A stretch of 64,000 nucleotides of DNA from Chrysomallon squamiferum. Lineage: Eukaryota > Animalia > Mollusca. The notes beneath the pieces are model-generated. The model was not told where the DNA came from, made no database searches, and saw only the letters and a list, made by a program, of their open reading frames with translations. A program made the position numbers and the translations under genes. Each line of letters begins with the position of its first letter. Position 1 is the first letter of the stretch. The stretch spans positions 8,742,001 to 8,806,000 of the forward strand of contig CM022669.1 in NCBI GenBank assembly GCA_012295275.1. The letters are read 5' to 3'. Positions 1-64,000 of this stretch are shown here, one piece after another.

Positions 1-158
1 ATATCACTTATTTACTGTAAATATTTGTTGATCACATTATAAAAAAATAATGTAAACAATTTGTTTGTCTTTTTTCAACATAATTAAATTATATTTTCAA
101 GAGTAAAGTTTCTCTTTTTCCGTTTACAACTACAACTACATCATGTTTATTTTTCTAG

Positions 159-2251
159 GTGTTGGATTTCGCATTGGTTCAGCTTCTGACATTCAAACAT
201 TGGTTTTACAAGTTCATTATGCACGACCATTTGAAAGTAAGTCAGTTATTTAATCTTTCTTTTTTGTTTTTAACTCAGAAAAGAACTTGTCATTCGTAAA
301 CTTAATCCTGTTAACTGTTTTATCATTTGTACTGTTTAAACATTGCTCTTTTACTGCTGCAGAAATGTTAAAACAAAATGTAATTATGATTGATAGTAAA
401 GTAATTATGATTAGGTAGTAACTGACTGGTAGACAGACAGTAAAAATATAGTTAGAAAGCTTAAACTGACAGACATGTATGCAGATGGATATCTGTGTTT
501 GTAACTGAGATCATCATAGATGTCTCTGTGAGTTTGTTTATTTAAAAACATGTTTTGAGTATGTTTTCCTGTTTTCTTAACAGCCGAATATCAATATGAA
601 ATATATTTTTTTATTATTTCAGAAACATCACCCAAAGATCATTCAGGTATTAAGATCTACCTTACAGAAGAAAAGTGAGTCAAATTTATTTATTTATTTA
701 TTTATTTATATTTAAATAGTTAAAAAAACAATTTTCTGTATTCTGTTGAAGTAGTGCTTGCATCAATAAACAAGTTTCTCAGTATAAATAATTGTGAAGT
801 CTGTTAACAAACATCAGTTAAACAACACTGAATTAACAATTAAAATAATACCTTTCTGATAAGTAATAACATGGTTTGTTTATAACTAATTATACATACA
901 TTCTGATTTTGCTTTTTGTGTTTTTCCAGACAGCAGTATGTGGCAGGAATTTTCCTGTTACTTGCCTACCAAGTGACGATTCCTCCCAACACACCAAGTA
1001 AGTAACACACTTTCATTATTACATGTCACTGTTTCTTTTTCTGCATATCGGTTGTCATTAATAAAAATCACAAAAAAAATAAATTACCTAATTCACTTTA
1101 TGTACTCATAACTAGTTTTTCTAAAACGCTAATTATATATATATTTTTTCATATAATAGTTATTTCTAAATAATAACATTACTGACCATAAAATAATTCA
1201 ATTTACGTAAGATCTTAACCAGATATTTCATTCTATTTTGTTTTGTTTTGTTGCTGCTTCTGTTGCTATTTTTATTTGTTCTGTTGGATGTTGAAAAGAA
1301 ATATACGGTGCATATGTTTCAATATTTCAGTGGTACATGCAGACATAAGCTGTGTTTACCATGGAGAGAAAGCAATCTATCCATTTGCCTACAGAACACA
1401 TGCTCATGGACTAGGTATGTTATATTAATATCTGATATGAGAAATGTGACTGTTCTTTATAGAAAGCTACAAATCACTGTTTACTAGTTAGCTGTTTTAA
1501 TAGTTTTTGTCAGAGCTGCTTTCAGTTTCCATGAATATATAATTAAAGAATTTAATCTGAAATATGAGAAATATATTTATGGTTTATCTAAATCAAATTT
1601 TGTCAGGTAAAAAGAAATTAAAGTGTTTGTTTTAGGTCGAGTGATCACAGGATATCAGTATAACAACAGCTGGCATGAAATAGGGAAAGGAAATCCTCAG
1701 TGGCCACAGGTAAATTATTAATCCTTTTAATTTGGATTTTTCTGATAATGTTTTGATATGAAACAGTTTAAAGTGACAAACATTAGCTATATGTATATAC
1801 TTATTCAGTCTGAATTTGTTGAAACAATATTACATGCAACTGCTGTGGTATTTGTATTATATTTTATTAATAAGATATTTATACTTTTAGGCTTTCTACC
1901 CAGTTCATGACAAGATAGCTGTGCAACCTGGAGATACACTGGTTTGTGATGTTCTTTCTAAACTAAAACAGAATATATTTTTTTAATAATATAAATATGT
2001 TTGTTACATGCTGATGATTATGAAATGTATGTTACTGTTTAACCCCAGATAATTAAACCATCATGAAAGTAGACATTACTCTCATACTGGACTGATGAAA
2101 AGTCTTCAGATTTTGTCATAACTCCATATACTAAAACATTTCTTACTTTCATATATTTTATTTATTTTTTATTATTATTATAAAAACAAAAATTTCTATT
2201 CCTTTTTTTTTTTTTTTTTTTTTCTTTTTGTTAATGTATTGTTTATGTGAC

Positions 2252-2293
<42 letters not shown>

Positions 2294-5200
2294 GTTATTG
2301 TTATTGTTATTATTACTGTTATTATATAATTTGTATTTAATGTTTTTGAAAATTTAAAGTGACTTTATTATTTTTGTTATTGTTTTTATTATTTGAATAC
2401 TGTATTTGATAATTAAAAACTAAATAAACGATAGCACTGACTGGTGTGTTAGTTGCATGTTTTTTGACAACGCTGTTGTAGTTTAGATTGCTGGTGCTAG
2501 ATTCTTAAAAATTTAAATTATAATTTCAGGTTGCTCGATGTTCTTTCAATTCAACAGGAAGAAATCGTTACACTTACATTGGGTAGGTTTACAGATTGAT
2601 ATAAAAGTATCATTTCTAAAATAAATATTATCTAATTACAAAACACACACACACACACACACACATAAAATGCAAAAATATATATCTTTTCTTTTTCTGT
2701 TTTAATAAATCTCCTGCATGTTTTTTTTTTTCAAGTCAAACTGGTAATGATGAGATGTGTAATTTCTACATCATGGCGTACACAGAGGCAAGCGTGAAAA
2801 ATCCATACGGATTCTGTGGAGGAAACCAACAGGCTGAGCTTGTCAAACACATACCAGCTGACTCGGATGTCCCCCTCCCGCCAAACCCCCTTCTGGAGGA
2901 GGAGGCTAAAGGTCATCACCACGGAGGACACATGCCTGTTACCGCAGGTAATAAATATATGAGTTCTAGAAAGGTGGATAGTGAAAAAGAAGAATTTGAT
3001 TATTTTTATCCACAGTATGAAAATCATCTTCAGAAAAGGTACAATTCTGATTATTATGAAGACCGCGAGGGAGAGGATAACTCTAATGGAAACAAGTCTG
3101 ATTTTGTTCCTGATACTTCGTACACAGACAGTGTAGAACGTGGTCGTAACAGGAACAGGAACAACATGTTCAGAGAGGATGTGGGTGGGGATGAGGGTGG
3201 GGTTGAGGGTGGGGATGAGGGTGATGTTACTTCTAGTGATGACAGTGACTCCACAGGAAAGAACCGAAACCGAAACAAAGCATTTCAGGCTATGAATGAA
3301 CAGCTGAAACACGGGAAACTTCTGTCAACAACGTCTGTTTCTCCACCTGAAAATGTTGTCATGACAACTGCCAGACCAGCAACAGCAACTACGACACCAC
3401 TGAACAATGGGAATGACACAGCTGTCAGTGAGTGGAGAATGCAGCATGGTTGTAGTTCAGTGTTGTTCACATCACAGTAGTTTGGTGTGTAGCATGTGCT
3501 AACTAGTTCTTTTTATTGTCATTTGTTTGTGTTGTTTGTTTTTTCAGCAGTAGTATTGCGTACTTCAGTATTATTGTTACACTGTGTTTGTTATTCAGTC
3601 ATTAGAGAGATATTTTGTATACATTGGTCTTGTTTATATAGCTGTAGTATTGTTTGCATCAGTAATGTTGTTACCATGTAGTTACACTGTGTTAGTTATC
3701 CAGTCATTTCAGAGATATTGTATACATCAGTAATGTTGTTATGATTTTGTTACATGTGTTAGTTATTTTATTATTTAGCACATAAATATTGTATATGTCA
3801 CTACTGTTGTAATGATTTAGTTACATGTGTTAATTATTCTATTATTTAGCACATAAATATTGTATATGTCACTACTATTGTTATGATTTAGTTATCTAGT
3901 TATTTATTCAGTATTGTATATGTCACTACTATTATGATTTAGTTACGCTGTTTGTTATCAATTATCAAACATATTAGTAATGTTATGAGTCACTAACAAG
4001 TTTGCTGCATGCACAAATTGGTAACATTCATTTTATTTTTAGCATCAATTTGATATTGTGATTATTTAACAATAGTATTGTCACTGTATTGGAGAATGTG
4101 TTATTATTTATACATGAACTGACATATGATGGAGTTTCAATGTTAACCAAACAAGTAATTCACATAGTATGTTAATACTGAACAAAAATATTGTATCTAA
4201 AGAATGTTACTCAGACTAGCAGTTTGAGTTTGTCAGTTAAAACAAAACTGTAGTTCAAAGTAAACAGTTTAGGGGGGATTTTTCTCTTCATTTTTCTTCT
4301 TCGTAGTTAAATTAGATAGATTTCTGAAATATAATAATTATTTAATTTTATACACAGACTAAGTAAAAATTGGCAGATACTAAAATTCAGTTTAGTAATT
4401 TTAATTTTTATTGTTAATTTTCACGAGGTACCTTTGTTTATCTGTCCACAGGTAGATCTAAACTTCATCTGACATTCGACTCAAACTGGCCTCAGACCTC
4501 TGTCAGTATTGGCCAGGTGGGAGGGCTGGCCACGGACACAGACGGGAAAGTTTACATCTTTCATCGAGGCTCCAGAATATGGGATGCAAAGTATGTATCT
4601 GTCATTATCTCTCTAACAACAAACTGATAACACCAGGGTTTTTTTAACTATTACACCACTGTCAGAAAATTTAGCTATAACTGTTGAATTTATTGTTTGT
4701 AGCAGAATATTTTCAGATATTTTCACAGACCAAAGGAGTCAGTGGGTATTTATTCACTCTGGAGTTGAGCTGACAATATGAAATTTATTTTTTTATCATT
4801 TTTCTTTTCAGTTCATTTAATGTGCTTAATCAATTTCAACTTCCTAATGCCATCCCAGAGAAAACCATTGTCATTTTTGATAAGAATGGAAAAATGATAA
4901 GAAGTTTTGGAAGTAATGAGTAAGTATCAGAATGTGACTGAATTCTCTTTTTTGATTATATTTAGTAAGAAGTTCAGGTCATCATTACAGAGTAATATAA
5001 ATACACATATTTTAGTCTGTCTGTGTGCATGTGTTTGTTTTCAGTGTAATGTGAATTTATATACAGCTTTGAAGGTAAATGAAAGATTCTGTATTTTATT
5101 TATTTATTTTCGCAGGTATTTCATGCCACATGGTTTGGAGGTAGATCAAAATGGAAACATGTGGTTGACTGATGTTGCACTTCACCAGGTAAACTCAGTC

Positions 5201-6179
5201 ACTGTTTTAATATCTCTGTTTTTACACCTACATCGTGCTGATTATACAGATGACTCAAATATTGTGTTCAGAATTAAAGTATTTTGAGTTTTGAAATTAT
5301 TAAAAAAAACCTAAAATACTTTACAATGACACAAATATTGTGTTCAGAATTAAATTATTTTGAGTTTTGAAGTTACTAAGAAAACTAAAATATTTTACAA
5401 TGACTGAAATACCTTGTTCAGAATAAATTATTTTGAGTTTTGAAATGATTAAAAAAAACTAAAATATTTTTACATTAATTGAAATACTGTGTTCAGAATT
5501 AAAGTAAACAGAGTTTTGAAAAGATTAAAACAAACTAAGATATTAAAATAATTTCTCAGTTATTTTTGATAATGAAATCAGTGTTGTGTGAAGTGAAATG
5601 TAACTTGATGTTATAAATGTCTGGTCTCAGGTGATAAGAATTCCAGCTGGAGGAACAAAACCTGATCTTGTGTTGGGAGAGCGTTTCATACCTGGCTCAG
5701 ACAACAAACATTTCTGTCAACCAACTGACGTCGGTGTTCTTTCAACTGGCGAATTCTTTGTGTCTGATGGGTGAGTATTTATCTTGCTGTTCCCTTACAA
5801 AAACTTAACATTATCTCTTGTATTATGTATGTAATACATCACAGATGTTATTATTTAGTTATTGTGTTTGTTTTCTGGTTATACACACCAGTGATGTTAA
5901 TATTTAGTTATAGTGTTTGTTTTCTAGTTATCAAACACATCAGTAATGTTATTATTTAGTTGCAGTGTTTGGCATTTACATTATTAAAGACACTGCAGTT
6001 TTCACTTAAAAGAAGTGCAAGTGTTTTATTATTTATTTGTATAGGTACTGCAACAGCAGAATTATAAAGTATTCAAAGGATGGAAAATTTATTAAGCAGT
6101 GGGGACGAAGCAGTTACCAAGGTATTTAAAAATCCTTCTTGTTTGTTTATTTGTTAATTATTAATTTATTACTATCTTT

Positions 6180-6214
<35 letters not shown>

Positions 6215-8167
6215 TACACCAGTCTTTTTACCAAATATATGCATTTTAACTTTTTGTTTGGGGGTTGGTTTGTTGTTGGTTTTTTTTCATGTTTGGTTGG
6301 TTGGTTGGTGGTTTTGTTTTTTCCTAAATGTTTTATTATTGCATTTTTATTTTTATTTTTGTTTTATTGCTTTCTAGTTCCACCTGCTCCAGGAACATTC
6401 ATTATTCCCCACAGTCTCACAATAGCGGACGAGTTTGGCCTGGTCTGTGTGGCTGACAGAGAAAATGGCAGAGTTCAGTGTTTTGACTTCAATGGAAACT
6501 TCAGAAATGCCATAAAAGTGAAGGAATTTGGTGATAGGCTTTTTGCCATTGAATACTGCCCACTTGCAGGTTAGTAAACTGTAACTTTTATACTTTACAT
6601 AAATTCATACTTCAACTGCTTTACTTAGCTGACATCCATTGACTATGTAATCTGATATTTTTTTATTACTGAAACTGAAATCCATTGACTGATAAGCAGA
6701 TAAGCTCTGCACTGATTTAGTCTGCTGTACTCAGGTATTATTTAATTAATGCGTGAGTTAGCTCTCACTGATGTTGGATATGCTCTTTTCTTCATACAGT
6801 TTGGTTATGTGTCTTGATAATAATTTTGCCACAGTTGATGGATTCCAGAGAGTGTGATTATTTGTGAGTAATTGTGTACTTCTCTGTGTTTTCTCAGGAG
6901 GTTTGCTCTTTGCTGTCAATGGACCCTTGCTGGATGGATCTCCTGTAAACGTCTCAGGTTTCACTCTCAATTTCACAACCGGCCACATCATTGAAATGTG
7001 GGCTCCACCTCTTGTACGTACAACATTTAATTATAGCAGTGTTCTAGAACTCTCACTTACTTGTCATACCTTTTTTTCTTGAAGATATTATATTTATGAA
7101 ATGTTTTTATATGTCAAATAGTAAAAATTTGTGATGTCTTCCTGTATTAAATTATTTTGAGTTTTCTCTAAAATATATTTTACATTTCTGCAGGGCTTGT
7201 CAAACCCACATGATATATGTGTAGACCATGTGCACCATGCAGTCTATGTCGGAGAACTTCAACCCACTAAAGTGTGGAGAATGCAGATGTTGGCCAGTAA
7301 GTCTCATGATTTTTTTTTTGTTAATACATTCTCACCCATTCTTGCTTTATTGATCATAACCCTCTTATTAACAGACATGACTTTTGGGTTTATATATAAA
7401 ATAGTATATATTTTGATACAGATATAGTTTTATTTATTTAATATGAATTATAAAATGTTTTGTAAATGAAGATAAATTATAGTTTTTTTTATATAAATTA
7501 CAAAGTGATGTATTTTAAATATAAATTAAAAAGTGATGTATTTTAAATATAATTTAAAAAGTGATGTATTTTAAATATAAATTAAACAGTGATATATTTT
7601 AAATATAAATTACACAGTGATGTATGTTAAATATAAATTTTAAAGTGTTTTTAATGTTGTTTTCAGTGTTGAAAGAAACAAGTCACACAGTTAGAACAAC
7701 ATCTATTCTGAAGGAAATTAAAACAACAAGTTTTACTCCATCAATGATCATTGGACTTCTACTTGTCATACCAGTTGTTGTCCTTCTTGTTGTCATGGTT
7801 ACTGTCAAGTTATATCATTCAGGTACTGGTAACTTTTCAGTTTTTATTAAAGTTTTACAGCAGGGGTTTTTTTGGGTGGTGGTTTTAGTTTTTGTTTTTT
7901 TATAACAGATTTTATTGGTTTGTGATTATGTGTTTTTCTTTTGTTCTTTTTTTTAATTATAAAATTGGTATATTTTTGTTATTTACAGGTAAGCTCAAAT
8001 GTTTTTCTGGTGGCAGACATTCTAAAGTTTTCAGTCTACAGAACATCTTGCCTCACTCTCACAAAGGTTTTGACCCACTCAGTACAGAGGAGAGTGACCA
8101 CGAGGCTGACCCTCTGGATGGCTCTGACCAGGATGAATACACAGCTCCTCTAAAACATAAAGCCTAA
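159..8167 (+). CDS. PAM: Peptidylglycine alpha-amidating monooxygenase (bifunctional PHM + PAL, type I membrane protein), 5'-partial
   Basis: Phase-consistent exons: 159-236, 623-674, 930-997, 1331-1414, 1636-1709, 1891-1941, 2530-2582, 2736-3427, 4452-4590, 4812-4919, 5116-5188, 5631-5770, 6045-6121, 6378-6569, 6898-7013, 7194-7296, 7667-7822, 7989-8167. PHM motifs GVGFRIG..VLQVHY, FAYRTHAHGLG (CuM His-x-His), NDEMCNFYIM (CuM Met); PAL motifs FHRG, MPHGL..TDVALHQV, FCQPTDV, DGYCNSR, PHSL..ADRENGR, NPHD; TM helix IIGLLLVIPVVVLLVVMVTV; cytosolic KGFDPLSTEESDHE resembling vertebrate KGFDRLSTEGSDQE. Confidence 0.96.
2948..3427 (+). other. PAM: Optional PHM-PAL linker segment between two phase-1 5' splice sites
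   Basis: Donors GCAG|gtaata at 2947/2948 and GTCA|gtgagt at 3427/3428, 480 nt apart, both in frame with the exon starting at 4452. Confidence 0.65.
3690..3990. repeat. Degenerate intronic minisatellite (~69 bp unit)
   Basis: Recurring atattgtatatgtcactact..atgatttagttac units. Confidence 0.7.
5250..5545. repeat. Intronic minisatellite (~75-77 bp unit, ~4 copies)
   Basis: Recurring aaatattgtgttcagaattaaa..ttttgagttttgaa. Confidence 0.8.
7490..7648. repeat. Intronic minisatellite (~29 bp unit)
   Basis: Recurring aaagtgatgtattttaaatataaatt, ending just before the acceptor at 7666. Confidence 0.8.
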
Positions 8168-8179
8168 CACTAATTTCCC

Positions 8180-8302
8180 GGGTTGGAACAGGAAAAACAT
8201 TGTCTGGTGTTGGAACGTGAAAAATAATTATCAGGTGTTGGATCTTGACAAAAATTATCAGGTGTTGGATCTTGACAAAAATTATCTGGTGTTGGAACTG
8301 GA
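8180..8302. repeat. Tandem repeat (~28 bp unit) at start of PAM 3' UTR
   Basis: ggtgttggatcttgacaaaaattatca and variants, 4-5 copies. Confidence 0.75.
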
Positions 8303-11033
8303 AAAGGAACAACAAAAAAAAAATATAATTTAAAAAAGACCCCTGTCATGTTGACAATATTTTTCTCAAGTAAAGTTTACAAATAGTGACTGTTTCTGTA
8401 GTTTAGTTATTTCAATTGTCAGTGTAGTAATATAAAAAAGAAATATTAAGTCTGTAATTTCACCTAGAACAGATTATTATTTTTTTTTTAAAATTAAAAT
8501 TAGTTTTTATATATCAAGCTTGGTATTTTTATAAAACTGTTTACATATTTAGATATTTTTATTAGCTCCCACCTAAATCAAAGACCAAAACATCAAATTA
8601 AATTTTTATTTATTTATATTTTTATTTATTTTTTATTATTCACAATGGAAAAGCTTTAAAAAAAAGATATTTGTTGCAACTTTTTGCATATAAGAAACTA
8701 AAACTTTATTTTTGTTACAGTATAGAGCTATAAACAGCAGTAATTAAATTTTAAAAATAATATATTGCAATCAGATAAAAAAAAAAAAAAAAAAAAAAAA
8801 TGTTAACATTTACTTATTGGATGTTTGATGCGACCTGCAGTAGATAGCAGGCAAAAAACATATTTAGCTAAATGTGTATGAAACCACACTTGATATAGCT
8901 AAATGTTTTTGTGTACAGTTATGTTTGGTTTACTGATTACAACTGTCACTCTGATCACAGGGTAAAATAGTTTTGCTACAAATCTCTCTAATATAAACAT
9001 TGTATTCAAAGCATAGTGTTTAATACTCTTTTTTTAAACAGTAATGTAACTGAAATTGAATTTTTCTTTAGAAGTCACAATATTTGGTCATTTTTGGGAG
9101 TAATTTATTTATTTTTCTTTACTTTTTCTTTTATTTATTTATTTATAGTATACCATTTGACTATTAATGTAATGTTTAGTGTGTGATTTGATTTGTTACC
9201 AGTGATTATTGTTAATGTGCCATTTAGTGAGCTTATTATTCTAAAAAGTTTATCTAGCTAGAGTAGCACATAGAACATAGGCATGATAAATAAAAACATT
9301 TTATAATAATTTTATGTATAAACAGAGTTTTGCTTAAAATCAGGCGAAAGATGTTAATTGTGTTAGAGATAAGAATCAACACTTATGTGATAAATACAGT
9401 TGAAATTTCACAGTTGTTAATTCCACGTAATTTATATCATTTGGTTTAAATGTTGTAGTTTTAAACTTTGAGATCATAACAGATCTACACAATTCACTAC
9501 AACAGTTAATTGTTACTTTCTCAAGCAGTTTTTTGTTCTCTTTATTTATTTACTTTTTACATATCCTTTTTTATTTTTATTTTTTTCATTGCCAGGAATG
9601 CATTTTGAAGAGCAAAAAAAAAAAAAAAAAAAAAAAAATGTATGTTAAATACATTTAGCATATCATTTTTATACAGTTTGTTTTCTGTTTATACTGTTTT
9701 ATATTGTTTTTAAACAATCAATCTCGGACTTGATCTCAAGTTTTAAGTGTTTAACTAATGAGTGACAGTTTGTGTTAACTTGTTTAGCAATGACGTGTTT
9801 GTACATTTTATAACGAGGTACAGGTTTACAACATGTAATAATTATGTATTTTGTCTGAATTGTTTGTTCTGTTACATTTTCAAGAGTTTAGGGCAAGATA
9901 TTTGTATTGGCTTGTGAAATATTTGATTTCATTTAGTAATTTATTTATTTATTTATTGTTTGGCTGTATTTTAAGCTTTGTTACTTTGTGTAGAACATTA
10001 ACTATTGTGGTATTGGTGTGAGTATTGTTACTATATTCCTAATGTAATCTTATGACATTTTGTTGAGCAGACAGTGATTTGTTTTATTAGTAAATGTGTT
10101 TTTGTGTTTGTTTTCTCAGTAACAGGTGACAGGGTTCTCTCACTAGCATGTACATAATTGTGTGAATGTTGTTTTGACAATGTGAAAAAAACAACATAAT
10201 AGCCATACTATAAATATTTTAAATTAAAACTAATTTTAATTAATTCGTATGCTTTAAGTTAAATAAATGTTGTTTTTGTGATGGGTAGTTTTCTCATTAT
10301 GAAGTGTAATGTAATATTTTTAAAATTATGAATTTTAAAATGTAACTAGAAGACATTGTATTGTGATAAAGTTGTTTGAAAATCAATGTTTTACTAATCA
10401 AACAAACTATTTTATTTAAATGTGAATTTTTGTTGTTTGTCACAGTTTCCTTGAAATGAATATAATACTGTAAATACTGTGTTAATGAGTTTTAATATCA
10501 GAATGTGTAAAATGAAATAAACCATTTATGAAGTAGACAGATATGTAATTTAATTTTGGAGATGTTAAAATGTAAACTTCTGAATACTGGTAATATCTTT
10601 GCAGGTTACTGGTCACAAAGGTCGTACGATGTAATTTGAGGTTTTAAAAGTATTTTAATACACTAACATACAGCGGTTTCTTTTTACATGTACTTGTGTT
10701 TCATTTGCTAGTGTTGAAATAATTTTTTAAATAAAATTTTACTTTTATTTTTTTAAACATAATTTTGTTCAAACCCACCATCTGAATTTTAAAAAAAATA
10801 ATAATAATAATAAAAAAAATTATGGTTTATTCTGAAATCTAAAACAGTTTTAAAACAGTAATTTTTATTATTTTTATTTATCAAGGTTTTGTTTTTCTGC
10901 ATGTTTTGGGAAGTAAGTACTAACAAATAATAGCATTTACTATATTCTGTGTTTTGGGGGGGGTGTTTGTTTTTTCAGTAAATTATTATCATTTATAAAA
11001 TTCAACCTCTAGATGTTAACTAAAAAAAAAAAA

Positions 11034-11065
<32 letters not shown>

Positions 11066-14000
11066 TTATACTTTGATTTTAAATATTTAATTCTTATTAT
11101 AATGGCATTTTAAAAAATTTCTTTTGTGTTTTTCCCAAGTTGAAAATATTTTTATAAATAAAAACCATCATTTTGTAGACAAAATTGTCAAAAATGTTTG
11201 CAAAATATAAAAAGTAAACAATTACACTGATGTTGAACTTCTGAAATAATTATCTCCTCAAATTAGGTAATGTTAACAATTAATACTATTCATTTTAACT
11301 CATACTCTACTAACTTTAACATAAAACTAAAAAAAAGAACCAAAAAAAAACACACTACATTATGTCTATTCAGCTACTTAATTTGTACAGAAATATATTT
11401 TCCTAATTAATTTATTTTGTAGTAATTAGTAAAAGCAACCATTAGTATTATATGTAAATTTATTTTAAGCTGTAGTAATTAGAAAACACAAACATTATTT
11501 AGTAGTATATGTAAACATTGTGATGTTTTGTGACCAGCACAGTATCCCGAGTTTTATATTAATTTATGTGTTAAATTTGTACATAAACAGATAAAAAGTG
11601 AATCTTGATAAATTGTCAGAACTCAGGAATAAATAAGACTGATATAGGAATTTGTCTGTTTGATTCTGTAATATAGAACATCCAGTTCTCACGTCATTTA
11701 TTGTATATTTAATGATAAAATATGAGTACTGCAAGCAAATGATCTTTAACAATACAGGTTAGATTATTAATGATACACTTATTAAAAATAATATAATACG
11801 TATTGTATTCAGATGATCACTAGTGACACAGACAGCCGTGTAACTGTTACGACTTTGTAACATTTAACATTTTACTTCTCATTTATTTGTAAAAAGGTTT
11901 CTGGTTTTATAAACAGCATTAAGATTTTATACTCTAGCATTTTTAAAATATTTTTACATGGGCAAAAGAGAAAAATAGCATTAAAATATTAGTAATTTTC
12001 AAAATTGTAAACATAAAATGAAGCTTTTCTGAATTTTTTTCCTTTTTAATGTTATCAGTTTTCAGTCTACGAGTCAGACTGTTTTAAAAATATTTTTAGT
12101 TGCTTAGTAAAAAATAATGTAAAATCATTCTAACAACAAATGATTTCTTTTTCTTTTCCTTTTATTAATTATATGACAGGGAGTGGTGTTTATTTTGGCA
12201 TTCTTTTTCCTTTTATTTTTTATATATATATATAATTTGTGGTTGTTAATAACATGTTATACAAATACAGATTCTTAGCAATATATTTGACAATAATAAG
12301 TATTTGTTAGCTCTGATGTACATATACACATTGTTTTGTATTTATCACAATTATATAATTATATGTACTTGTTCTATAATTTTCTGCTAGTGTAAATTTA
12401 TTGTTTAATTTTGTTCTTAATCTGTTATTATTTTGTTGTTGTTTTTTTTGTTATTTTCTGGTTTATTTTATTTATTTATTTATTGTTGTTTGTTTCATGT
12501 TTGTTTTATTTTGTTGGTTTTTTCAATTTTTTTCATTTGTTTTTCATTTTGTGGAATAGATAAAAGTAAATTTTTTTTTGTTTTATTTTTTTATTTAGGT
12601 ATTTTGGTTTTATTAACTTTTTTATTATTATTATTTTTTTTTTTTTTTATTGTTCTTTTTTTTTTTATGTATCTTTCTTTCTTTTTAGACAGTGTTGCCA
12701 TTGTTAATATAAAGAAAATAAAAACTATAAGTACAATTTTCACATCAAAATTTGAATATGATTTTAAACAACCAGCTATTTAAAACAAATAATACAAAAT
12801 TTACACATAATGTGTTTTGTAAAAGGCTGTGAGTAGTGTGTTTGTCAGCTCAACTAAAATAAATGAAAAATGAAAAATAAACATGTACATAATTATATAT
12901 TGTCCAGAAAAATAAATTAATAAATATTATTTGTTCAGGTTATTTATTATTATTACTATTATTATTGTTTTTGTTCAGTTTTCAACATCACTATGTATGT
13001 GTGTGGCAGCAAAGACTTGACAAAGCAGGTTACAAAATGCCAAAGTGCAGATTTTTTTTGTTTCACAGTTAAACAAGATATCACATGTGATTGTTTACTG
13101 GTAGGTGATGACCCCAGAGCAGTCCACGAGTTACTTTTCAGTTGATCAGTACAACATTATACAAATAATAATGAAACACAGAAAGAAATATTCATTATGC
13201 ATCATGGTGGTCTACTAAATCTCTTAATGCTGGCAGTGAATATGACAGGATATAAAATATTTCAGAATGCATGTTTGTCAATTGATAAATAAATAAATAA
13301 ATATATATATTATACACATACATACATATATATTTATTTATTTTCATTTTTTTTTTTAATACTTTCTCCTTTTAAAATGTTCTTGCCGTGTTTTAACAGA
13401 TGTCTTGCAGAATAATTTAAAATTTCTCAACTCACGTCTATCTCCATCTTTGTATCTTGTTGTTTGAAATAAAAACCAAGTGTGAGGTATGAGTTTATCT
13501 AGTATTTATTTACAAGTTTAATATACAGTGATAAATGAATGGTTCTATAAGCAAAGTATTATGAACAAATAAATTCATTACAAACTTGATATTAGTGGAA
13601 ATTAGTTTTACAATATCAAACTACTGTCAGTAAAACATTTTATTTACATCCGGGTTTAGCTCATGATTTACAACATCATGTTAAAAACAATATGTGTTAG
13701 GAAATAAAAATTTTAAATTTCTTCTTTTACAATCCAATATAGTTCCAAAATTAAATTGTGTGTGTTTATGCATGTGTTATTTTGAGAGTATATGTGTTAA
13801 AATAAACATCAACATTTTAAAAATAAATTTTAAATAAAATAAATAAACAAATAAATAAATAAATGTTTGATCAAGCTTCATTATCGGAACATTATAAATA
13901 GCATAACCTATCATTCAACATGGCTGACAAATAAAATTGTTTTAAAAGTTAGTAAATTTTTAATTCCATGATCAAACAATAGAATAATGTCAATTAGACC

Positions 14001-15185
14001 AAATAACAAGGTTTTTCAAATTTCCAATGTATTCAAGCATAAAATGAAAATTTGATCACTTTGCAAACTGAATGTAAATACATATGTATTACCAGTTATT
14101 TCAAATGATTTGATTTATTTTTTAACTTTGTTAATAGTAGTGCAAATTACATCTACTTATTTCTAAAAACACCAAAAAAAGTATATTTAGTTATGTATTA
14201 ATTATTTTATTTTTATTTCACGTTGAAAACAAAAAGAAAAAAAAGTTTTAAAATAAATTAAATATGTAAGTATGAACATCAAATTTCATGAATCCCTGAT
14301 GATCTGAAAGAGAATTTCAGTGATAATGGAAAAAAAAAAAAAAAAAAAAGTAGAAAATATGAGTATAAAAATGAGATGTTTGTACACAAAACAACAAGTA
14401 ACAACAAGAACAATGGTTGATCAGTGTTGGCCAATCAAATGAACTGTACAGTTAACAAACATTCTATTAACATTTTATATTTTTATATCTTAACTAACTC
14501 TACAACAAATATATTGTTTGGGAAAAAAAAAAAAAAATAATAATTGTAGATACCTTCTTTTTGTTCTGAAAAAAGATTAATTCCTTCAGTTAATAATGAA
14601 ATGCAATGATTCCAAGATAAAGTAGTGGTTAAAAACGTTTATAAAATACAAGACACAAAGTGACGGTAACAATGTTTGTTCAACTACAGACACATGTACG
14701 AAGAACCTCAAATCAGTAAACACAATGCAGTTAACATTTTTGGTAACAATCATTTAAAAAAAAAAAAAAGTACAAAATTTACTTCTCCTATCAAGAAGTC
14801 TTTGTGTAGATTTCACTGAATAGTTTAGAATATGTTAATGTTGAAAGTATAGACACAAACGAGTAGTTTTTACAAATGTACGATTTATCATACATCACAA
14901 GATGTGTGACAGCAACTACAACAACATCTGTTATAACTCACCCTGAAAAATACAGTTTGAAAAAAAAAAATTGTCTATTCTTTGTTCTTTTCTACTAAAT
15001 CAGTATGTCTCTTGTAACAAATCCACTTCTTTTTATTTAGATGTACGTCACAAAAATGAACACAAAGTTTTTCACTGGAACAATCACACAGTAACAAACT
15101 CCGTATGTAGGTAACACTGCAGCTTTAACAAACGTTAAAAACCAGTTTTGACAAATTTCAGTCTTTGTTTACAAAACAATTTGAA

Positions 15186-15218
<33 letters not shown>

Positions 15219-15374
15219 GAATGAAATGACAGAATAAAAGAAAAACAAATCTTTGATGAAAGAATACCGTTATTTAAAATAATACACACAAATGTTAATA
15301 ATTGTTACACACAGGTGAAACATTTCTCACAGTAAATGTAACCCTTTGACTCCACACAGTGTCAGACAGCACTA

Positions 15375-15625
15375 AACTTTCACTGGTGTTCAGTTTTAAC
15401 CTTTCTATGATGTTTCTAGTACAAATATAACCTTTCAATGGTGTTTCTAATGCACATCATTTTCTTTTTTTTACCTTTCAGAGGTGTTTCTAGTATGAAC
15501 ATCACATATAAACCTTTCAGTGATGTTTCTAGTATATACATCATTTTTAACCTTCCAGTGATGTTTCTAGTATATACGTCATTTTTTTTTTAACATTTCT
15601 GAGGGTGTTTCTAGCAAATACACCA
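15375..15625. repeat. Tandem repeat (~32-45 bp unit) in MEF2 3' UTR
   Basis: Recurring aacctttcagtgatgtttctagta. Confidence 0.75.
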
Positions 15626-15829
15626 TTTGTCTGTGTTGAATTATCTACAAACATGATACCTAAAATAACAAACTGTTACAGCCACACAAATGTTACCTGT
15701 ACAAGCAGAGCTGATTATGACAAACACTGCTTCACAGAGGCACACACGCATGGAGATCAAAGGGTTAATATGTAGAGAAATACAGCTAAGTATAAAACAT
15801 ACCACTCTTCTAACTTTAGATACACCTTG

Positions 15830-18800
15830 TCAATCATCTACTGACGACCGCCCCCGTTTCTCAGGAGGCTCCGCCTCTTCATCTGGGGCCGGGGGTGGTG
15901 TCCTGTGTCTCGCCTGAGACGGTGAGATGGAGTGGTCATGGTTGGGCGATACTGGTTCCATCTTGATTATGCCACCAGTATTTTTCATTGATGATAATGG
16001 GATCTGTATATGTTGTGTTGTAGCAGCAAGCGAAAGTGAACCCCTGAAATAATAAACACAGTGTAAATTATATACTTCACACAGGTAGGAGATAGTTACA
16101 GATAAATTCATAATAAAATAATAATTACTGATGTAAAACTTAAATGAAATGGATTTCGTAATAAAATAATAAACACTGATGTAAAACTTAAATGAAATGA
16201 TTTCGTAATAAAATAATAAACACTGATGTAAAACTTAAATGAAATGATTTCGTAATAAAATAATAAACACTGATGTAAAACTTAAATTAAATGATTTCGT
16301 AATAAAATAATAAACACTGATGTAAAACTTAAATGAATTCATAATAAAATAATAAACACTGATGCAAAACTTAAATGAGTTCATAATAAAATAATAAACG
16401 CTGATGTAAAACTTAAATGAATTCGTAATAAAATAATAAACACTGATGCAAAACTTAAATTAAATGAGTTCATAATAAAATAATAAACGCTGATGTGAAA
16501 CTTAAATGAAATGATTTCGTAGTAAAATAATAGACACTGATGTAAAACGTACCCAGGTGTTAGTGCTAGACCTGACGACTGTATTGCTGCTGTTAGCGGT
16601 CCTTGGTGGCCTGCCATCCACTGGCTTACGAGGGGAGATAATCCTGCTAGGTCTGCGCTGCTTAGTTGAAAATCTCCTGCAGAGAAGACAAAAAAACAAA
16701 AAAACAAAAAACAATATCAACAATTTTGTCAAAAGCAGCCACAGAAGAAGAAAAAAAAATAGCTGTTGAACTTTTTGAAACCAGCATGTTTTCCTTTTCT
16801 GTACAAAATGTTTACTGTGTCAGTTACCTCCTTCAGTTTAATTAGGTAATAAAAATATGTTTGTCTCTAGTGTATTGTCACACGATCTGAATTCTTACAC
16901 AAATGTGTACTTTAGATAAAATATACATCAAGAACTGCCTAGTTTTTAAAAACTGAATTAACAAGAAAACAACGCATATATGTAAAGTTACCTGATAACA
17001 GTGATGTAGGTATGGACGGATTGGTTGCGTTAGCTGGAGTCACTAATCCTGACACAACAGGTGTTTCTAGACTATGACTGGCCGGTCTCGCTGGGCCCTG
17101 ACCCTGTACAAAATATCATCACTCAGTCACATTATTAGTTACTTCTGATTAGAAGTGCTATAATCCAACAATATATTTAATAATACAGAACATCTAAAAA
17201 AAAAAAATCTAAAAAAAATCATTTACAGCCATGTGTTGTTATTGTTTTTTTTTATTCATCTCAAATATTACTTTCTATCTGATTTGCAATCAAAGTGAAA
17301 ACTCACATGAGCATGAATTGCAACTGGGACAACTTGAGGCATTGTGCGTGGAGGGATGACGACTTTCAGGTTAGGTTTGTTTTTTAGACTCGGGTCTTGT
17401 GCAGGTTCTTTCATGGGTGCTGGCGATGTGCTCGACTGCTGAGCTGATTGCTGCACTGTGCTGGGAGCAGGACTCAGTCGACTTCCTACAACAACAACAA
17501 CATCTTTATGACTTAACTTTTATATATAGTTTGTTATTAAAATATAAAAATGATAACACAAAATGAATGTGCAGAATCTGGTGTTAAAATATAAAAATGA
17601 TAACACAAAATGAATGTGCAGACTCTGGTGTTAAAATATAAAAATGATAACACAAAATGAATGTGCAGAATCTGGTGTTAAAATATAAAAATGATAACAT
17701 AAAATGAATGTGCAGACTCTGGTGTTAAAATAAAAATGATTACACAAACCTGAAGGGCTGGGTGCAGAGTTTGTTGGTGCCTGTGATGAAGGCTGGAGAA
17801 GTAAAATAGAACTTCCAGAACTTGCTGATGGTGTTACCGTGGCAACGCCTTGTGTTGAATTCACTGGGACTGCGACAGGCATGTGAGGGTATGAAGAAAC
17901 TTGGTAGGTCGACTGTAAGTTTTTTGAAAAAAAAAAAAAAAAAATTTCAAAAAAATGTAATAAACAGTCCTAATTCAAATATTTGACAATAAATTCATTT
18001 ACTTAATTTTTGTTTTCTTTAATAAGGATACAAATATTAAAATAATTTATTAATTAAAAAAACATAAAAGAAAAAGAAACATGTTAATGACAGAAAACAA
18101 ACTGATAAAGCAATATCAAATGTATTTACATTTATACCCTTTTCCTAACTTCCAATAAAATATTTTAGTGGACAATAAAAAATATTGTGAATAATTATCC
18201 CTCAATATATTTAAATTTGTTTATGTAGTACATAAAGAAAAGAATTAATTTGCTCTCAGTGTATGTAAAATGTATGAAGGTAAAGAGATTACTACTGGTG
18301 GTTGCTGCATCACTCGCGCATACTCTGCATCTATCTTCTTGTACGTTTCCTCAGTCCTTGGTGTCAGAGTGAAGTCGTCATCATCTCCATCCATGCTGTC
18401 ATTTCCCCTCAACTCCTTTTTGTTCAGCAACTAAACAAACATTTACATAAAATATACACATAAAAATCTTTGACTCGAATAAACTTCATTGCAACAAAAC
18501 CAATTCAAAAAATATTCCTACTCTTACTGACAATTAATTTTATTTGTAATCAGATATTCAGAAAAACACAGCCACACATGACTTTTTAATATTCCAGTTA
18601 CACAACACTGACTAGAACAGGTTAAATTTCGCTCATGAGAACTAGTCCTGCAATCTACCGTTTGCCAGGCGAGTGGCCCAAAACCAGCAGACACACTATG
18701 AGATGTATTTGTTGTAATAAAACTGGATGACTATTTTGTGTAAATCACGTACCTCCAGTATGTCTTTGTTAGTCTGACTGACCACAGTGTCGTTGTACTC

Positions 18801-20191
18801 TGTGTACTTGAGGAGGACTTTGTCCATGTCCGAGCTGGCGTACTGGTACAGTTTGTTGTTGCTGGTGAAGATGATGAGAGCGATCTCGCAGTCACACAGC
18901 ACACTCAGTTCATACGCCTTCTTCATCAGCCCGAACTTGCGTTTTGTAAACGTCACCTAAAACATCAGTTAAACAAATTATATAAACATTTACAGGTTAA
19001 AACTCAGTTTTATAAACATCAGTTAAACAAATTATATAAACATTTACAGGTTAAAACTCAGTTTTATAAACATCAGCTGAAACTAATATTTACACTAAAA
19101 CCTAGTTTTATAAATATTAACTGAAGTAAATTAAAAACTAATATTTATATCAGTTAAAACCTAGTTTAATAAAATTAATAAAAACTTATAAACTAAGGTT
19201 AAAACAGTTACAGGTTAAAACTAGTTTTATAAACATCAACTGAAACTAATATTTACACTAAAACCTAGTTTTATAAATATTAACTGAAACAAATTATAAA
19301 CTAATATTTACATCAGTTAAAACCTAGTTTTATAAATATTAAGTAAAACAAATTATAAATATTTATATCAGTTAAAACTTAGTTTTATAAATATTAACTA
19401 AAACAAATTATAAACTAATATTTACATCATTTAAAACCTAGTTTTATAAATATTAACTGAAGTAAATTACAAACTAATATTTATATCAGTTAAAACCTAG
19501 TTTTATAATTATCAACTAAAACAAATTATAAACTAATATTTACATCATTTAAAACCTAGTTTTATAAATATTAACTGAAGCAAATTACAAACTAATATTC
19601 ACATCAGTTAAAACCTAGTTTTATAAATATTAAGTAAAACAAATTATAAATATTTATAATAGTTAAAACTTAGTTTTATAAATATTAAATAAAAACAAAT
19701 TATAAATATTTATATCAATTAAAACTTAGTTTTATAAATATTAAATAAAAACAAATTATAAATATTTATATCAGTTAAAACTTAAGTTTTATAAATATTA
19801 ACTGAAACAAATTATAAACTAATATTTACATCATTTAAAAACTTAAGTAAAAAAGTTATAAACTAATATTTACATCATTTAAAACTTAAGTTTTATAAAT
19901 ATTAACTAAAACTATTACAAAGTAATATTTATATCAGTTAAAACTTAGTTTTATAAATATTAACTGAAACAAATTACTAATATTTATATAATTTAAAAGC
20001 TAGTTTTATAAATGCTGCCTGTAAAAAGACAAATTATCATTGCACATGCAGTTGGTAAAGAGTAGTTGTATGTATCTAAATGTGAACTATGTTAATGAAC
20101 AAAACCAGCAACATAATAAATTAAATTATCTTCAAACCTGTCTGTTCCTCTCATCATTAATTCTTGTTATCTGTATTTTCTTACGACCCAT
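15830..20191 (-). CDS. MEF2: Myocyte enhancer factor 2 (MADS-box/MEF2 transcription factor)
   Basis: Coding exons (minus): 20191-20138 ([18 protein letters not shown]), 18956-18753 ([41 protein letters not shown]), 18430-18293 ([16 protein letters not shown]), 17912-17750, 17485-17307 ([13 protein letters not shown]-docking-like), 17103-16992 ([13 protein letters not shown]), 16676-16553 (FQLSSADL), 16043-15830 ([14 protein letters not shown], stop). All phases match. Confidence 0.97.
16105..16548. repeat. Minisatellite (~39-44 bp unit, ~10 copies) filling the last MEF2 intron
   Basis: taataaaataataaacactgatgtaaaacttaaatgaa repeated up to the donor at 16552. Confidence 0.9.
17537..17745. repeat. 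Minisatellite (47 bp unit, ~4 copies) in MEF2 intron
   Basis: ttaaaatataaaaatgataacacaaaatgaatgtgcagaatctggtg repeated up to the donor at 17749. Confidence 0.9.
18960..20012. repeat. Minisatellite (~55-58 bp unit) in the MADS-box intron
   Basis: aaacaaattataaactaatatttacatcagttaaaacctagttttataaatattaactg repeated over about 1 kb from the acceptor at 18957. Confidence 0.9.
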
Positions 20192-20720
20192 TTTATCAAA
20201 CGATGATGCACTTTGCCTGAAAAAAAATTAAACACTGATTTAATTAATAAGTAAACATTAATTTAAAAAAAAAAAATTCAGTCATACAGAATCATTTGTA
20301 ATTTACTAGAGTGTTAATTGTTACAGTAATGCTTTGCATGATCCTGCTAAAAAACACACACACACACACAAACATTCACCTCTGTAACTCAACTCCTATG
20401 CAAACTTACTAAAAAAAATTATGATTGCTTTTTTCTTAAACTTATTCTTAGAAGAAAACTTGAGAAATGTTTTAAACAATCCAGCATTACAGATATGTTG
20501 CAGTTATCATCTATTCAGAAATACAGTAGTCTGAAATATAAAAAAAATGACAAGTACTCATAATAAACAAAGACAACAATCAGTACTCAGGCTGTGTAGT
20601 CACCATGTTGATGTACAAAATGTTTGAGAAGTAATAATATATTACAAAGAAAACAAACCCAGACATTAAAGAAAAGCAAATCCACACTAAAACATTTAGC
20701 AGTGAGAAGGGATTCCCCTA

Positions 20721-20738
20721 CAGCTGATCTAAAAATAG
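20721..20738. promoter_or_regulatory. E-box (CAGCTG) plus consensus MEF2 site (CTAAAAATAG) upstream of the MEF2 start codon
   Basis: CAGCTG at 20721-20726 and CTAAAAATAG at 20729-20738; motif match only. Confidence 0.45.
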
Positions 20739-22299
20739 TGTTGACATCAGACTGCAGGACTTGTTTCAACTTGACGTCTGTCGTCACTGATTCACACAGG
20801 CTGATTTCATTTCTATTTTTGTACCACCACAGCCATATCATTGTTAAAACCAATAAAATCACTTTTCTTAGTCTGGGTTTCTGCCAACTTTGTGTTGTGA
20901 CGTTTTCTGGTGTTTTACACACAATCTTGTGTCATAACTGTCTGTTCATCTGAAAACTGTAATTTCTGTAAATCACAGATCAATTATGTGTCTACATGTT
21001 TAGATAAAAATGAAATTAATCTGATTGATCTGACTGCAAGCTTACTCAGCAACTGTTTGATTAAATACAAATGTAAGGAAATATTTCTGATCAAATCTAA
21101 TCAATGATCAACTAATTAGTAAGATTATTAAATACATATTATTTTATACATGATGCTAACATAAAATGCTTAATGACATATTTAAATATTAACAGTTATT
21201 ATGAACAAAGATGTAGTTAACTATTTTAACAGTTGTTACAATTAAACATGTTTTTGATTTTTACCTGATATCTGAAAAGAATAGGATATCACCTAGTTTG
21301 GGGCAAGAGTTGGAATGAGACAAAACATAACAGATCCATGTGAAATGAGGACTGTGCAAGATTTCTAGTGTTCACGTCAATTCAGTAAGACGTCTACTTA
21401 AATAACTAAAAGTAACAATCTACATTTTCATTTACCTATTTAAACCATCCAATATAATACCACTGAACCTGCTGAAAGCATCCAATTGTTCTAAAAGGGC
21501 AGATATTTGAGTGTACTGTTCTATACTGTAAGATATCTATTTTGTGTAAAAATTACTATTCACTCCAGTTGCACTGACTGCATAGTAAAACTGAGTAACA
21601 ACTGTCAGAAAAGAGAGAAAAAAAGAACCTAACAATGACATTTAATAGCAATAAAGATTTTTTTTTTTAAAATGAGTATTTAAAGCTAACAAACACAGAT
21701 TAAATGATACAGCACTATATACAGCTGTTGTTAGAGAAGAAAAAATTATAAAAAAATTTGGAGATACATAGACACAGTTTTAATAGATTTCATTTGTTTG
21801 CTCATTTTATTAAAAGACAGAGCTTTGATGAGTAATTCCAATTAGTGAACCTGAACAAGATAACACTTTAGTTTGTTATGTTGACTTTGTTCTAATTGAG
21901 GTTTCTAAAGTTCTATAAACATTGTGTTGATAATTAATGATAGTGGCAGTTTGCTTATCTCAAATAAGCAAATTCACTTTAATTAAACTGTTTAAAATTT
22001 ATCTGTTGAGCGGGTAAATTTTGGTTCACCAGGAAGCCAGTTACACTAAGAAACATGCCAAGGGGAGAAAATTTGTATCTGTGACTCAGCCTAAATTACA
22101 AACATGCACACAAGGAACTAAAATCCAATAAATATGTTTTCTATCTAGAGAAAATTAAATCCTTGTACAGTGGTTTATAACAAAACTCAGATTATGAGTA
22201 TTAAATATACCTTATAAACACCACACTAAAACAAACTCCAAAATCTAAACATTTCCTATTTTTATCAGCAATGTTTAATAAATACTAAATTAATAACAA

Positions 22300-22570
22300 A
22301 TTGATCAAGAACTATGTTAAATTAATAAACTTATTATCATAAACTGTTAAACTTAATAAGTGTTATAATAAATTGTCAAATCAATAAAAAGAACTATGTC
22401 AAATTAATAAAAGTATTATCGTAAACTGTTAAATTAATAAGTTATTATTATAAACTATATTTAATTAATAAAAATATTAAAAAACTGTTAAATTAATAAA
22501 AGTATTTTTTACAATGTTAAATTAATTATAAACTCTATTAAATTAATAAAAGAATTATTATAACCTGTTA
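22300..22570. repeat. Degenerate AT-rich minisatellite (~29 bp unit)
   Basis: Recurring aactgttaaattaataaa. Confidence 0.65.
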
Positions 22571-23339
22571 ACTCTATATTCAATACATTCACAACATAAA
22601 TAACAATTTACAGTTTTTCTTTTATTACTAGTACTTTTAATATTTATTTTAAGTTTCTAAATGTATTTGCTATTATATTTCATAAAACTTTAAAAGGTTA
22701 CTGTGAAGATAAAAAATATACAAATACATCATTACAAAAAATGACAGTACAAAAAAAACCATGTCATCTGTCCTTTCAAATTTTCTAAAACTTACCATTA
22801 ACACCAATATTAAACACATTTGATATCACATATACTGAAAACTATATAACAATTTTATCACTACTAAGACATTTACACACATCTAAATAAATTTGTACTT
22901 CCAGTAACATTTTTACAAATATTTATTCACACTAATCAACACTGATTTTATAACTGAAGTAAAAAGCAGATTTACATGTGTCAATAAAATAAAGAAGTGA
23001 AATTCTAACTGTACAAACATTTGATTTAAAAAATTGTTATAAATAAAATATATCAAGTACTGCAAGATGAATAATCATATTTTAATACTAATAACTTGAC
23101 AGCTTGTTGTTTCAATTAAATGTACATTTTTTACAAGTTCTTGTTTAACGTTTTACGTTATTTATCATTTCTTTATTTTTTCTTTAATTTTTTTTTTATT
23201 ACATTTTAAAAATTAAATACATATAAAATTATAGAATATTAGTAACTGTATAAAGTATAAAAAATGGTGCTCTACAATGATGTGTAATTATTAACATAAA
23301 AAGTAATAACTTGTTTAAGTGAGACAAGAACAGACTCTG

Positions 23340-24310
23340 GTTCTAGGTGAAGTATACACCTCCCAGAGCGTCCCTCCCAAATAAGGAAGTCTAACTATGA
23401 ACATCTCAGTCATCTGATTAACTTTTAACTTGTTACACATTCATTTATTGATAAAATGATACATTATAAAGTAATAAATAAAATTCAGATTTCGCGTCTG
23501 ACAATCAAAACAGAAGATATTAATAACTCGGACCAGGTTAACGTTGTTTGAATCGTTAGTTTCGATGTCTCCGATGTCGACATGTAGGTGCCCTCGTTTT
23601 ACTCCAAACTTTTGCTTAACAAAACGAAGCCATTTTACCCTTCCAACGCCAACTACTTTACACATATATTTTCTGATATACAGTTTATAATTCTTACCAA
23701 AACAATACCACGAGATGTGCAAAAATATCCAGGCGATTTCTATTTTTAGTGTCCAGTGAAATGTTGCTCAGTAAAATCTACAACTTGTGCTATTTTAGGG
23801 AATGGAAATTACTATGGTATTTATAGATATTTCCAATATGGCGATCACTGCGCTTGTCACGGAGAGGGTGATCATTTTGTGACCTTCGAATTTCGATATA
23901 ATATATAACAGTCTGAAGTGAGAACTATGAATAATCATACAGCGATATAAAACCTATAATATAAAATTACATCATCAAAATACAGTTGATATCCAGTATA
24001 AAAATACAAAAACTATCTTTTAATGCGCATATGTTTTACTTAGTAATTAGGTTCACAAATGTCACATCCGGTTTAAAATTACACAGAATTTTATTAAATA
24101 ATGTTGGTGCGTTTGTATCATACTAATTCTAGAAGAGAGAAATAAAATAAATGGTATATATGTTTAAATGTACGATATATCTAACTGTTATAATGTCTTG
24201 GATGGCACAGTCGCACAAGGCGCGATTTAACTGCATGCATTACGTCATGGTAATAGTCGTCAGAGTGCGCGTCGGAATACTTCGTGTTTCTCCGTTGTCA
24301 GGCCGATGAC
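23340..24310 (-). promoter_or_regulatory. Probable MEF2 promoter / first non-coding exon region
   Basis: Local rise in CpG dinucleotides; CArG box CCAAATAAGG 23377-23386; MEF2 site CTATTTTTAG 23740-23749; near-matches at 23790 and 23817; YY1-like AATATGGCG near 23835; CRE-like TTACGTCA near 24240; candidate minus-strand donors at 23638 and 23697. Confidence 0.5.
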
Positions 24311-24554
24311 AAAGCAATTCATTCAAAGAAATAAAATATTTTCTTATAAATCATGCTCCTAACATATTTAGGCACACTTTATATACGGAAGATTAAAACC
24401 TTTTGGCCGAGTCAGCACTGCATAACAAACGTTTTATTGCATTATATAATATTTATGACAAGATATAAAAATAATGTTCTTACTTTGTTATATTTCATGT
24501 TGATACACTGCATGAGTTTGTCATCTTATGTTAAATTATCATCGTCATCATTAC

Positions 24555-24607
<53 letters not shown>

Positions 24608-24879
24608 TCATTTACGATTATTTATATAAACAGAAGACTTAAATAATAATATATATTATTATTTAAGTTTACTAATCATATCTACTATTTATTTTAATCT
24701 TTGAACTCATTACAAATGGTTCAAAGCAAAGATCCCTTTTTATTTTATTTTATTTTATTTTGTTAATGATAAGAAATTCCAGAAAGAAAGAAACTAGTGC
24801 CAAGGAACTTCAAGCATACATTAAAATTGATTATATATTTTATTTATTATTTTTATCATTCACACATACTGTATTGTAT

Positions 24880-25140
24880 GTACGTGTTGTATTCTAATTG
24901 TGTTGTACGTACAATGTTGTATGTACAGTGTCATAATCTCATTGTGTTGTATACATACAGTGTTCTATGTACAATGTAATTTCATTGTGTTGTACGTACA
25001 ATATATTCTCATTGTGTTGTACATAAGGTGTTGTATATAGTGTTGTATTCTCATTGTGTTGTATGTACAGTGTTGTATTCTCATTGTGTTGTAATTTCAT
25101 TGTGCTGTATGTACGGTGTTACATATACAGTGTTGTATTT
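24880..25140. repeat. Degenerate minisatellite (~30 bp unit)
   Basis: Recurring ctcattgtgttgtatgtacagtgttgtatt. Confidence 0.75.
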
Positions 25141-25403
25141 AAATAATTCAATATTTGTTTTTCACAAATTATTTTAATTTAAAAAACTGCCACTTTTACA
25201 CAAGAATACTTTTTTCTTGTTAAAACATTGATGATAAAAATATAAAATGTTTGGTTTTCAGTACACAAAAATGTAAAATATTAATCCTCACTGGCAACAA
25301 AATTATTTCTCTTATTATTCATAGAATTACATTTCTATACTGTAATAGCCTATCTGCTGGTGTACATGTATCTGTGTGTTTTTGTATGCATGCATCATGC
25401 ATG

Positions 25404-25405
<2 letters not shown>

Positions 25406-25460
<55 letters not shown>
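25406..25460. repeat. (TG)n microsatellite
   Basis: Pure TG run. Confidence 0.95.
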
Positions 25461-25461
<1 letters not shown>

Positions 25462-26699
25462 AGTTGTCAACATGGGTTTTTTGTTTCTGTTTTAATGAAA
25501 TGTATTTTGCTGTTATATTTTCAGTGTTGTTATCACTTTGTTCTTGAAACATATTGATCAACAACATATGAGTAATCACAATTTTTTATTAGAACAAATT
25601 ATAAAAATGAGCATTCTATTAAATGAGACATATTCAAACAGGAAAATAAATAATGAAAATTATACAAACCATAAAATAAATTATACAGGTTACAAAGGTG
25701 GATAAAAAAAAAAAGAAACAAAAGGAAATGTAAAAAGAATGTCGAACAAGAAATTGATTATATATTTATTAAATATGGTGTGCTTGTGAAATATTGTGAT
25801 AGTTCAAACCTGCTTACATATTTACACACACACACACACACACACATACTGTGTATATTTAAAATATATGTATATAAGTGTACAAGTGTGTACTACGTGG
25901 TAGGTATGTAGTTATCCAAAGACTTACTTTTGTTCTTTCTTTTTGTCACTGACTTATTATGACAATTTTTCTTCCTTATTTAAAATAAATATGACTTTAT
26001 GGTAGATGTTAAATGAATAATTTACTGTATGGAATATATAAGAAAAATCTTGACAGTAAAACCAACAGCATTTAAAATAATACTAAACTTGTTTTAGAAA
26101 TAATGAATAACTGTTAGAAATTATTTAAAAACTTATTTTTTATTTTTCATTATTTTATTTTATTTTATTTTATTTTATTTATAATTCAAAAAAAACAAAA
26201 AAACAACCTTTCAGTAAAAGAGAAAGTAATAATAATATTAATAATGAAAAAGAAGGAAATGAGAATAACCCTACGCGTTGTGCATATTTTGAGGATATGA
26301 ATTAAGTTTTCAGAACTTCTCTCATGATGTTTTCAAAATGTCATGAATTACTGGCCTTTATGAATTCTTTAACTGCCTTGTTTATTTAATTATTTTAATT
26401 ATTAGCATTGTTACATATGTATAATTATCATTATTATTTCATTTTTGTTTTGACAGTTTTACTCCAAGGAGTATCGATGCAGCAAATTATTAAGATGGTA
26501 ATAAGGAGTTAATAAAAATATTTAAATGAAATAAAGAAAGAAGACCTCCCCAGTTTAAATGAGATCACTGATAAATAATTGCATATGAAATAACTGTTGT
26601 TCAAAGAATGAGATCAAACAGATAATGGCAGTTTGCTGTACCAACATTTTATCTAAATTTTAAAATAAATAATGAATAATGAAATATTTTCTGATAAAT

Positions 26700-26885
26700 G
26701 TATAATAATAAAATAACAATGAAATTGTGATAATGGAAATACAGTGAAATTATTATAATAAAAAGACAATGAAATTGTGATAACTGAAATACAATGAAAT
26801 AATAATAATAGAAATATAATGAAATGATGATAATAAAAATACAATGAAATGATGATAACAGAAATAAAATGAAATCATGATAACA
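26700..26885. repeat. Low-complexity tandem repeat (~23-27 bp unit)
   Basis: Recurring aatgaaat..gataa. Confidence 0.6.
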
Positions 26886-27548
26886 GAAACAGAGTTCTGA
26901 ATATACCTGAGACACAAATTACAAACACATAAAAATTACATAAACACAGAGACATACAAACATACATCCAGACAGAGTGTTCACAACTGAAACAAGAAAA
27001 ATGAAACCCAAAAAGTTTTTTAATGGACAAACATAGACATTTTTGGAAGGACCTGAAGTAGAAACATAAATGTGGTGGGAAAAAATGTACAGTAGAACAT
27101 TTTGAAAGTTTACACATTTCATTAACATTTTTGTAAAATTCAATGTATACACTGAAAAAGTGTCTTGTAACATTTCGGTGTTTATAAAATGTATTCCTTT
27201 TCATTAAAGATACATCAAAGACTAATGTAGATTTGCTTACACTGCTTTTTACCAAGGTGTACATCAAACTAGTTTCCAAAGAAAATGTATTTTATGTTTT
27301 TTACTTTTTTAACTTTAAAATATTAATTGTTGCATTACAAATCTGCCACTTTTAATAATTATCTAGAATGAAATGTAAATTTTCACGTCACTTCTGAAAT
27401 TAGTGCTAATAATAAATTTCTAGTAAAAATAATTGAACAAATTTTTTACAGGTTTAACAATGCAGTTGTTTAGTTTTTTCTTGTTTATTTCTAAACTAAA
27501 TTTATCATATAACCCCAGAAATCTGTCATCAATTTGAAAATTGTATAT

Positions 27549-28138
27549 GCTGTCAGTCTAAAGATATGACATTTGAAGTGTTTTTGCTGTCAGTCCAAAG
27601 ATATGACATTTAAAAAGTTTTTTGCTGTCGGTTTAAAGATATGACATTTGAAAAGTATTTACTGTCAGTCTAAAGATATGATATTTGAAGTGTTTTTGCT
27701 GTCAGTCTAAAGATACGATATTAGAAAAAATATATTTGCTGTCAATCTAAAGATATGACATTTAAAAAGTATATTTGCTGTCTAAAGATATGAATTTGAA
27801 AAGTGTATTTGCTGTCAGTCTAAAGATATATTTGAAAAGTGTATTTGATGTCAGTCTAAAGATATGACATTTGAAAAGTGTTTTTGCTATCAGTCTAAAG
27901 ATATGACATTTGAAAAGTGTTTTTGCTATCAGTCTAAAGATATGACATTTAAAAAGTTTTTTGCTGTCAGTTTAAAGATATGACATTTGAAAAGTATATT
28001 TGCTGTCAATCTAAAGATACAGCATTTAAAAAGTGTATTTGCTGTCAGTCTAAAGATATGAATTTGAAAAGTGTATTTGCTGACAGTCTAATGATATATT
28101 TGAAAAGAGTATTTGTTGTCAGTCTAAAGATATGACAT
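27549..28138. repeat. Minisatellite (~37-39 bp unit, ~15-16 copies) overlapping the distal PIAS stop codon
   Basis: gctgtcagtctaaagatatgacatttgaaaagtgtattt repeated; the rightmost copy encodes VISLD-stop on the minus strand. Confidence 0.92.
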
Positions 28139-28238
28139 CACATGTTGTGTCCAGTTTAAAGTGCTGAGGAGCAATCAGTGAGTTGTTGCTGAACACAGGC
28201 TGTGAGTTTAGTTGATCTGTCTGCGATGAGTCAACAGG
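28119..28238 (-). CDS. PIAS: PIAS distal terminal exon [39 protein letters not shown]
   Basis: Acceptor ttatttcag, 40 codons in phase 0, ending DVISLD* like the DIISLD* C-terminus of vertebrate PIAS1/PIASx-beta/PIAS3. Confidence 0.8.
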   Translation of the reverse strand, partial: PVDSSQTDQLNSQPVFSNNSLIAPQHFKLDTTCDVISLD

Positions 28239-31200
28239 CTGAAATAATAATAATAATAACAATAAGAGCTAAAATAATAATAATATATAATAACTACAAA
28301 CAACAGCACCACCATTACTAATATCAGCTTTAAAAAAAAATTGTAATTAATTCCATTTTTGTTTACTTTCCAAAAAAATTGCCACCCACATATAAGTATT
28401 TATCTATCATCTTAACCATTTTTTTTATTTATTTATATTTATGTTTTTTCTAATAACTAATTACACAGAAGCTTAATCATAACTGAATATATTCAGAAGT
28501 CCCTCATTAATTGAATTTTCAATTTTCTTTTCAGATAATCAACCAATGACATTCATCTTGTGATAATTTTTTCATCTGAAGCAACAAGAACTTTTTCTTC
28601 TTTTTTTTCTCCAGCTATTACCATGCTAATTCTAGAGCAGTGAAGTAAAATAGCTGTATGGCAGGAATCCTTTTTCAGGTTAAAGTGCAGAGATGATTCA
28701 GGGCAATCCATGGATAGCATTGTACACTGGAGAGGAACACCATAGATTTGTTGGATTTGTCAGTTTTTTGTTTTCTGGTTGAAGACAAAACGTCTGTAAA
28801 CATCAACTGAGAAAATGACTTTCATATGCTTCAGAAGTTCTGCACACCCCAGTTCTCAGCTGTAGCCAACATGCAAGTATTCCTGTTGTAACTGTTATTT
28901 AAATGAATGCTTAATGATAATGAGTGACTTCTGAACACATAGAATAAGAAAGAGTAATGAACGTTTTATTAAAGAAATAACTGATTTTACCTTAACATTT
29001 CTATTTGTAAGAGGCACTTCATTTTCTGAAAACAGAAACAAAACATTCAAGAATATTACAGAACTCATTAAATTTTAACCTCTAAAAGTCATATAAAATT
29101 TTGAAATATTAAAAAACACAAAGACTAAGAAAAATAAAAGTATCAAAAGGTAATAAATAAAAAACAGTCATGTTGTTATAAATGACTTACTATTTCCGTT
29201 AGTGGGTACTTTTCCAGACAGTATTATTATTTTCATTGGTATGGGTACTTTTTTCAGACAATATTATTATTTTCATTAGTTTCAGTACTTCTTATAGACA
29301 GTTTTATGATTTCTATTAGTATGGTACTAATTTCAGACAGTATTATTATTTCCATTAATGTGGATACTTATTTCAGATAATATTATTATTTACATTAGTG
29401 TCAGTACTTCTTACAGACAATATTATTTCCATACAGCAATGTAATAAAACTGATATTTCTTACAGACAGTACAATACAACACTTGTTACTAACAACACAA
29501 TACAGTGGATACTTCTTATAGACATATATATATTACAAATGACAGTGGATACTTATTACAGACAATACAATACAGTGGATACTTCTTACAGACAATACGT
29601 TACAAATAATAAAGGGTATTTCTAACAGACAATACATTACAACTTATAGACAACATGACTAACAGTGGGTACTTCTTATAGAGAAAACATTACAAATGAT
29701 AGTCAGTACTTCCTACAGACAGTGGAGTAACAGTTGATGGTGGATATTCCTACAGACAGTGCAGTACAACTGATGGTGAATACGTCCTATAGACAATACA
29801 GTAACAATTGACAGTGGATATTCCTACAGACAATGCAGTACAGCTGATGGTGGATACGTCCTACAGACAATGCAGTAACAATTGACAGTGGATATGTCCT
29901 ACAGACAATGCAGTACAGCTGATGGTGGATACATCCTACAGACAATGCAGTAACAATTGACAGTGGATATGTCCTACAGACAATGCAGTAACAATTGACG
30001 GTGGATGTTCCTACAGACAGTGCAGTAACAGCTGATGGTGGATATGTCCTACAGACAGTGCAGTAACAATTGACAGTGGATATGTCCTACAGACAATGCA
30101 GTACAACTGATGGTGAATGTCCTACAGACAATGCAGTACAACTGATGGTGAATATGTCCTACAGACACTGCAGTAACAACTGATGGTTGATACATCTTAT
30201 AGACAATGCAGTACAACTGATGGTGGATATGTCCTTTAGACAATGCAGTGACAACTGATGGTAGATACTTCTAGAAGACAGTGCAGTATAAAGGATACAG
30301 ATATCTCTGTTCAGATACAATGATTGATAATGGATACAATTAAGCCTTGATTTAATTTTTTTTATTATTATTATTATTATTATTGTTTTCTGTTAATTAT
30401 TAACTCTCTATTACAATACTTACCATTATACAACATTCTCTTTGAATCAGCTCTGACAAGTTTTGGCATGGGTCTGTATACTGGCATTTGAGAATACAGA
30501 ACATGTTTTGGATGTAAAACAGGGTTTTTATTTACAGTGGCCTGGGAGAGTTGAGGTAATCCTGCTGCTGCAGAAGTTGTAATAAGAAATGGCAGTGAGG
30601 CAGTGTTTGGTGGAGGAACTTTCTGAGCAGTGCTGATAGATAACACTTTGTTCTTGTTGTTACTGAAAAACACAATTCTTGTTAGTAGTAATAAACATGT
30701 TAGTCACAAATGTGTTTGTTATGTGTGTGTTACTGAACATGAGTCTGAGGTGTGCAGTTTACTACATTTCCCAGCCACACACAAAATTCCATAATTCAGA
30801 CTACCATACACACATACAGGTACAGACACACATACAAGTACAGACACACATGCACACCACCAGTATTATGGTATAATTATGTGTAACAAGATGTCTTTAA
30901 GTAACATGATTTAAGTACAAATAAAAAATATAAAAAAAGTCAGTTAACTAAAAAACAACATGAATATATGCGTGAAAACATTAGTAAAGAGAAAACCTTA
31001 AATTAGTAAAAATTGTTTTAAATGATTTTTAGGTTGCTATTACTATTTAAAATGATTAAACAACACAAAGACACTAACTGATGCCAGTGTAAGCAAAGAA
31101 TTTTATCAGGTTTCAAGTCATTTTTTTTTTTTTTTTGGAGGGGGGATTTGATTTTATCTAATTTATCAAACATTTTACAATTTTATTCATGTGGAAAAAC

Positions 31201-34200
31201 TTATAATTTTTAATAAAAACAGTTAGAATGGGAAGAAATTTCATCTCCAAAGTCTGGTCATTTCACAATGTATCTAGTGCTCCATAAACAGGTATTTATC
31301 AAAGATGTAGGTTCAATTAGTTTTTCATAAACAATTAGCATCAGCCTTGTAAATTTGTGTAATATCTATTGTAAAATGTGTTTAGTTGCATGTAATCTAT
31401 AGAGAAATCTGTGTACAAGACAACTGCATGCAATCTATTGTGAAATGTGTGTATGAGACAATTGTATGTAATCAACTGTGAAGTGTGTGAGACAACTGTA
31501 TGCATTCTATTGTGAAATGTGTAAAAGACAATTGTATGCATTCTATTGTGAAATGTGTGTATGAGACAACTGTATGTAATCATTTGTGAAATGCATGTAT
31601 TCCAATTACATGAAATCTATTGTGAATATTCATATATAAGCAAACAGTAGGTAATCTATTGTGAAATGCATGAAGTGTATGTAATCTATTGTGAAGTGAA
31701 TGTACAAGACAATGATATAAATTCATTCTCATATAGCCATTATAAAACCGTATTTTTAAACATAAATCCAGCATTCATTTATGCCACACAAAATGAAAGT
31801 TAATTAAGCTAGGTATCCATGACAACTGACTATTCAGTTCAAAATATAACATACCTAAGTCTTCCTTGCTCACAACAAAGTGCAAGTCAGAATCATGAGG
31901 ACAAGTGAACACAGAAAGTTACAATATAGCTTATCATCATTACCATCATCATCAAACTATTTTAAAATACATGAATATGTTGGATGTAGGAATATGAATA
32001 TTTATTTGAAATATATATAAATATTTATTTGAAATATATATATATATTTATTTGAAATATATATATATATATATCAGGCCGTAACTAGACTCTTTTTGAA
32101 ATGAAGCAAAAACACTTAACCACCCAGTGGAGCGGGGCAAAATAATTTGGGCGAGGAGTCTGGGGGCTGCCTCAGGCCCCCAGAAGCTCTGACCTGGAAG
32201 ACACTAAATGACAACATGATTTGCATCAGGGCAAGAACCAGGCTAAGACTGAAATGTGTGAAAAGGATTCTGTATGCCTTAAATCATCCTAGTCAGCTAA
32301 GTCTTTCATCGCAACAATGTCAGTAAACTTCAAACAGTAACTGTAGACATAAAAAAATTCATTCAGTGGATATCGTTTCTGTCGGAATAGAGATTTATAT
32401 TTTATATTTTTTAAATAAAATCTTTGTATATAAAAAATAAATAAATAAATAAAAACTAAAAATCATCAATTTTGGTTCGAGGCATTTCCCTCAGTGTAGT
32501 TACAGACAAGTGTATATATTCACTTTTTGTTAATACTTAACTGAGGTATTTCTGTAATTATATTACTATAGCCAAGTGATGTTTTATTTATTAAAATGTA
32601 CATTTTATGATTTGCAAATAAACACATTTTGAACATTCAGTGTGTTCATTTCATTATTAATTTTCATCTTATTCATTCAGAACTTACTTTATTAAACTAT
32701 TTTTATTGGAGATCTGAAATTAGATTGTTGTATTAAAAACTTAATTTCTGCAAAGACATTCAAAGTATAAATGATTTTAAACAATCTTATACCAGCCATT
32801 TCCTTTCCAGCTGGTATTCAAACAAAATATAATGCACAAAGGAGGCAGGATTTATTAAGATTTTCAGTCAAAATTGAGTTATTTGGTTATTCAAAACTGT
32901 TCTTACATGTACTTTATCAAATACTTTGTACATGATAAACTTTAGTCAAATTAATTCTCATAAAGAGAATTATAAAGTTAAATTTATCTAGAGTCAATCT
33001 TTTATTTATTTTCAAGAAATGAGAAATAACATGAAAAAAACAATATTCATTATAAAACAGATTATAAACACTTCTTCAATAGTGCAGTTCCTGCAGTTTT
33101 TTGTAACTTAAATACTTAAATATGTAACTTAGATAATTTCAATTATAGTCATGACTGACATCACTCATATTGTCACTTATTTAAATATTATTTCATATTT
33201 AACATGTTTATGTCCACCACTGTGTGCGTATTTGCCAACTCCCACACATCTGAATCCTTTCTGCTACACTCATGAGTCCTAATACTCTGACAAAAATAAA
33301 AAATCCTTGCTAATTTTCAAATGCATAACCCAGACACAAGTACAGTATATCTCTCAACACAAGCTGCACACAATCATCCCACTGTTAATTATCATTTCTA
33401 GACAGAGAGAAGTCCCTCGTAACTCTTGCTTGGCAATGAATTGTGATTTTCTTATTCTATGCCATCAATGACAATATCATATAATGTGGTATAAAAAAAA
33501 CCCAGATGTTAATCTCCTTTCCTTGAAAAATGAACTCATTTTACCAGATATTAGCATTTTTTGAGTTTTGTCATTTAAACACAAAAATAGGAACTTCCAA
33601 TATTACCCCCAAAATTACATTTCTCCATCAGAATCCTACTAACTCCTGCAGGCTGGTGAAGAAGCCTTGGCAGGTCTGAGTATGTGGAATCTAACAATTT
33701 ATTTTCTATTACAATTTTCTGATTTTCAGCATGTAACCTGAACCACTTGATTGATTTCAACCCATTCTAATTTTTTTTTTTTTTAAAATAAAAATATGAA
33801 AGGTTATATTTTCTCCATCAAATAACAGAATGTACAGTCCACTGAATAATTCCATTTGTCACTTTATGGTGTGTGGTATCTTGACGTGGATGTCATATGT
33901 AAGACATCATTTGCTTATAACAACTAATCAGACTAATAGTGGAAGAGGTTTCCTCTTCCATTATGAAATCACATAATATCAGTTCAACTAAAAGGCACAG
34001 CACAACTAAGCTTACAGTAATCTGAAGTAATTAAAGACATTTTTCATTAATATTCACAACCTAATAGTGATAAAATTGAATGCATTTTCAGTGATTCCAA
34101 AATATGCTCATTTTTCTTTCAATTATAAACATAAAAGAAATAAAATAATAATAATAAAGTTGAAATAATTTCTTACATCTGAACTATACTGATGCCCCCA

Positions 34201-34567
34201 GTTTTTTTTTTTTTTTTTTATCTTTCATAATTATTTCATAACTTTTCAAAGCTGTATAAAATACAGAGAACTGATGTTTTCAACAGAACATGTCAACTTT
34301 TTTTTTTTTTTGGAAGTAAGAAAATCATTTATACCAAAAACAGTTAGAAAGTAATATAAAAACAACCAAAAGCATTGAATTTCTATACATGTATTCTGTT
34401 GTAAACATCTATGTCCTCAAACATGTCAGAAAAAGGACAAAGACAAGTACATTTAGAAATATTTAATTTAACATTTTTCTTTTCATCTCGACATGTTCAT
34501 ATTATAGACAAGTGACTGTACATTTAACATATTAAATACAAAATATGATAATAAAATAAGAATAATG

Positions 34568-34599
<32 letters not shown>

Positions 34600-37500
34600 T
34601 ATAATAATAATAATAATAATAAAAGAGGTATTTATATATTTTATATGCTGATACACAATCAGTTATTATTCTTGTTAGATCCACAGCATTTATCATACAG
34701 AAAACACACAACTTAAATTCTTAACAGAATCATTTTATTATTCTACATTTATGTGCCCAGCCTTTTTTTTTTATTACTTCAAATTATTAAAAATATATAT
34801 ATATATATGTAAATATGTATGTTTGTAATTATTTCCAAAAGCAATTTAACTCCTAAAAATATGGCAAAAAATACAACTATCTTTTATGCATAATATTTGG
34901 ATTAAGTAAATTTTGTATGTAATATTATAAAAATCACAGGCTTCTGAAAATGATTCTGTTGAGACTAGTCAGTGAATATAAATATTGTGGAAATAAAAAC
35001 ATCACAGAACACATGTATACAAAGTCTCTGCTACTGCTCTGACATCACAATGATCTGACTAGGACTGACATGTTTAAACATACATCCAGCTACCTGTAGC
35101 ACTTGTCAACATTAAGATTTGTTTATGTATTTCATGTTAAATTTTCATGTTAAACTGAGTTGAATAATAATGCTATAAATAAAAATATGTTTCCAAATTT
35201 GTTTCTTCTCAACTTTTTGTAATCATTAACAAATAAAAGGCAATTTGAATGTACAGAGCTTTTTGTAACTTTATACAATTAGCTGAACAGATCAACAATT
35301 TCACACTGATAATTATCGACATGATTTCATATACAAATCACAACATTTATCTTTAACTAAAACAACAAACTTCTAATTTCTTTTAGATGCACTTAAATTA
35401 ATTTTAAAACATTAAAAATAAAAAATAATAACAAATTTAAATAAACAAAAGTAACAATAATAAAATAACTAAAATAAAATAGAAAATAATTTAAAAAAAA
35501 AAAAAAAAAGAAAAAAAGAAAAATATAATAAAATAACTAAAATAAAATAGAAAATAAGTTAAAAAAAAAAAAAAAAAAAAAATTGCAGTAAGTCAGACAG
35601 TTGTTTTAAGAATTCCTGAGTTAATGTCACAGACCAGTGGTTTCACATCATGAATGTCAATTGTCTCCAATTTGTAAATTAATACAAGAATCAAAGGTAC
35701 GTGTGACAATAATCTGACTTATTTACACACACACAGAAATACACAGACATTATCATGTTATATCACATCACTGAAAATGTTATACTGGTCACAATAAGAT
35801 AAGGGCCAATGTCTTGGGACACTGGATGTCAGAATGGAACTGTTGTTTAACTGAGCTACGAGGAAAGCATGGTCCAGGGTAGTTTAATGAAGAAATGTAC
35901 TGTCATCTTAGCTCAGTCAAACATGCAACTGTTGTTTCCTGCAGTTTTTCTTGTTGTAAAAATTAAAAGAAATAAAAATATATATATAAAAAAAATATCA
36001 AATGGTACGATTCATTTTACAGCAAGATTTAACTGAACTTTTTTGACTGATCAAACAAACTGCAAGTCATAGGAAAACGTAGGCCCTTACCTTGTGAGCA
36101 GTATACATTTAATTTCAGAATTTCACTGCAGATACTCTTACACACTAACTACAGTGACACTTGCACTGTAGCAATCATTGTTTCTTCTGTATCAGGCAAC
36201 ATGTTTGAATGTAACCTGGATACTTGTTATTAAGCTGTGTTAGTATAAATGTGCACACAAAGATGGACAGTGATCTGCCTGATCAACTGTACAATTCACG
36301 ACTCTCATCTGAGGCTCAAAGCTGGCTCTGTCCACCCAGTATTCTATATATATATATTTATATAGTACCATGAGAAATGAATCAACATGTATGAAAAATG
36401 AACCCTGTCAGTAAGGTGAAAATCTCTGCATTAAAACATCTACATTCATCCACTCACACAAATATAGTTTGTTCTCTTGAGATAATATCACTCCTAATAA
36501 AATAAATTATGTACATAGTAATACTTGTAAGAACATCGATATTTGCTTGGATTGGTTATTTGTGGCACAAGAGTGTTTTTTTCCTTAATACACTTATTTA
36601 TTTGACTTTGTGATCATTTCACAAGACAATCATGTCAGTTTAAAACTTTACAAATCAATCACCAAATATTACATTATCAATCTGCTTTAGAATAACTAAA
36701 ATATCCAAGAATTATTGGTCCAGTACCGTTTTGTGATAAATGTAACAAAATCTCTCAGAAAGCACCGATTACTTTGTAAACACACTATTTTTTTTATTAC
36801 TCTATTTTGGCCCTTTAATTCATGAGGAATTTACATCTTCTGCACATTATAATTTGTTGTGAATAACAGAATCGAGTGCACTTTGAATAACTCTTCATCA
36901 TACTGTAACCCACAGAAGTATTACATGCAAACAAGTTACATCTTACCTGTTACACTAACACTGGTCTTACTCACATTTACTGCAATCTCAAATATATTCA
37001 TATTTATTTCTATGCTGCAACCTAACAACTCTTTATTTACTTGATGGTAAGAAAATGTCACTTTTACTAATAGAGTAAAAACTGAGGTCCTATACATTTC
37101 CAGTTATTTTTCATCTAGTCCATGACTCTATACAGTAATCTGAGGTCATAGTCCTTAACATCTGTCAGTCAATAAATATTAATTTTTCTTTCTTTCTAGT
37201 ATTAAATTTCAACAGTCAGTTAGTTATGTACCTGTTGTTAGTCACAAAGGTTTGTCAGTATATATCTTTCTTGTGTCTAAGTAGTTGTTAGTCAATACTC
37301 AAGCTGGTTAACATTCTTAAGACCAGCATCGTTCTTGTTTCTGACTTAGGAAATAACTTACACAGTAAGAAAGTAACCGTGATGGCTGAACTAATGTGGC
37401 CTTGTTAATACTATTTCTCAGACACAACTCACCAAGACAAACCCTGCAGGAACTCCTCGAACTCCCTGTCAGACAGAGCATCCAAATTTAATGTGGCTAA

Positions 37501-40500
37501 AGACTGATTTGCCAAAGACTGAGCCGAGGTGGGTGCAGGCGGTAGTGGGTTGGAAGAAATGGGTATCGTGCTAGTTGCTGTCGGGAGTGTACTGGGAACT
37601 ATACCAGTGTACAAGTTAAGTGGTGGCGGAACAGGAGTAGGGGCAGGATTGAGTATTGGTAAAGGAGGGGGTGGTAGAGTGGAGGGCACTGTAGTGGATG
37701 TGTGTGGAGAAAACGACAGTCGTGGGGACACAGGCGACAGGGAGGGCTGTGGTGAACTGAGGGGCGACTGAGAGCCTGATTGACTTGACGGATTTGACAA
37801 CACAACTGTGGCTGGACTGTTTGAGATAGACCGACTGGAACTTGCATGGGGTGGAGTGGGTGTATCAAGATTGATCACCCCTGGACTCACGCACCCTAGA
37901 CCTGATGGTCGACTGTTTGATCTGGGTGGTTCTTCATCTTCATCATCATCTGACACAGTAAGATCAATGACATCAGTGTGAATTCTCTTGGCTGGAGACG
38001 CATCTGTTAAAACAATTTCTGTATTTATTTAACATAAAAATACTAATTTGTATAGTCGCTAAATACATATTTTATATTTAAATACCAATAATTATTGAAC
38101 GTTAAACTATCAGTCTGTACATTCATTTAAATATTTATTTTACATTAAAACTATAGTTAATTGATGATTGCTGAAAACTGAAGTTAAAACAAAATAATTA
38201 ACTAAATAACAATTATAGTAATAAAGAAATTGAAAAAGTGCAATGATAATTACTTTTTGTTTAAAAGTTGTCAACTGAATATCTTTTAACTATTTTAAAT
38301 TATTTCTTTTTTTTAAATATTTCAAAAGTGATGAACAAAACTATGTTTAAGATGGGTTTGTACTGAGTAAATTAACAGCTGAAACTACCTGAAGACTGAC
38401 TAGTAGATGAAGAATGTGCTGCAGATTTTACAACAGGACTTGATATTACATGAGTTTCTTTGTTCTGTCGCAATGGACTCCAGCTGCCATCTTCATGGAA
38501 CTGAATATCAGTAGTCATGGAATTGCGCAGTATGTCAACAAAATACCTGTAAAATTTATATTTTTATCATTGCAATGAACATTTTAATACTTCATATAAA
38601 TATCACTCTTACAAAACATTTCATTTTTTATAATTTTTTTACTTCATATTTCTCATAAAACTTTTTAAATACTTTTTAATGCCATATAGTTAAAACTAAC
38701 CTGGTAGTCCTAAATTAATGTGACAATCACAACACAATGCACTATATTATACATTTTAATATGCTAGCTTGACATTTTAGTGTTCGAAACATCTTTTGGA
38801 TAGAACCTATATTGAATACATGAGTATCATTTCTTATATAAATCTTATTTAAATACTATTCTAAAGAATTTTAGGTATTTTATTTATGTGATAAAGTTAC
38901 TACTCAGGTGCTGTTGGACATTAAAATGTGTATGATTTCATTAATATCTTACCCATCTATCATAAGTTTGTCAAAGGGTGCTGGTTTATCACAAACAGGA
39001 CATATCCATGTGGGTTTCTTTTCATTCATCATCAGAAATGTCTGTGCATCAAAACACTGCAGATGTGTACATGTACTTGGTCGACATGGAATGGAAAGTT
39101 TCATTTTTCCAAGCTGTTATAAGCAAAACAAAAACTTTGAACAAAACACTGACACAAACAATCAATAATAACAGCACCAACATCATAAAGAATAGCCATT
39201 AATATTAAATCAAGAATCTGACAGACAGGGAAACAAGGAAACTTTAAGTAAAGACAGTAAACATTATAAATGAAGTGCTACATACCGGACATAACAGAGA
39301 CACTCGTAGACTAGTTGTAGCAATTTCACTATCTGGATCTTGTGTCAGCTTCTCTTTGACTGCACAAACAAAAACAAAATATCTCATCAAGAACTGAAAA
39401 CTGAATACTAACACTGACAATGAAAAGAACCATTTCACTACTTCCTAACCTTCGTGACAAGCATACCATGTTCTTTTTTTTATAAAAAAAAGTTTAAAAC
39501 AACATTACAAAATATGAATGACATTATAGCATCTGAATATGCTGTAATGGTTTTTAACAAATAATCTTCTAAATGTTAATTTTTTATTTATTTACAATAA
39601 TAATATTACTGAAATAAATGGAGGGTTTTAATAAAAGAGGTGACCATTTCCTTTTTATCTGAAAAAGTTAAAAAAACAAAACAAACAACAACAACAAATG
39701 TCCTGTTTCTTTTTCTTCTACACTGATGACAAATAACAATGAGTAAAGAATTCTCAAGTGATTATAAAAATCCTTTAGAATATTTATTTCAAAGTAAATA
39801 TTAAAACAGACTGCAGTAACAAAAACAATAATCTCACTTAATGCTTTGGTGTGATCTGGGTGTCTGTTGCCAAACTGTTTCAGTCGATGGAAAAGAATGT
39901 CCGAAGTCAATCTCCTCACCAAGTATACTGATAGACAGTAACCCTGTAAAATATTGAAATAACATTACATTGACATACAGTAATCCTGTAAAATATCAAA
40001 ATAGCTTAATATTACATAGGATAGTAATGGTCAACATTTCACTGGTAGACAGTATCCATGAAAAGTATTAAAATAGCTTAACATTACTCCAATAGACAGT
40101 ATCCATGAAAAGTTTTAAAATAACATTACTCTGATAGACAGTAACCTTGAGAAAAGTATTAAAATAATTTAACACTCATAGACAATAACCATCTGAAGTA
40201 TTAAAATAACAACTTTACATTGACAGACAGTGACTCTGTTAAGTATTAAAATAATTTAACATTAAATCTCTGAGATATCATCAGTCTCCTAGTGAGTCGA
40301 GTAAAACCTCAGTTTAAATTTTTTTTATTTTTTAAATTAACAACCTTTTTTAAAAATAAATTCAGATGTTTCATTACTTTATTTAAAACATGTCACACTC
40401 TACTATACTTACTACACTTCAATGAACTCTATAGAAACACTAAGTAATATTATTCAAAGTTAGTAAAGCAATAGAAAACACTTTTTGTTAAAATGATAAA

Positions 40501-43500
40501 ATGCAGCAGTAAGAACAAACGTGATTAGTAGTTAATGAACATTTGATGTTGATACAGAATTAAAATGAAAGAAAAATATGTGCTGTCAATTTCATAGTTA
40601 GGATTCCCAAAACAACACATATTTCCTGTATACATTTCACTGGTTTTCTACCAAACATGACCATTTCACAGCAAACAATAACCAACATGGGAATATGTAT
40701 GTATATATATATATGAAGTGAATACTAAAGTTGCTCATCAAAAATGGTCTGACATTAATTTAGACTTGCTGGTAAAACAGCTGACTGATTTGACAGAGAA
40801 CTTGCTGCCTCAGTTTATTTATGTGTTACTTATTTGTTACACCATCAAGCCATGATGTTTGCTACATGCAGCAGAACAAACAGAGTTCAACGTGTGCTTT
40901 CAACAGTGCCCTCCACCTGTACCTACCACTGAAGATTCAGCAATAAATCCAATCTGTAACTGATTGGAATCGGAGGGAGATAGATTTGATATTGAGGTAA
41001 TATCTACTGGACGGCCTGGGCACTTTCCATTTCTGACTGATGTAATCTGAAAAAAGTGACAATTTCAAGTTACTGTTCACACACGTACCCTCGCATATTC
41101 TGACGCCCACGACACATCGAGCTGATTAGAAATTGTTGGAGAAAGTCTACAAAGGGAGGTAATATCAACAGGTCTTCCTGGTCTCTTGGGTTCAACACCT
41201 GGTTTAGTGGTGGGTAAAGGATTCTGCAAGAAGAAAGCAATTTTAATTTAACTTGAATATTACAATTTCAAATATTCTCTGCAACCCAATTATACTGTAT
41301 TAATTTTAAAAAATTAAAAAATTTAAAAAACACACAAATACATACAAAATACAAGTAACAAAAATAATATACCAAATAATTACAAAAGTGGACCTTTATT
41401 TTTAACTTAGGAACATTATGTTGAAACCAGTTGTTTTCCAAATATTCCAGACACATACCTATTTTAGGCCAACATATGTAGCCAATCATTTATTTTCTTT
41501 TAATTCAATATATATCTGTTTTGTAAGGTACCAAACTTTTGGGTAAACAAGAGTTCATTACACAGAAATCCAAACTGGAAAAATCTGTGCACCTTCATAC
41601 AACCAAATAAGAACATGGAAAAGTCATGGTATACATATTTAGCATGTTAATATGAATATGCTAAGTTTACTGTATGACAGCAATATACATACCGGCAATG
41701 GAGCCATTTTGCCATTTACACGCACACATATACTTGGTGGAAAATTGTCATCCTGCTCACAGCTAGTTTCCAACAAACAAAATCTAAGAAAAGAAAATTA
41801 AAGATACAAACTATAAAGTGCTAATAGTTTTACCCAATAACATGACAACAGAACTGATAATACAAAAAAATGAACTTAAAATTTGTTTTAAATAAAACTG
41901 TGACCGAATCAACAATGAAATTAAAAAGCAAGATTATTAAATGACTTAGCAACTACTAGGGTACATGCACATATTTATTTCTGTAAAATAGGAATTTGTC
42001 CACCATATATAAAATTTAACAAAGAAATATGCTTAAAATGTTTTAGTTTTTGTTTTATGCAAAATCATTTTATTGTTTATAATACATCTACTCATTCTTT
42101 AGTAACACTTACCTTAACTGCACCTGAACCATGTATTCACATCTAGCTCCTGGTCGAAAATCTCTGAATAAAAAAAAAAGTCAAATGTGTAACTTTTCAT
42201 TCTGACAAACTAAACATTAAATATTCAGTGCTATATACAACACTTACAACAGCAATGACAACTGCTACATAACATGCTGAGGAGGTTTTGAGAGGATAAA
42301 TGTTGAACTGTGATGTAAAATGATGCCTTCTGTATTCTGACCAGTATGAATGTGATCTTCAGTGATATTGTAATCTATCATTACTTTCAATGAGGTGTGC
42401 AGCTATCAGTAGCTATAATGTCGTACACAGTGAAAGAAGTTACCTTGACATTGCAATGTCCTGTGCTTGCTGCGGTGTGAGGTGAAATACAAAGTAGGAC
42501 TCCTGAAACCTGCTGCTGTTTTTTGGAACTAAAGAAATAAAAAATGTTAAGCAGAAATTAATATATAAACAATTACATCAGACTGAAATACTAGCTGTCT
42601 TGTTAAAGTTGGCAATTTTCTAAATCTCATTAGAAATTATTTTAAAGCATTAACGATTACTGATCTTTTGGTATTGCAGCCCATTCTAAGAATTTTTTTT
42701 AAATTAATCTTTTTAAGGTAACTAAGCATAAATGTTTTGTGTTTACAATACTGTGATACTTGCTGCTGAAATATTCACATATAAACAAGGCTAAAATTAA
42801 ATTCTTTTTTTTTCCCCAAGTGATGTTTTTTTCTGAGGAAACAGTGTTTACAGAATTATTTGATTTTTGTATTCACTTCAATGACCTCTACTACAAACAC
42901 ATTTTTTTAAATGTCCACATTTTAATTTGATTAAATTCTGGTAACCATTTAGAAAAAATAAGAATAATTAGCAAACAAATGTTTTTTAATGAAAAAAGTT
43001 TCTGTTGTTGTTATTTTCAAATTTTATTATTTGTAGCAAATGATAAACAAACGAGTAGAAATATAGATACACGAAGACATTAAACAGGATGTTTCTATAA
43101 CAGACCAGAGAATTCAACTCAGTGCAGAAATGTACACACTTCAGTGAAGTATGCTGAGCCTGAGTTTATCTGGGTCATATTTACATGTTTACAACAATTC
43201 ATCTAATTTGTTTGAAAAGGTCACAAATATATTTTAAAATGTTCATATTATTATTATTTTTTATCTTTTTGAAATACATGGCATCTCAAAATTTGCTATC
43301 TAGAAAAATTGTTTCAAGACATGAAATGTATTAAATTAAATTCAACAAAAACCAGTGAAAATTTCGTAAATACACAAATACATATCTTTATGACAGTACA
43401 GCATTTGATACAAGAACATCCTGCACCAATGAGATAGAAAATGTACTTTTGCAACACCCAGAATTATTTTAGAATATACTGTTAACAATACTTTTTTTAA

Positions 43501-46500
43501 TATATTAATACGGCTTTGTTATTTCTGATATAGAAAAATGAGGATTTTGACACAGTAGTTACAAGACTAAATAAATTAAAGAAACAACAGAAACAAACTT
43601 TCAATGATATAAATGAAAAAGTTACAAACCAAGGCTAGTTGGTTTCATGAGTTCTCCAAGAACATCATAGAATGGAAGGTGTTTGAATCTGACATCAGGA
43701 TGAACTGGTATGCCTATGGATGAAGGAGAATGACTTGACAAAATCTTGTTACTGTAGTCAATCGCACCTGCAATATAAACAGCGGCTGTCTAGGAAGCGT
43801 GCAAACTAGGAACAACAAAACATAAAACAAGCCTGCACAGATTTGAATGGTAAAGTTATTTCCTTTGTTTATCTTTTCTCAATGCTCTTTACTTTGTAAT
43901 TATTATCTGAGACAATTTTGTTCTTCTGATGTATTAACAGAAATATTTTGTTCAATGTTTTTAACAAAAAAATAATTGGTATTTTTTTCCCCTTTCTTTT
44001 TTTCAAATATCAAGGCTTTAAAAAACAATTTCGGATTTAAATGCTGAAATAAATAAATAAAAATAACAAAACAAAATAAAAATAATTTAAAAAATATTTT
44101 AAAATCACCAGAAACAGAATATTTTTAATTATTTTTAAGTTCTGTATCATTAATTTTGAAAACCCCTTCAAAGCTGTACTGGCAAACAATGTCTCAAAGC
44201 AAGTGTTAAAAAGAAACCAAAACAAAAAAAATACAACTAGGCAGAAAAATTTGCAAAGCTAACATTATGCAAAGCATATTAAGTAAAATAAATTAATCTA
44301 TTAGGTATGTAATCTGCATTAAGTAAATAAATTTAAAACATTTTTTTTGTTATAATAGTTACAGTGCAATGTGGCAGCCATGCTTGCATAGCGCATATTG
44401 AAAAATAACTGTTAACAAAACTTAACAAAATGGAATTGGAAATCTGTTTCTATGAACTGAAAGAAATGCAAGCTTTATTAGCTGTTATGCTGTATAAATA
44501 TAAAAAAAAAAAAAATAAACAACCAATTTCTTTAGGTTGAATGAATAAATGAAGAAAAACAAGTTAATCCCTAAATTTAAAAAAATACGAACAATTGGGA
44601 GAAAGTGTTTGCTTTGTGATGGAATAAAACTTTAGTGCAATATGAATAGCAGATACACAAAAATAAATTCATAATAAATTGATACATGTGATCATTAATC
44701 TAAACTATCCAAACATTAAGTAAAATGCTCAATACAAGAATCTGAATAATTAACAGAAAACTGAAGTCACTAATTTGGACATTAGTTCCCGATATAATAT
44801 CGACACAAAAGTAAAGGTACCTGATATACAGTTTGTATTACTAAATGTATGTTCATCAAAGTTTCCAAAATAATTTCTCAAATTCTGAACTGGGAAGGTT
44901 CTCAGAATTCTTGTACATCTTTCACTACAGATAACATGCGGATTCATTTGATGAAAAATACTGTGTAACTGTTCAGTTTGTTTTTTACAAGTCAACTGTT
45001 CTGCTTTTCCCCGTCTTTGTTGTGGACCAGAATTTAAACATGCACCAGGCTGGTTACAAGCAGCTATATCTTCACACCTTACTGTGGTTTATACAGGAAA
45101 CAAATCAATGCATTTACTGATTTACCTCACAAATAAAATCTGATCACCTTGTTTTGGTTTCCACAATTAATAATTCTGATGAAAATTTAAAAGCATGTTA
45201 ACATTTTCAAGCATATAGTGTCTGATGTAATTTGTTTATTTAGTTGTGGTTTTAAGTTTCTAATCTGTAGAAGGCTATAGTTTTGTAAAACAAGTACCAG
45301 GGTATCCAGAGATAAATTGACAAAAGATCTAGACCAAATATAAAAATGCTTTAATATATTAATATAGAATTAATGGTCATGTATAATGCTTGCTTACCAG
45401 AATTCTTAGTTATTGTGGAAGTTCTGTTATCATCTTTACAAATATTTGCAACTACTGCATTACTTAATAAACCAGTGGGATTAGTTTCTCTGGAAATTCT
45501 AGTACTTGCAACTTCTTTGGTCAAAGAGGATATAGCTTTTCTCAAAATTCTTCTCTGACTGGCTTCGTTTTTTGTGGGAACTTCAGAATCCATGTAAGTC
45601 ATTGCATCCATAACAGTTTCCGATGCTTCACTGGTACTAATAACAGTAGTGCTGGCGTTTCCTTTAGTTAGTGAGGTCACTATATTACCACTGCTGTTCA
45701 CAGCCGCAGTAAGAGCACTGCAAGTGGAAGATGTTTTTGTTAAACCACCACGATGTTTCTTTTTTCTTCTTCTCAGATGAACAGTCTCATCTGTATCCAA
45801 TGCTGCTAACAAGCAGTCAGTTCTACCATGTCTAGAAGTTCTCATCTGTGACATCTGTCTGTCTGTACTGCAGGCAGAAACACTGATAGCATTACTTTCA
45901 TATGAATTTACTTTGCTGTCACTTTCGGAGCTTTTTATCAGTTTAACAACAGAGCTAATATTCTTTGCTTGCTTTATCCTTCTTGGTGCTGATACTTTTT
46001 CAACACCAGACAACAAATGTTGTTTTGCTGCGTTCTGCTGACTTCTGGTAAAAACCATTATACTAACATAAGCAACACCATAGACCAATTATTCATTTTA
46101 GTAAGGTAACCACTTCCTTTTCCTTCTGAACTGTAATTATGAACCCAATATGAGTAAATATCACTTTCAAATGGTTTAAATCAGTGTATTTCATACAACT
46201 GTATTCTCAGCTGGCTAGTAACAAAGCCACTAATTAGAAATCTTTCAAGCTGTACTCTGTAAGCTTGGATTAGAGTAGCTTTTGTTTTCACAGCTTGGAT
46301 CACTATAAAATAAAACTATTAAAACTACACCTTAATTATTCAGATAAATACATGCTATACCTTAAGAAAACATTTAAATAAAGAAGTACACAAAAGTATG
46401 ATTTTTTTTTTTAAATGTAAGAAGAAGAAAAAAATTGTCCATGTGGTTTGAAGAATACATGTACTTCCATACAACTTAAAAGAAGTAAAGAAGTTTAGTC

Positions 46501-48596
46501 AATAAATCTCAAAAATGCTTCTGAACTTGAAAGGTATGCTAAATGAAGTAATATATGTTCTTTGAGTCATAATATTTGTCAGTTTGATTAATTCTTCTTA
46601 AAAATATATGCTCACATGTTGCCACAAATTGTACAGCAAAACTACTCTCTTTTAGCATTATTACTCACTACAAATCTAATGGTTTATTGCTTACAAATCT
46701 AATGGTTTACTGCTTACAAATCTAATGGTTTACTGCTTACAAATCTAAGCTTACATGGTGCCACACCTTGTGGTGGAGGCTGGGGTTCTGCAACAGGCTG
46801 TGTTGGGCTAGAGTTTCCTGGATACACTGCCCGTCTTTTGTTTAAGTTCGTGGAATTAAAGATTTGTCTGAACAAAGGTAAAAAAATAAAAAAAATAAAT
46901 TAAAAAAAATAATAATAAATAAATAAGGTTGTTTTATAATATTTGAAATTATACATTTGTCATTTTAAAGAATTTTTTTTTTTTTTTTTTAAAGTATGAA
47001 TAAATGTGATTTGGTGGCTATCCAAAAATTCTGGTTGAAGACATTACATTTGTCTTATATGTATGAAAACAATAAAAGACTGAATAAAAGCAACAATATT
47101 TAAGAATGTTAAAAAAATGTTAAATAAAATCAGAAAATTAAAACAATGACACATTTGAAACCATTCATATTACACCTTTGAATTAATATCTTTGTTACAA
47201 ATAATCTGACATGTTACTTATTTAAAAAAAAAAAAAAAAAAAAAAAAATGACTGAAAGAAAAATGGCTTTGTATAGAATACCTGTAGAGTTCCCTAATTT
47301 TGATTTGTACAGGCATTGTTGTTCCCTTCTGAATTAACTGTAAGGCTCTCTGCAACAATTCCTGTTTTCTTCCACTTTTATTCCTCCCTGCAAATCCCAG
47401 AAGGACTTGCAGTTCAGATACACGAAAACTCATCACCATGTGCTACAAAATAAAATTTGATAATATCTCCACAAATCCAGTTCAAATCAGTTTGGCTCAT
47501 CTTTGTTCTTTACAAAATGGCTTACAAAATGTCATTTACTTGTTTGTTTTACAATAAAATATATCACAGTATTTTTTAGTGTAATATTTGAAATTAAATC
47601 AAAAGATAGAACAACATAAGCAACCTAATATAAACTTTCAGTCAGTCAATAACTTTATTATATAACATAGAAATGAAAATTTACAAAAATTATTTTAGAT
47701 GAAGTATTTTAATCAAATTATTGCACAGAATATGTAGTGTAGCAAAAACAATCAACTGATAATTATCACATTTTTTGTATTATTATTTAATAATATTATT
47801 AAGTGTATCATTACTTGTACAATGTATATGAAATTAAATAAATAATATTTGAAGGGTAATTAAACTAACAGAAATGTAATTAAATTATAGTTACTGAATT
47901 AATAATTATATTAATATTGTTGCTTAAAAGTAGGAAATAATTTCCAAAGAATATTGAAAATTATGTCTGGTCTAACAAAAATTAACTTTAGTTGCTTGTA
48001 AAAAGTGTAAACAAAAGAGGAAAAACACAAGACTGAGGACTCAAAGGACATGAACGAAACGCAATAAAAACAAAGTCTTTAAGTTTCCTTTATGGTTAGA
48101 TTGCTTCATAACTCAATGCTCGCATTCATTATTCTGATGCACATCAATTGTCACTCGACTGACTGTGGACTCGAGAGTGAAATTGAACATCATCCTGATG
48201 TCTTAAGTTAAAGAATGTTTAAAAGCTTCCGTTCGTGTTAAAATCATAACTCAAACAATATTAAATAATCTTTGTACTCTGAAAATAAAATATAATAGTT
48301 GTTCATTTCTTGAGCACTTTATGTGCATACGACTTTTTTTCGTTATTATTATTATTTGTAATTTTTTTTTTTTTTACGATGTTCGTGTTTGTAATTCTGA
48401 GTTCGTGAAGTTGGGCACTTTTTTACAGTTTATGGCAAAATTAAACAATAAGACTCTAAGTCGTTCAGCGGTATTCTCATTCGATACTTTATATACAAAA
48501 CTAAATGAAAAATATTTCACAAAAACTAACAAAATAACAACTTTGAAAACAATATTTAAAATTTGCGCAAACCTTCAAATCTGCGGCGTCTGCCAT
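28119..48596 (-). CDS. PIAS: PIAS-family SUMO E3 ligase (SAP, PINIT, SP-RING, SIM), long isoform
   Basis: Exons (minus): 48596-48573 (MADAADLK), 47442-47282 ([29 protein letters not shown]), 46867-46755, 43767-43630 ([15 protein letters not shown]), 42528-42444, 42163-42113 (VQVQLR), 41783-41693 ([16 protein letters not shown]), 41223-41089 ([16 protein letters not shown]), 39943-39838, 39359-39286 ([18 protein letters not shown]), 39113-38953 ([20 protein letters not shown]), 38546-38389 (EDGSW), 38003-37433 ([17 protein letters not shown]), then 30662-30424, 29025-28991, 28238-28119 (DVISLD*). A short isoform reads through to the stop at 37429-37431. Core gene is secure; distal three exons are less certain. 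Confidence 0.93.
28991..29025 (-). CDS. PIAS: PIAS 35-nt small exon (E)[11 protein letters not shown]
   Basis: tgtttctgttttcag acceptor and AAG|gtaaaa donor; phase 1 in, phase 0 out, exactly what is needed to join the flanking exons. Confidence 0.65.
29200..30290. repeat. Compound minisatellite (~41 bp unit grading into ~35-37 bp unit)
   Basis: gacagtattattattttcatt..gtactt units at left; cctacagacaatgcagtacaactgatggtggatatgt units at right. Confidence 0.9.
30424..30662 (-). CDS. PIAS: PIAS alternative C-terminal exon ([24 protein letters not shown])
   Basis: tgtgtttttcag acceptor, G|gtaagt donor, open frame, phase 2 entry matching the TG|gtgagt donor at 37433/37432. Confidence 0.75.
31380..31720. 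repeat. Degenerate minisatellite (~30-38 bp unit)
   Basis: Recurring aatctattgtgaaatgtgtgtatgagacaactgtatg. Confidence 0.75.
32075..32512. mobile_element. Possible decayed non-autonomous DNA transposon (MITE-like)
   Basis: Imperfect terminal inverted match (gccgtaactagact versus agtgtagttacagac), GC-rich internal hairpin ctgggggc..gcccccag, flanked by TA runs. Confidence 0.4.
39930..40262. repeat. Degenerate minisatellite (~40-45 bp unit) that includes the PIAS exon/acceptor junction
   Basis: atagacagtaaccctgtaaaatattgaaataacattac and decayed copies. Confidence 0.7.
40927..41046 (-). CDS. PIAS: Duplicated PINIT-motif exon (copy B), probable mutually exclusive alternative to 41089-41223
   Basis: cacttttttcag acceptor, GTG|gtaggt donor, 120 nt phase 0-0, [40 protein letters not shown] aligning with copy A ..[33 protein letters not shown]. 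Confidence 0.82.
44821..45081 (-). CDS. Candidate PIAS cassette exon (87 codons, phase 1-1)
   Basis: ttgtttcctgtataaaccacag acceptor, TCAG|gtacct donor, 261 nt stop-free ([31 protein letters not shown]); no recognisable domain. Confidence 0.45.
45398..46058 (-). CDS. Candidate alternative first coding exon of PIAS ([12 protein letters not shown].., ~220 aa, Ser/Thr/Lys-rich)
   Basis: Long stop-free ORF inside an AT-rich intron on the PIAS strand, ATG at 46058, TCTG|gtaagc phase-1 donor compatible with downstream exons, basic cluster RRRKKKHR. Confidence 0.6.
46668..46754. repeat. 23-bp tandem repeat containing repeated gtaagc donor motifs
   Basis: acaaatctaatggtttactgctt x3-4, abutting the donor at 46754. 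Confidence 0.8.
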
Positions 48597-48924
48597 TTCC
48601 GCTCTTTTATTACGCATGCGCAATTTGGATACTCAAATCGCTCACTTGCTCAACCTCTATTATCAAATTCGTAAACTGACTCATATTAGCGATTTCCGAA
48701 GAACGACAAAGTTCAGTTTAATCTATTTGACATTGACCTATTCTGATGTCAGGAACAAGTTTGCCATTCAAATATGAACAAAACAAAACAAAACAATAAT
48801 TATAATAATAATAAATAAGTAAATGTGACCATAAAACTGTAATATTACTGCAACAATAACTTCCCTCTGCACTAACAGTTCCCAACGTTTGTATTTTGTT
48901 TTTGTTCTTTATTTTCTTTTTCTT

Positions 48925-48959
<35 letters not shown>

Positions 48960-49057
48960 CCCCCCTTTGGGTCGATTGGCTAAAAACCTGTAGAAACAAA
49001 CTGGAAAGGTCATTAAAAATGTTACATAACGTTAGTTAGAATTTTTTTTTTTGGGGG

Positions 49058-49098
<41 letters not shown>

Positions 49099-49825
49099 TT
49101 AGGACAGAACAATAAGTGATATCGATTATTATTATTATTGTTGTTGTTGTTGTTTTAAGCAGCAGTGACATATATATGTTTTCATGATTACTGCTATTGT
49201 CAGCACCATTAAAAAAAATGGTGTTCAAATCATTGATTGTATATATAACCCGCCTAACTAAATAATTAATATGAAACATTTGTTACCATGTAGGCATCTA
49301 CAAACATGTTCTTTCTTATTTCAAACTAATAAGAAAAAGGCATTTTTGGCTAGCAAACGAAAAAAAACCCCACCAGATGACCAAATAAATAAATAAATTG
49401 TTTAGTCTTATCTGATAATACTGTAGCCTCATGAAATAACAAAACACGACAAAACAACTCTAAGGTATTGAAAATAATATTTAATCACTGGTAAGATGTG
49501 GAAAATGTTATTAATTTAAATTCACTGTACGTCCAAAGCGTGCTAATTTCCTGCCAAATAAAATATAACGATAAGCCTCTTAAGAGTTAACCGAATAACT
49601 AAAATAACGTCGTAATTTTATTGTGATGATGAAAAAGTGAGACCCTAACTAGTTTTTTCAAATTGCTTGGCAGAAAAATTATTTAACTAGATATAACATT
49701 CGATTTTTTTTAGTTTACACGCCATAAATTCCTTCGTGGTATACCCATTGTATCTTATTTACTGTTAACTAGAAATTTCGGTGGTTCTCTTCTCATAAAA
49801 CAGGAATTACAACATAACAACAAGA
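48597..49825. promoter_or_regulatory. Divergent (head-to-head) promoter region PIAS / NDUFS7
   Basis: ATGs 1230 bp apart on opposite strands; CpG-richer; NRF1-like TACGCATGCGCA 48611-48622; AP-1 TGACTCA 48677-48683. Confidence 0.7.
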
Positions 49826-52522
<2,697 letters not shown>

Positions 52523-54256
52523 TACTGGATTGTTATACTATTTATTGTACACACACATTGTTTACAGAAGACATTAATTTTGTTTTTAGTAACTAGAAAG
52601 AAAAAATATATTTCTGATCATGGACAGGTATTAAAAATAAAAACAGTTTTGCACAGATATCTGATATACAAAACTTCATTCAGTGATTTACAAAATATTC
52701 TTTGTTTAGCTTGAAATATGATGTATCATGTCAGTGAAAGTGTGTTTAAATAATGTGAAAAAATAAAACTGAATTTACAAATATTTTGTTATTATTTTTG
52801 AAAACCTTTAAAGTAAGTAAAGATTTGTGTTGATTGCAGTCAAGAAATGATTCCTAAAGTAGGTGAAGGCAGAATAGTGAATTACATAACAAAGACACAA
52901 TGGTGTTTTTTCATTGTGACATCAAACACAAGCAGGACATATAAACCACGTTTTTTTTGTTATTTTTTGGTTACATGCTAATGGTAAGAAATTTCAGATA
53001 TAAAATGTATGTTCCACATCAAAGAATCACTTTATTGAGCCAACAATCAAAATGGCTGCAAATTCATTGCAGTTTGGTTTAAATAATGACTCGCTCCTTA
53101 AATGTATTACATAATTTTTATTTTCCACAAACACAGTTTTCTTTATTTTTAATATACTTAGTCTGATTATTATTAGAATATTTTGAAACTGCTGTATAAA
53201 TCAATTTAACCTGTTATTATTAAAAAAAAAAAAAAAAAAATGATAACAAATTTTTAATAAGTGTCACTGCAAACTGTATGAAAGCGTAACACACTTGACG
53301 AGTGTCATAATAATATTCGATTCCATAAGAATCGTGCCATGATGTTAATTTAATACTACATCCGTATTTTTAACCCAACCTTCTAAAATTGACTGGTTAA
53401 AAGTAATGTGAGAAAAACCAGTCTATTTATATGTCTGCTTTAGTTTACTCAAAGTAAGAAAACATAAATGATTTTCTTTCATAGAGCTATTGATTTCAGT
53501 GTAATATATGTAACAAAATATTGAAGTTTTTCTCTTCTAGACGTGTATTTCGATCCCTTATAAGTTATATATTGCTTTTGTAATTTTATATTTCGTATAA
53601 TCATGACAGCAAAGCAAATTATTTAATCATATTTCATAGTCATAGTGTTTTGCTTTTAAGATTATGGATTTATGTTTATCGTATTTAATTTACCTTTTGA
53701 GATAAACTGGAATACAACTTAGTTAAATGATCTTTTTACATTATTTATTACTGCTATTGATTTTAACACGCATTTTGATAGAAAATACTTATATATATAA
53801 TATAGTGGTTCATATTCGTACATGTCAACATGGTAACTCACCATACTGTCCGTGAACGTAGCACATGATAATATGCAAACTATGCAGCGTTGAAGAGCAG
53901 TGGAGATTATGTTTGTAAAACAAACAAATTACATATGACAAAGTTGTTAGCTAAATGTCATGCACACGTCATAACATAAGCGATAGCCTTTAATTATTAT
54001 AATTTCACATTTTTTATTTTGATGTTTGATCAACTTAAGTATATATAGCAATAATATATTCTTAACAATTAGTATTTATAAAAGACTGTCCTAATTCTTC
54101 CACTGTTATCAGCATTATAATGATTGTTTACATTTATTTATTACTTTCAGTCTCCAGCATTGTGAATAAACACAAACATAAATCATTGTTCACTGAGAAA
54201 ATAATCTCTGATGAACTATTCAAGTCTCGTAACATGGAAGTTTTGTTGCAGTGGTC

Positions 54257-55084
54257 ATGGCTGAACTTGGACTTGTCAGTGTTGTTCTCTTCATTGCCAC
54301 TGGTGGTTTGGTGAGTTTCAAAATGTAACTTGTCACTAAATATATTTTGGCCATTCTGATTATTACAGAATTTACACTGTTCTGTTGCTGTCTGATTAAA
54401 CATAAGAACACATAAGTCTTAACTTTATTCACAATGTTATTTGTATTCCAGTACTATAAGATCCATTATGTATTGTAACATTAACCAGCCAGAAAAAAAA
54501 GTTTAAAAAATAAAAATTAAATGCTAGACTAATCATAAAAAATAAATATACGAAACTTAAAATCATTCTAATTTTTTTTTTAAGTAATAAAAATCATGTG
54601 ACATGATACTTGTAATGAGAAAATCACTATAGATCAATTTTTTTCATGAATAATTTTAGTCAATAAAGTTTAAAAAAATATTACTAATAGCTGTCTAACA
54701 ATATAACATTATGTTTTAAATATGATATATTTTTAGGTGTTTATTCTCCTGTTTCTGTTTGCAAAAAGACAAATTACAAGATTTACACTGAAATCAGCAC
54801 GACGTCCACACATTAACATTGGTTTTGATGCTCCTAAGGTAATAAAAACAAATCATTGTTATTTACTGAAATGATTTCTTTGATAATTTTGCCATTCTGT
54901 TCAAAGTGTGTGTAAAAATAAAATAATGCAGAGTTATGTGAATTCCTTTTTTAATTATTCCTGTCAATAAATTGTTTGGAAAGTTATTTTTAACTTTTTA
55001 AATCTTAATAAATAAAATACCAGATGAACATTTATTCATAATACTAACAAATTAGTTGCTTGTATAGTAAAACACGAATATTTA

Positions 55085-55143
<59 letters not shown>

Positions 55144-57376
55144 ATATAAAGAATTATAAATATTATTTAATTTCTTAAAATTTTCAAATTTTTTAATTAT
55201 ACTAAAATAAATGTTCTGGCTGATTCACTGTTTTTGATAATCCATTCTTCCATTGTATGTACTTCAGTTTTGAAAAACTGGACAGTATACATTTAATTTT
55301 CTGTACAGCGGTATTACAGCTTTATTGCAATGTAGAATTTTTTATATTTCCATGAAACCATCCCATAATGCATGTAATTGATACACATGATCACATGTCA
55401 TGTGAGTTATATGTAAATTTTGCAGACAATGAAGCAAGAAATCCAGAGAAGACTGGATCGTGTTGAGTACATTACCTACAGTCCTATCATGTTGACAGAA
55501 ATGGTGCAGCGTGCAGTCTCATCAGGTATGTAATAAATACACACACAAATCAATTTAATTATATATCTGACAACTAAATTTTTTTTTTTTCAGTAGATTT
55601 CAAAATGCAGTTATAAATGTATACTATTAAAATTATTGTTATATTTTTTAAATTATTACAATGTTTGTTTTTTTGTTTTTTTCCAGGTCCAAACCATTAC
55701 TACTACAGAATGAAGGCTTTGGATGCTTATTCAAATGCCAGTAAGTTATTCTGTTAAAAATACTTATGTGTTCAGAACAATGTAATTATAGTAATAATAG
55801 TTTAAATAATTATATTCTGAACTGTTTTCATTTCATTTTTCATTTTCATTATTTAAACAACAACTTTGAATTATATGATAAAATGTTCTAATATTGAATT
55901 ACACTGATTCAAACAACATAATTCTAATTTTAAATTACATAAATTTCAGTCTATAATGTTGAATTATCTCAAACATTGTTTATACCTATAGATGCACATC
56001 TTTAACATAATTCAAATACATCTGTGTGTGTGTTTGTGTTTTCAGTTGAGTGTTTACAGGAGATGTCAGGTGACATGGATGTACGTTTACCAGGTCAAAC
56101 ACTGAGACAGTATCTGTTTACGTTGTGTCCGTCAGCCATAACTGGTCCAGCACCTCTGAGTAACACCATCCACCACTTCGCTGATTCATACGAACAAGCT
56201 CGATATGACCCCAGTGTCAGTTTATTTACATTACTTTTAAAAAACAGTTGATTTACCTTCATTCTGATATTTATTTATGCAAGCTAATTTATATTCTTTG
56301 TTATGAAATTTATTTATCTGAGTTGATTAATATTTATTATTACAAAATTCAAGACTTTAACTTTTGAAACTTACAAAACTCACGTGGTTACTTTCTATAA
56401 TTATCAATAAATCTCCTACATTTCATTAATTGTTCATTAATTATATTTGTTTGCATGCTGTCTTATAATATAGTTTAAATTTTAAAATAGTTTTTATTTG
56501 ATTCAATTTTTTTTTTAACAGTTCTAAAATCTATTCTTTTTTTTGTGGTTGTAGTATTTTTTAAATTCCTGTATATATATACAAATGTTGGTAGAATGAA
56601 AACTATATTCTTATTACAAATATTAAAATAAAAATTAATTTTGTTACTTTTAAAATTATTTATTAGCAAATACACAAACATTTATTAAATAATAACAAAT
56701 GTGTTTTCAGATATTTGGAGAAGAAAAATTTATAGAATACATGGAACTGCTTGACAGAATAATCAGAATGCAAGTATTTTTGTTAATTTTACTTTGCACA
56801 GATATTTGATAAATGAAGTGTTTACTATCTATCTTGCAATTTCATTTTCTTAACTTCTGAAAAATGTATATATGTATCTATTTGTTCTACTGCATCAGTA
56901 ACAGATGATGTTATATGAGAAACAGTAAACATTTTAAAAATCTAATAGTCCTAAGTGATGATATATTTTATGATGTAAATGTCTTTCAAAAACTAATTGT
57001 CAGGGTTGATGTTGTAGCTGTGTTTTGCAGGATAAAAGAAGACACGGGGAAGAGAACGACGTCATCGCCGTACAGGATGAAAACAACTGCTGAAACTGAG
57101 GTGGTATTTCGTCCTGGGAAGAACGGTTTGGATGATGCCACAGTCAGTGTTCAGATGGCAAAGACTTCCAAAGATTCTAGTAAGACCTGCACGATTGCTA
57201 AGCCTCAGCTTAGACCAAGACGCTGTCTCCATGACGATGCAGTGGAACACACTGGTTTTGTTGACAGTGTCAAGTCTAGTGGGTACAGTAGTACCGAGAG
57301 GTCAAGCAGCAGTAGGGGCAGTGTGGAAAAACTCATTATCACAGAGAGTTCATCAGAGGACAAGGGCAAAGTCTAG
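54257..57376 (+). CDS. C1orf43: NICE-3 / C1orf43 family single-pass membrane protein
   Basis: Exons 54257-54310, 54737-54838, 55426-55525, 55687-55740, 56046-56215, 56711-56769 (GC donor), 57031-57376. MAELGLVSVVLFIATGGLVFILLFLFAKRQITRFTLKSARRPHINIGFDAPK, YYYRMKALDAY, YEQARYDPSIFGEE match recalled human C1orf43 motifs (VFVLLFIFVKRQIMRF, YRMKALDA, YETARYG..VFG). Confidence 0.88.
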
Positions 57377-57392
57377 CATCATCATAAATATT

Positions 57393-57500
57393 GTTTCAGA
57401 ACAAGAGGGAAGTTAATTTTTCTTGGTTTCAGAACAAAGTGGAAGTTAATTTTTCTTGGTTTCAGAACAAAGTGGAAGTTAATTTTTCTTGGTTTCAGAA
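57393..57500. repeat. ~33-bp tandem repeat just after the C1orf43 stop
   Basis: tttcagaacaaagtggaagttaatttttcttgg x3. Confidence 0.85.
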
Positions 57501-60500
57501 TAACATGGATTAAATTTTTCTGATTCCACATTTTTTTTGGAAAATAGTGCTTTGCTAATGAGTAACAAGGAGAAAGTTTGTGGATGTTGCACTGTTACTG
57601 TTTTGAAGACATTTTGTTTATCTTTGGAAAAGTCTGTCACAAGACATAATTGGATATTGTAAGCTGAAGATAAATAGATTTAAGCAATTAGATTTTTGTT
57701 TATCTCTTTCTAGTGAATACAAGATTTAGATCAGTTACCTGAATCTGAAAAGTCCTGTCTGAGAAATTAATTGTATTATTAATCAGTTCATTTGTTTCTG
57801 ATCACCAGTATTAAAAATTAAATTATGGATTGTTTTTATATTGGAACAGTCATTAACATTATACTCTGATATGATATTATTCACAATCACAAATTCCTCA
57901 AAGTCAAATGAAAGACTAAAATGTCGGCAATTTTCCTAAGCATCAGTTTAGTGACACTGAAGATTTGACTTTGTTGATTTGATGTGCAATACCCATTTTA
58001 ATCTTTAATTTTTTTTTATTGTACTGCCATCTTTCAAAAATACCTACAATCTTATTATTGTAGCTTTATAAACTAAGAGAAAACTAAGATGACAATAAAT
58101 CTTGTAATTAAAACAAAAAAAATTCAGTTACCTCATAATAACATTGCTAGGTGGCACTGGAAAACTCATTTCAGTTACTTAATGAATTTCACAACGATTT
58201 ATTTTCACATATTTTCATTATACGTTGCTGATACTTTATACACTGATATTAATTATTATTGAGAGGTTCTGGCTAACTGACACAAATACGTCATTAAATA
58301 CAGTGATTAATGAATGTCCACAATTTTCATTTTTAAAGACATCACTGGGTTTTACTTTGAAAAAAACTATATTTCTGAATTTTCAAGACACTGCAACTTC
58401 ATTTAAATTATTATATTTGATAAACTCAGTAATGGGTGTACTATATATATATCAGCTGGAATTAGATGTTAGTGTACTTAAAACTTTAATTCAGTTGGTT
58501 TTATCACAAATTTTCTACTGTTGTCAATATCTGTATTTAACTTGTTTGTGATCAACTGGAGATGATAATTTTAATCACAGCGTTTTGATCTTTTGTGCCT
58601 TAAGTGAAAACTTCTTTTTCTTGTTACTATGGCTACCTCTGTTTCTTGCCAAATAACTTTTCTTTTCTAAATTACTTATTTTACAAAGTTATGTTTTGTG
58701 TGTGTGTAATCTGAACTGTTGTGTCTAAATATCACAAGATTATATTTAATTTCTTTCTTCTGAACATGCAGGCTTGTATAAATATTTAACTCAAAGTATG
58801 TGAATTTTAAATAATAATGACTCTTTTTAGAATAAGAATGAAATGAATGTGGAAATCATTGTTTATATTGTGTTCAGTTAAGAGAGATATTTCAGGAAAA
58901 CAAAATATGATCAACAAGCTGCAGGTTATAGATTAAATGAATTGTAAATGAGGTACATATTATCTAAACAGATTTTGAAAACCTCTAGGTTCATAAATAT
59001 TGGCAATCAGGTTTTTTAGCAGTAATGTCTTTTTTTTAATGAAAAAGTAACAACCAGCTGGTGTTGACAGCACTGAAATTTTCACTTACTGTGATGACAT
59101 TTAACAAAATATATTAATTTTAAAAACCTGTTACACTGAGTAGGACACACACACACACACACACATTGTTTTCAGCATTTTAATCAAATTAAAACAATAA
59201 ATAAGCATGTTATGCATTTAAAAGTTTAATTTAAGTTAAAACTATTAATATTGTCTAATTTTTTCTTGAAGAATTTTAGTTTGTGTTCATATTAAAGGTG
59301 TGTGTGTTTGTGTTTATAAATGCAAATCTAAACAGATGTACGTATAAAAGTGCTTTAACTTGCATGTTTTATTGTCCCTTCTTATTTATACTTTTATTTA
59401 GTTTTATTTCAACTTGTAGGTATATTTAGCTGTTCAGTCCTCAGATAATGTGCTTCATTTTTGTTTAAAGGTGTTTTAGTTGCATCTATTAACTGTGAAA
59501 TATTGTTAAATGTATTACCAGTTTTCCATGTTCAAGATTATCATTAAATTTTAATCTTGAAAAAACTAAAATTGTAATTGCACATTGTAGATCTTGGTGT
59601 GACCCATTAATGATTATGTTAAGAAAGAAGCTTTATGTTATTAGAGTTACATCTAAACTCGCATGTTACACAACAAAACATCACTGTGTTTCTAATGTCA
59701 AGTATTTTATAGATATTATTTTAATTTTATGATGTTACAGTGTTTTGATTGAAGGATGTTATGTTGGTGATATGAATGTATAAACTCAATGTGACATAAT
59801 GTTTTAAATGTTTACAAATCAAAGATGTGTTTCTAATTTATATATAGAAACTTACTGTGTAGATAAATTTGTAAATAAATACTTTGGAATATATGATTGA
59901 TTCATATACCGTAAATAATTGTTACTAAATTACGTACTGTATACACATTATTGATATAGCCACTGTTTCTTCCATACCTGTGTAGATAAATATTTTATTT
60001 CTTCTAAAATCTGCCTGTAATATATATTCTGTTTCTGAGCTGATTACTCAAATGTCACACAATCATGAACAGTTATGTAAATTATACAAGAAGTCAGATA
60101 TCTTGTTAAGTAATTACTTGTGTTTCCTTTACTCTTTTTAATCACTGATTTTAATTTACTTAATATAGCTTTGTGTTTTCAGTGTTACATAACTACAGTT
60201 TTGTCTCATAAAACAATTTTTTAAAAGTAATTTAGTGTAACATGTAAGATAAAAGATTAGATTAAAAATTATTTTAATCATCTCAAATTAGTTTTGAGTA
60301 TTTGTTTTCACCTGCAAGATAGTCATTTTATTTATATTTAGAAAACTGGCTAATACATCTAAGTTAGAACAACGATTTTTTTTAATTTTTTTTTTTTTTG
60401 GTGATGTTTTCGTTTTAATTTTTTGCTATTATTTATTTATTTATTTTTGCTGAGGAGATAATTATAAGGGATTTACAAGTATGAAAAGTTGAGTACCAGT

Positions 60501-61895
60501 GAAATGAAGAAATAGTTACTGTTAACAGGGTTACTCCAATCAGCATACACATACTGTGTGTGAATGTGTTATTTGCTTTTAAATCTGAGTTATCTTAATA
60601 TTTCAGCATGATTTATTTTGTAAATATTTCAGTGGAAAAAAAACAACAACAGACAATATGGAATATGTAAAGGCGTTTTACATTTTACTGTGTTCTACAC
60701 AACTGTATATGTAAAATATTTGTTTTGCTTGTTTTTATCAGTTCCTTTTAACCTGTAGATCATGTGATAATTCTTATCATTGTAGATATACATCATACAT
60801 TTAACTATATACATATTTATATTTTTAGAAGGTATAATAATAGCAGCAATAATCTTTACTGAGTATTCATTTATTGATTTACAAGTAGTATTCAATTTGT
60901 TAGGTGCATGTTGTGTGCAATTCTAATAAAACATTCCAAGTGATGATAATTGTTTCTGTTGTCTCAGTGTATTGTTTACATTGTTTACACACAATATGTA
61001 CATGTTACTTAAACATGGATGATGGCTGTTAGATAATATCTCTGACCACTGACAATACAGTTCTATAAAAATCTCAGTTTGTGTGTGAAGACTGATTTTG
61101 TTTTTGAATCAGTCACCTAAACTGAAAACACAATTTTTTTTATTCTTATGAACAAATTTGCACCAAAACCAAACAAACAAACAAAACATGTTATCACAGG
61201 CAAAAATGGGGTATGGCTTTCATCAGAGCCAGAAGATAGGGGAGATAATAAAAACAAGGGGGAAAACATCCCTATCAAAGATTTATAAGTTGCATATTAA
61301 AGAGAAAAACTGAAAACAGAAATGGATATATTTCAGTAGTAAAAGACTGATAATAAATTATAAATTATAATTTCAGTCAAAAAAGAAAAAAAAAGAAAAA
61401 AAAGAAAAAAACGCCAGCAGGTGTCATTTGTCTTGTGTGTTCCATCACGTCCGGTTTCAAGTGCAACAAATAACGTCGTCAACAGAAACCAAAATAACTG
61501 TGAAAAGACGTAACAGCTTCTCGATCGGAAACTCAAAATCAGACATAAAGCTTTCTAGAAATGTAGATTATCTAAATATGCCTCGTGATTTTATTTTTAC
61601 AATTATTTTGATCGTTTCGAAACGACATTTCTTACTGTGTACATTTAATAATACACGACACAAAAACCAGTGATATTTAATTGTTTCTAGGAAATACGTT
61701 AGGACAGTATTGTAGCTGAATCTACCATTAAAACACACACCCTTTCCCTCACGAGGTAGAAGGAACAAGAAAAAAGAACGCGAATTAAATATTACTGGTA
61801 ATCACTCGTGCACTGTTTGTCGCTGGTTACCTGATAAATTACAGTAGACATTTTTATCAGTGATAACAAGTAAAATGTAATTAGTGATGTTCAGT

Positions 61896-62585
61896 AGTGG
61901 CGGACTTTAGAAGGGGCACTGTACAAAATCTCCAGTCTATCGAACAATACTTTTTACCTCTTAAATTTTGTTTTTAAAGACAATTTCTTAATACTCTAAC
62001 ACATTATTGTGTTATACTTACAATTATATTTTGTTTTTTTTTCTGTCGATCTGTTTATTTATTCATTCGTTACAGACCATCAGTAGGTCTGTAAGATTAC
62101 GATGTACTGAAAACTATTTTCAGACTGATATTTGTCTAAATGTATGCGCATATAATGAAATGTACCTTTCTTAGGTCATATAAAAAAACCCAAATATTTC
62201 ACAGATAATAAATAATATGAAATGTATATATGTGACGTAAAACACTCACAGATTTACACACGTAGCTGAAAAGTTGTCTGTAGCATACTGGCAATGAAGT
62301 GACAACTGTCTGGCTTTTATCGGGGACAGTGTGGTTGAGTTAACAGCTACGTCAACTACACTTAAAGTACAAATAATAATAATAAGAAGAAGAAGAAATA
62401 AATAAATAAATTCAAATTCTGCAAAATTTATGGATTATTCTTTATTATCAGAAAAAAAACAACAACAAAAAAAAAAAAAAAAAATCCGGTTAAAAATGAA
62501 ATAACTAATTTTATTTCTAACTTTTGGGCTAATTCTTTTGGGCTCTTAATACCCACATTTGTGTTTATATGTTGTGTATGTTGTA

Positions 62586-62629
<44 letters not shown>

Positions 62630-62695
62630 TAAAGCCATGGGTAGGGTGGAATCATTTTGTAAATGAGTTCACGCAAGACTTTGTGCACTATTTTT

Positions 62696-62727
<32 letters not shown>

Positions 62728-62786
62728 TTTTTTTGATTTGTTGTTGTTATTCGAAACTCCCTTGTAAATATTTGGACCCGCCTCTG
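61896..62786. mobile_element. Possible decayed MITE-like element
   Basis: GC-rich ends agtggcggactttagaagggg and ttggacccgcctctg form an imperfect inverted pair; interior is simple repeats. Confidence 0.3.
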
Positions 62787-62906
62787 ATGTCTGGCCTGGT
62801 TTACTGGGTCATTTAGTTTTCATTTTGAACCTAGTTCCTCCGTTGAAGGACGCTGATAACTATTTTCTATCAGAACACGAATCAACATTTGCCCATTTGT
62901 GACACG

Positions 62907-63249
62907 ATGTTGAATTCATCAACTGACGGGGTGGTGTTCACTGAAATCAGACTTCTTCAACCAGTCTGGGATTTACGTCTTGGAAATGAAGAACATTTTT
63001 CTTCTCCTCTCTTTCCTGTTGTTCTTTCTATAATGTTTTATTTAATTCTTTGTTCTTTCATTCATGGATGTTTTTGCATGAGATGTTTATTTACAGCCGG
63101 GAAAATATGTGACGTCACAGATTCTTTGACATTCTTCAACCACGTCGCTTACATTCTTCCTGCGTCTGTCATTCAGTGGAAGTGTGTTTCGACATTCATG
63201 GATGTTTTTCGATTTTCAGTATTACGTTTGGCACTGGAGTCACCACAAG
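62907..63249 (+). pseudogene. Cholesterol 25-hydroxylase-like (fatty acid hydroxylase superfamily) disrupted gene fragment
   Basis: LLQPVWD..SSPLFPVVLSIMFY and FFDFQYYVWHWSHHK resemble CH25H (LQPLWD..QSPFFPVIFS; LFDMEFFVWHLLHHK), but the blocks lie in different frames, with an in-frame TGA in FMDVFA*DVYLQPGKYVT and apparent deletions; donor AAG|gttagt at 63249. Confidence 0.75.
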
Positions 63250-63354
63250 GTTAGTTATTGTCATCTTCAGCTATTAACAGATTTTCATTGTAGTTATCTT
63301 AAGTTAGAGGCTAAGTGTAGATACATAATACCAGAGTTGGTGTTTTTGCATTAC

Positions 63355-63357
<3 letters not shown>

Positions 63358-63448
<91 letters not shown>
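63358..63448. repeat. (GA)n microsatellite
   Basis: Pure GA run of about 90 bp. Confidence 0.97.
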
Positions 63449-63450
<2 letters not shown>

Positions 63451-63645
63451 TGTGTTTAGCAACTGTTTTTGCAAATGTTGGCCTAGCTAAGGAAATCATG
63501 TGACATTTCTTAACAGAGAATAAGTCTGCAACAACTGAACATGGACAGGATTTGTAATTGCTGTTAATGAGATTACATAATTAATTAAATATTATATATA
63601 ATTTGTTTTCATTGTTAAATTTGAAATATATATAATTTAAGAATA

Positions 63646-63720
<75 letters not shown>

Positions 63721-64000
63721 TTAAAAGCAATAGTACCAGTTCTGGAGGTTTGAGACGACCTTTGAGCTTCCATATTGTACTTTTTATAGGTTACAACCTA
63801 AACTGAATCCAGATCAAAACCTTCAGTCAAATAAATAGTCAAAAAGATCAAAACCCCATTTTATGTTTGATCTTAGACACTGAACAGATTAATGTAATTG
63901 GGAGGCCCTGAAAAAATATTTAAATTATAAAATAATATAATGAAAGAACTTGATAGTAATTAGCAATACTCATAAATTGTTTCATTTTAGCTAATGCCAA

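What the first reader, a model, noticed from the sequence alone, without database searches (positions are those of the whole stretch)
40927..41223. Tandemly duplicated PINIT-motif exons in PIAS separated by a 42-nt spacer: a probable mutually exclusive specificity switch
Seen: two phase 0-0 exons on the minus strand. A (41223-41089) reads [46 protein letters not shown] (41046-40927) reads [41 protein letters not shown] keeps [12 protein letters not shown] and SNQL while using different codons at many of these residues, has its own acceptor and donor and no stops. The spacer is 42 nt, has a branch-like cagtaac close to the donor, and contains an in-frame TGA if retained. Established: the PINIT domain of Siz/PIAS ligases contributes to substrate and lysine selection and to nuclear retention; very short donor-to-branch distances enforce mutually exclusive splicing. 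Inference: one PIAS gene makes two ligases with different PINIT surfaces. I know of no described case, but could not search.
Basis: partly seen in the sequence, partly recalled or inferred. Interest (0 to 1): 0.88.

Follow-up and report, generated by a model that had tools for sequence, protein, structure and literature searches.

The report
Swappable PINIT exon in snail PIAS
A snail's gene for the SUMO ligase PIAS carries an old, intact second copy of one exon 42 bases behind the first, which likely lets it swap part of a domain that helps pick targets, as gene models of sea hares and pond snails do with the same exon, although the RNA seen here uses only the first copy.

Summary
Observation confirmed. 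In this PIAS gene of a snail close to Gigantopelta aegis, exon A (135 nt) is followed after 42 nt by B (120 nt), a phase 0-0 partial copy whose donor is in codon register with A's. B evolved under protein constraint: 25/33 second but 12/33 third codon positions match A, omega about 0.1, neutral decay reproduced in at most 1 of 1,500 simulations per setting. Against: contigs of 4 RNA runs from one study splice only A; B appears only unspliced at intron-level depth; no B-like protein was found. New support: gene models of Aplysia, Biomphalaria, Physella and Bradybaena swap exactly this 45-residue exon for a conserved alternative (8 of 8 pairs). Whether that exon and B share one origin is unresolved. 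Best reading: a minor or tissue-restricted mutually exclusive exon, kept apart from A by the short spacer; a changed substrate choice is inferred only, and a weakened ligase is as likely. No paper found; the scan's notes hold no PIAS case.

The parts
41693..41783 (-). upstream PIAS exon (ends ..NGKMAPLP, phase 0 donor)
   Evidence: RNA joints 41783>42113 and 41223>41693 in 4 of 4 runs; tblastn with Gigantopelta PIAS
41089..41223 (-). exon A, canonical PINIT-motif exon, 45 codons
   Evidence: spliced on both sides in 4 of 4 RNA runs; 98% identical to Gigantopelta aegis PIAS; Pfam PINIT E 6e-9
41047..41088 (-). 42-nt spacer: A donor, GTAAC at +16..+20, B acceptor; two in-frame TGA if retained
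   Evidence: sequence; the other 11 introns listed for this gene are 172-2987 nt
40927..41046 (-). exon B, diverged partial duplicate of A, 40 codons, candidate mutually exclusive exon
   Evidence: 18/33 identical residues, codon-position identity 20/25/12 of 33, omega about 0.1; neutral decay rejected; splice sites score within the range of the gene's true sites; no spliced RNA seen
39918..40256 (-). minisatellite of 7 units of 42-47 nt, each a copy of the acceptor and first codons of the next exon
   Evidence: (family D1); RNA uses only the last unit
39838..39943 (-). downstream PIAS exon (starts GYCLSVYLV, phase 0 acceptor)
   Evidence: RNA joints 39942>41088 and 39359>39838 in 4 of 4 runs
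37432..48594 (-). PIAS gene coding span (SAP, PINIT, SP-RING, acidic tail); 5' end read from the sequence
   Evidence: tblastn of Gigantopelta isoform X1 covers residues 9-613 in order; zf-MIZ E 1e-19; start MADAADLK read

Best explanation
B is an old tandem duplicate of the PINIT-motif exon that has been kept under protein-level selection and is likely still used as a minor or tissue-restricted alternative to A, so the gene would make a second PIAS with a different PINIT edge. Shown: duplication, same phase, intact frame and splice sites, coding constraint, A as the main form. Inferred: the upstream donor (41693) joins either A or B and either joins 39943; the 42-nt spacer puts any branch point under 50 nt from A's donor, so A and B cannot be joined, and retention gives stops. 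Inferred from a model of the Gigantopelta protein: B keeps the two strands and the short helix (V, I, L>I, L, L, V>I, W>F) and changes the leading loop and the loop after the last strand, so the domain would fold but present other loops. Whether that retargets or weakens the ligase is open (about even).
For: Codon-position identity 20/25/12 of 33; pairwise omega 0.11, omega=1 rejected (2dL 13.8) and omega=0.5, the value expected if only A is constrained, rejected (2dL 6.0). Neutral-B simulation met the observed pattern in at most 1 of 1,500 runs in each of 21 settings for the two joint tests, against up to 12% for a coding B. A freed B has a 50% chance of a stop, splice or frameshift lesion after 0.035-0.064 substitutions per site, far less than the near-saturated A-B synonymous distance. 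B is 40% GC; 1.4% of 431 intron windows of that size reach this. B donor 5.3 and acceptor 6.7 bits against -0.7 to 10.8 and 1.8 to 12.0 for 11 introns of the gene. Run X5 lists 6 differences in the intron below B and none in A, spacer or B (too few to be significant). Eight of 8 isoform pairs of Aplysia, Biomphalaria, Physella (2 genes) and Bradybaena differ only inside this 45-residue exon, from its first to its last residue, and none of 269 stored proteins holds two copies. Steric interference below 50 nt is an established mechanism (PMC5740500, PMC4165533, passages).
Against: No contig of 4 RNA runs joins 41693 to 41046 or 40927 to 39943; A joints have depth 10-55; B lies only in unspliced contigs of depth 2.6, 4.5 and 5.1 (3 of 4 runs), like other intron pieces. 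In X2 a 4.5-deep unspliced branch survived next to a 55-deep exon path while no B joint did, which suggests only a few percent use at most in that sample (inference; contigs drop rare forms, one study, tissue unknown). All 4 Gigantopelta and 10 Haliotis proteins carry A only. No B-like protein in three searches (all weak for a 40-residue query). B breaks four invariant residues, of which the heterobranch alternative exon keeps C25 and W39 in all four species. No B-like copy in 6 animal PIAS loci from metagenomes.
Confidence: 0.66

Rival explanations
1. B was a working mutually exclusive exon for most of its history but was silenced recently; it is intact only because too little time has passed.
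For: No spliced use in 4 RNA runs; no B isoform among 4 Gigantopelta RefSeq proteins; B is more diverged in core residues than the heterobranch alternative exon and 5 residues shorter.
Against: The window for an unlesioned dead exon is short (95% lesioned by 0.15-0.28 substitutions per site) compared with the age of the duplicate; both splice sites remain strong; the RNA comes from one study and from contigs only.
Confidence: 0.2
2. The region works as a regulatory brake: the intron after A is retained or slowly spliced, giving a stop 4 codons after A (a PIAS without SP-RING, or decay), and B's use is incidental.
For: Unspliced RNA contigs cross A's donor, the spacer, B and up to 287 nt of intron in 3 of 4 runs, while the intron before A has no cover in X2-X4.
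Against: Does not explain protein-level constraint on B; other introns show the same low cover (42500-43147); libraries may hold pre-mRNA or DNA.
Confidence: 0.07
3. B is a cassette included together with A (85 codons in frame), giving a doubled PINIT edge.
For: Both exons are phase 0-0, so co-inclusion keeps the frame; 42 nt is at the lower limit of excisable introns in C. elegans (about 40 nt, PMC4165533); the limit in snails was not tested.
Against: No 41089>41046 joint; shortest other intron in the gene is 172 nt; no stored protein has two copies; two copies would compete for one place in the sandwich fold (inference).
Confidence: 0.04
4. B is a dead duplicate that has decayed neutrally since birth.
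For: No spliced use and no orthologue found.
Against: Second codon positions far better kept than third, no stop, omega 0.5 rejected, simulation at most 1 of 1,500.
Confidence: 0.03

Closest known systems
Heterobranch PIAS isoform pairs in public gene models: Aplysia XP_005094294.1 / XP_012935663.1, Biomphalaria XP_055885389.1 / XP_055885392.1, Physella XP_059148331.1 / XP_059148332.1 and XP_059148349.1 / XP_059148350.1, Bradybaena BFY97268.1 / BFY97269.1
   Same: The same 45-residue exon is replaced either-or; the scaffold (D-I/V-T/S, LSP, N, last strand) is kept and the leading loop and the loop after the last strand change.
   Different: Their alternative exon is 45 residues, keeps C25 and W39 and has YG-x-P for PGRP; B is 40 residues, keeps PGRP, is 9-14/33 identical to them and 18/33 to its own A. 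Their genomic layout and spacer were not seen. They are automatic annotations, not described as a finding in the papers searched.
Mutually exclusive exons from tandem duplication with steric interference (57 human clusters with donor-to-branch distance under 50 nt, PMC5740500; C. elegans egl-15 5B/5A, let-2 9/10, PMC4165533; passages read)
   Same: Homologous neighbours, same phase, lengths divisible by three, very short intervening intron.
   Different: There both exons have junction evidence; here only A has. PIAS is not mentioned in the main text of PMC5740500 (supplements not seen).
Mammalian PIASy/PIAS4 splice variant lacking the PINIT motif (Wong et al. 2004, seen only as cited in PMC11142376, passage)
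   Same: Alternative splicing that alters the PINIT motif region and lowers target sumoylation.
   Different: A deletion by exon skipping, not a swap between duplicated exons.
Oyster alternative oxidase, duplicated exon 10 (PMC5589949, abstract)
   Same: Molluscan tandem exon duplication, one conserved major copy and one diverged minor copy that rises under stress.
   Different: Terminal exon of a different protein; both forms shown by mRNA.

Membership tests
Siz/PIAS SUMO E3 ligases | SAP, PINIT and SP-RING domains in order | tested here: met
   tblastn of Gigantopelta PIAS X1 over the window; Pfam PINIT and zf-MIZ; solved-structure matches PIAS2 4FO9, PIAS3 4MVT, Siz1 3I2D (on the Gigantopelta protein)
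Mutually exclusive exons from tandem duplication | neighbouring homologous exons that encode the same part of the protein | tested here: met
   33 codons in register to the donor, both match PINIT profile positions 97-127
Mutually exclusive exons from tandem duplication | compatible phase and splice sites, open frame | tested here: met
   phase 0-0, AG/GT, scores within the gene's own range
Mutually exclusive exons from tandem duplication | each exon is spliced to both flanking exons in mRNA | tested here: inconclusive
   met for A in 4 of 4 runs; no B joint seen, but only contigs of one study were available and they drop rare forms
Mutually exclusive exons from tandem duplication | never included together | tested here: inconclusive
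Mutually exclusive exons from tandem duplication | both copies under purifying selection | tested here: met
   omega about 0.1 between A and B; neutral B rejected; a B-to-B comparison across species was not possible
Steric-interference class | donor-to-branch distance under about 50 nt | tested here: met
   whole intron is 42 nt; candidates at +19 and about +24; branch point itself not mapped
Steric-interference class | the short intron cannot be excised in this organism | not testable with these tools
   needs a minigene or a genome-wide intron size distribution; no whole genome held
Heterobranch alternative PINIT exon (orthology) | B and the heterobranch exon form one clade | tested here: inconclusive
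   together in the best tree under 3 alignments (support 65/74, 81/82, 89/73; long branches), but B with its own A is not rejected (p-AU 0.32-0.45); share N8, differ at G9, P15, R17, L35
Substrate-specificity switch | isoforms differ in substrate or lysine choice | not testable with these tools
   PINIT is needed for PCNA K164 contact in Siz1 (PMC9225081) and contributes to selectivity (PMC7012886); no assay here

The most novel reading that the evidence does not exclude
Gastropods have a splice switch in the substrate-facing loops of their PIAS SUMO ligase: the PINIT-motif exon was duplicated once before the neomphalid and heterobranch lines parted, or twice independently, and the second copy gives a tissue-specific ligase with other targets. 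No such swap was found described for any Siz/PIAS gene.
Probability: 0.3. Interest if true: 0.75.

Novelty: new member of a known kind. Interest (0 to 1): 0.52.

Why it matters
How few SUMO E3 ligases choose among many targets is still open. A natural pair of PIAS proteins that differ only in one PINIT exon, and that exist in tractable animals (Aplysia, Biomphalaria, Physella), is a ready-made test of what the PINIT loops do. If B and the heterobranch exon arose separately, the same exon was duplicated and diverged in the same two loops twice; if they share an origin, the switch is as old as the main gastropod lines. The splicing mechanism itself is well known, and for this window the use of B is not yet shown.

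Tried and rejected
Loose end at 41005 in all 4 RNA runs: not in the window; a 22-nt chance match in an unrelated 4-kb contig; rejected as a splice into B. Searches for B-like proteins: longer lengths, 4 candidates, none significant; near lengths, no candidate; phmmer on 1.84 billion representatives, 0 hits at E 0.001, not even A-type PIAS, so the query is too short to be informative. The Atlas gave no answer for B. Metagenome scan: 9 loci, 6 animal PIAS loci (two apparently the same organism), 3 chance matches dropped; no second copy by tblastn at E 1; 4 of the 6 cover the whole intron below the exon. Inverted repeats that could act as docking/selector pairs: only AT-rich, 70-90% arms, nothing convincing. 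Two apparent second copies in P0018 and P0030 were proline-rich chance matches. The tree cannot place B. The B isoform itself was not folded, because only unjoined sequences are taken; structure statements rest on the Gigantopelta A-form model (mean pLDDT 59, 67-83 in the exon region). Papers on Siz1 structure and on the PIASy variant were not held; the Siz1 residue number Phe299 and its role are recalled. No whole genome was held, so intron sizes and PIAS copy number in this genome were not checked.

Full report
Observation. Retaining the spacer gives two in-frame TGA codons. The host gene is a PIAS: tblastn with Gigantopelta aegis isoform X1 covers it exon by exon, and exon A is 98% identical to that protein, the best of 81 hits. 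The tail is only 77% identical, so this is a related snail; the species was not determined. One contig of run X5, which behaves as DNA, runs through A, the spacer and B, so the pair is not an assembly error.

B is a duplicate under protein constraint. The last 33 codons of A and B align without gaps and end at the same donor position. Eighteen residues are identical; first, second and third codon positions match in 20, 25 and 12 of 33. A pairwise codon model gives omega 0.11; omega 1 and omega 0.5 fit worse (2dL 13.8 and 6.0), while 0.02-0.3 are not excluded. I simulated a constrained A and a neutral B over 7 distances and 3 transition ratios, 1,500 runs each: the two joint tests (third position at most 12 with second at least 25, or with at least 18 identical residues, and no stop) were met in at most 1 run per setting, and a looser test in at most 2; a coding B met the joint tests in up to 12%. 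The simulation starts from today's A and ignores indels. A freed B would be lesioned with 50% chance after 0.035-0.064 substitutions per site. B's donor and acceptor score within the range of 11 introns of the gene, 9 of them RNA-confirmed; 20 of 487 GT and 16 of 404 AG positions score as high, counts that include the true sites.

RNA does not show B in use. The run search found 4 RNA runs of one study and one run of another, all as contigs. In 4 of 4 RNA runs the joints are 41693>41223 and 41088>39942, depth 10-55; no joint uses B's acceptor or donor, joins A to B, or skips both. B is covered in 3 of 4 runs by unspliced contigs of depth 2.6, 4.5 and 5.1 that run on into the intron; similar pieces lie in another intron at 42500-43147. 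Contigs drop rare forms and the tissue is unknown, so this shows that A is the main form there, not that B is never used.

Relatives. Of 269 stored proteins, 260 hold this region: 252 A-type, 8 of a second type (H), none B-type; 9 are fragments without it. The set was seeded with A, and large clusters were listed only in part (15 of 18 Octopus, 15 of 42 Mytilus, 15 of 24 scallop, 15 of 17 Mercenaria, 15 of 32 Daphnia). All 4 Gigantopelta and 10 Haliotis proteins are A-type. The 8 H proteins come from Aplysia, Biomphalaria, Physella (two genes) and Bradybaena. Each has a partner of equal length that differs only within the 45 residues of this exon, from the first to the last (8 of 8 pairs, 16-21 of 45 identical inside). 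The four distinct H exons are 28-35 of 45 identical to each other, so H is conserved across these snails. These are gene models; I did not see their reads or their DNA. Six animal PIAS loci from metagenomes show no second copy.

One origin or two. In three alignments B joins H in the best tree, with weak support and long branches, and a tree with B beside its own A is not rejected (p-AU 0.32-0.45). B shares N8 with all four H exons but keeps G9, P15, R17 and L35 of its own A. B's SNQL occurs otherwise only in Gigantopelta and Haliotis among the 154 proteins held at that point. The question is open.

What the swap would change. In the model of the Gigantopelta protein (closest folds PIAS2, PIAS3, Siz1), exon A covers a long loop (218-235), a short strand, a short helix, and strand 250-258. 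B keeps the hydrophobic pattern of these elements, is 5 residues shorter in the loop, and changes the residues after the last strand. It also replaces R14, C25, T30 and W39, invariant in 44 of 44 distinct A-type segments; yeast Siz1 and Siz2 have Tyr at the W position. A Siz1 Phe aligns with position 41, in the loop that both B and H change; I recall it as Phe299, needed for PCNA K164 modification, but the paper was not held and searches for the residue found nothing. That PINIT is needed for PCNA K164 contact and contributes to selectivity is stated in PMC9225081 and PMC7012886 (passages); Siz1/Siz2 PINIT structure in PMC8591536 (passages). A PINIT-deleted PIASy variant lowers sumoylation (as cited in PMC11142376, passage). 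So retargeting and weakening are both possible.

Exclusivity. The intron between A and B is 42 nt, so any branch point in it lies under 50 nt from A's donor, the criterion used in PMC5740500 (passages); C. elegans pairs with introns under 40 nt are never joined (PMC4165533, passages). The other introns of this gene are 172 nt or longer. Both exons keep the frame, so decay could not police co-inclusion; steric interference is the likely guard. It is inferred, not tested.

Novelty. Searches for PIAS with mutually exclusive exons (0 papers), PIAS splicing in molluscs (listings only, none on the subject among those listed), PIASy exon 6 and gastropod exon duplication found no description; subscription papers and supplements were not covered. 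Amphioxus PIAS splices its tail, not PINIT (PMC5719053, passages). A molluscan precedent for a diverged duplicated exon is oyster AOX (PMC5589949, abstract). The scan's notes list like cases in other genes but none in PIAS. Verdict: a real, old, selected duplicate exon, likely a minor mutually exclusive partner (0.66), a new member of a known kind, made more interesting by the same swap in heterobranch gene models. Interest 0.52.

Noticed in passing
window 39918-40256 (-): Seven 42-47 nt repeats whose unit is the acceptor plus first codons of the exon at 39943; four upstream units keep an AG, some scoring like true acceptors (5.3-7.4 bits), yet RNA uses only the last.
   Followed up: partly
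window 46669-46754 (-): A 23-nt minisatellite (3.5 copies) starts at the donor of the exon 46867-46755; each unit carries GTAAGC, a copy of the donor. No RNA was laid here.
   Followed up: no
window 46088-45351 (-): A 245-codon stop-free frame inside a PIAS intron, with a possible phase-2 acceptor near 46045 matching the phase of the SAP exon donor: a candidate alternative last exon giving a SAP-only protein, or a nested gene. No Pfam match above cut-off, no match to stored PIAS proteins, outside the stretches laid with RNA.
   Followed up: partly
window 30610-30482 and 28235-28122 (-): Weak matches to the alternative tail of Gigantopelta isoform X2, ending DVISLD: probably an alternative last exon far downstream (E 0.5-0.8).
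   Followed up: no
proteins P0155, P0164, P0173, P0177, P0181, P0216, P0218, P0219: Heterobranch PIAS alternative PINIT exon; in its core it resembles other gastropods' A (SNQI in Aplysia) more than the heterobranchs' own A (SNAI), and both Physella paralogues keep it.
   Followed up: yes
window about 18956-15833 (-), 50604-52078 (+), 870-8150 (+): Neighbouring genes read from open frames: a MEF2-like gene, a complex I NDUFS7-like gene head-to-head with PIAS, and a peptide-amidating-enzyme-like gene; names are recalled from the motifs, not searched.
   Followed up: no
L003:705-706: The A-like exon in this locus ends at a GC donor.
   Followed up: no
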